DNA of 64,000 nucleotides from Octopus vulgaris (lineage: Eukaryota): the NCBI GenBank assembly GCA_951406725.2, contig OX597814.1, forward strand, positions 112,282,001-112,346,000, read 5' to 3'. Numbering within the stretch: position 1 is the first letter of the stretch; each line of letters starts with the position of its first letter. The position numbers and the translations under genes were made by a program. Positions 1 through 64,000 of the stretch are shown here, in pieces. A model generated the notes under the pieces. It did no database searches and was not told the origin of the DNA. It worked only from the letters and a program-made list of their open reading frames with translations.

Positions 1-170
1 TCTGCCTATACCATTAGAACAAACACATATGCCTTATCTCAGACTTCATAAGAACATTCTACATCTGTGTAGTCTCTAACTTACAGTGCTGAACAATTAA
101 CCAATAACACAGCAGCACAATGAAGTTTGTATACACAGGAATATCTACAAAAATCCCCCCACGAGATGCA

Positions 171-925
171 CAACTGAGTCTGTATACAATACAATATCTA
201 AGATATATTCATGAGCCGCACAACTGAATCTGTATATATTACTGTTTACGAAACAACCTCCAACTGCACCACTGAGTCTATAAAACTTAGATGAAACTTA
301 GATATGTTTCGACCAAAGATTGGTCCAGGCCACGTCTAACTTAATAGCACCACCTGACAGGATTATCTAAATCCTTTTTAAGTCAAGTCTTGTTTATCGT
401 CTATTGAAGTAGTGAGTTCTTGTTGAGTGAGTTGTATCCAGGTAGAGGTGGTTTATCCGGTATTCTTTGAAGAAATCTGTCCAGACTCCGTTTTAAGGTG
501 ATGGGATCCATTTTCCTCTTTAATCAGTTTTGGGACACTGTTAAACAGGGCAGGACCTGTTGAATTGACAAGCGCACAGCTGAATCTGTACATGAGGGGA
601 TGCTGAAATGATTCTGGCTTTAAGGGTGTCGCAAAAGGACTTTTTGGAGGCCCAACCTTCTGAGTTCTTTTACAGGGCTTAGAAAAACAAAAGGATCCCT
701 GAGATAAGTGTGTGAATATGAGAAGGGAATATGGTGGATAAAATCATGATTAACTGATCTTCCGGTGTTTTCTTTTACTCAGCGCCAGGAACTTTTCTGT
801 ACCCTCTTGTATATAACTATGTCTAAGAATCAACTACCAGCTCCACAACTGAATCCGTATATGTTACGTTGTCTAACAGTAAAGTTAGCCAATTTCATAA
901 CTGATAACTGAGTCTGTACACATTA
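171..925 (+). repeat. Degenerate tandem repeat, about 50-bp unit, core CAACTGARTCTGTA
   Basis: Motif variants near 171, 221, 270, 577, 846 and 905; the array is interrupted by a mariner remnant. Confidence 0.55.
591..811 (+). mobile_element. Non-autonomous mariner-like element retaining a transposase C-terminal remnant
   Basis: Degenerate inverted ends (catgaggggatgctgaaatgattctggc / gccaggaacttttctgtaccctcttgta). Interior encodes FLEAQPSEFF..DKCVNMRREY, like the mariner C-terminus KCV..G.Y. A second copy lies at about 36360-36535. Confidence 0.7.
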
Positions 926-1026
926 CAATGTCTTAAAATTTAAGCATGAAATGTCTTCAGCTGCTCAGCTGATACAATGAGCAAACTCAGTTTGACAAAT
1001 ACTAGACGTCTAATTATTATGAGTTA

Positions 1027-1428
1027 TTCTTTCATTCTTTTATTTGTTTCAGTCATTTGACTGCGGCCATGCTGGAGCACTGCCTTTAGTCGAATAAACC
1101 GACCCCAGGACTTATTCTTTGTAAACCTAGTACTTATTCTATCGGTCTCTTTTGCCGAACCGCTAAGTTACGGAGACGTGAACACAGCACCATTAGTTGT
1201 CAAGCGATGGTGGGGGATGAGAAAAACACACACACACACATACACACACATATATATACATATATACGACAGGCTTCTTTCAGTTTCCCTCTTCTAAATC
1301 CACTCACAAGGCTTTGGTCAGCCCGAGGCTATAATAGAAGACACTTGCCCAAGGTACCACGTAGTGGGACTGAACCCGGAACTATGTGGTTGGTAAGCAA
1401 GCTACTTACCACACAGCCACTCCTGCGC
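1027..1428 (-). mobile_element. SINE family A (tRNA-like head, CORE-like segment, internal microsatellite), full length
   Basis: Head GGAGTGGCTGTGTGGTAAG..GGTTCAGTCCC (A and B boxes), CACCTTGGGCAAGT-type segment, tail CAGCATGGCCGCAGTCAAATGACTGAAAC; more than 20 related copies or fragments in the window. Confidence 0.9.
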
Positions 1429-1939
1429 TTTTGTTGGCCGCTTTCACAAAATTCTTTACATAGAGATTATTTTTCTCATCCAGTCTTTCTCTTTTTTGCG
1501 CTGCGTGCTGACGCTTTCAACTTGAGTGGCATTCTATCACTAACAGACACACTCCAGTCTCTGGACCACCGGCGTCATCTGTCCTCTTTCTGTCTTTTCC
1601 ATCGCTATTATAATGGCCTCAGCTCCACTGAGGGGGCTAGTCTCATGCCGCAACCACTCACACTCCCTCAACATATTTGTTACTCCATCTTTCCTTGCCG
1701 TAAGGGGAACCTTCTTTGCCTTCCTAATGAATATATCCAGTCCTTTCACCCTTGAATATCTTGCTGCTGGAATCTCATTCTTGATCGTATCTTCCCTGCT
1801 GGTGTTGAACGGCAACAATTTAAACGATACATTCAAAGCATCAAACGCAACAGCCTTTGAAAGCTTGCAAAGATCACGGACTCTGCTCTTTCTTCCAGAC
1901 TCACTAAGAAGAAAAAGAAAACAAGGTCCTTCCCGATTT

Positions 1940-2305
1940 TGATGCAGCTCCTGAAGTCTTGCATGCGTAGCGGGCTTGCTACCCACAGCCTACGGTACCA
2001 TGCTATCCGTTCTTGTCAGCTATCTAATACTTTCATGATTATTCTGGTCGTGCCAAGGAGGCAAACCTTTTGTAACGGTTCTACTGGGCACTCTATTCTG
2101 ATTTCTTTTATATTCCTCTTGATGCCTTCTGATACTGTTTCCAAGGACCCAACAATAATTGGCACTATCTTCATATTCTTCATTTTCCATAAGGGTCTAT
2201 TTCGTACCTAAGAAAGTTGTATCTATCTATCTTTTCGCCTTCCTTCTTGACTATTCGTGGGTCAAAGGGGTATGAAACATCAACTATATAGCATATGTGG
2301 TGATT
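1940..2305 (-). pseudogene. 3' fragment of an R4/Dong-like non-LTR retrotransposon (RLE endonuclease C-terminus plus 3' UTR)
   Basis: Translates across a frameshift to CYIVDVSYPFDPRIVKKEGEKIDRY..KIVPIIVGSLETV..LQKVCLLGTTRIIMKVLDS*; abuts an (AAT)n tract. Confidence 0.85.
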
Positions 2306-2312
2306 ATTATTA

Positions 2313-2352
<40 letters not shown>

Positions 2353-2353
<1 letters not shown>

Positions 2354-2908
2354 GAGTGAGTGAGCAGTGAATGCCATTAAAGTGACACTGGGGCAAAATA
2401 TACGAAGCCCAGTATACCCATTATGACTACCCGTCTGATTAAAGGTACACCAGACACATGCATCACAACCATATGTGCGCGACATGGTGATCTCATATCA
2501 AGATAAACAGCGCATGACTTTGCAGGTGGGGCCGAGTTACAATTTTCTTCGGGTCGAGTAACCCATCCCGCTCAAAAGGTCCCTGAATAAGGGTTGTTTA
2601 AGGATGTTCAACGAAACACCCATGTTTCCAAAGGTGAATTATCCAAGCTACAAAGAGTTCCTCTCAATACATGGCTATGATGCTCCCCGACTCCTTCTGC
2701 TCGTAATCAGAGATGCACATATCGCCAGCCACTGAGGGACACGCTCAACTTGTTAAGGTCAAACAACTGACAAGCAAATCTGTGGAATTGAGCAGAGTAC
2801 TTGCTGTAGCCCATCTTTTATACCAAGACAAAACAATGTACATAACACTTCCAGTCAATTGAGATCAGAAGCCATGAGAACCACTGCCTGGTGCTGCATC
2901 AAGGCATC
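2353..2908. mobile_element. About 555-bp non-coding element bounded on both sides by (ATT)n
   Basis: Complex sequence sharply delimited by (ATT)n at 2303-2352 and 2909-2952; no ORF; single copy in the window. Confidence 0.5.
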
Positions 2909-2954
<46 letters not shown>

Positions 2955-3860
2955 CTTTGTTCTATCGATCTCTTTTGCAGGGATCAGTTTACTCGATCTA
3001 ACACTTCAAGACAGTGCTCCAGCCTGGCTGTAGTCCAGTGACTGAAACAAAGCAGATTACAGTTAGATGAGGTTCTTATGCAATTATAATTAATCTCCCA
3101 TACATAAACTGCCCACATCACTAACGCAGAATCCCACCGACCTTGGTTTGTGAGTTAGGGTCAATGATGGCGGGTTTATGGTTAAGAAACTATAACGATT
3201 TCAGATTTTGGTCCAAGGCCTGAAATTTTAGTGGGAGATGTTAGTGGATTACATCGACCCCAGTGTTCAGCCCCTACTACCCAACCACACCGTTTCAGGT
3301 TCAATTCCAATGTATGGCACTTTGGGCAAGTGTCTTCTACTTGCCTCGGGTTGACCAGAGCCTTTTGAGTGGATTTGGTAGATAGATTCGAAGGGATGAA
3401 AAGCAATGCCGACCTCAGCAGAATTTGAAATCAAAACGTAAGGATCCAAAAGATAAGATACTATTAAGCACCTTATCCAAAGCTCTAACGATTCTGCCAG
3501 CGCACCACCCAGAGTAGAGGAAACCATATTGTTGCCTGTTTTAGCTGGTCTGATGCTCATCTGATGCAGATTTACGACTGTTTTTGTGGCGGTTTTATCG
3601 CAGTTTTATGACTCTCTACCACAATCAATTGAATCTTATGGCTTTTGTTTTCATGGCTGGTAGTTACTCTTTTGATGTCTGTGTATTGGATGTACGACAT
3701 GGTATTGTGTAGTTAGTGGCGAGTAACACCACCACCATCACAACCACAACCACCACCACCACCACCACCAATACTACTCATATTACTAATAGTTGTACGT
3801 CGTTAAATGCGTGCCGTATATAACAATGACACGTTTATGTCGAGGGTATAAAGTTGTTGC

Positions 3861-4246
3861 TGTTTGTTTGTTTGTTTGTTTGTTGGTTGAGTGAAGCGGT
3901 CTTCGTCCCAGTAGTGGGAGAAGTCCGAAACGTGGTCCTTTGCTATTCGTAAGACCCGCAGAAGAGAAAGCAGGTCAACCCCCGACACCGAGAGCATCAA
4001 CGGATGGATGAATGCGCATCCAGGCTCAGCGGTTGCGTAGGAAGACAGGGACAAGAAACAAGAAGAAAGAGTGAGAGAAAGTTGGAGCGAAAGAGTACAA
4101 CAGGGGTCGCCATCACTCCCTGCTGGAGCCTCGTGGAGCTTTAGGTGTTTTCGCTCAATAAACACATACAACGCCCGGTCTGGGATCGAAACCGCGATCC
4201 TCCGACCGCGAGTCCGCTGCCCTAACCACTGGGCCATTGCGACTCC
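3861..4246 (-). mobile_element. SINE family B (tRNA-Arg-like head), tail type III ending in (AAAC)n
   Basis: Head GCAATGGCCCAGTGGTTAGGGCAGCGGACTCGCGGTCG..GGTTTCGATCCC shared with six other copies; unique 3' half. Confidence 0.88.
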
Positions 4247-4404
4247 ACTGCTGTTGTTGTTGTTGTTGGTGGTGGCTGTGGTTGTGGTTGTGGTTGCGGA
4301 GATGTTTGGTACCAGGTCAGTCCTGGTGGAGTAGACCTGTCACGAAAGTCGTTCCATCCGTGAATGTCCTGCCTTGTTTCATACTTATCTAATGTATTTT
4401 CCTT

Positions 4405-4875
4405 TCTTTTATCTTTTACTTGCTTCAGTCATTGGACAGCGGCCATACTGGGGCACCGCCTTGAACAAGTGAATTGACCCCAGGACTTACTATATCGTTT
4501 AAAGACTGGTACTCATTCTATCAGTATCTTTTGCCGAACCGTTAAGTTGTGGGAACGTAAACATACAAAACCGGTCTTGAAGCGGTGGTGAGGACAAGTA
4601 CAAAGAACCCACCCACCCCGCCCCACCCCCCACACACATATGTGTGTGTGTGTGTGTGTGTGTCTGTGTTCGTTCCCCACCATCGCTTGATAACCGATGG
4701 TGGCGTGTTTAGGTCCTCGTAACTTAGCGGTTCGGCAAAAGTGACCGATATGAATAAGTACTAGGCTTAGAAAGAATAAGTCCGGGAGTCGATTTGTTCG
4801 ACTAAAAAGGCGGTGCTCCAACATGGCCGCTGTCAAATAACTGAAACAAGTATAAAAAAAAATAAAAGAATAAAA
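4405..4875. mobile_element. Two SINE A 3' halves in inverted orientation
   Basis: Minus-strand half at about 4405-4600 and plus-strand half at about 4640-4875, around a C-rich/(TG)n spacer. Confidence 0.8.
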
Positions 4876-5280
4876 CTAGATTTTTAAACAAGGAATGGTT
4901 AAGGGGGTCCCCCGGAATAAAACAATAAGCAAAGAATCATTGGTTTAGAGCCGGGGTTTTCAACCATTTTTTTTTTATCTATGGACCCCTTTGATTAGTT
5001 TTATTCTAGTGGACCCTCATAGTCATTCAACAGTTAAAAACTAGTTTTATAGAAACTTCTTTTAAAATTGTTATTTTGTTTTTCACCCATTAACTTGTGT
5101 GGCTTGAAATATGTCAAATGTTAGAGAAAGAAACCTAGCTGTTTCTAGCAAAAACATACCCATATATACATCTAAAGCAGGGCTTCTCAACCACTTTTTG
5201 TTTCTTATCTATGGACGCCTTTGATTACTATTTTATTCTGGTGGACCCCCACAGCTATTCGAAGTTTTAAAACTATTTTA

Positions 5281-5825
5281 AAAATCACAAAACCCATTAG
5301 ATTCACTTCAACACTTCAATTTGTCAAACTATTTTTGTCGCTTTGAAACTGCAACCTGTTCTGACAAATTAGATTTAAATGTTGAAGTGAATCTAACGGT
5401 TCTCTGTGTGTTTAAGGCGGCGAGCTGGTTAAGGCGGCGAGCTGGTTAAGGCGGCGAGCTGGTTAAGGCGGCGAGCTGGTTAAGGCAGCGAGCTGGCAGA
5501 AACGTTAGCACGCCGGGCGAAATGCTTCGCGGCATTTCGTCTGCCGCTACGTTCTGAGTTCAAATTCCGCCGAGGTTGACTTTGCCTTTCATCCTTTCGG
5601 GGTCGGTTAAATAAGTACCAGTTACGCACTGGGGTCGATGTAATCGACTTAATCTGTCTGTCTGTCCTTGTTCGTCCCCTCTGTGTTTAGCCCCTTGTGG
5701 GTAGTAAAGAAATAGGTTCTCTGTGTGTTGTTAAATGGCTTATAAATACCTTCCGCGCTGCAATTGCTTTTGTTTCAGCACAGGATCTCAGATCAGGTCA
5801 CTTGTTATGCAAGTATATCTCCGTA
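5281..5825 (+). mobile_element. Fold-back PLE-like element (same family as 60522-60848) with a decayed hammerhead, split by a SINE
   Basis: Inverted arms ttagattcacttcaaca / tgttgaagtgaatctaa; same tail (..tatgcaagtayatctccgta) as the 60.5-kb copy. Confidence 0.75.
5413..5714 (+). mobile_element. SINE family C with a five-fold 17-bp head repeat
   Basis: (TTAAGGCGGCGAGCTGG)x5, B-box GAGTTCAAATTC, central GCCTTTCATCCTTTCGGGGTCG; 15-bp TSD GGTTCTCTGTGTGTT at 5398-5412 and 5715-5729. Confidence 0.92.
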
Positions 5826-6159
5826 AAGTTTAAAAATTAGTTTTCCAGAAACTTCTTTCAAAATTCTTATTTTGTTTTTCACACATTCACGTGTGTAGGT
5901 TGAACAAAATAAAATGTTAGAGAAAGAAACCCAGCTGTTTCTTGCAATACGTACCAATACAAACATCTAAAACGAAGTTTTTCAGGGGTCATTAAAATAC
6001 TGCTGTGGATCCCCAATTCACTATTTTCTCGTGTGGGACCCTAAAAACTAACATGGACACTCAGGGGTCATGTGGACCCAAGTTGAGAACCACTGGTTTA
6101 GAGCTTGTTTTCTCTGATGAAACCCGACAATTATTTCTTCTAGGATTGCATTTAGGGGC

Positions 6160-6214
<55 letters not shown>

Positions 6215-6399
6215 ATAGTTCTCGCCAGTAAAGGTGATTCGGAAAGATGACTGATACTTTGAGAATTTGATGTGGATGAAAGGACCAGGCATTTCAACTA
6301 AAGTCTGGAAACGACGTGTAAGCGGGGCATGGGTGGGGGTGTTGTTGACTGGTGAGAATGCTCTGTCCTTCCTCAGTGGGTGTCCTCCTCTTTTATTTA

Positions 6400-7985
<1,586 letters not shown>

Positions 7986-8275
7986 AGTAACGGGAGGAGG
8001 AGAAAATGGAATCCGCCAGATTAAGAATCTACGATCATTTCGCCCCGTTGTGCATCGGTCCCTTGCGGGAGAGATTCTGTACAAAATGTTGTGGTGCATC
8101 ATTAGGTGCAGATACGCTTCGCCAGGTGACTTGTCAAAAGATACCTAGCTCTTTGATCTCTGTTTCGTTTATTTCGAAATACATTTCGTAATTTGCTTGA
8201 AGTTGGTGACATACAGGTGGGAGCATGAGTTAGAATACACACACACACACACAGATGTATGTATGTATGTACGTA

Positions 8276-8336
<61 letters not shown>

Positions 8337-9035
8337 TTTGTATGAGTAGAATGAAGAATTAGATCATCCAAACTTTGTTTATTTTCTGTTAGAATTCTAT
8401 CTGCAAATAAACATCGTTGCTATTATGCAAAAGTGTCGTAAGTCCAAAACGTTGCTTTTTCAGAAAACAAAAAAATAGTTTCACCATTCCATAGCAAAAC
8501 CGTTGTACTACACTTTGACAATTTTGTATATCTCGGCATCTGAAGCAGTTGGAGATACGATAGTTTGACCAAAAGAACCGGCTATTGGAAGGGAAAATAA
8601 ATATTAAAGAAGAAAATTACACATTTGGCCAAATTTGGACATACGACAATTTAACATAATAACAACGACAGTGTCTTCTGTAGTAGAAGACACTTGCCTA
8701 AGGTGCCACGTAATGGGACTGAACCCAGAACCATATGATTGGTAGCAAGCTACTTACCACACAATCAATCCTGCGCCTATATATATATATATATATACAC
8801 TAACACACACTTACATACATATACATTGATAATCGCTCACACTTTGCAACATTTCGTAGGGAAGGGCCTGGAAAGCCTGCAAGAAACTTCAATACAGCTG
8901 GCAGCCAAGTTTCTTAAAGTTCAAAAAGCCTGTCTCCTTTCATGGCAAGTGTAAAGAGCAGTCTTCTCTATGGAGATGAAACCTGGAGTGTGAAGAAGGA
9001 GCTTAAAGGTTGCCCTTTAATGGTTTATACATGAA

Positions 9036-9806
9036 GGAGTGGCTGTGTGGTATGTAGCTTGCTTACCAACCACATGCTTCCGGGTTCAGTCCCACCGCGT
9101 GGCACCTTGGCAAGTGTCCTTGTGAATGGATTTGATAGACGGAAACTGAAAGAAGCCCGTCGTATATATGTATATCTCTCTGTATATAAACGGCAGTTTG
9201 TCTGTGTGTGTGTCTGTGTGTCTGTCAGGTTGTACCCTCACCCTGACCACGGCTTTCAACCGATTCTGATGAAACTTGACACACACATAGCCCAATGTCA
9301 TAATTCAAAACTAACGCAGCGAAAATTTTGAAAAGTTCACCCAGTTCTGAAAAAAATCGATAAATTCGACATGGGGTCGAGAATCAGAAACACAAACCAC
9401 AGACTGTCTAGGGGACGCGACTCGACCTTTTTAACTCTCAAACAAAAATTTACCATAATTTTTTTTCCATTTTTTTGCTATTTTTTGGCTATAACTCTCT
9501 AAAAATGCTTTATAGTTATTTCCCTTACAAACCCGAGCAACGCCGGGCGATACTGCTAGTGTATATATATATATGTGTGTGTTTGTGTGTCTGTGTTTGT
9601 CTCCTCCCAGCATCACTTGACAACCGATGCTGGTGTGTTTACGTCCCCATAACTTACCGGTTCAGCAAAAGAGACACCGATAGAATAAGTACTAGGCTTA
9701 CAAAGAATAAGTCCTGGGGTCGATTTGCCCGACTAAAGGCGGTGCTCCAGCATGGCCGCAGTCAAATGACAGAAACACGTAAAAGAGTAAGAGTAAAGAG
9801 TAAGAG
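9036..9806 (+). mobile_element. SINE A carrying a Helitron in its internal microsatellite
   Basis: Head 9036-9165, tail 9575-9806. Confidence 0.88.
9175..9559 (+). mobile_element. Non-autonomous Helitron
   Basis: A|TC start, subterminal hairpin CCCGAGCAACGCCGGG, CTAG|T end, no TSD. Confidence 0.9.
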
Positions 9807-10205
9807 TATGAGCGCTCAACAGTATTTCATGGCTTGTATACAAGACCAAAGAGGGGATTTCTGGAGATAATGTAAGTAATGATGTCGATTCATTCGACTA
9901 AAAATTCTTCAAGCCAGTGCTCCAGCATGGCCACACTCTAGTGACTTACGCAATTAAAAGATAAAAGATATTGATATTCTATTCATCTCTATTGGTGCTC
10001 AACGCAAGGTAACCCCTCTGATTACTGCCGTCGTTCAGAACACTAGGCTGTGTCAGATGTTATATATTTTGAAAAGTTTTGTCCTAATTGGAGGCAAGGA
10101 CGCCTTAAACCTCTGCTCATAGCAGAGACCGACAACATGAAAGTAAGGACTTAGCAAACCTGGATTATGAAGAAAGATCTTCAAAACCACTTTGATGATC
10201 TGCAC

Positions 10206-10602
10206 CGGTGACTCTCAACCATATTTTTAGCTATGGACCCCTTTGATTAGTAATTTATTCTGGTGGAACCCCATAACCATTCGATGTTTAAAAAGTAGTA
10301 TTATAGATACTTCTTTAAACATTCCTAATTTGTTTTTTACACGTTCACTTGTGGAGCTTTGTAATAGCACTCATTGAGAGAACATGTTTCGGTGGCTTGT
10401 AACATGTTGAACTCTGTAAAGCCTTAGCTGGTAATTTTTCTTTTTTTTTGTTTCTTTTCAATAAAGCCATCTAAAGTAAACATTTTTCATGGACCCTTAA
10501 AATACTGCTGTGGATCGCCAGATTGCTAGTTTGCGTGCATGGACGCCCAAAAATCTTACAGGGCCCATCAGGGGTTACATGAACCCTGGTTGAGAACAAC
10601 TG
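10206..10602. mobile_element. Non-autonomous hAT element (family of 4951-6095)
   Basis: Colinear homology; end GTTGAGAACAACTG; degenerate 8-bp TSD atctgcac / ctctgtac. Confidence 0.85.
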
Positions 10603-10940
10603 CTCTGTACAATGGGCTTATACAGTGGGACCAATATATTTCGTGGCGTGAGCCCAAAACCGAAGAGGAAATTCTTATGGACATATTCCACCCATCTTTT
10701 TGTTGTTTAATACAAGGAAGGCTCTGCAGGCCAATGTGATTGTGTTGCACACCAGGCCACATCGGGTGTTGTGGTTTGGAAACTTCCACACCTTAATGGA
10801 GGACATAGACCACTCAACTACGTTGGTGTTATCATCAGTAGACACAGAAAACATGAATTGGTGACCTGCCAAAGCTAAAGTGGAGGACAGAGATTCTTGG
10901 CACGGCCTCGTGAAACACATCTCGATTGTGGTCGCTTGAA
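10603..10940 (+). pseudogene. Second RTE-clade LINE C-terminal relic
   Basis: ISWREPKTEEEI..GGHRPLNYV..EDRDSWHGLVKHIS across frameshifts, resembling the RTE ORF end. Confidence 0.65.
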
Positions 10941-11601
10941 AAATACACACACACACACACACACAAACACACAGGCACACCCACATGTCTGCATTTATCT
11001 CTCGATCTATTTATGTGTGTCTGTGTATTTGAATACATGTGAGTGTGTCTGTGTTTCTTTATATATGTGTATGTGTGAGCGTGTCTGTGTATGCGCCTTT
11101 GTGTGCCTGTGCGTCTGCGTGTATTTAATCATGTATACGTGTATGCACATACATACAACACACACACACACACACACTTCGCTTTGTTTCTATCTCACTA
11201 AATACGCATTCACCGTTCATTCCAACAGAAGCTTAACGATCGATATATTTTAATATAATCGGCAAACTTAGAGATTGCATGTAGTAAAAGTAAACTACAA
11301 ATAGATTATTTCAAAATGATCTGATTCACACGGTACCGTTACGCGGTGGTACGCCTCCCAACGCACACTCTCTCTCTCTCTAGCGATAGGAAATTATAAT
11401 GATCTGATCCTGTGGAATTAAAATTTGGGAATAATATGATTATTTAAAAGCTTCAGTTACGAACACACTGATATAACGAGTGTTAACAATAGAAGCAGAT
11501 CTTTTTCGAGATACGTGATGTGGTGGATGTTAGGTGATACGAAGAGTCAACGCCGACACACGCGTTCAAATACTGCCTGGTGTCAACATTTATACACGCA
11601 T

Positions 11602-11859
11602 ATCACCGTGATCGCCATGACCGACCAGGCTACCCGATGTTGCTACACATCGCTGGTCACAATGCGCTTCGCATTGTTTTAGCCTTCAAATGATGCCACC
11701 CCGCTGGTAAAGCGAGCAAGCCAACAGAAGAAACAGTGAGAGAAAGTTGTGGCGAAAGAGTACAGCTCAATAAACACTCACAACGCCCGGTCTGGGAATC
11801 GAAACCACGATCCTACGACCGCGAGCCCGCTGCCCTAACCACTGGCCCATTGTGCCTAC
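11602..11859 (-). mobile_element. SINE B, tail type II, internally deleted
   Basis: Shared head; tail as at 37361-37653; 12-bp TSD TTATACACGCAT at 11590-11601 and 11862-11873. Confidence 0.88.
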
Positions 11860-11989
11860 ACTTATACACGCATTTGTTTTTGTTTTTATTTTTGTTTTTG
11901 CTTTGGTGTCTCGCTCTGCTGTATACGAATATGAGGATTTGCATCCCCAACGAAAATCGTCTTTTTCCCAATTGGTGTGGTAACTGTGT

Positions 11990-12077
11990 GCGGCTGATGA
12001 AGGCTATTGACATACATATTACATCAATTATGCATTGATATAAACTGTCTAATAAAGGCCAGAAACATATGTACCGC
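11990..12077 (+). ncRNA. Type I hammerhead ribozyme with a long stem II
   Basis: Stem I GCGG/CCGC; core CUGAUGA; stem II GGC-UAUU-GACA..AUCAAU/AUUGAU..UGUC-AAUA-GCC with an A.A pair at its base; GAAA; palindromic stem III ACAUAUGU; GUA site, cut after 12073. Confidence 0.8.
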
Positions 12078-12123
12078 TAAATCCTTTGCATCCTGTTTTT
12101 CTTTTGATAAATATACTTATACA

Positions 12124-12154
<31 letters not shown>

Positions 12155-12155
12155 C

Positions 12156-12656
12156 AACAATTGAGGGTAAAATTAATTAATTAATCAATTTCACCAAGTG
12201 TTCAGTATGTAAAAGGACCATTTAAGGCGAATTCAAAATATTACATTATATAATTAGGGCTTAGTAAAATAAATTACTTTGCCACATACTGAACTTAGTA
12301 GAAATAGCAGCCAAAAAAAATTTTTCTTACCATTTCTACTACTTAAAGAAAATTTCTCCCAGATAATGTTTACTCCAGACAGCTCACGAAGGTTTGGGGG
12401 TAAATACAGAAAAATATCACAAGTACATAGATCGTTTGAGTACGTCAACGTTTCAAGATTAGCCAAATAAATCAGCATTTCTTTCGTCAGCTCAAAATTT
12501 CTTAATTTGGATTTGGAAACACTAAAAAGAAGGAACTTTACCTATCAGCGTACTTGTCGCTTCAGATGAACCACTCCAACTAAACAGTGTCAACAAATTC
12601 AAAATTTTGAATTTGTTCAGTATGTGGCAAAGTAATTTATTTTACTAAGCCCTAAT

Positions 12657-12663
<7 letters not shown>
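12156..12663 (-). mobile_element. Fold-back PLE-like element in (TA)n containing a hammerhead
   Basis: About 50-bp inverted repeat at 12245-12294 / 12614-12663; 26-nt perfect palindrome at the junction; about 90-nt unpaired tail; (TA)n on both flanks. Confidence 0.75.
12435..12496 (-). ncRNA. Canonical type I hammerhead ribozyme
   Basis: UUUGAG-CUGACGA-AAGA..GCUGA/UUGGC..UCUU-GAA-ACG(UUGA)CGU-A-CUCAAA: 6-bp stem I, intact core, GUA site. Confidence 0.9.
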
Positions 12664-12693
<30 letters not shown>

Positions 12694-12695
<2 letters not shown>

Positions 12696-12885
12696 GAATC
12701 CAAACAAAGACCATCAAACTAGAAAAAACAATAACGCGAGTATGTGGTACAAGTACTGTGTTATCAGACGCTCAGGAAAGGAAGGAAAGGGGATTTAACG
12801 TTTCGAGCAAAGCTCTTCTTCAGAAATAGAGGAAAGTCCAAAGGAAGGGAAAACGGAGGACGAAAATCGCCAACGATATATATAT
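12694..12885 (-). mobile_element. Short PLE-like pseudo-LTR fragment in (TA)n
   Basis: Carries a minimal hammerhead; a relative lies at 40600-40695; (TA)n flanks. Confidence 0.6.
12793..12827 (-). ncRNA. Minimal type I hammerhead ribozyme
   Basis: AUUU-CUGAAGA-A-GAGC(UUU)GCUC-GAAACGU-U-AAAU; vestigial palindromic stem III (ACGU), the form typical of Penelope-like elements. Confidence 0.8.
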
Positions 12886-13113
12886 ACATATATATATATG
12901 TGTGTGTGTGGAGTTTTCATCAGGGCTCCAACTAATAGGTATGCGTTCTGAGGGCTCAGATAGGTGTGCCACCAAACTTCCAGTTAGAACAGCCGTTGTG
13001 GTTGTGTGATTGTCTTGTTCCAAAACGGCCAAAGGTGGCATTCCTTTGAGTCACTAGGTATAGGTGAAAGCAGTGAGGAAAAGCATAGCTCAGTTGTTTG
13101 CCTTTCCTCACAC

Positions 13114-13184
<71 letters not shown>

Positions 13185-13296
13185 CGACTGTGCGTCTATT
13201 ATGACGTTTCAGTAGGCCAGGTGGGGAACCTATACGCCAAGGAAACCGGGAAACCGGCCCATATGAGCCAGATGTGGCTCGATAAGGAACAAAGAT

Positions 13297-13698
13297 ATTC
13301 TTTTCTACTCTAGGTACAAGGCCTGAAATTTTGGAAGAGGAGGCCAGTTGATTACATCGACCCTAGTGCGCAACAAGTACTTAATTTACCGACCCCGAAA
13401 GGATGAAAGGTAAAGTCGACCTCGGCGGAATTTGAACTCAGAACATAAAGACAGACGAAATACCTATTTCTTTAATACCCACAAGGGGCTAAACACAGAG
13501 AGGACAAACAAGGACAGACAAATGGATTAAGTCGATTATATCGACCCCAGTGCGTAACTGGTACTTATTTAATCGACCTCGAAAGGATGAAAGCCAAAAT
13601 CGACCTCGGCGGAATTTGAACTCAGAACGTAACGGCAGACGAAATGCCGCTCAGCATTCCGCCCGGAGTGCTAACGTTTCTGCCAGCTCGCCGCCTTA
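13297..13698 (-). mobile_element. SINE C dimer (complete tail-1 copy fused to a headless tail-2 copy)
   Basis: Junction AAAGAAATA|GGTATTTCGTCTG, identical to that in 45467-45866. Confidence 0.88.
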
Positions 13699-13920
13699 TA
13701 TTCCTTGAATATTTTGTGTATGCTGTATGAAGTTCAATGAAGCGAAACCAGGATCTACCTACTGAAACAAGTACCGTGAAATTGTTTATATTCAGCAATA
13801 ACTATTTTTTATGTTCCCTATTATTCGATGTGGTTTGCCAGATCTGGATTATAACAGAACGCTAATAAGATATCTCTCTGGATTCAAATAAATCCCTATT
13901 CCTTTATGTAATTGATTTAG

Positions 13921-13974
<54 letters not shown>

Positions 13975-14019
13975 GTCTGTCTGTCTGTGTCTGTCTGTCT
14001 GCCTGCCTGTCTGTCTATC

Positions 14020-14310
14020 GACAAAAATCGAACTGAGGACACATAACAACATTACGGCACAATTAATTTACCTCAACCAATCCAGCTCTCTTTAATATCA
14101 TACCAAAATACGTCAAAACGGAAACGGATCCCATAAAATTCAAAAGCTCACTGGGCAAATTTCTTCAAAAAATCTCGAACCAACTCCCTGCACCCGGATA
14201 TGTCTCCAACAACAATAACTCTTTGCTAGAGTGGGCCATATATTACTAAAAGACTTCACCAAGTTAGACATGGCCTGGGCTTCTACTGGCCGAAATTTAT
14301 CAAAGTTATC
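14020..14310 (+). pseudogene. CR1-clade LINE 3' end in (TATC)n
   Basis: TLRHN*FTSTNPALFNIIPKYVK..FKSSLGKFLQKISNQLPAPGY..NSLLEW, matching the CR1 C-terminus LFN.LP..FK..LD.FL; short UTR, then TATC repeats. Confidence 0.8.
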
Positions 14311-14427
14311 TATCTATCTATCTAAATTAAACACATACACACACGCATATACATACATACATACATACATACATATGTATACTTTGATACACATATAAAA
14401 TTTAACAAGCTATCTATCTATATATAA

Positions 14428-14502
<75 letters not shown>

Positions 14503-15140
14503 ACACACACCTATGTGGTTTCTTTTGAAAACTTCTTTTCATAATTCTTACAAAGAGTCAAGCGACGACAGATTTATTTTATTTTTGTTTTTCTTTTATT
14601 ATTGTCACTTGTAAGATGTGTCGTTGGTCGATACGGGGCTGTGGTGAGAGGGTTCCACAGTAACAAAGTGCTTGACATGAGAGACAATTGTGATAGTGGG
14701 GGAGGGCCAAGACAGGCGACGAACAGACAGCCAGATAGAGGAACCCCTGTCACAGCTGTCATTCGGAGTTTGTTGCTCCAACCGCTGTCATTGGGGTGAC
14801 TGATTGTCTCAAGGCGAGATTTAAAGCGGCTGCTTCACTACTGAGCCCAGTCGCACACACACACACACACCGAAGAACACTAACACTTAAACGCACGCAC
14901 GAACACACATACACACTCACACGCGCGCACACACGAACACACGTATGGACAAGCATTCTCACGCACAACCAAATGTGGAAAATACATGGAAACACGCGTA
15001 AGAAATGCACAATGTTTTTAGACGCACACACCTTTTGAACACACATTAATTTAATTACACACACACACACACACACACACACTTATGCAAGCACGCACAT
15101 GCTTTCATAGGTACACGTATCCATTTTGGTACAAGGCCAG

Positions 15141-16141
15141 GGATCTTTTCATTTGTGAGGCCAGTTTTTTCAAATTTTTCCTACTGAACCAAACAATTTG
15201 AAACTTCGCATACTGGTAGAATGTGTCAAAAGTAAACTTAATTGTAAACCAGAATGAAAACGGAATTGTAACTTCTAAGTTTAACATTGTTTAATAATTA
15301 GAATTTTAACCAATGGTATTCCGTCTTTCGGCTTCATATTATTTACTCCGTCTCGACCACCAATTTGGTGACGTAGTAAACATATGGTATGTAAACAAAT
15401 GTAAACAAAACAATAACGATGAAATTTTTTACTCGGTGTATGTGTATATGTATGAATGTATGTATGAATGTATGTATGTATGTGTGTATGTATCTATGTA
15501 TGTGTGTGTGTGTATGTGTGTGTATGTATGTGTGTGTGTGTATGTATGTATGTATGGCCGATTCGGTGTTTAGTTTTTTCGAGTGAATACTCGGTGTATG
15601 TGTATCTGTATGTATGTGTGTGTGTGTATGTATCTATGTATGTATGTGTGTGTATGTATGTGTGTGTGTGTATCTATGTGTGTGTGTGTATGTATGTATG
15701 TGTGTGTGTATGTCACACATGGGATGTGAAATGTAAACAAAACGATGAAATTTTTTACTCGGTGTATGTGTATATGTATGCATGTGTGTGTGTGTGTATG
15801 TATCTATGTATGTGTGTGTGTGTGTGTATGTGTGTGTATGTATGTGTGTGTGTGTATGTATGTATGTATTAGCCTCAAATGTGCACAGTTGCCTACGTCA
15901 CAAAACTGCTTTCTACGTCACACTAACAGAATGCAGTAACGTATTAAATATGAAAACAAGCAATCTCATTGGTTAAAATTCGCAGTTTTAATCTACGATT
16001 AAAGTCATAAAATAGATTTTTCTCAAATAAACTAGTTCCAACTTGTGTCTTGTTTTGAAACACTGTACCAGCATACGAAGTTTCAAATTATTTAGTTAAG
16101 TAGAAAGGTCTGGGCTCCTGGCCACACAATTGAAAAGATCC
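15141..16141. mobile_element. 1-kb non-autonomous TIR transposon with GG termini and an 8-bp TSD (Merlin- or MULE-like)
   Basis: About 90-bp imperfect TIRs GGATCTTTTCAWTTGTGWGGCCAG; TSD AAGGCCAG at 15133-15140 and 16142-16149; splits an old SINE C; internal repeated unit with (TG)n. Confidence 0.85.
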
Positions 16142-16336
16142 AAGGCCAGCAATTTCGGGGAAGAAATAAGTTGATTACTGGTATTTATTTTATTGACCCC
16201 AAGAAAGATTTAAGGCAAAAATCAACTTCGGTACAACTTGAACTAAGAACGTAAAGACGGACGAAATGCCACTAAGCACTTTAACCGGCTTGCAAACGAT
16301 TCCAATGGATTGGATGAATATGAAATAAAGAGTCTA

Positions 16337-16495
16337 GGAGTGGCTGTGTGTTAAGTAGCTTCCTTACCAACCACATAGTTCCGGGTTCAGTCCCACTGCG
16401 TGGCACCTTGTGCAAGTGTCTTCTACTATAGCCTCGGTGCGACCAAACCCTTGTGAGTGGATTTGGTAGACGGAAACTGAAAGAAGCCCGTCGTA

Positions 16496-16556
<61 letters not shown>

Positions 16557-16778
16557 GTGTGTATATGTTTGTGTGTCTGTGTTTGTCCCCCACCCCAACA
16601 TCGCTTGACAACCGATGCTGGTGTGTTTACGTCCCCGTAACATAGTGGTTCGGCAAAAGAGACCGATAGAATAAGTACTAGGCTTACAAAGAATAAGTCC
16701 TGGGGTCGATTTGCTCGACTAAAGGCGGTGCTCCAGCATGGCCACAGTCACATGACTGAAACAAGTAAAAGAGTAAAA
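16337..16778 (+). mobile_element. SINE A, full length
   Basis: Near-consensus head, internal (TA)/(TATG) tract and tail. Confidence 0.92.
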
Positions 16779-16859
16779 ATAGTCTCGCAAAACACGCTGC
16801 CGGGGATCGACCATACGACGGTGAGCCAAATACTGTAACTACTAAGGCACGCGCCTTCA

Positions 16860-17270
16860 TACAGTTATCTATATAGTATTATAGAACAACAGAATATTGT
16901 AATGTTGTTGCTTTAGATAAAACCGCAGAACAGTACAGAGTTAGAGGAGGTTACTGTGCTAGAGATAAAGGCCAAGAGAAAACACAACAGAACGTTGTTT
17001 TACACAACAGAACGTTGTAGAGTTATCTCTAACACAACCGAAAACATAATGTTGTGTAACACTACAATGTTATTATCTATAGTGTTACTCAGTGATGCGC
17101 AAATTGCAGCCCGTGGGACTTTCTGAATAGCACACTCTTGAATTGTTTTAGTAGTGCGGCTCGGTTAATGATGATCCATGTCTCGTGTAGCCCGCTTCTT
17201 GAAAAAAGTTGCCCATGTCTGGAGTTATCTCTAAAACAACACAAACTGTAGTGTTCGTGTTACGTGTAAT
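16860..17270. repeat. Degenerate tandem repeat (ACAACAGAACGTTGTAGAGTTATCTCTAA-like) with a small hAT-like MITE at 17090-17221
   Basis: Repeated motif variants; MITE ends cagtgatgcgcaaatt / aagttgcccatgtctg. Confidence 0.5.
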
Positions 17271-17272
17271 AT

Positions 17273-17747
17273 TGGTTTTATAATTAAGCACCAGGCTAGC
17301 AATTTTAGGGAGAAGTAGTTAAGTCGATTACATCGACCCCACTGGTGCTTATTTCATCGGCCCCGAAAAGATGGACGTCAAAATCGACTTCGGCGGAATT
17401 TGAACTCAGAACGTAAAGATACGAAATATCGCTAAAGCATTCTGCTCAGGGTGCTAACGATTCTTATTTCTTTATTGCCCACAAGGGGCTAAACATAGAG
17501 GGGACAAACAAGGACAGACAAAGGGATTAAGTCGATTACATCAACCCCAGTGCGTAACTAGTACTTAGTTTATCGACCCCGAAAGGATAAAAGGCAAAGT
17601 CGACCTCGGCGGAATTTGAACTCCGAACGTAACAGCGGACGAAATACCAAGGGGCTAAACGCAGAGGGGACAAACAAGGACAGACAAACGGATTAAGTCG
17701 ATAAGCATTTCGCCTGGCGTGCTAACGTTTCTGCCAGCTCGCCGCCT
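17273..17747 (-). mobile_element. SINE C three-part composite
   Basis: A tail fragment sits inside the head hairpin loop, followed by a full body and an older headless copy. Confidence 0.85.
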
Positions 17748-18046
17748 CTGTCTTAACAAAAATATTATAGTGTTCAGTGATGGAGCTGGAATGAGTGCCA
17801 CACGGGGCAGTACTTGAGTTTGCCGCCCAATTCTTCGAACCCTTAAGTCTATATACAGCTGATACACCAGGCCAAAAAGAGCCACCCCATGCAAAAAAGT
17901 ATCTCCTGTGGGAGAGCGGCTTTTCGTTCCGTTAATTAACTCCAGTATCTTTATAAGGTTACCTTGGTCCCTTTGTATGAGGCAAGTGTTTTCTACAATA
18001 GTCTTGTGAATGAATTTGGCATATAGTAACTGTGTAGAAGCCCGCG

Positions 18047-18088
<42 letters not shown>

Positions 18089-18094
<6 letters not shown>

Positions 18095-18287
18095 GACTAT
18101 ATGTATATACATATATATATATATATACATATGACTATATGTATATACATATATATATATATATATATGACTATATGTATATACATATATATATATATAT
18201 ATATATGACTATATGTATATACATATATATATATATATATGACTATATGTATATACATATATATATATATATATATATGACTATATG

Positions 18288-18328
<41 letters not shown>

Positions 18329-18360
18329 CTATATGTATATACATATATATATATATATAT
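18089..18360. repeat. Minisatellite, unit GACTATATGTATATAC(AT)n, 7 copies
   Basis: Seen directly; fixed core with a variable (AT)n spacer. Confidence 0.9.
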
Positions 18361-18744
18361 ATACACACACATACATGCACATATATACCTGCATACATAT
18401 ACATATGTAGACATACATACATACACACATACATAAATATGGATACAGTATGTGTGTGTATGTATGTAATGTAATATACGTTTGTATGCGTGTATATATA
18501 TATATATATACCCATATATATGGATATGTTGATAAGACATTTTGCGTTATGGACATGTTTGCACATATACACACGCGCATACAATCATATATACACAAAA
18601 ATATCCCATAAAACACACTGTAAGTAAACTTAGAGAGTGTTTTATAACATACATATACATACATTCATATACATGCATGTATATACATATATGCATACAT
18701 GCATACATGGACACACACACACAGACACACATGTTTTTTTAATT

Positions 18745-19113
18745 TTTTGTTTGTTTCAGTCTTTTGACTGCGGCCATGCTGGAGCACCGCCTTTCGTCGA
18801 ACAAATCGACGCCAGGACTTATTTAGTAGTTATTCTATTGGCTTTTTTGGCCGAACCGCTAACTTACAGATACGTAAACACACCAGCATCGGTTGTCAAA
18901 TGATAGTGAGGGGACAAGTACAGACATATAAACACACACACGCACACACACATAAATACGACGGGCTTCTTTCAGTTTCCGTCTGCCAAATCCACTCACA
19001 AGGCTTCGGTCGGCCTGATCCTATAGTAGAAGACACTTGCCTAAGGTGCAACGCAGTGGGACTGAACCCAGAAGCATGTGGCTGGTCAGCAAGATACATG
19101 CCATACAGCCACT
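18745..19113 (-). mobile_element. SINE A
   Basis: Homology to 1027-1428. Confidence 0.88.
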
Positions 19114-19534
19114 CTATGATTATACAATGCCACCCACATGAGTACCGCTTCCTACATGAATGTAAGGAATCTAAAGATTTTCAAATTTATTACAATAAAT
19201 GCTAAAAGGAAACTAGACTTTAATATTTCATTTTCATGAGAAACTGCTGTCAGACCCCCCCCCCCAAAAAAAAGAAGAACAAAATACAGGGTGGGGTCCA
19301 TAGGTCTGTTGCCTACTTCTTTTAATATGCTTTACCATTTTTGAACTTTGCAGACACTGTCTCTTGTTTATGGATTTACAACTAATATGCACGTGTCTAT
19401 GCAATTATACATGTGCCTATATATATATATATATTGCGCCTATATATATATATATATATAAACATATATATATATGTATGCATGTATTTATGCATGTGTA
19501 GTTACATATATCACACATACATGCATACATGCAT

Positions 19535-20117
19535 TCTTTTTTCTTTTACTTGTTTCAGTCATTTGACTGTGGCCATGCAGGAGCATCGCCTTTAGTCTAA
19601 CAAATCGACCCACAGGACTTATTCTTTGAAACCCTAGTGGAAGCACTCCGTCGGTTACGACGATGAGGGTTCCGGTTGATCCGAATCAACGGAACAGCCT
19701 GCTCGTGAAATTAACGTGTAAGTGGCTGAGCACTCCACAGACACGTGCACCCTTAACGTAGTTCTCGGGGATATTCAGCGTGACACAGAGAGTGACAAGG
19801 CCGGCCCCTTGAAATACAGGTACAACAGAAATAAGAAGTAAGAGTGAGAGAAAGTTGTGGTGAAAGAGTACAGCAGGGATTACTACCCCCTGCCGGAGCT
19901 TCGTGGAGCTTTTTTATGTGTTTTCGCTCAATAAACACTCACAACGCCCGGTCTGGGAATCGAAACCGCGATCCTATGACTGCGAGTCCGCTGCCCTAAC
20001 CACTGGGCCATTGCGCCCCCTGGAAGCCTAGTACTTATTCTATCAGTCACTTTTGCTGATTGGCTAAGTTACGTGAACGTAAACATACTAACATCGGATG
20101 TCTGGGAGGACAAACAG

Positions 20118-20167
<50 letters not shown>

Positions 20168-20300
20168 GACGGGCTTCTTTCAGTTTCCGTCTACCAAATC
20201 CACTCACAAGGCTTTGGTTAGCCCGAAACTATTGTAGAAGACACTTACCCAAGGTAAGTATCTCCATTTAGCTGGGAAGCCGGCTTCTTATCATACAATC
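19535..20300 (-). mobile_element. SINE A interrupted by SINE B
   Basis: Host sequence resumes after 20020 with a duplicated CCTAGT-containing target. Confidence 0.85.
19639..20020 (-). mobile_element. SINE B, tail type I
   Basis: Tail ends in two hairpins, TTCCGTTGATTCGGATCAACCGGAA and TCGTCGTAACCGACGGAG. Confidence 0.9.
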
Positions 20301-20301
20301 A

Positions 20302-20364
<63 letters not shown>

Positions 20365-20635
20365 GATACCTATATGTGTGTGTGTGTGTGTCTGTGTCTG
20401 TGTGTGTGTCTCCGTGTGTCTGTATTTATATGTATTATTACTCCCACATTGACTTCGCTCTGGTCTTTCTGTTGCGTTTTGCAAGTTATGCAAGTCTTGT
20501 TGATCAGACAACCATCAGTCTACTTACAGTGGGTTTTATGAGATATATATGTGTATATATATATATGATCGTATGTGCGTGTGTATATGCATATGTATGT
20601 AAATATGTATGCATATATATATATACACACACACA

Positions 20636-20673
<38 letters not shown>

Positions 20674-20811
20674 CATACATACATACATACATAGATATGT
20701 ACACATATATCGTTATATATTTAAAGATATACAGACATGTACATATATGCATATATTTTGATATATACATAACATGCAGATGAACACATACATGCATATT
20801 CGCAGATAGAC

Positions 20812-20891
<80 letters not shown>

Positions 20892-21312
20892 CTTTTAAGT
20901 TCGTTTGCGGGTAATGCTTTTGAATATGCGTTTAGATGCTCCTATTCTTTTCTGCCTGCTACGGCCGAATGATGCCAACTGGCAACACAAGGTTTGGGGG
21001 TTCGCACCGAGATGCGCCGATATAATTTAGGATAAATATGGTAAGAACAATAGTAACCCTTGGATGGAATTTAGAAATAATTATGAATTCCATCCAAGAA
21101 TTATTATTATTATTACTATATATATATATATATATGTATACACATGCATACATATACCTATATATATATACACATATATATATATATACATACATATTCA
21201 TACATATATATGTATATATACATGCATACATATACATACATATATATGTATATATACATGCATACATATACATATATATAGACTACACACACATATATAT
21301 ATATACTACACT

Positions 21313-21348
<36 letters not shown>

Positions 21349-21870
21349 CATACGTATATATATATATTAATACACATTAATATTCGTACATATATATATA
21401 CGCATATATCTACATACATATACATGCATTTATATATATATATGCATACACACACATATATACATATAGAGATATATCTATACACACACACACACATATG
21501 TACACTATATATATATATGCATATATATACAAATATTTATACGTAAATAAGTGCATATATATATATATATTGAAAGAGGGAGAGCTAGAGTGAGAGAGAT
21601 AGAGAGAGAGCATTTGAATGTATACATAGTATATATAAAACATTCTATTTCCATTCTATTTCTGTGGAAGCTGCAGTGTATTTTCTCTTCTCAACAAATT
21701 TATTCTCCCATCAACCGTTTTGACGTTTTTAATGATCGCTTCCATAAACACTGGCGCCGGGAACAATAGTTGATAATCAAATTTTTGTCTTCTTTAACAG
21801 ATATCTATGATAATTACAATATACGAAACATTATTATCATAAATACACAATACGTTATAAGATGAAATCA

Positions 21871-21932
<62 letters not shown>

Positions 21933-22698
21933 TGTCTGTGTTTGTGTCTGTGTTTGTCTCGCCAGCCACTTGAAAACCGGTGATGGTGTGTTTACGCCCC
22001 CGTAACTTGCGGTTTGGCAAAAGAGACCGCTGCAATAAATACCAGGCTTCAAAAATGATTTGTACCGGGGTCGATTCGTTCGACTCAAAACTCTTCAGTG
22101 GGGTGCTCCAGCATGACCGCATTCTAAATGATTGAAACAAGTAAAAGATAAAAGATAACGCATTTCTCCGTTGCTCTACCGATTCTAAACGCTAATATGA
22201 TTCTAATATTTACCTCTAAATTCTAACAAAAGAAAATTCAGATTTGGGGGAAGCAGCGATTCTAGAAACTCCCTGCCTTCATTGTGGCAGGTACAACTTA
22301 CCTGGTCTTACTATGGCAAAGTCATATATATATATATATATATCCTTTCTTTCTCAATATTTCATCTGCCAAATATGGAATTTCCTCGTCTTTTAAATTA
22401 TTTCATTCATTTTTCTCAATCAACCAATCAAACAAGACTAATATATTCAGACGGTCTGAAATTCACCGATTCTTTTCTACAAACTCATACAGCCATGTAT
22501 GTATGTGTATAAACATAAATGTAAATAAATACATACACACACACACATGCATATAAATGCGCGCACACACACACACAGATACACACATATATGTGTGTGT
22601 ACACACACACACACACACGCATATGTACACTAGCATACACTCACAGAAATATTATATACATAAGGATTTACGAATCTGAGAGTAGAAATGATGTCGTT

Positions 22699-22792
<94 letters not shown>

Positions 22793-22793
<1 letters not shown>

Positions 22794-23010
22794 AGGCGGT
22801 GAGCTGGCAGAATCGTTAGGGCGCTGGAGGAAATGCTGGGCGGTATTTCGCCCGTCGCTACGTTCTGAGTTCAAATTCTGCCGAGACTAGGTTGATTTTG
22901 CCTTTCACCCATTCGGGGTTGATAAATTAAGTACCAGTTGTGTACTGGGTCGATCTAATCGACTGGCCTCTTCCCACAAAATTTCAGGCCTTGTGCCTTT
23001 AGTAGAAAGG
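22793..23010 (+). mobile_element. SINE C (tail 2) between (AAT)/(ATT) tracts
   Basis: Homology to other C copies. Confidence 0.85.
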
Positions 23011-23038
23011 ATTATTGTTATTATTATTATTATTATTA

Positions 23039-23078
<40 letters not shown>

Positions 23079-23206
23079 CTGTAGTTTCTTAAATGGTGAT
23101 TCAGAATGAAAATCAGAGTAACAGCTCAAAGATAGTTGTGCGTGTGTTACGTATGTAGACTTATGTATATTCGTGCGCATGCGTATGTATATAAGTATGA
23201 TATATA

Positions 23207-23543
23207 GGAAGCTTTCTTCCCAACCACATGGTTCCGGGTTCAGTCCTACTGCGTGGCACCTTGGGCTACTGTCTTCTATAAGCCTTGGGCCGACCAAAGC
23301 CTTATGAGTGGATTTGGTAGGTGGAAACTGAAAGAAGCCCGTCACATATATGTGTGTGTGTTTGTCCCCCAACCATCGCTTGGTGTGCATACGTCCCAGT
23401 ACCCTAGCGGTTCAGCAAAAGAGACGGATAGAATAAGTGCAAAGCTTGCAAATAGCAAGTCCTGGGGTCGATTTGTTCGACTAAAAGGCGTTGCACCAGC
23501 ATGGCTGCAATCAGTTGACTGAAACAAGTAAATGAATAAAAGA

Positions 23544-23545
<2 letters not shown>
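23207..23545 (+). mobile_element. SINE A
   Basis: Homology to 16337-16778. Confidence 0.85.
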
Positions 23546-23591
<46 letters not shown>

Positions 23592-23592
23592 T

Positions 23593-23660
<68 letters not shown>

Positions 23661-24300
23661 CAAACAGATATGTATGTGTGTGGTGTAGCTGCTGGTTTGT
23701 AAAAGGTAAAACGTTCGAGAAGTATGCAGAATTTGTTATTACTTTGTTTGTAAAATTAATTAATTCCGAATACCTAAAGGTTTCGTGCGTTTCTTTGTAA
23801 CAGATTTACCTGAGACTTTTACGGTTGACTAACGTGAAAAAAAAAAATCCATGAAAGCTGTGGATTATTAACAAATAATGCGGTGTGTAAACTCTTTCAG
23901 TCTATCAGAATCTCCTTCTTTCTTCTCACTTCTACCTCCACTCCCACACACAATTTCACTCGCTCTTTCTGTATTTATTTGTAGACATAACACTATTGGT
24001 TCTCAACAAGGGTTCATCTAACCCTTGGCGATCCATATGGCCCTTAAGGGCCCATATACTCCTTGGGGTCCGCATAAGATTTTGATGTTAATATTTATGA
24101 GCAATAAATTCGTTAAACTTCTACAAAACACAAAATATTTTAACAATTGTTTTTTAATACAATAATAATGTCATAGGTAAAAATAGTGGACGAGAGCCAC
24201 TACGTTACACTTATATGCATGTATGCATTCGTATATACATACATACATACATACTGTATATGTGTGTATACATACATATATACATACTGTATATGTGTGT

Positions 24301-24352
<52 letters not shown>

Positions 24353-24396
24353 ATTTGTTTCAGTCATTTGATTAATCTTGAGATTGCTCCAATCTG

Positions 24397-24471
<75 letters not shown>

Positions 24472-24764
24472 ATGTATATATATATATATATATATATTAT
24501 TAATATTATCCCTATTTTTAAAATTATCTGTATCACCTGTATTATTTTCTTTTATTACAAATTTTTTTGCTTTAAAAAGGAAAAAAAAAAGATTTTATCC
24601 TTTATATATATATATATACTGTTCAGTATTTACGTGGTGAATAAAATTTATCTTTCTACTTTATCTACAATACATTTCAACGCTTCGAAAACAAACTTTT
24701 TGTTTACATACGGCGTATATATATACACACAGATAGATGTATGTTTTTAGGTGTGTGTGTGTGT

Positions 24765-24801
<37 letters not shown>

Positions 24802-26024
24802 TTCATATGTCTATATTAACAAAAGACACAAGCACACACGTAATGATCCTGATTTTCAAAATATATTTGACTTCCCTCTCAGAATTTAAGCAGGCCATCA
24901 ATAAACGCGTGCTTATTTTTCTTTAACATGCTTCAATTAATATATTTTTGTATTTACATATACATACCTTCATGCATATGCAGACATACATGCACGCATG
25001 CATGTCTGCTGTTATGCACGCAAGCATGCCTGCATGCATGCATGCATGTATGTATGTATGTTTGTAGTTGAGGGGTTGAGCATGTCCGCATCCATTGTGT
25101 GTGTGTGTTGTGTGCTTTTTATTCGTGTTTTCCGTTAAGTTCTCTTGTCGTTCCCTGTGCTACATTTTTTAATACACACCCATATACCCACACATACGTG
25201 TGTGTGCGTGTGTGTGTGTGAGTGTAGGAAAACACTCTGTAACAGGGTTCTCTGCACTGAACCCATTAAAGCCATCGACTTTGTCTAGTACCATCAAACG
25301 GAAATGTTAACACCACTTCGATTGATAATGTCTCTGTTATAAACACATTTTTATTTCATTTCCTCAAAAAGAATGAGTTTCAAATCAGCTCAGCTTCTCC
25401 TCTAAGTCTCTACCAAACCAAGTTGAATTTAATTTTATTTTAAATTCTTCTCTATAAGTTTATTTTCGCCATAAAACAACCTCCTTGTACTAAATCGTTG
25501 GTCGTAGCAGTCATCATGACGATGGCGGTAGTTGTGATGTCGGTGGTGGTGCTGGTGATGGCGGTCGTGCTGTTCATGGTGGTGGCGGCGGTGTTAATGT
25601 TAATGGAGATGGTGGTGGAGGTGGGGGGTTACATGGTTTATGTACTGGTTTAATCCGCGCTATAAACTGTTAACTTGTGCTTTTATGTTTCCACACACGT
25701 CACGCCTCACTGATTTTACAATTATAACATACAACACCGTTAAAACAATAGCAGCAGTTAAATCTCTCTCTAAATCACATACTACTCTCTTTAAAAAAGA
25801 AGGCCACCTTGAAATCAATAGTGTTAGAATGTTTGAGCGGTACATTTATCCCGCTACACGATTGAACACCCGCAGCTGGTATCTCGGGTGTTGATACCTC
25901 GGGTCCAGTAAAATGTGGAGGGCTTAAACTCGGGTTTCTGGTTTGAGGGTCATTTCTGTTATCCCCACGCCTGGTCTCGGGAACCATGGAGAAGGTTATG
26001 CGAATTGCCATTCCCTCCTGATTC

Positions 26025-26405
26025 GTGGCACTCCGTCGGTTACGACGACGAGGATTCCAGTTGATCCGATCAATGGAACAGCCTGCTGGTGAAATTATCG
26101 TGCAAGTGGCTGAGCACTCCACAGACACGTGTGTACCATTAACGTAGTTCTCGGGGAGATTTAGCAGGACACAGAGTGTGACAAGGCCGGCCCTTTGAAA
26201 TACAGATACAACAGAAACAGGAAGAAAGAGTGAGAGAAAGTTGTAGTGGAAGAATACAGCAGGGTTCGCCACCACCCCTACTGGAGCATCGTGGAGCTTT
26301 AAGTGTTTTCGCTCAATAAACACTCACAACGCCCAGTCTGAAAATAGAAACCGCGATCCTATGACCGCGTGTCCGCTGCCCTAACCACTGGGCCATTACA
26401 CCTCC
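26025..26405 (-). mobile_element. SINE B, tail type I
   Basis: Homology to 19639-20020; flanking direct repeat TCCCTCCTGA. Confidence 0.9.
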
Positions 26406-27224
26406 ACTCCCTCCTGACTATATGAGAATGAAAACAGACACATACAGCAACTTAACATAAGAGAGGGTGATCACGGATGGAGCGCTTTAAATCTGTTCTA
26501 TCTGGCCTAAACTTTGACTTAAACGCCACCATCTTCACCATCACCACTAACAACAACAACAACAACAACAAAAGTTGCAGAGCACGTGCTAATATAGGAG
26601 CCCCTACGTGGTCGCTGGACTTCCTAGAAATAGCAATCGAATCACCCGATAATCACATTCTACCATCTTATGAAATAAGTAGGAAGGACACAGTGAACAA
26701 GTGATCTGAAGTATAATATAGAAAAATTAGAATGGAAGGTCACGAACGGAATGCATTTGATCATAGATATTCCAGACAGTTATTCTATATCACGACTGAC
26801 CCAGGGCTAAACATCAACACTACTACAACATAGGTAACATTTCCTGGAAGTGATCTGAAGATTCTTTCATGAGAATTAGGAAAATATATTGCTTATTGCA
26901 TTGGAAGAATTCCTTAAATATTACTCTACGTAGGGGCAGACGGGGCTGTGTGGTAGGGACCTTGTTTCCCAATCTCATGGTCCTGGGTTCAATTCCACTA
27001 CAGGGTACCTTTGGTAAATGTCTTCTATTAAAAATCTCGTGCCGACCAAAGCCCGTCGTGGAGTATTTTTGTGCGCGCGCGCTATAAATGACTTCTCAGA
27101 AATACAAACCAACGAAAACAGCCTTCCATAATCTGTGAGTTTTGTGGTATATATATATATAGAGAGAGAGATAGATAGATAGAGAGGCAGGCAGGCAGAC
27201 AGTCAGCCAGACAGACTGGCAGGC

Positions 27225-27287
<63 letters not shown>

Positions 27288-27352
27288 CAAAATAGGACCC
27301 GTCCGTGTTTATTGTATCGTCTTCTGAATGTTTTGCGTTCTTGTCCATTTTG

Positions 27353-27429
<77 letters not shown>

Positions 27430-27434
27430 GGGGG

Positions 27435-27539
<105 letters not shown>

Positions 27540-28162
27540 TACATATACGTAGATATTCTTCCACGTTATATATATTATATTCTTATACAATACATCCTAC
27601 TAAATTCTACGCCAGTTCTCCTCATTTCTCGATTAAACAGTTGTTTTACACACGATAACATTACATATATTACACGTTTATATATCACGTATATTATTAC
27701 ATACACCACTACACAATACATAAAGAGATATTTATTCGATTCTATCAATGTGACTCTGTAACTTCTAAGTTCATACTCGTCTTGTTATTTCACGCCTTCA
27801 GCTAATTTTGCCTCGGTAATGTTTATTTATATTAAGTCTTTATTGAAAAGCAAATGAAATCCAGAGTTACTTGATCAAACTGCACCAGAGATTATAAAAT
27901 ATACATCCATGTATATTTTACAATATACACACTCGCTCTATATCTCTCGTTTATACTCACACACATGTGGTATATATATATACATATATATTTATATATA
28001 TATATATACATGATTATGCATATATATATATTATATATATATTTATAAACACACATGGATATATATATGACTGTGTGTGTGTGTATACGTATGCGCACGC
28101 ACAAGTGCTAATATATACATATATGTTTATACACACATAAATATATATATATATAAATAGAT

Positions 28163-28193
<31 letters not shown>

Positions 28194-29480
28194 CACACAT
28201 CTTATTCATATGTGTATATATATATGAGTATGCTTGTATATGTGTGTGTGTACAATGTATGAATGTATGCTTGCATGTATGTATATATATGTATTTTTTT
28301 CTCTAGTTTCAGCTCAGAGCTGCGGCCATGCTGATGCACCGCCGTTTTGTGCTACACTGTTATTGCGAAGAACCTCGTCTAGTATGTAGCACTTGGTGAC
28401 GAATGGAGTTTGATATAGCTACTCTCATTTGCACCTCTTGCCGTGAGGTAGGTTCATCTGGGACTCTCGACAGGAAGATGTCCAGCTTTGATTTAATTTG
28501 ATTTTTGATTTGTATGTATATATGTATGTATATATATATATATATGTATGCTTGTATGCACATACGCATACATATGTTTGTTTCCATATATTGTCATATG
28601 TAAAAACAGCTAACATTAATTGTTGAAGGATTACTTAGAAAAACTTATTTGTAACCTCGAAGTTTCGCCTCCGTTGGCGTCAAGCGAAATTTTCAAGTCA
28701 CTATCAACATTTTCCTTGAAATGCACGCACACGCGCGCCCGCTTATGGGTGCGCGTGCACGCAGTGAAAGCGTGAGCAGCTTTCTTTGCGCGCGCGCGCG
28801 TGTAGTTTAACTATGCATTACTCTAGATATAACCTGTATTTAACCTGTTTATCGGAAATAAGGAAAAAATTATTTCTCCTTTTTCATCATGTGTTCAGGG
28901 ATCCCAGGACTAAAGTGGTATTTATTTCATCGACATCGGACGGATGAAATACAAAAGTCGACCTGGGCAGGATTTGAACTCAGAATGTCAAGACGGACGA
29001 AATAGCACAAAGCATTTTACCCAGCGTGCTAACGATTCTGCCAGCTCATAGCCCTAAACGATGATCAAATATTGATACGAAATTACCTATAGACGACTAA
29101 ATTGATCTCAGTATTACAAGGTACTTATTCAAGCAAAAATAGAAAGAAAGAGCTTATACATGGTCTGTTGGCCTGGTAGAAATAGCAGCCAAATGTTACC
29201 TTATTTTTTTCAAAAACAAATAAGAGGGCACATTAGACTATAGTGTTATATATAGAACAGCGTGAAATTGTATCGAGATGGACACGGTTGGAATGTGTTT
29301 GATCATTGAGCTGGTCCTGAACAGCAATTACTAATAATGTTTCAGTGACAAAAATAAGATTTTCTAACGTGACTGCAATGTTGTTGTCAGTTTATTGAGT
29401 CTGAAGAAAAATGAACGGCAACGGAGAATCACGCAAGATTCAAACATGGAATAACAACAGCAGTTTATATAAAAATATGT

Positions 29481-29920
29481 AATTATGCAAACCTCCTCGA
29501 GGAATGTGAAGACGCAGGCTGGAAGGCGGAGCATTTTGCAGTCGAAGTCGGATGTAGAGGGTTTGTTGGATACAGTGTAAGACGACTGTTGTTATAGTTA
29601 GGCCTAACTCATCGTAAAGTAAATACCACCATGACCGATATCCAAACTACAGTGGAGAAGGCTAGCCACTGGATTTGGTTAAAAAAAAGACGATGAGCGA
29701 TGGCTAGAGAAATATTGAGCTATATTTAATAACCAGTTGATCTAGGAAGCGGGGTCTCATATCAGTGAGTAGAGCCGGTGCGCATTGATGCCGTTGAAAG
29801 GTAGGCCTCGAAACGGCGCGCATTATTTCCTGATGACCCTGTACACTTGCTGGTTTCCGGTATGCGGAGTTCTCGACAGGTAGCACTTGCATGTTGAAGT
29901 TGTTTGCAAGACATTTACAT
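29481..29920 (+). pseudogene. HERO-like (RLE-type) non-LTR retrotransposon 3' end
   Basis: YANLLEECEDAGWKAEHFAVEVGCRGFVGYSVRRLL*LGL..VEKASHWIWLKK..DERW; the VEVGCRGF and S.WIW.K motifs are typical of HERO-clade C-termini; structured UTR follows. Confidence 0.8.
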
Positions 29921-30084
29921 AGTTGTATTGTATATTGCTATATAATATATAGTTATATGATATATACCTATATAATATATGTTATGTATTAATTATGCCT
30001 ATTTGACAGATATGTAACAGATATTCCGAGCTCGCTAATCCTTCAGTTTTTGAACAAGTAACTCTCCATCATTGTTGTACTTCA

Positions 30085-30290
30085 AGGTGAATATGGATCA
30101 GTAGCTGCAAGCCCTGGAAGAGGAGGTGCTACAAGTAGTTTTAACTGGACACAAATTGACACTTGATCAACCTTGATTGGGTTGCCTGGGTGACGATATT
30201 TCATTATTGAAAGATCCGAAACACTTAATGACCCCCAGAGAACATCGTTGATGATGTGTCGAGATGTATCACAGGATGATGTGATGGAAA
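30085..30290 (+). mobile_element. Second HERO-like 3' UTR remnant
   Basis: TGATCAACC..GGGTTGCCTGGGTGA..TTGAAAGATCCGAAACAC..AATGACCCC..TGATGATGTGTC resembles HERO 3' UTRs as I recall them (unverified) and shares the TTGAAAG..CGAAAC motif with 29790-29818. Confidence 0.55.
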
Positions 30291-31084
30291 ACTCTCCACC
30301 AGAAGTGGTTGTCAGTATTAGTTTGGGCTGGTATTTCTGTTCACTGTGATATATATGTCACCTGTACGTGATATTAGACAATTATATTTGTCAGTAAATA
30401 TGCGACATTTTGACTGACATTTCTGTCAGCCCTCTGTGATGTCTCAATTGTCATATCAGTCAACGGTGTGGGACATGTTGACTGCGGTATACAAGAGTAC
30501 TGTGTGACGCCATGACCACCACCACCACTTATTCCTTTTCTATTCCTTATTCTCTCTCTCTCGTATACACACACACACACACACACACACACTCACTGTA
30601 TGCATGTATGTACTCACTGACTCTTCCTAATTCGAATACGTACCTGCAAATGTATTGTTGTTCACCCATTTTTCAAATTTCAGATCTTGTACCTATTGGA
30701 GAAAGAGCTATAATATTTTAACCCCAAGAGAGAAGTGGCTGGGCAGGTATTTCAACCGTGATCATCTCTTATCTTAATAATATGGATCATCGGACTGAAT
30801 CAGCGTACATTTTGAAAGAGATTTGATTGCTATTTCTTGCAGATTAAACGGTCACATAGAGGCTGTTTCATTAGCTCGTAAAGTATTGTTGTGTAGCAAC
30901 ATTAATCCACTAACTCCACTTGGTCCTCAGGTTCTAAAATGGTACAAACATTCAAACTAGATCTCCCTTCCTCACGCCGGTGTCAAAGACCCTGAAAAGG
31001 GTCTTGGTTTCTGACCTCTCCTCTCTTGACTCTCTCAGCTAATATCTAGGTCTACATTATCTTCCCGTTTTTCTAAGACGGTAG

Positions 31085-31285
31085 GAGGCACATGGCCTAG
31101 TGGTTAGAGCAGCGGACTCACGGTCGAGGGATCGCGGGTTCGAATCTCAGACCGGGTGATGTGCGTGTTTATGAGCGAAACACGTGAGCTCCACGCGGCT
31201 CCGACAGAAGGTAATGGCGAACTTCTGCTGACTCTTTCGCCACAACTTTCTCTCACTCTTTCCTCCTGCATCTTGCAGCTCACCA
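31085..31285 (+). mobile_element. SINE B divergent subfamily, tail type IV (truncated)
   Basis: Related head and centre through ACAACTTTCTCTCACTCTT, then a different sequence. Confidence 0.8.
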
Positions 31286-32784
31286 GCTCGAGAAGGAACA
31301 AAAGACAGTAGTTATGTAATTCGAAAGAGATTTGGCTAGTATTTCTAGCAGGGTGAGCAACAGTATAAAGTCTGCCTCCATGTTGGCTAGTATCAGATAT
31401 GTGTGGACGTATACATGTGTGTGTATGTATCTATAGGTAGGTATGTGCGCTTACCTGTATGTGTATAGGTGTGTGTGTGTGTATGCGAGTAGGTATACGT
31501 GCGTCACTGTATAGGTATGCGCGCGTATTCCTGTTGCATTGATATATATGTGTGTGACTACGTATATCTATATTCATGTATGTGTGTGTATGCGTGCCTA
31601 TAATGTGTATGTATTTATGTGTGTGAATGTGTATATGTATGCACATATATGTATGTATGCATGTATGTATGGGCATGCATATGTGCGTGCGTATGTATAT
31701 GTTGGGAAAGCGTGATATGTCCGTGCATGTATGCATATATGCGTATATGTGCGTGCGTGTATTCATGTGCGTGTATATGCGTACTTCCAAGCATGTGTGT
31801 GTGTGTGTGTGTGTGTGTGTGGTGCGTGTGTGTGTGTGTGTGTGGTGCGTGTGTGTGTGTGTGTGTGGTGCGTGTGTGTGTGCGTGCGTACGTGTGTGTC
31901 AACGTGCGTTCTCAGATATCGACTCCACAGAGAGTGAATTAACTTGGCGGTGCTTCAAAGAGAAACCATTCCATAGAATACAAGAAATATGCAGAGTCAT
32001 AAATCATAGCCTTATGTATTTAGTATCGTGTGAAATTGCGCCCCACGAGGGCTTTTGCTTATTTATTTGCTGAGATAAGAATTCAAATGAATATATCTAT
32101 ATTCGTCATGTGTGATTTGAGCAGAATTTAGCTGATATTTTAGGCAGATCGAGTGACTAGGTAGGCGCTCCCTCAGTGGAGTAGAGCATCTCCCTCATTG
32201 GAAATCTGGTCAGTAACATGGTCCTGGAATAATTCCGAGGGAACCATCCCAAAACCGTTGTGGTCATTTGTCTTAGATCACAGAGCTCCTTAAGGACACG
32301 GTGTTGCTATATAGCTTAATGAGTTATTTTGATTTTGTGTGTGTGTGTGTGTGTGTGTCTGTGCGCGCGTGTGTGTGTGTGTGTGTGTGTCTGTGCGCGC
32401 GTGTGTGTGTGTGTGTCTGTGCGCGCGCGCGCGCGCGTGTATCTGTGTGTATATATGTGCACGCATACGCGAGCGCGTGTGTGTTCGTGTACATATGCGT
32501 GAAGATATCTGCATATATGTATCCGTTTATTTTTGCAAATGTTTGTGAGTTTGCATGTGTATACGCATGTGCAAATACATACACACACATGCACACGCAC
32601 ACATACATATACTTTCACATATATATATATGTGTGTGTATAAGTATGTATGTATATATGTGCATGTATGCGTCTACATATATACATACACATGTGTACAT
32701 AAATATAAGTGAATGTATATAAATGAGTGCACATACAAACTAGATAGATAGATAGATAGATAGATACATAAATATGTAACACAT

Positions 32785-32822
<38 letters not shown>

Positions 32823-32924
32823 TTAGATATATACATGTGTGTGTGTGTGTGTTCATATAAGGATAAATAAATAGATACCTTAACATAGTACTCTAAATTC
32901 GGTGGCAAATAAATGGAATTATAT

Positions 32925-32960
<36 letters not shown>

Positions 32961-33374
32961 TTACTGTTATTATTATTATTACTACTACTACTACTACTAC
33001 TACTCTTACTACTACTACTACTACTACTACTAAATACTCGTTATACCACCCGATTAATCACATTACAAATTATCGCACTTGCCTGTCCTCTTTATTTTGG
33101 ATCCTTCTTTGGTGTGGTACCCCCCCCCCCATTAACCCTTATTTAACCATAGCGCCCTAGGTTTCTTAGACAAGAATTCGACAAGACTTTTTTTTTAGCC
33201 AAAGTTAATGAGAACACCCACCCCTGCACCCCTACATCGTCAGCCCCACCCCCTTCGGTGCTCCACTCATGAGCCGTTGACTGATTCTCTCACCACATGT
33301 TAACTGTTTTTAACATGTACGTGGGGGTGGGGTGGAAGGGGAGGTGTTCATTGAGTGTAAACTGTAAGTGTGTT

Positions 33375-33438
<64 letters not shown>

Positions 33439-33753
33439 TGGAAGGTTTGGATATTCTTTTGTCTGTTTCAGTTGACTGCAGTCATGCTGGAGCACCACCT
33501 TTAGTCGAATGAATCGCCCCCAGGATTGATTCTTTGTAAGCCCAGTACTTCTATCACACCCTTTTGACGAACTGCTAGATTACGGGGGACGTAAGCACAC
33601 CAACATCGGTTGTCAAGCGGTGGTGGTGGGTCAAACACAGACACAAACATATACATATACATTTATATATATATATATACATATATATATATACACACAC
33701 AGAATGATAGGTAGATAGATTTGGTGATTTGAACTTAAAACATGATTATAGAG

Positions 33754-33807
<54 letters not shown>

Positions 33808-33944
33808 CGTAATGTAGCGGTTCGGCAAACATAACCGACAGAATAAGTACTAGGCTTACAAAGAATAAGTACTGCAGTCGATTTGTTCAACTAACGGCGG
33901 TGGTCCAGCATGGCCGCAGTCAAATGACTGAATCACGTAAAAGA

Positions 33945-34014
<70 letters not shown>

Positions 34015-34353
34015 AAAAGTGAGAGTTGATCATGTACACAGGATATTGTTGAAACTTGTATCAGATATGTGAAACCGAAATTCTATAAACGATATCAGTT
34101 AATTATTAAATCATGGACTTTCAAAGAATATATTTACACACAGTAATTATATTATATATATATATTCATATACATATGCATACATATATATACACACACA
34201 CATATATATATATATATACACACACACATATATATATATACATGTATATATACATATACATACATATATATACACACACACATATATATATATACATGTA
34301 TATATACATATACATACATATATACTTATATATATATACATACTTATATACTT

Positions 34354-34386
<33 letters not shown>

Positions 34387-34406
34387 CATATACATACTTA
34401 TATACT

Positions 34407-34446
<40 letters not shown>

Positions 34447-34670
34447 CATATACATATATATATACATATACATATATGTACATATACATATATGTATATA
34501 TATATACACACATATATATATGTATATATATATATACATATATATGTATATAAACGCATATATATATATATACATATATATAAGCACATATATATATACA
34601 CAATTATATACATACACATATATATAAGCACATATATATATACACATTTATATACATACACATATATATA

Positions 34671-34718
<48 letters not shown>

Positions 34719-34902
34719 TATATATATACATATAAATATATATATATAATGTCGCAGGCGTGAGCGTGCATTAAGAAATTTGCTTCGGTACCGCAAGGTT
34801 CCAGGTTCAGTCCCACTGCGTGGTACCTAAAGCAAGTGACTTCTGCTCCAGGCTCAAGTATTGTGAATGGATGAGGTAGACAGGAACTGAAAGAAACCCG
34901 TC

Positions 34903-34962
<60 letters not shown>

Positions 34963-34968
34963 GCCTCC

Positions 34969-35002
<34 letters not shown>

Positions 35003-35100
35003 TTAATGTATGTCTCCGTACCCTTGCGCGTACGGGTCGACAAAGGGAGGCTGATACACTAAGCACAGGGCTTAAATGAGTAACGAAACAAATAGACAAC

Positions 35101-35416
35101 AGCACTCAGAAAGTGCAAACCTTTAGCCAGAGATGATTTTTAGAATGAGAATATCTGAAATAAGATCGACTGCTCTAACTAAATATGGACCTGACTGCTC
35201 TCAAAAATTAAGTATAAAAGATTCAGAATCCTTGTCGGGTACCGGATCGATCTCAAAATCTAATCAGTTCGTGCCAGTCACGTGACCAAACATCTTTCAA
35301 AGTTTCATCAGAATCCATCCAACGGTTCTTGAGATATCTTGTCCACGGACAAACAAACAAACAAACAAACGCGACTGAAAACAAAACCTCTGCCTTCGCT
35401 AACGCGGAGGTAATAA
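35101..35416 (-). mobile_element. Helentron-associated non-autonomous element (HINE-like)
   Basis: 5' TTATTACCTCCGC with a hairpin, (GTTT)n, and a 3' GGTTT followed by the terminal hairpin GCACTTTCTGAGTGC. Confidence 0.7.
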
Positions 35417-35794
35417 GCATTGTAGCTGATTCGTTCGACTGAAACTTTTCAAAGCGATGCTCCAGCAAGGCCGCATGCTAATGACTGGAGCGAATAGAAA
35501 GAAAAGAAGATACATATGCATACATTACGCATACATACATACATACATGCATACATATATTCATGCATACATACATACATGCATTCTATTTTTCTTTTAC
35601 TTGTTTCAGTCATTTGACTGCGGCCATGCAGGAGCATCGCCTTTAGTCGAACAAATCGACCCACAGGACTTATTCTTATTCTATCGGTCTCTTTGCAGAA
35701 CAGCTAAGTTACGTGAACGTAAGCACACTAACATCGATTGTCAAGCGAAGTAGGGAAGACAAACAGACACACAAATACACACCACACACACACA

Positions 35795-35834
<40 letters not shown>

Positions 35835-36305
35835 CTTATAAAATAAGGGCAAAAGAAAAATTCTAATGCAAAATATGCCGAAAAACGACAAAATTGTCAA
35901 TAACCATTATAATTTATGCGTCTCGAAACAAGCCGATAGAAATTTCTAAAAAAATCCGTTATTACCGTATTGGTTAGCCCGAGACTATTGTAGAAGACAC
36001 TCTTACCCAAGGTACCACGCATTGGGCTTGAACCCGGAATCATGTGGCTGGGAAGCCGGCTTCTTACCATACAATCACTCATATGTATTATATATATACA
36101 TATATATATAGGAACTGCATCTGTCTTTCAAATAACAGTCTAACTCCACTCCAGTCAAACATACAATACGGCGGGCACTTAGTGCGAACTCCTCCCGTCA
36201 GAAAACGGAAGAAGATTACATGGGTTTGTCCTTACGTGCCCACAAAATATTGTCATGCGGAACTGAGTCAAACTGCTCTTTAAAATATACATATATATGT
36301 GTGTG

Positions 36306-36359
<54 letters not shown>

Positions 36360-36360
<1 letters not shown>

Positions 36361-36535
36361 TAGGAATTGCAGAAAAGTTCCTGGCTTTAAGGTTGTTGCG
36401 AAAGGCCCGGTTGGAGGCCTAGAACTTCCGAGTTCTTAAAAACTGAAAGACCCCTACTATACCTGGATACGTTGCATCAAGTCATAATAAACTTGTTCTC
36501 CTGTATTTTCTTTTATTTCAAACCAGGAACCCGTA
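36360..36535 (+). mobile_element. Mariner-like MITE remnant
   Basis: GAAAAGTTCCTGGCTTTAAGG..CCAGGAAC, homologous to 591-811. Confidence 0.65.
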
Positions 36536-36687
36536 TATACATACTTATATATATATATATATATGTATGTATATATATTTATATATATAAATAAGTGGAG
36601 TTACTTGTGTGAATCTTTTGCTGCTCTAGTAACTGTTTATCTATTTTTTCCGTGTTAATTGTAAACAAGGGAAAAATACACGCATCC

Positions 36688-36732
<45 letters not shown>

Positions 36733-36736
<4 letters not shown>

Positions 36737-36983
36737 ACGTATATCATTATAAAAATACAATTATAGTTAAGGGCTACTGGAAATGACCATCGCTAATGCT
36801 AGAAGTAGATGTAAAATGCCTAGAATCCACTCTAAAATTGGCGATGGTTATTTTCAGTAGCCCTTAACTATAATTAAATTTTTTTGATTATATGCGTAAA
36901 AAAATTAATGTTACCTATACGGTCAATTGATGGGCTAGGCTACTGATATAATCATTTTCATGATTATATTCTTATCATATAAG
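36733..36983 (+). mobile_element. Fold-back element with an unpaired tail, next to (TA)n
   Basis: Arms AATTATAGTTAAGGGCTACTGGAAATGACCATCGC / GCGATGGTTATTTTCAGTAGCCCTTAACTATAATT. Confidence 0.7.
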
Positions 36984-37043
36984 TGTGTGCGTGTGTGCGT
37001 GTGTGTATGCATGTGTTCACATGCACATGGATATATATATATT

Positions 37044-37074
<31 letters not shown>

Positions 37075-37286
37075 ATGTATTTTTATAGCAATAAGAAAAT
37101 GGAGGAGAACAATAGGTGGTTCATCAACTTTTAGACATTATATTATGTTAACTTATTTATTTATTTATTTACTAAGCTGATAATTACAATAATAGACATA
37201 CATACATACATACATAAGCTTTACATATAGGATATAAAATATAGTAATATATAAGGATACTAGTAATTATTATGAAATAAAAAACA

Positions 37287-37360
<74 letters not shown>

Positions 37361-37363
<3 letters not shown>

Positions 37364-37645
37364 TTAGTGGTTAGGGCAGCGGACTCGCGGTCGTAGGATC
37401 GCGGTTTCGATTCCCAGACCGGGTGTTGTGAGTGTTTATTGAGCGAAAACACCTAAAAAAGCTCCACGAGGCTCCGGCAGGGGGTGGTGATCCCTGCTGT
37501 ACTCTTTCACCACTTTTTCTCCCACTCTTTCTTCTGTTGGCCTGCTCGCTTAGCCAGCGGGGTGGCGTCATTCGAAGGCTAAAACAATGTGACCAGAACG
37601 CATTGTGACCAGCGATGTGTAACAGCATTTGATGGTCTGGTCGGT

Positions 37646-37653
<8 letters not shown>
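37361..37653 (+). mobile_element. SINE B, tail type II, in (TA)n
   Basis: Shared head; tail ..GGTCTGGTCGGTCACGTGATA. Confidence 0.9.
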
Positions 37654-37683
<30 letters not shown>

Positions 37684-38295
37684 ATGCACAGACACAAAAA
37701 TATAGATGCATTCGTTTATAGATATAATAGCGTAGTTACAGGCAATTGCATACCTGCACACACACACACAAGCATAGAGGTAAAATATATGACATAAAAA
37801 TGTAAATTCTCGCAATATTATGAGGAATACAAAACAACAGCAATTCCAAAATTTTTTAAATTTATTTAGTATGTGTGTGTACAGTTTTATCTATCTGTGT
37901 CTGTGTGCGTGCGTGCGTGTGTGTTTGTATGTGTGTGTGTCTTATTATTTTGTTTTTATGTTCCGTTATAAGAAAACGATTTTACTTTAAGCTGAAGGCT
38001 TACTCTATACTTTTTTACTGTACAAAATTAATTATTTAAAAAAAATATTATTGACTGTAACCACGAAGTTTCGGCCAGTTAAGACGTCGTCGTACGTGTA
38101 TAACCTCCGTAAATGATATCCTAGAGTATATCTAATTAATATACATATGAAACAACGGCAGCATCATCAATACCAACAATATTTGTAATTAGGATGTTGT
38201 ACATAATGACAGCGTGTAATATGATGTAATGTCTATGTGTGTGTATGTGCGTGTGTGTGCGTGCATGTGTGTGTGTGTGCATGTGTGTGTATACT

Positions 38296-38339
<44 letters not shown>

Positions 38340-38362
38340 ACATATACTTGCTCTAATATATA

Positions 38363-38403
<41 letters not shown>

Positions 38404-38868
38404 GGATATATACATGTGCGTGTATGCATGTACGTATATATATATATATATATATATATAATTGTGCATATATGTTTCAACATGTGAGTGTATGTATATA
38501 CACACACTTCAGTATATATATTTATACTTGTATACGCATACACAGACGCGCGCGCGTGCACACACACACACACACAGGGTACAAATATATTATGACATTA
38601 TTACCTGACTGAAATTCCATGTGTGGCTTTCATAAAGAGGACGATTACTGCTGTGATATAAAGTCCTTAACAACAGGACTGGCGAAACCAGGATTTGAAA
38701 AGAACAGAAATTGTGAAGGGTCGCCGCCACAAGATATTTGCTTCCGTTAACACCTATGTTTCTGTATTTTTTTAAAATTTCATTTTGATTGTTTTAAAAT
38801 TATATTTCATTTTCTATTAACACAGACATTTATACATAAATCCATACATACATTCATATATATATGTG

Positions 38869-38906
<38 letters not shown>

Positions 38907-38959
38907 TACAGAATTATATATATATATGCATACAGATTTTATATATATATATATACACA

Positions 38960-39012
<53 letters not shown>

Positions 39013-39153
39013 GCACACTGACATATATGCGTGTGCATATATGTATCTAGAAATATTTCTATATATACACACATATATATGAATTAACATACATATTTAA
39101 ATGCATGTTTATAATCTATCTATTTGTCTATTTATCTATCTATCTAACTATAT

Positions 39154-39196
<43 letters not shown>

Positions 39197-39212
39197 TATA
39201 TATATATATATA

Positions 39213-39427
39213 TAATTTAGAGAAAAAACCTCTATTAAACAATTCAATAAAGATGTTATTCACACCATATAGAAAACATATACTATTAAAACCTTATTCT
39301 AAAAATCAATAAAATACAATAAATAGTAGTTTTTCTAAATTATATACAAGTATTATATATTGTGAAATTTGATTTAAGATAGTTAAATTGAATTTTTCCC
39401 TGTAAGTTTTGGAATTATATTCCCTAC

Positions 39428-39430
<3 letters not shown>
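39213..39430 (+). mobile_element. Fold-back element related to 51983-52310
   Basis: ATAATTTAGAGAAAAAACC..GTTTTTCTAAATTAT plus an about 85-nt tail; (TA)n flanks. Confidence 0.6.
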
Positions 39431-39479
<49 letters not shown>

Positions 39480-39582
39480 GAACACTAAACATTCATATTA
39501 TATACATATGTTTGTTCCTATATCTATAGACACACGCACACACAAGGATATATAAATACATATATACTCATGCTTACGTACA

Positions 39583-39619
<37 letters not shown>

Positions 39620-39794
39620 TGAGGTTAGTGCTTTGGGTGGCTATTCGAGTCATTGAGTCATTTTTTATTCTTATTTCTAGCAATGCGGGTACTAATTTGT
39701 ATCTTTGTTTATTAATTTGCCTTTAGGTTTTAATTGCTAACGGGCGATCTACATGATAATATATTGAATATAATAGTGTTTTATTATATATATA

Positions 39795-39838
<44 letters not shown>

Positions 39839-39856
39839 TATATATGCATATATATA

Positions 39857-39890
<34 letters not shown>

Positions 39891-40009
39891 TATATATATG
39901 CATATATATATGCATATATATGCATATATATATATATATATATGCATATATATATATATGTGCATATATATATATGCATATATATATGCATATATATATA
40001 TGCATATAG

Positions 40010-40043
<34 letters not shown>

Positions 40044-40113
40044 ATGCATATATATATATATATATGCATATATATATGCATATATATATGCATATATATA
40101 TATGCTATATATA

Positions 40114-40152
<39 letters not shown>

Positions 40153-40186
40153 TATATATATATATATATATATATATGCATATATA

Positions 40187-40224
<38 letters not shown>

Positions 40225-40318
40225 GGAGTAAACACATAAATGTGAAACAAGGTGGAAAAAAGAGTACTCAAATACCAGTAATATGCTTTATTTAAAGCAG
40301 CAGAAAATTCAACAAAAT

Positions 40319-40356
40319 CTGTTACTCTGAGTTTCTCGTTGCCGTTCATCAGACAG
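40319..40356 (-). ncRNA. Compact type I hammerhead ribozyme (left arm)
   Basis: CUGU-CUGAUGA-A-CG(GCAA)CG-A-GAA-ACU(CAG)AGU-A-ACAG; stem I extends with AAAA/UUUU; GUA site. Confidence 0.75.
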
Positions 40357-40414
40357 TTTTTGCTAGAATGGAACCGATATATCAATTGATATATCGGTTT
40401 CATTCTAGCAAAAA

Positions 40415-40452
40415 CTGTCTGATGAACAGCAACGAGAAACTCAGAGTAACAG
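40415..40452 (+). ncRNA. Mirror hammerhead copy (right arm) with a G>A change in stem II
   Basis: CUGU-CUGAUGA-ACAGCAACGA-GAAACUCAGAGUA-ACAG. Confidence 0.6.
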
Positions 40453-40526
40453 ATTTTGTTGAATTTTCTGCTGCTTTAAATAAAGTATATATAGATATAT
40501 ACATATATATATATAAATGCAAATAC

Positions 40527-40578
<52 letters not shown>

Positions 40579-40692
40579 GCAAATACACATACATGTGTAT
40601 AATTTTAATCCAAACGGGAAAACAAAAAAACAACAACAATGGAACAATTACAGTATTATTATTAATAGGCGCTCAGGAAATGGAAGCAGGAG

Positions 40693-40751
<59 letters not shown>

Positions 40752-40905
40752 GTATATATATTATACATATGTATTTTTATATAAATACGTTGTATGCCGA
40801 ACGTTCCCGTAAATTAGCGGTCGGCAAAAGTGAGCCGATAGTATAAGGCGGAGCTCCAGCATGGCCGCAGTCAAATGACTGAAACAACTAAAAGAAAGAA
40901 TAAAA

Positions 40906-40939
<34 letters not shown>

Positions 40940-40961
40940 CTTAAGCAAGAATGTTATTAAT

Positions 40962-41005
40962 AGTGACTTCGAAATTTCGGTCAATTAAGGCATCGTCGGA
41001 CTGCC
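40962..41005 (-). ncRNA. Degenerate hammerhead of a fifth family (stem III CTTCGAAG)
   Basis: GGCAGU-CCGACGA-U-GCCUUAAUUGACC-GAAA-UUUCGAAG-UC-ACU; relatives at about 28650, 38054 and 58776. Confidence 0.5.
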
Positions 41006-41457
41006 GAACCTTCGAAGTCACATGCAATTATATTCTTGGTTGAGAATAACGAATTTGTACTCTAAAGTATGGGGCAACCCATCAAATTACTGTAATATTG
41101 TTTTTATTATAACTAAACCTAAAAAACAACCATTAACAGACACGCACCCACAAACATACTCACACATATGCATATATATTAAAACGACTTGTAGGTATTC
41201 CGTAAAATACCACTACATATATTAAACGTTTTCTTGATAAGTCAATACATATATGTATATATTTGTAAATGTATATGTGTGTTTGTGAGACATACACACA
41301 CATACACACACGTGAGATTTATGCGTGTGTGTCTGTGTGTGTGTGGTATACACGCATGTAGCATACGTAAATGTTTTTGTATGTAGGTATGTGATATGAT
41401 ACAGATACAATATAGAATACTACGCCTGACAACCTGAAATAAGAGTGGATTCCGTAG

Positions 41458-41535
<78 letters not shown>

Positions 41536-41537
<2 letters not shown>

Positions 41538-41784
41538 TCTTTTATTTGTTTCAGTCATTTGACTGCGGCTATGCTGGAGCACCGTCTTTAGTCAAACAAA
41601 TCGACCCCATGAATTATCCTTTGTAAGCCTAGTATATATTTTATCGGTTCTCTTTTGCCGAACAGCCAAGTTACGGGGACGAAAACAGACCAACATCGCT
41701 CGTCAAGCGATGTTGAGGGAACAAAGCCAGACACACAAATACATGTATGTATGTATATATATATATATATATATATATACATAC

Positions 41785-41823
<39 letters not shown>

Positions 41824-41962
41824 CATACATATATATATATACATACATATATATATATATAGATACATATATATATATATACATACATATATATATATAC
41901 ATACATACATATATATATATACATATATATATATATGTATGTACATATACATATATATATAT

Positions 41963-42055
<93 letters not shown>

Positions 42056-42113
42056 CATATACATATATATATATATGTATATACATATACATATATATAT
42101 ATGTATATACATA

Positions 42114-42181
<68 letters not shown>

Positions 42182-42540
42182 AATTTATATAAATAAGGGT
42201 GAGATCATATCAGGTGCCAGCATGGGAATAAAACCCTCATAGGTAATTATTATTAAAATTATAATTAAGTGTTTCTAAAAGATACCACCATGCTAGATAT
42301 AGCAGCCAAAACTTAACTCTAAAACCACATTAAATGTTCATACAGCACCAGGAGAGAAGACAAAGAGACACAATAATATATATGTACGTATATACGACGG
42401 GCTTCTTTCAGTTTCTGTCTACCAAATCCACTCACAAGGCTTTGGTCGCCCCGAGGCTATAGCACAGAAGACATGGCCCAAGGTGCCATGTAGTGGGACT
42501 GAACCCAGAACCATGTGGTTTGGTAAGCAAGCTACTTTAC
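41536..42540 (-). mobile_element. SINE A stretched to 1 kb by microsatellite expansion and a fold-back-family arm (42193-42340)
   Basis: Tail 41536-41740, head 42395-42540; the insert is homologous to 47217-47487. Confidence 0.8.
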
Positions 42541-43107
42541 ACACACACACACATATGTGTATATATATATATATATATACATTGTTAATAGGCAGGATCT
42601 ATGCTGGAGCACCGCCTTTGTAGTAAACAAACATAAAATTATTTTTGTTGATTTGGGAAAACTGTGTCTCCGCCAAACTAAAGATTAACTTACCAAAATA
42701 TATTTTCCATTTGTAATTATATCCCTCTAATTATAACACACTAATTACACCCACTGGATATTCACTACATTAATTACACCGCAGTAATTTTAATACAGTA
42801 TTTTCTCCAGATTACTAATTAACGCTACATTAACTTTAACGGAGTCGTTTATTACACGATTTTATACGATAATGCTTTCAGCTTTTCCTCGTTTCACTCA
42901 TTACATTGCGGTCATGCTGGGGCATCACTGCAGTACAAATCGACTCCAGTACTTATTATTTTTTTTTTTTTGTAAACCTTGTACTTTATTTTATTCTTAA
43001 TTTTTGTCGAACCGCTAGGTTACAAGTATCTCAACAAACCAACACCGGTGGACTCGAGGACACACAGAAAGTGCGCGTGCATACACACGCGCGCACGCAC
43101 ATATATG

Positions 43108-43340
43108 CATTAATCCCTCGCCATATCGCGGTTCACCTATCCCGATTCACTCGTCGCGGTTTATCATTTAAGATTACAACGAATCCTCAGTAGCGTTGTT
43201 TTTTATTTACAATAAATTAAATATATACAAATTATAAAAATTTTTTTAAAATAATACATACAATACGGTACTGTTTCTACTTCGTTGATTTTCATCTATC
43301 GCGGGGGAACGTAACACCCGCGATAGTCGAGGGATTACTG
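43108..43340. mobile_element. pogo/Tigger-like MITE inside a SINE A (42885-43510)
   Basis: TIRs CAKTAATCCCTCG..TATCGCGG / CCGCGATAGTCGAGGGATTACTG followed by TA. Confidence 0.8.
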
Positions 43341-43589
43341 TATACACGACAGGCTTTTTCCAGTTTCTATCTACTAAATTCACTCACAAGGTTTTAATTA
43401 ACACGAGGCTTTAAAAGAAGGCCCATGTCCAAGGTGCCACGCAGTGGAACTGAAAGTGGAACCATATCGTTGGGAAGGAAGTTTCTTAACACACAATCAC
43501 GTCTGCGCCTTATTTTGAATATAAATTCTACCATTTATCCGAGCCATTTTACTTTGCCACTTAAGTTTTAAGATATTTACTCCCCAAGA

Positions 43590-43870
43590 GCGGACGTTAC
43601 TGGCCTAGTGGTTAGATTACATCCACGGCTATAAGATCATGGTTTCGATCCCCGGACGGGGCGATGCGTTGTGTTCTTAAGCAAAACACTTCATTATATG
43701 TTGCTCCAGTTCGTTCAGCTGTAAATGGGTTCCAACAATATTTGGAAAGTTAACCCTGTGACGGAACAGCGTCCCGTTCAGGATGGAGGGTTTTATTCTC
43801 AGTCAATTATACGCCATGGAAACCGTGCTGAACACAGGCCTTATGAATCATAGGTCTTATGACAGACCTA
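43590..43870 (+). mobile_element. SINE family D (tRNA head plus CORE-like centre), old copy
   Basis: TGGCCTAGTGGTTAG..GGTTTCGATCCCCGG..GTTGTGTTCTTAAGCAAAACACTT..TACGCCATGGAAACCG; a 3' fragment also lies at about 13210-13290. Confidence 0.65.
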
Positions 43871-44436
43871 AAAGTAAGCAAGGTAAAAATCGGTTTCAAA
43901 TTTTGGCACAAGGCCAGCAATTTTGGAGGTGGGGTAAGTCGATTACATCGATCCCAGTACTCAACTGGTGCTTATCTTAGTGACTCTGAGAGGACTAAAT
44001 GCAAAGTCGACCTCGGCGAAATTTGAACGCAGAACATGAAGACAGACGACAGGTAGATATTCACACCTGCTTTAATAAATTAATTATATTAAACTTTCTT
44101 CGCTAAATACCCACAGTTACTTTACCACATTAGTTATGCCTCAGTCACTTCAACACAATAATGTTTTTCATAGCAAATTTCCCCGTGTTATTCAACTTTA
44201 CTACGGCGTTTCTATGATATTAAACTTACCTTGGTAAATACCTACAGGCATTTTGATTCAGTAATTATTACTGCAATATCTTGATGTGAAATCGTGTGTT
44301 GAAACAGATTTGCTGTATTTTGGTAGGGTCTTTATGCCAGTAATAAACACACACACTGATTTTATTTTACTTCTATTAATATTATTATCATCATCATCAT
44401 CATCATCATTATTATTATTATTATTATTATTATTTC

Positions 44437-44755
44437 TCTTTATCTTTTGTTGGAACTCCTGGAGTCTTGCATGCATAGTGGGCTTGCTACCTGCCGTCTA
44501 CGGTTCCATGCTATCCATTCTTTTCAGCCATCTAGTACTTTCCTAATTATTATGGTCGTGCCAAGGAGGCAAACCTTTTTGTAACAGCTCTATTCCAATT
44601 TCCTTTATATTCCCCTTGATGCCTTCTGATACTGTCCCCAAGGACCCAACATCAATCAGCACTATCTTCACCTTCTTCATTTTCCATAGTCGGGCTATTT
44701 AAAGAGGGTTGTATTTATCTATATTTTCGCCCTCCTTCTTGACTATTCGTGGGTT
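44437..44755 (-). pseudogene. R4/Dong-like 3' fragment, same subfamily as 1940-2305
   Basis: Nucleotide homology to 1945-2262; the 3' end runs into (AAT)n/(GAT)n. Confidence 0.85.
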
Positions 44756-44789
44756 TTCGCCTTCTTTCTCGACAATTTGTGAGATTAAT

Positions 44790-45127
44790 TATTATCCCTT
44801 CGTAACACAGTGTAGGTAAAAATGCACCGGAGTCTTTAATGATCTTTCAAGTCACAACAAGGACCTCAGACAGGTAATACCTTCTTTAAATGTGCGCTGT
44901 GTCCAAAAAGGCTGCTTTTTGCAAGACATCAGTCTTGCATGGGTTTTCCTGTTGCCTTAAGATGTCTTGAAGTTTCAATGGGATTGAGCCTAACGCTCCG
45001 ATCACCACTGCTTTCACTTTTACATTACCTTCTCTCCACTTTCAATTCGGAGTACCTGGTGATTTTTTTCAACCTCTTTACTCACATTACATTCATGTCA
45101 TTTGGCATGACTACATCAATAATTTGA

Positions 45128-45128
<1 letters not shown>
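44790..45128 (-). pseudogene. R4/Dong-like 3' fragment, second subfamily
   Basis: QIIDVVMPNDMNV..KITRYSELKVE..KVKAVVIGALGSIPLKL..LQKAAFLDTAHI; abuts (AAT)n. Confidence 0.85.
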
Positions 45129-45161
<33 letters not shown>

Positions 45162-45466
45162 CAACTAGTTAACCATTTAACCATCCGATTGCTTGATTGA
45201 TCGTTCGTTCAATCAATCATTTCACTTGTAAGAGACTTTTCGTCGCCATACGCCACCTCATCAATGACATACCCTCTCTACACCAGGTTAATTGGTTAAA
45301 TGGTTAACTAGTTGATCAACTATAATAAAAGAAGTGAAATAGAATCGTACGCGTGTTTCTTATGAGGTATAATGACCCTCCCAAGAAAGATTTAACATTT
45401 TTACCTCATTTGTTTAATTACAATCAATTTGCTACAACTATTATGTCACAATAATCTTAGCACTTT

Positions 45467-45866
45467 AAGGCGGCAAGCTGGCAGAAACGTTAGCACGACG
45501 GGCGAAATGTTTAGCGGTATTTCGTCTGTCGTTACGTTGTGAGTTCAGATTCCGCCGAGGTCGACTTTGCCTGTTATCCTTTCGGGGTCGATAAATTAAG
45601 TACCAGTTACGCACTGGGATCGATATAATCGGCATAATACCTATGTCTGTCCTTGTTTGTCCCCTCTATGTTTAGCCCCGTGTGGGCAATAAAGAAATAG
45701 GTATTTCGTCTGCCGCTACGTTCTGCGTTCAAATTCCGCCGAGGTCGACTTTGCCTTTCATCCTTTCAGGGTCGATTAAATAAGTACCAGTTGCGTATTG
45801 GGGTCGATCTAATCGTCTGACCTCCTCCTACAAAAATTTCGGGCCTTGTGCCTAGAGTAGAAAAGA
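45467..45866 (+). mobile_element. SINE C dimer
   Basis: The whole dimer is flanked by the direct repeat AATAATCTTAGCACTTTAAG at 45450-45469 and 45866-45885. Confidence 0.9.
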
Positions 45867-45932
45867 ATAATCTTAGCACTTTAAGTTTTCCACAATAAAT
45901 TTTATCCGTCATTTTATTCCAGCACTTTTACC

Positions 45933-45974
<42 letters not shown>

Positions 45975-47216
45975 TACACACACAACCTCTCTCTCTCTCT
46001 CTTTCTCTCCCCCAATGGTTATATTAAGATAACAATTTAACCACAGAAAAATTAATCGAGTTATTTTTAACACTACAACACTAATTTTTACCGCATATAA
46101 CTCTACCAGAGTCATTTACCACAACAAATTTGTCGTAGCTACTTTACTACATTAATTTCATATTAACTAATTTAATACGATTCTAAAATAAAAATTTGAT
46201 TTGAATTATATTTAATTTTTAAAAATTAATATTATTCAATTAAAATATCAGCGTTACTTTAAATATTTTAAATTCATTAATTTATCGTAATAATTCATGT
46301 TGAATATATTTAACGAAATGTTAATTTAAATATTTAAAATATTAACAATATTTTTACATATTTAATATTTCTCAATCAAAATTATTTAAATCTTAAACTG
46401 TGCACTCCATTTATCGATTACATCTGCGGCCTTACTGGAGCACGCTGTCTTCATAAGATTTAATTCGTATAAAATAAATATCTCGAAACATGTAGTAAAA
46501 AAAAAAATTGATAACCCGAGGTTTGTCCTGACCAAGAAGATCTATGATCAACAGCTTATGATATTCCAGTCATGACCATCGCATCTTTCATTCAGATACA
46601 ATTAGTGACAGACCAGATTATTTGATTTATACTTCATTTGTATTAAAGACTGTAGCATGTGAATAGAGGGGAAAATCTTGTTATGTCTAGCGGATTAAGA
46701 AGCCACGGAGAGGCTCCCTCGCTTGATTGACTTATCGCAGAGTTAACACAACCCCCCCCCACCAAAAAGGGAGACGCTTGAAGACATAGCAACGATTCTT
46801 CGCTGTTAAGGAAAAGGGACATAAAATGAATCTTAGTTGTTGTTATTTCCATTTAGCCCAAGGAAGAAAATTCTGACTGAGCATGCTGATATTGAAATAG
46901 GATTCGGTAGCGACCATTCCGAAACTTAGCTTCTACATTTAGCAGGTCAAGTGGAGTCAATGTGTAAAAAAAAAATACTCCCTCGGTCTCTCTTAGAATT
47001 ACAATGAAACGCTTGAATTGGTATCGAACACATTACCGCAGAATTTATTCAATCATCTCAAAATTTATACATGAAAGTGTGTGCTCGGGCACGTGCATGT
47101 GTGTGCATGTGTATACCTCTGTGTGTTTATGCGTGTGTAAACACGTACATAAATATACACTGTATGATATATAGATACAGCGCTTAAAATAAGGATATAT
47201 ATATATATATAATTAT

Positions 47217-47482
47217 AATTATAATCTAGGGTGTCTACGAGAAACCGCCATGCTGAAAATAGCATCCAGGATCTGACTCTAAAACCACCTTAAATGTTCA
47301 TATCGCTCATATGAATATTTAAAGTGGATTTAGAGTCAGATCCTGGCTGTTATTTTCAGCATGGCGGTTTCTCGTAGATACCCTAAATTATAATTTTAAT
47401 AATAATTATTGCTTTTGAATGTTTTTATTTCCATGCTGGCCACTTAATAAGATCGTCATTTAATTTAAATTAACGATCTTAT

Positions 47483-47487
<5 letters not shown>
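47217..47487 (+). mobile_element. Fold-back element with about 85-bp arms and an about 90-nt tail, in (TA)n
   Basis: Arms 47217-47302 / 47309-47395; shares GGCTGYTATTT and CCCTAA.TTATA motifs with 12156-12663. Confidence 0.8.
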
Positions 47488-47527
<40 letters not shown>

Positions 47528-47649
47528 CACACACACAGATAGATAGATAGATAGATAGAGATAGATAGACATACGTGCGCATACACACACACACGCACAG
47601 ATAGGTGTGGGATCAATGCGATGCAGTGCTAGACAATGCGATGCAGTGC

Positions 47650-47875
47650 TTATTGCCCACAAGGGGCTAAACACAGAGGGGACAAAAAGGACAGGCAAAG
47701 GGATTTAGTCGATTACATCGACCCCAGTGCGTAACTAGTACTTAGTTTATCGACCCCCGAAAGGATGAAAGGCAAAGTCGACCTCGGCGGAATTTGAACT
47801 CAGAACGTAGCAGCAGACGAAATACCGCTAAGCATTTCGCCCGGTGTTCTAACGATTCTGCCAGCTCGCCGCCTT
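47650..47875 (-). mobile_element. SINE C monomer (tail 1)
   Basis: Near consensus. Confidence 0.9.
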
Positions 47876-47934
47876 GAACACTGATATTATTGTAGATAGA
47901 TGGATCATAGACACACATACACACGCGCGCGCGC

Positions 47935-47966
<32 letters not shown>

Positions 47967-48415
47967 AGTAGTGTATATAAAATATATATATATATGTATA
48001 TAAAATATATATATTTCCACAATTTTTTATGACAGTCTCTAAGAGATATTAACGTAATAATATTATTATATTACAAATAAACATTTGATAAATACTCAGT
48101 ATATATTCTTTTTGCCTATGGTAATTCCGGATTATTTTACTTTGTTCATTCAGACGGTAGGAGAATCGCATAAAGCATTAACTCTGAGTAACGCGCTATA
48201 CGCAAGGAGTAACCTTGTTTTAAAAAAATCACCAAAACGTTTATTTGTATGCAATGTGTGTTTAATAACAATAATAATTATAAGGATAGATACAATATAA
48301 TTCACACGTAATTCTGTATGTGCGTGTGTACAGTATGTTCATTCTTTGAAACACGCACGTCTCTGAATGTTAGTTCTTTTTTTTTATATAGCTGCACAAT
48401 TATCTGTTTGTCTGT

Positions 48416-48458
<43 letters not shown>

Positions 48459-48467
48459 CCTATCTAC

Positions 48468-48499
<32 letters not shown>

Positions 48500-48574
48500 G
48501 TCTGTCTAGTCTATCTTGCAGCCTTACTATCTCATATGAATAATCATGATCATTAAAAAAATTTACGAGATGCT

Positions 48575-48760
48575 GTCTGGTAATTAGCTTGCTTACCAAC
48601 CACATGGTTCTGAGTTCAGTCCCACTGCTTGGTTCCTTGGGTAAGTGTCTTCTACTGTAGCCACGGGCCGACCAAAGCCTTGTGAGTGGATTTGGTAGAC
48701 GGAAACTGAAAGAAACCCGTCGTAAGTATGTATGTATGTATGTATGTATGTATATATATA

Positions 48761-48807
<47 letters not shown>

Positions 48808-49556
48808 TGTATGTATGTATGTATGTATGTATGTATGTATGTATGTATATGCGTGTATGTGTGTGTGTCTGTATTTGTCCCCCACCATCGCTTGGCAACC
48901 GATGCCGGTGTGTTTACGTCCCCGTAACTTGGCTGCTTGGCTAAAGCGACCGATAGAATCAGTACTGGGCTTACAAACCACAAGTCCTGGATTCGATTTG
49001 CTCGACTAAAGGCAGTGCTCCAGCATGGCCGCAGTCAAATGACTGAAACAAGTAAAAGAATATAGCGAACGTGAAATAATTATTTCTTGGAACGGTGGAT
49101 CTCGAAGCAGGTAAAGCCATAAATAATACTTTTCGATAGAAAAGGTCTTTTATCTTTGACTTGTTATCTTTGATTTGTTATCTTTGACTTGTTACCGCCA
49201 AGATGCGGTACCACCTCGAAGAATTTTAAGTCGAAAGAATCGACCCTCGATACTGTTTTTTTTTTTTAATCTGGTACTTATTCTATCGGTTTCTTTTACC
49301 GAACCGCGAATTTACGGGAACGTAAACACGCCAACAGCAGTTGTCAAGCAGCGGACAGACACATACACAAAGACACGCACACATAAAATATATATATTTA
49401 CCACGAGCTTCTTTCAGTTTCCGTCCGCCAAATCTAAAAGACTTTGGTCGGCTGGAGGCCATAGTAGAAGATATTTGTCCAAGGGTCACACGGTAGGACT
49501 GAAACCCGAATCATGTGGTGGACACCAAACTTCTTAATACACAGCCACACCGGCAC
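48575..49556. mobile_element. Two SINE A copies, tail to tail (48575-49060 plus; 49160-49556 minus)
   Basis: Homology to other A copies. Confidence 0.85.
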
Positions 49557-49684
49557 CTAACCAAGGAGTTTTTTTTTTACTCTATGCTTACACGCTATTA
49601 TATCTCTGAATGCTTCGAGATGCACCGTTCCAGTAATATATATGATTATATATGTATAATATAAATAATAATAATAATAAAGAA

Positions 49685-49735
<51 letters not shown>

Positions 49736-49956
49736 TATATATATAAATATACAGACATACGTGCATACATATACGTATATTTATACAGACATACATACAT
49801 ACACATACATGTATATATATATATATATACACATACATACATATGTATATACATACAATTATATATACACACATACATACATACACATACATGTATATAT
49901 ATATATACACATACATACATATGTATATACATACAATTATATATACACACATGCAT

Positions 49957-50032
<76 letters not shown>

Positions 50033-50474
50033 GTATGGATGGATGGATGGATGGATGGATAGATTCGTGTGTGTGTGTGTGTGTACGTACACTGTCAGAA
50101 AGCAATGGGGTGGTGTATAAATACGTGTTTGTTTAGTTGAACATTTCTTGGCATTTTTCTCATACTTTTGGCAACGAGAAAATAATTCTCCATACCAATG
50201 ATATACCAAACATACCAACATATCATCCCACACACAAACAAACATCAAATTGCCATAACGTAATATTGGAACTTACTAGCATTAAAAAATCGAGACAGTT
50301 TTTTTCAGTTTTCTACGATTGAGGCAAAATGGTTTCGTAGCGAGTTATCATGTATATTGTGAGGTTAAGTAGTGCACGAGTGATAAGTAATATTGTATAA
50401 ATGAGAATATACATGGGTAAATATTTATAAACAAAAGCTCACAGATATTGTGTACGATTATTTTTGCACTATAC

Positions 50475-50536
<62 letters not shown>

Positions 50537-50668
50537 ATGTATGTATGTATGTATGTATGTATGTATACACGTATGTATACACGTATGTATGTATATATGC
50601 GCACACGGGGAACTAAAGCTGGGTTTTTAGTCGACCGTTCTATGCACTTTAAAGTACATGCATCACGA

Positions 50669-50719
<51 letters not shown>

Positions 50720-50887
50720 CATTATATATATATATATATACACACATACATGCGTATTTATTTATACACACATGCATACATACATACATACATATATATA
50801 TATATATACACGTGCATATATATATATATATGGAAATATTTCTAAGTCTCTCTAAAGGAGAGACTGCCATATTAGCTTGGCGATAAC

Positions 50888-50943
<56 letters not shown>

Positions 50944-51073
50944 TATACTTCATGAAAATATATATTATATTGTAGTGGAATATAGTAATGCGCACCTCTT
51001 TAAAAGTATACACATTTATAAACATTATATAAAACCAAACGTTAATATAGATGGGTATGTATAAAAGTGCACG

Positions 51074-51107
<34 letters not shown>

Positions 51108-51422
51108 TAGATAGATAGATATAGATATATACATGTGTATGTAACTGAATTGCGCGCGCGAGTTCGTGCGTGTGCATGTATGTGTGTGAGAGAGAGAGAA
51201 AGAGAGAGAGAGAGTGTGTGTGTGTGTGTGTGTGTGTGACACTGATTTCTTTACATGAGAACGAAGGCTTATTTTTTTAAGAGAGGAATGTAGTTCATTG
51301 AAATACTAGCAGTTACTTGTCATCGCTTTCTTAATAAATATACGCGCACACATACATACATACATACATGTATGCGTGTATGTATGTATATATATATATA
51401 TATATATACATACATACATACA

Positions 51423-51454
<32 letters not shown>

Positions 51455-51886
51455 CATTTGTGTGTCTATATGTGAATAGATACACACACACATATATATG
51501 TATATTATGCATGTATATATGTGTGTGTGCGTGTGTGTATAAATATATATGTATATGTACGTATGTATGTGTTTCTTGCTTAAGTTACTGAACTGCGGCC
51601 ATGCCGGAGCAGCACCTTGAAGGGCCTTGGACAAACAAATCGATCTCAGTACATTTTTTTAAAACCTGGTACGTGTTCCATCGGTTTCCTTTGCCGATCT
51701 GCTTGATTACGAGACGTAAATAAACCAACTCCGGTTGTCAAGCGAGGACAAGCACAAAACTTTATCACAATACACACACACGCACACACATATTCACATA
51801 TACATATATAATCATATATATATATGCGCGAATATGTTAATCATGTATGCTTATATATCGGTAGATAGATAGACATGCATATTTAC

Positions 51887-51928
<42 letters not shown>

Positions 51929-51950
51929 TTACATATATGTTTATATATAC

Positions 51951-51982
<32 letters not shown>

Positions 51983-51988
<6 letters not shown>

Positions 51989-52310
51989 ATATAAAAATTA
52001 GAAAAAACCACCTTTTATCAATTCAAAATGAACAATTAAATTACACCATCTAGAAAATTACATATAATAGAAATATTAAAATTAAAATAACAATAATATA
52101 CTGATGCTTAAGTAAATTGCAAAATAATAATAAAAACGTATATATTTGGTATATATTTTATTATTATTTTGCACATTACTTAATCATCGGTATATTATTG
52201 TTATTTTATATTTAATATTTCTATTATATGTAATTTTCTAGATGGTGTAATTTGATTGTTCATTTTGAATTGATAAAAGGTGGTTTTTTCTAATTTTTAT
52301 ATGTTTATAT
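51983..52310. repeat. About 330-bp AT-rich near-perfect palindrome in (TA)n
   Basis: AAAATTAGAAAAAACCACCTTTTATCAATTCAAAATGAACAAT.. is mirrored by ..ATTGTTCATTTTGAATTGATAAAAGGTGGTTTTTTCTAATTTT. Confidence 0.9.
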
Positions 52311-52377
52311 ATATATATATATGTTTATTTATATATATATATATACATATATATATATGTATATATATACATGTAGC

Positions 52378-52411
<34 letters not shown>

Positions 52412-52453
52412 TACATATATATATATATGCGTATATATGCTTATATATATGTA

Positions 52454-52499
<46 letters not shown>

Positions 52500-52858
52500 G
52501 CTTGCCTATTACCAAAAATTGTACATCAACAAGTATAGTCTATTGAAGAGGACCCAGATTACTGGTGCATATTTTGATTGATACAAACACTGGAGAAATG
52601 GAGCTGAAGTTCGATCCCGGCTGGGTATGAACGCAGCATCTGGAAGGAAGGCAGAAGCTTAATATAAATACTTGAATATTACACTCATAGGTCTACAGAA
52701 TATATCTACAGATTTTTGCCATCTCTATACGTAGACTCAATGCAAACATCTTGGGTTTCGTATACATTAACCTCGTTAAGCGAAAAAGAAGAAACAGACA
52801 GACTATTTTTTAAATTCTTTCTTGTGATTTTATTTGCAACCGAGTGTTCCGTCTACAG

Positions 52859-53075
52859 CAGTGGTTTACAACCATTTTACCCTATGGACCCCTTTCATTT
52901 CTATCTTCCTCTACTGGAACCCCAGAATATTTGATGCTTAAAAGATCCTATTGTATCTTCCATGAGGAATAGTATAATTGTAGAAGTATAAATAACATTG
53001 CTTATAAACTTTAACGACAAAATCTTATTTGGACCCCGACCAAGAGTCAATATAAACCCCGGGTGAAAACTACTG
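52859..53075. mobile_element. Short hAT MITE
   Basis: CAGTGGTTTACAAC / GGTGAAAACTACTG ends; TSD gtctacag / aactacag. Confidence 0.75.
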
Positions 53076-53214
53076 AACTACAGTGCCATTTCTTGTAACC
53101 TTGCCATTTTAAAAATTTTATATATTTTTAAAATTATTTATGTGTCCTTGAGCTTTTTTCCATGGTTTAATGCACAGCATTCCCCACTGAACGGGTCGCC
53201 GATCCGTTTTCTTA

Positions 53215-53780
53215 GGGTTGAAAGCCAGCAAGTTTGAGGGTAGAGGATATGTCGAGTACATTGATCTCAGTACTTGACTCGTACTTTATTTTATTGACTC
53301 CGAAGGGAATAAAGGTAAAGCTGACCTTGGACGGATTTGAACTCGGAGTGTAAAAGCCGGAAGAAATGTCGCTAAGCATTTTGCTCAACTTGCTGACGAT
53401 TCTAACAACTCACTGCCTTATATACTAATAATAATTCTTTCTACTTCTGAGTTCAAATTCCGCTTAGGTTGACCTTGCCTTTCATCCTTTCGGGGTCGAT
53501 AAATCAAGTACCAGTTACGTACTAGATGGATCTAATCGACTGGCCCTCCCCCAAAATTTCGGGCCTTATGTCTAAAGTAGAAAAGAATAATTCATTGTAC
53601 TATAAGCACAAGGCCTGAAAGTTTGGTGGAGGGGGCTAGTCGAGTACGTTGACCCAGTGCTCAACTGGTATTTCATTTTATCATGAATTAAATACAAAGG
53701 TGACCTCGGCGGAATTGGAACTCAGAACGTAAAGAGACAGAAGAACTGCTACCAAGCATTCTGCCAGCTCGCCACCTTAC
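53215..53780. mobile_element. Three SINE C copies in alternating orientation
   Basis: Minus at about 53215-53420, plus at about 53445-53590, minus at about 53600-53780. Confidence 0.8.
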
Positions 53781-53789
53781 TCCTGTTAT

Positions 53790-55200
53790 TATGGAGAGAT
53801 GTTAAGACGATGTGAAATACCTATTTGGATGACGAACGCATTGAATAAGTAACTGCGTTTGTGTTGCAAATAGAACACTTAAAATTCCAAACAGAAGTTT
53901 GAGGATTTTAGGCAAGACTTTGCTGTTTGCGAAGAGCGACCCATAATTCTATTTAACTCAGATAGAGATCAGGGTAATGGTACTCGACAAGATCTTGCGT
54001 TCCTTATCGTGTAGTTGGAGAGTACACTACGCAACAAGTGTGGTGGTCGCTGTAATTAGATATGTTTTACCACAGCATGTCTCTTTGACTGAGCCGCATT
54101 CCAGGCTAAATCGTGGACCGAGATTATGTGTCTAAGATCAAGAATATACCCAGGCACTCATTGCACACCGCCAGCTTGGCAGTGCGGCTAGGGAAACGTC
54201 AGCACAAACTTGTGTGAACTCCGGGAAGATATATCCATGATAATTCCCATCTCATGCGATATCTCTCAGATCGGAAACAGATCTGGCATCGATGAGCCAT
54301 TGGTCAGTTTAGATCAGGCTAAAACCTTCGTCGGGATCAACCACTGATACCTGGTGGCTTCCCTGAGAGTAACAGGTTTCGATCAGAATCTCAAGGACTG
54401 AATTGTTACAATGCACAACAACATGTAAACTAAGCGGTCACCAAACGAGAATGGTTCTAATTTGACGTTCGCTCTATCAACGTTGTCTTTCCTTATATCT
54501 TCAGTATGCTTTTGCACTTGTACCATCGCTTTGAAGTGTTGAAGGGCATCTCAATGGAACAACAACACAGAAAGGTCGCGGCAATATATGCAGACGCCGT
54601 CACCAGAATGATGTCAGTCACATCGAAAGTCGAGGAGGTTGGTACCATTCTATAATATAGTACCGGTGGTAGTTTGGTGCACACTAACCGCAAAAACTCG
54701 ATGGTACTGCAACTCGACACTAGGGGAACAAGGTTCATGGAGGAGGAACGCATGACGCTGGATTCTTCATACAATACAGAAGGCACGGTTACTCGGGTTC
54801 ATCTTCGGATTGGAGTTCCAATTGAATAAATACAAGGAAGAGGTTGCTAGCTGGGTGGCCAGTCTCACTAAGAAATGAACTAAAAGAAAGTTGTCCCTGA
54901 TAAATCAAGTGATGGTGATAACAGTTACATCCCTTCGGTGGTATGTTAACGACAAACGGTCATACTTTGTTCTGTTATGGCGAAATAAGAAATGTGTTGG
55001 ATGATATAACAAGGACTGAGGACAGATAATTTCCCCATTTCGATCAAGTTCCCATCAACATTTCAAACATTTGAAAAAGATGGCTCGATTGAAGAGGGAT
55101 GTACTTGACCCTCATATGACAAATAAAGATCCAAAGGTAATTAAGCAGAGAGACGGTGGGTAACTTCAGACTGAAGAATATGTAGAGGTTTAAGGTGAAG
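53790..55200 (+). pseudogene. Decayed L1/Tx1-clade reverse transcriptase
   Basis: PGRYIHDNSHLMRY..LVSLDQAKTF..NH*YL..GF; YADAVT (YADD box); LLGFIFG..RKLSL; many stops and frameshifts. Confidence 0.85.
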
Positions 55201-55808
55201 GGACACTATTATTGTTTTTAAGCTTCAAATTTACATGGTACTCAACAGGTAACATTTATCCCCATTTAAACATCGATGTAGTGTTAGAACACGATATACT
55301 GCATTATTCACCATGAGAGAGAACATCTCACATGGACTTGTCATGCATATAAGCACTTGTGTGCCCTGCTTTAGTAAATAAGGCAGTATTTTTAAGTGGG
55401 GATAAATATTACCTTTCGGAATTAATATTGCTTCTGTCATTATTAATTATTTTAGTAATCAGCCTTTTTAATACACACACGCACATACTCGCACGCACAC
55501 GCACATACATATTACACATAATTGTATATTACATATGTTTATACATGTGTTTAGTAAGTATTATTATGTCTAATATGTGTATATATGTATGTAACAATAC
55601 ATATGCATTACATTCTTTTAATTTTTTTACTTATCTAATTCATTAGACAGCGGCTATGCTGGGGCACCTTGAAGAAGTTTAGTCGAACGAGTCGACCCAA
55701 TTACGTATTCTGTCTGACGTTTTCATCTAATCGCTAAGTTACGGGGACGTAAACGCACTGACACCGGTTACCAACCGGTGATGAGGGACAAACTCAGGCA
55801 TACACACA

Positions 55809-55839
<31 letters not shown>

Positions 55840-56914
55840 GTATGTATGCATATATATACGCGCGCGTGCGCGACGGACTTCTTTCAGTTTCCGTTTACCA
55901 CATCCACTCACAAGGCTTTGGGTCCTCCGCAGAGGGACTGAATCCGAAGCCATGTGGTTGAGAAGAAAAAACTTCAAACCACACAGCCACGCCTGTTCAA
56001 AAATTCGCCATTTATATAGATTACTGCGTGTGTGTGTGTGTGTAATAATGATCATTAACAGGAGAGACCTAATTGCTACGAGAAATATTCACACTTTATC
56101 CAATAATCTGCTGAAGAAATAAAGAAACGGAGAGAGAGGGGGGGGGGCAGACAGACCGACAGAGACACAGACAGACAAAGAGAGAAAGAGTAATTCTTAG
56201 GTTTGGTCCTTATTCCCGATAAATAAACATGATTTCTAACAAGGATATAATCTGGCACCTTTTCTTTCGCTAAATCTCCCAATCATGGCCCCTTACAGAA
56301 TTCTTAGCCCCAGGTCCGGTCGATAATGGGTAGATGTACAAATAAAACGCGATACAACCCCCCCCCCCCCAAATCACTCAGGAAATTTAGGCTATATTAT
56401 AATAAGGACGGTATTATCTAATGGGTAAAAGATATTTTTTTGACATAACAACAGTAGAGGATTTGAGAGGAGAGTTAGCTGCTATTTCTAGCAGGTCAAT
56501 TATCCGTCTATTAATAGTCTTGATCGTTCAACTTGCGGTTGTTGACACAGTGTTGATTAATGTGTGAACGTGACAAGTGTGTGTGTATGTGTGTGCGTGT
56601 GTGTGTGTGTGTGTGTGAGTGCGTTTATCTATTTATCTCTCTGAAATATCCACACTGGAAATTACGAGTGACAATATGTGTATACATACACACATATGCA
56701 TATGTCGATATACAGACACCAAAAGCATTCACATAAACATGCGTGGGTGTAAATATCTATACATACACTCTCTCTCATACACAAACGCGCACATACACAT
56801 ATATATATGCATATATATCTAATTACACACACACATATATATACACATATATACGCGTGAGTGTGTACATATGTATATGTACAAATTCCATATATATATA
56901 TGTGCGTGTGTGTG

Positions 56915-56963
<49 letters not shown>

Positions 56964-56981
56964 GTACACACACATATGTCC

Positions 56982-57012
<31 letters not shown>

Positions 57013-57080
57013 TGTGTGTATGTATAATATATATATATATGTATATTTACATAGATACATATCTAGATATATCTATCTAT

Positions 57081-57170
<90 letters not shown>

Positions 57171-57691
57171 TGATAGATAGACAGATAGATATAGATCTAT
57201 ATAAAGAGAGATATATATAGATACATAATACTCATAGATATATACACACATATAAAATACTAACTTCAACAGGTGTACTCTCGATTCCTTTCATTCAAAG
57301 ATTTCCTAACAAAAAAAATGAAAACAAAGGATTATATCTCGATGAATTTCTCATGGGCTGTGCACCTTAATTCTCACCCTCGCGGAGCAGTGAGTATCAG
57401 GGTACAGTGAAAAGGAAACAAACAGAAAATAAATTAAATGGTTTTAAAATTTATTTTAAATCTTTCCCGCGCCATGAGCGCTAAAAAAGAAATTTTGCGG
57501 CTGAAAGCTGTAACCTGTCTCCACGTTTATACAAATGTGGAATGTAAGATTTTTTGCTAATAAATTTCGTGTGGTTGCAAATAATTTCAGAACGAATGCA
57601 TCATTGCTGTCTTCAGTTTACTAAAACATTGATTACTCTGCTAATTTGCATCGAGTTCACGACAGTGATAACAAACCAAACTGCGGTGTGT

Positions 57692-57834
<143 letters not shown>

Positions 57835-58160
57835 TGTTTCTGCACACAGATGGGGCAGATTACAAAGTAGAGCTTTTCTTTTGGGAGAGAAAAGAAGTGG
57901 GGGTAGGCTTTCGATAAAAAGGGATCGTAAAAGGGAAAAAAAAAAAAAAAAGGAAAAAGAAAAACGGAAAGAAAAAAGGAAAAAGAAAAAAAAAACGATC
58001 AATAGGGACCGTATATCACAGAAATGTTATGATGTAAGGTGTAAAGGGGGAAGCAGATAAGGTTTATCCGTGGAAAGAAAAGCCTACGGAAAAGACCACG
58101 ATAACCCCGGTCAATAATGTCACATGTTAACACATTTGTTTGCAAGTAAGTAACTCTCTG
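57835..58160. mobile_element. Unclassified insertion between (GATA)n and (TA)n tracts, possibly a LINE 3' UTR
   Basis: Complex, strongly purine-skewed block bounded by microsatellites; hairpin CCGTGG..CTACGG. Confidence 0.3.
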
Positions 58161-58162
58161 TT

Positions 58163-58254
<92 letters not shown>

Positions 58255-58636
58255 TAATATGTTGACTATCTATTTCTATACTTCTATATTCACAAACCTT
58301 AAACTTCCAAACCTAAAAAAAAAAAAAATTAAAACCTTTGACACTTTTAAAAACTTTTATATCCACGGATATTGGAAGCTATTATATCTCTCATATTTTC
58401 AAAAAGAAATTATGTTCCCCAACCTATTACAGAAAATCAAACCTCCTTCCACTCTGCTAACCTCCATTATATTCTATAGGGTTTTAATATATTTTATATT
58501 TTTTCTTATCCTCACCTCAATGTATCTTAACCTGTCTTATTTTATTTTATTTTAATTTATCTTATTTCTTCGAAATGTTCTCCCAGCCAGTCCAGGTAAC
58601 GGTATTATCCTCTTATCTTACCAATACACACACACG

Positions 58637-58689
<53 letters not shown>

Positions 58690-59300
58690 TGTTTGTTTTT
58701 ATGTTATAAGGAAAACAATTTTACATTCAATTGAAGTATTACTCAAATTTATTATTATTTAACAAGAATACTTATGACAGTAACTTCGAAGTTTCGGCCT
58801 GCTAAGCCATCTGTCAATTCTATTCCTGTTAGAAAATTATATATATATATATATATATGCATGCAAACATATGTATCTGTATGCATACATATACATACAT
58901 ATATATAAATATAAATTTATGTTTGTATGTATATATGTATATTTATTTAAATAAATATATATATATATATATATATATGCATATATATATCTATTTATGT
59001 GTGTGTGTGTGTGTATATATATATGCATATATATATAAATTAATGTGTGTATATATATGTAGTGATATGTAAATGTAAGATCCAAGGATCCAGGTGTAGG
59101 AATTTAGTAAACTTCGAGCAGTCCGTAGGAGGTATAAAAAACGATTTTTAGGAACAATAGTGATTTATTAACGCAGAAGGTTGTGCGTTTTCCCCCATTT
59201 TTAAGTTCTATAAGCTGGTAGAATTTATTTTCTAGTTCACGGTTAGCAGCTAGGATTGCTATGTATGCGAGGAAAAAATCCAAACTGAGGAATGGAACTT

Positions 59301-59588
59301 GTAAAATCCAAGTTATACATATATCCTATCTAACAGGTCCTCGAAAGTAATAATTACCTTAATTATAAATACCTTAATTAAATGGTTGACATTGTTGTCA
59401 AAGGATCCCAAGTTAACTCACAGGAGATTTGATCAAATTTCCTGCGGGCTAACTTGAGGTCCCTTGACGACAATGCAAACCTTTAAGGCAGCTTCGGTCT
59501 GAGGAGTAACAAATGGAATACTCTTCGTGGAGTAATTATAACTTCGGAGGTTCTGCAGGCGAGGAAACATACGTAGCCTGGATTTTAC
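59301..59588. repeat. Old imperfect palindrome centred on TTTGATCAAA
   Basis: Inner arms CATTGTTGTCAAAGGA.. / ..TCCCTTGACGACAATG; outer GTAAAATCCA / TGGATTTTAC; one-arm relative at about 60985-61130. Confidence 0.75.
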
Positions 59589-59613
59589 CTGCTTCATTCC
59601 AACAATTTGTGTC

Positions 59614-59654
<41 letters not shown>

Positions 59655-59860
59655 TTTTATTCTTTTCCTTGTTTTAGTCATTTGATTGCGGTCCTGCTGG
59701 AGCACCGCCTTTTGTCGAACAAATCGACCTCAGGATTTATACTTTGCGAACCAACTACTTATTCTATCGGCCGCTTTTGCCGAACGGCTAACTTACGGGG
59801 ACGTAAACACACCAACATTGGTTGTCAAGCGATGGTGGGAAGACAAACACAGACACACAA

Positions 59861-59954
<94 letters not shown>

Positions 59955-60462
59955 ACACATACGTGGAGGCGCAATGGCCCAGTGGTTAGGGCAGCGGACT
60001 CGCGGTCGTATGATCGCGGTTTCGATTCCCAGACACCTAAAAGCTCCACGTGGCTCCGACAGGGATGGTGGTGATCCCTGCTGTACTCTTTCACCACAAC
60101 TTTCTCTCACTCTTATTTCATGTTTCTGTTGTACCTGTATTTCAAAGGGCCGGCCTTGTCACTCTCTGTGTCACGCTGAATATCCCCGAGAACTACGTTA
60201 AGGGTAGACGTGTCTGTGGAGTGCTCAGCCACTTACACGTTAATTTCACGAGCAGGCTGTTCCGTTGATCGGATCAACCGGAATCAACCGACGGAGTGCA
60301 TCCATATATATATATATATATATACGGGTTTCTTTCAGTTTCCCGTCTACCAAATCCACTCACAAGGCTTTGGTCGGCCCGAGGCTATAGTAGAAGACAC
60401 TTGCTCAAGGTGCCACCTGGGGCCATGTTGTTTGGAAGCAAGCTTCTTACCACACAACCACA
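59655..60462 (-). mobile_element. SINE A with a SINE B (59965-60299, plus strand, tail I) in its internal microsatellite
   Basis: Both homologies are clear. Confidence 0.88.
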
Positions 60463-60521
60463 CAAGGAAATACTGGTCAGCTGAGTCTCGCCGGGTTTTC
60501 GGGTGGTTATTATTAATAAAC

Positions 60522-60848
60522 AATTGCTGCATGGAAGGTGTTTATAAGCCATTTAAGAAACACACAAAACCCGTTAGATTCACTTCAACATATAAATTTA
60601 ATTTGTCAAAATATTTTCGTCGCTTTGAGACCACGACCTGTTCACTGACAAAGCTTCGTGATGCAGCACGAAGCTTTGTCAGTGAACAGGTCGCGAAAAT
60701 ATTTTGACAAATTAAATTTATATGTTGAAGTGAATCTAACGGTTTTGTGTTTCTTAAATGGCTTATAAACACCTTCCACGCTGCAATTATTTTCGTTCCA
60801 GCACACGATCTTAGATCAAGTCACTCGCTATGCAAGTACATCTCCGTA
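60522..60848 (+). mobile_element. Fold-back PLE-like element with variant hammerheads
   Basis: Arms at about 60522-60660 / 60667-60790 with a 6-nt spacer and an about 58-nt tail; flanking direct repeat ATTATTAATAAAC at 60509-60521 and 60849-60861. Confidence 0.85.
60602..60652 (-). ncRNA. Type I hammerhead with a compensatory G3-C8 core (GUGAACA)
   Basis: UUUGUCA-GUGAACA-G-GUCGU(GGUCUCAAA)GCGAC-GAA-AAUAUU-U-UGACAAA: 7-bp stem I, 5-bp stem II, palindromic stem III. Confidence 0.7.
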
Positions 60849-61286
60849 ATTATTAATAAACTTTTTATTTTTTTAATTGACCGAGTGTTTTACGATTAAT
60901 TGAACCTTTTACTACGCGTATATACATACATACATACATGATTGTATGTATGTATGTATGTATGTATGTATGTATGTATGTTAAGGAGTAGATAAGATCT
61001 GGGGTACGTATGCTTCATAGCGAGCGGAACCTCGGAAATGGTAAATATCCAAGCGAGATGTATACCGCAGGCTACTCTTCAAGCCAAGGATATCTTGATT
61101 AAACGAAAGTTTACATCGTGTCAAGGACAATGTTAAATTATTTTCAGTTTATCGTACTTTTATACCAAGAAAAAAAAAAACAACCTTCCGTCTCAGTAAT
61201 CCACTATTGTCCCTGAAAGTTGATTTTTTTATATTTACTACAGATCACTTGAAGTTAACTTTTTCCTATACCTCGATCCCTGAATC

Positions 61287-61337
<51 letters not shown>

Positions 61338-61338
61338 A

Positions 61339-61725
61339 CCAGTATCACCCGGCGTTGCTCGGGTTTGTTTCGACCCTTTAGAATTGGAATTTTTGAAAAG
61401 TAAATATTTTGCATTATGTAGCTTGTTATTCTCTTTAAGTGAACATTTTTCGCGGTTGAAATACACCGAAAAATGGCGACACAGCAGTCAGAAAATCGTT
61501 AAAAATAGAGATTTTCATAGAAAAAAAGCACCTTTTTGATTTAAATAATTTTTGGTGTTAACATGGTCCGATTTGAAATTTTTCTTCTACGGAAGGAAGA
61601 GCAAGCCTTCTTCTATCATACTCTCAATTTTGGTCAACTTGCGCCGCAGGGTCTCAGAGGAGATAGTGTTAGTTGAAGGCTACCAAACCTGCCATACACC
61701 GACAACTTCAGCTTTATATATATAG

Positions 61726-61726
<1 letters not shown>
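61339..61726 (-). mobile_element. Non-autonomous Helitron (same termini as 9175-9559, different interior)
   Basis: A|TCTATATATATAAAG start; CCCGAGCAACGCCGGG hairpin; CTGG|T end. Confidence 0.85.
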
Positions 61727-61762
<36 letters not shown>

Positions 61763-62151
61763 GTGTGTGTGTGTGTGTGTAAATAAAGTCGCATATACAT
61801 ACATTTATCCATTTATGCATACATATATATATCTACATAGAAAGATACATGCATTGAAGCATAATGCGAAGGCTTATGAGTATATGTATTCGTGTGTGTT
61901 TGTCCGTGCGTGTTGTGGGCGTGTATTTGGCGCGCGTCTTTCACCGCTTAACAATCGGTGCCGTTTTGTTTATATCCCCGCCACTTAGCAGATCAGGTAA
62001 ATTAATATGGTAGACAGAATAAGTAACAGACTTCAACTGGGTAATGGAGTCGAACTGACTGGCTAAATCCTTCAGCACGGTGCCCCAGTATGGCTGCAGT
62101 CCACTAACTGAAACAAATAAATAAATATAAAAATGAAAGAAAGAATATGTG

Positions 62152-62460
62152 GGCGCAGGAGTGGCTACGTGGTAAGCAGCTTGCTTCCCAACCACATGGT
62201 TCTGGGTTCAGTCCCACTTGTGAGTGGATTTGGTGCACGGAAACTGAAAGAAGCCCTATATATATATGTGTGTGTGTGTGTGTCCATCATCGCTTGACAA
62301 CCGATGCTGGTTGTTTACATCCCCATAACTTACCGGTTCGGCCAAAGAGAACGATAGAATAAATACTAGGCTTACAAAGAATAAGTCCTGGGGTCGATTT
62401 GTTCGAGTAAAACCGGTGCTCCAGCATGACCGCAGCTTTGAAGCTGAAACATTTTAAAGA
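62152..62460 (+). mobile_element. SINE A, internally deleted, preceded by an older 3' half (about 61930-62145)
   Basis: Homology to other A copies. Confidence 0.85.
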
Positions 62461-62584
62461 ATTTATATACATTAACAAGCAATATATTTTTACTTAGATT
62501 TTGATTCACGACCATTATTTAAATTTCTTCCGACTGTTATTAATTAATTTTATTTATATAATTACAAACGTAAATTAGTCGACT

Positions 62585-62990
62585 AACTGCCAGAATTGTT
62601 AGCGCGCCGGACAAAAAGCTAAGCGGCATTTCGTCCGTCTTTACGTTCTGAGTTCAAATTCCGCCGAGGTCGACTTTGCCTTTCATTCTTTCGGTGTTAA
62701 TAAAATAAGTAATCAACTTCCGTTTCCCCTCAAAATCGCTGGCCTGGTGCCAAAATTTGAAAGAATTATTAGGCATGTAAAAAAGGGCGCACGAATTAGC
62801 GAATTCTTTTACGGCGTCGGAAAAAACACCTTGGGGTATTCATTTCATCTTTTTACATTCTGAATTCAAATCCCGCCGAGGTCAACTTCCACGATTCATC
62901 TATTCTAGGCTGATAAAATATAGTATCGTTAAAGTACTAGGAACGGCTTCATCGACCAAGCCCTCCCCTCTAAAATTGTTAGCCTGCGTG
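62585..62990 (+). mobile_element. Two tandem old SINE C copies
   Basis: GAGTTCAAATTCCGCCGAGGTCGAC core at about 62650 and a variant at about 62860. Confidence 0.75.
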
Positions 62991-63378
62991 TAGCACAAGT
63001 ATAATTATTACACTCGCCACTGAAAGCTACTTAACTATGCGTAAATGTTGACATAAGCGCCCCTGTGAAGCGGTTCAAATGAAAGTGACAAGTTAATATT
63101 TTGTTTCTTAGTCAGAACTGCTGTAACGCATGTTGTTTATCTTATCTCTAGGTAGCAAACTGCTATGAGGTCCGTATAAGCTATACACGTATCTATATAT
63201 CTATATACGAGCATTCTATCTAACTATCTCTATTATGTGTGGGTAAATAAATTTCTTCTGACAAGCAGTATATTAAAAGAGAAAACCAAAATTTTAGCTT
63301 TCTCTTGACATCAGAGAAGCGATCCTTGAATTTAATAGAAAATCGTTTTATATACACTATAAAATACGTAAAAACACG

Positions 63379-63435
<57 letters not shown>

Positions 63436-64000
63436 CATGTATGTATGTATATATATATATATATATGTATATATTTATATATGTATGTATGTATATTTAT
63501 ATATATGTATGTATGTGCATATATATATATATGCATGTATGTGCATATATATATATATGTATGTATGTGCATATATATATATATATATATATACATGGAT
63601 GGATGGATGGATGTAGATAGGCTTAAGAGACAGAATCACCCTCAAGCAACTCAATCATCACTGAACGACATTATCCATGATAGGTACATATAGGACTAAA
63701 TATTAAAAAATTAATCAAAATTAATATCTTCAATTCTTATTCTAAATCATATACTTTACATTATATAGACTACGCACGTTTCATGACAACATATTCCTCG
63801 ATATTGCTGAAATAGCTCTCGAAATACAATACCATATTAAAACGATTATATTGCCAATCTTCATATATATATATAAAATATATTTATATATATCAATCTC
63901 TGTGTGTTGGAGAGAGAGGTTGAGAGACATATGCGAATACATACATATTAATTTGTATAAACCAAAGTATATAGATCCCAGATTCTCCTTATAATTACAG

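Follow-up and report, generated by a model that had tools for sequence, protein, structure and literature searches.

Minimal type I hammerhead ribozymes of low activity have been described in the pLTRs of Penelope-like elements, with a core pair between positions 3 and 8 that is C3-G8 or, in a Schistosoma variant with about 1,300 matches, U3-A8 (Cervera and de la Pena, 2014, PMC4209133). Natural U3-A8 covariation of the core was also published by Perreault et al. (2011, PMC3088659). The swapped pair, G3-C8, has been made in the laboratory: the C3G/G8C double mutant partly rescues the hammerhead of the Anolis Poseidon element (PAc) and needs the protein (PMC11167929), a partial rescue by a 3-8 double mutant is also found in PMC8495972, and PMC3884650 contains a further laboratory G3-C8 variant. 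In PAc the C3G single mutant, equivalent to a G3·G8 mismatch, is inactive, and the hammerhead is dispensable for insertion in vitro (PMC11167929), yet hammerheads are nearly universal in Penelope elements. A natural G3-C8 hammerhead was not found in the literature searched (including PMC6765202 and PMC13282606), the coverage of which was incomplete and leaves priority uncertain.

The Octopus vulgaris motif described here carries the G3-C8 pair. It is a genuine natural variant, both old and abundant, of a motif already known, and the element in which it lies is likewise of a known kind. It resembles the hammerheads of PMC4209133 in its pLTR position, the additional nucleotide that separates position 9 from 10.1, the G10.1-C11.1 pair, the palindromic stem III, the thousands of dispersed truncated copies and the predicted dimer dependence; it differs from them in having G3-C8 where they have C3-G8 or U3-A8, in an extra nucleotide that is G and not the consensus H, and in a 7-bp stem I. 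Like the U3-A8 forms of PMC3088659 it is a natural Watson-Crick exchange at 3-8, although theirs is a double transition and the octopus one a double transversion. The likeness to PAc (PMC11167929) comprises the identical base swap in a Penelope hammerhead, a motif near the ORF start and a tail; however, the PAc swap is a laboratory mutant whereas the octopus swap is fixed in a natural family, and the PAc start codon lies in stem II whereas the putative one of the octopus family follows 55 nt after the cut site. Non-LTR retrozymes (bioRxiv 10.64898/2026.07.22.740005) are likewise animal repeats with a type I hammerhead that derives from Penelope, but they are head-to-tail tandem arrays of units that each carry a hammerhead, whereas the octopus copies belong to an element with an ORF and are scattered singly or as inverted pairs.

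The features of the locus are collected in Table 1, where positions are those of the window, that is, the whole analysed stretch of 64,000 nucleotides (GCA_951406725.2, contig OX597814.1, positions 112,282,001 to 112,346,000 of the forward strand). The left-arm motif has a stem I in which the two ends are joined (type I architecture), the core G3 U4 G5 A6 A7 C8 A9 followed by one extra G, a 5-bp stem II (four Watson-Crick pairs and a U·G) that begins with G10.1-C11.1, the bases G12 A13 A14, a stem III formed by the palindrome AAUAUU (A15.1-AUAU-U16.1), and U17. Thus U4 G5 A6, A9, G12 A13 A14, A15.1-U16.1, H17 and G10.1-C11.1 are all in place, but G3 and C8 stand where the literal CUGANGA has C3 and G8, and the motif is therefore classed as a hammerhead variant and not as a canonical member. 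The layout, with stems I and II predicted by RNAfold, confirms what the initial annotation had read from the letters, namely GUGAACA in both arms and complete helices in the left one; its cut position agrees with the hammerhead numbering, and the loss of most of stem II that it reported for the right arm corresponds to a deletion of 14 nt. U17 is not unusual, being carried by many of the sister motifs described below and by several published rows in the PMC4209133 supplement.

Table 1. Coordinates of the hammerhead motifs and of the insertions that carry them in the window
Feature	Position	Strand	Basis or remark
Complete left-arm hammerhead motif, minimal type I	60602..60652	-	layout, RNAfold, scanner
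Core G3 (60645) and C8 (60640), swapped Watson-Crick pair	60640..60645	-	
Predicted cleavage site after U17	60608..60609	-	hammerhead numbering
Right-arm hammerhead, G3-C8 core	60675..60711	+	14-nt deletion, most of stem II gone
Left arm, 5'-truncated pLTR with short 3' end	60522..60662	-	
Putative ORF start ATG in left arm	60552-60550	-	
Right arm, inverted pLTR with long 3' end	60663..60849	+	
Tail of right arm, ~55 nt	~60795-60849	+	
Putative ATG in right arm	60758-60760	+	
AT-rich direct repeat, left copy	60510..60521	+	likely target-site duplication, 8-12 bp
AT-rich direct repeat, right copy	60850..60861	+	
Older decayed inverted insertion, same family	5264..5795		other repeats interrupt at about 5416-5721
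Motif remnant in older decayed insertion	5320-5368	-	

A hammerhead scanner that left positions 3 and 8 free and required at least 11 bp in stems I and II together (the window motif has 12) found matches of comparable quality at a chance rate of 0.1 per 64 kb in 20 Markov controls; together with 5608 genomic matches to the family patterns against none for reversed-pattern controls, this argues that the motif is not fortuitous. The Rfam covariance models, applied in local scans, gave no hammerhead at E<=10 and only weak hairpin-type matches at the locus, and a whole-window scan had no hammerhead among the 150 rows listed of 552. It had been claimed that the family is invisible to CUGANGA searches; this is true, and searches with that core fixed miss families of thousands of copies, but Rfam misses a sister motif with a canonical core as well. 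A second hammerhead-like motif lies on the minus strand at 12435-12496 of the window, with a canonical C3-G8 core, 6 bp in stem I and a stem III that is palindromic.

Both arms together (60522-60849) are two retrotransposon ends in inverted arrangement, flanked by direct repeats of 8–12 bp, and the window holds just this short inverted fragment of the element, longer copies elsewhere in the genome carrying RT-like and GIY-YIG-like coding sequence upstream. The locus is a 275-nt near-perfect hairpin, and for a read-through RNA the predicted fold is a single long hairpin of -184 kcal/mol. As an inverted and truncated insertion the window copy is dead, and its motif would be hidden in the predicted hairpin of a read-through transcript. 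No host gene was evident among the ORFs of the window, three PLE proteins gave no tblastn match to it, and repeat finding in it was dominated by microsatellites. In the older decayed insertion C8 is kept, as had been noted, and two core bases and G12 are lost; since this copy belongs to the same family, it does not count as independent support.

The motif is a hammerhead-shaped RNA motif in the pLTR of a family of Penelope-like retroelements. Its 30 best matches in the genome are scattered and truncated at the 5' end, and many of them stand in inverted pairs or adjoin (TA)n; most genomic copies are single-armed. The parent ORF was traced by way of an acceptor-like sequence (371 matches), upstream of which a GIY-YIG-like reading frame was reached. 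In 11 of 30 endonuclease loci fetched with only 1.5 kb of flank, the endonuclease is followed on the same strand by the motif, with more such cases in longer fetches. Locus L102 has the order pLTR-RT-endonuclease-pLTR, and in this and other loci the pieces of a broken ORF stand in the order of a single frame with RT and C-terminal GIY-YIG. The Pfam match to GIY-YIG is weak (E=0.0023, below the gathering score) and the RT piece had no Pfam match; the latter piece contains a YVDD motif, has 61 relatives and is 56% identical to an Octopus vulgaris protein named RT-domain, which itself matches the genome at 99–100%. A C-terminal GIY-YIG-like domain after a short Cys linker is also drawn for Nematis (PMC8557442, Fig. 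S2), and that linker resembles the octopus one by eye alone. The pLTRs occur in partial tandem or inverted, with 5'-truncated copies, as expected for Penelope-like elements. Among 30 copies picked by a downstream pattern, 13 share one 3' end region and 17 another, about 55 nt apart, which matches the Penelope tail, which is ascribed to two RT start sites and has a published length of 30–40 nt (PMC11167929) as against about 55 nt in the octopus family. The first codons after the putative start codon look by eye like the N-terminus of the sister family. Pairs of matches 2.7–6 kb apart proved to be larger duplications or separate insertions and not full elements. A different Penelope endonuclease fragment, which adjoins one copy (L025), was discarded as the parent, its family being another one that has a motif of its own.

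Within the family, for which the matches count arms and not insertions, G3-C8 is present in 5159 of the 5608; 300 have G3 but not C8, and 149 lack G3. C3 was found in nine of 100 matches listed from these 149, none of the nine having G8, and G8 was counted by hand in 39 of 100 listed copies without C8, which amounts to roughly 2% of the family, so that the change to G8 is about nine times as frequent as the mirror change from G3 to C. Copies therefore decay independently at the two positions, as expected for insertions after landing. Such independent variation had been named as an observation that would speak against a compensatory swap; technically it occurs among the copies, but it is uninformative, being post-insertion decay. 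One family copy with C3-G8 (L206) was met in another search, which is about the chance expectation; this copy (L206:1350-1382) has an inverted partner arm with G3-C8. Contigs from four runs of organisms B to E had no other letter at >=4% at position 3 or 8. A diverged sister family, 66–72% identical over 86–226 nt in the seven of ten loci aligned, differs in N7, loop 2 and stem III and, when searched with both sites free, has G3-C8 in 14 of 17 motifs and C8 in all 17. G3-C8 has thus persisted across about 30% divergence.

The comparison between families is more telling. A young, intact sister family, whose RT is 56% identical and which is sister on the RT tree at 92/92, has C3-G8 in a closely similar stem context, and it has C9 in place of an A9 that its older relatives keep; a further 49 matches had a fully canonical core, in a search whose pattern fixed C3 and G8. 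The young Penelope family has 56 scored matches, many of them near-identical intact copies, and L151 (G000:C17:6331579-6336951) has a 1312-codon frame with a long Asn-rich insert. Among 32 metagenome loci, 21 of which reach the ORF end, the scanner found nine convincing motifs, five with C3-G8, four with U3-A8 and none with a mismatch; by eye, the four near-identical L126 and L128-L130 have C3-G8 without G12 and L131 has U3·G8 with C4, and seven loci showed no motif, several of them ending early. One of these sister motifs (L118, about 4973-5015) has its 15.1-16.1 pair inverted (U-A for A-U), and another (L114, about 2497) combines U3-A8 with C9. A further Penelope family (P0001; L034, L105 and L109), whose C-terminus is also GIY-YIG-like, has a hammerhead with U4 changed to C and an extra base before G12, and its relatives in L019 and L056 keep U4.

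An alignment of 22 rows has a Watson-Crick 3-8 pair in every row (13 CG, 5 GC, 4 UA), a result that is partly circular, as seven of the C3-G8 octopus rows came from the pattern fixing C3 and G8, that includes related rows and that leaves out L131, L126 and L128-L130. The stems covary as well, with 41 double-change cells against 11 in shuffles, a number inflated by related rows. The best RT tree (18 rows) requires four changes of the pair label, the least possible being two, and G3-C8 arises on it once and so counts as a single event. Given the C3-G8 of the sister family, the C3-G8 or U3-A8 of the homologues and the Watson-Crick pair in all rows, G3-C8 is in all likelihood derived, through a change of both bases in a motif that is homologous. 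The compensatory nature of the swap, which the initial annotation had proposed, is therefore supported by the covariation of the 3-8 pair between families and not by variation among copies, and the swap is likely to reflect selection to keep the core pair.

Taking the observed anatomy of the motif, its linkage to an ORF with RT and a GIY-YIG-like domain and the covariation of the 3-8 pair between families, the G3-C8 swap of the sister's C3-G8 was probably retained for re-establishing the core pair, and with it some slow, dimer- or protein-assisted self-cleavage. Master elements would transcribe a tandem pLTR-ORF-pLTR RNA, in which two motifs might pair through the AAUAUU palindrome or be helped to fold by the element's protein; a cut after U17, upstream of the putative start codon, would then trim tandem or read-through RNA. 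Such cleavage is likely to be helpful over long times and not needed per insertion, since most copies appear to derive from uncut RNA and templates with a mismatch have moved too. A bolder version, in which the octopus motif is the first known active natural G3-C8 hammerhead and its clade exchanged the core pair repeatedly between C-G, U-A and G-C via mobile mismatches, under selection for cleavage only in the long term, is possible but stands somewhat short of an even chance; if true, it would be a natural record of a ribozyme crossing an inactive valley.

One objection comes from copies with a mismatch. Six of 16 ORF-linked copies (L102, L106, L108, L109, L112 and L082, all on G000:C16) have G3·G8, three of them in both repeats, and since their flanks differ, a core predicted to be dead was mobile; they fall in a young group of 12 on a star-like tree that does not resolve them as a clade. 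A near-palindrome, TCA-N-TGA, surrounds position 3, where, as a speculation, G and C might be exchanged by a template switch. It is conceivable, if unlikely, that the motif is a relic in which both changes were fixed by drift, via a mobile G·G or such a flip, with no useful cleavage today. C9 in the young sister family fits this, as does the lack of a cleavage footprint: of the 30 copies used for end mapping, 25 reach beyond the cut and none begins there, and in raw RNA of organism B (three runs of a single study, of which about 6% was read; 1678, 1296 and 1232 reads matched) both strands are covered about equally and no position stands out as the start or end of many molecules, in libraries that may not show a cut. 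The absence of an effect of hammerhead mutants on insertion in vitro (PMC11167929) and the success of Naiad elements that lack canonical hammerheads (PMC8557442) point the same way. Against drift, every family-level motif found has a Watson-Crick 3-8 pair, in three types that require at least four label changes on the best tree; the stems covary too, and G3-C8 has outlasted a divergence of about 30%. The selection on catalysis that had been claimed for this locus is thus an inference backed by the covariation between families and weakened by the mobile G3·G8, the C9 of the sister and the missing footprint.

The motif could also owe its conservation to its fold instead of its cutting. It follows a splice-acceptor-like AG by about 20 nt and precedes the putative ATG by 55 nt, a position that would suit protein binding, translation or RNA packaging; the AG region (window ~60662-60665) is ~60 nt upstream of the cut, and 15 of the 30 sampled copies start there, 57–66 nt upstream of the cut, as against none at the cut itself, which suggests a transcript start or spliced 5' end at this place. 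No spliced junction was seen among the RNA reads of the three runs over the acceptor-like sequence. U17 and the short stem III also predict weak activity, and minimum-energy dimer folding did not yield the active dimer register, a result that is uninformative for a 6-nt palindrome. The 3-8 pair, on the other hand, belongs to the catalytically active hammerhead conformation, which is consistent with PMC8495972. Its covariation consequently points to catalysis, and a fold selected purely as structure is quite improbable. That the motif is a chance look-alike in some inverted repeat, for instance a MITE or a hairpin of the miRNA type, as the near-perfect hairpin of the locus and the hairpin-type Rfam matches might suggest, is refuted by its tie to the RT/endonuclease ORF and by the homologous canonical motifs of sister families, and is also opposed by the single-armed state of most copies, which leaves it with hardly any probability.

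Self-cleavage through a restored core pair therefore remains the preferred reading, and the clade offers matched natural forms (G3-C8, C3-G8, U3-A8, mobile G3·G8 and C9) with nearly the same stems, several of them in one genome, in which activity could be compared directly with evolutionary success. Many of the best endonuclease matches of the family cluster on contig C16. Two near-identical nested palindromic structures of ~4.3 kb (L031 and L032), built from the same element, lie 55 Mb apart on C1.
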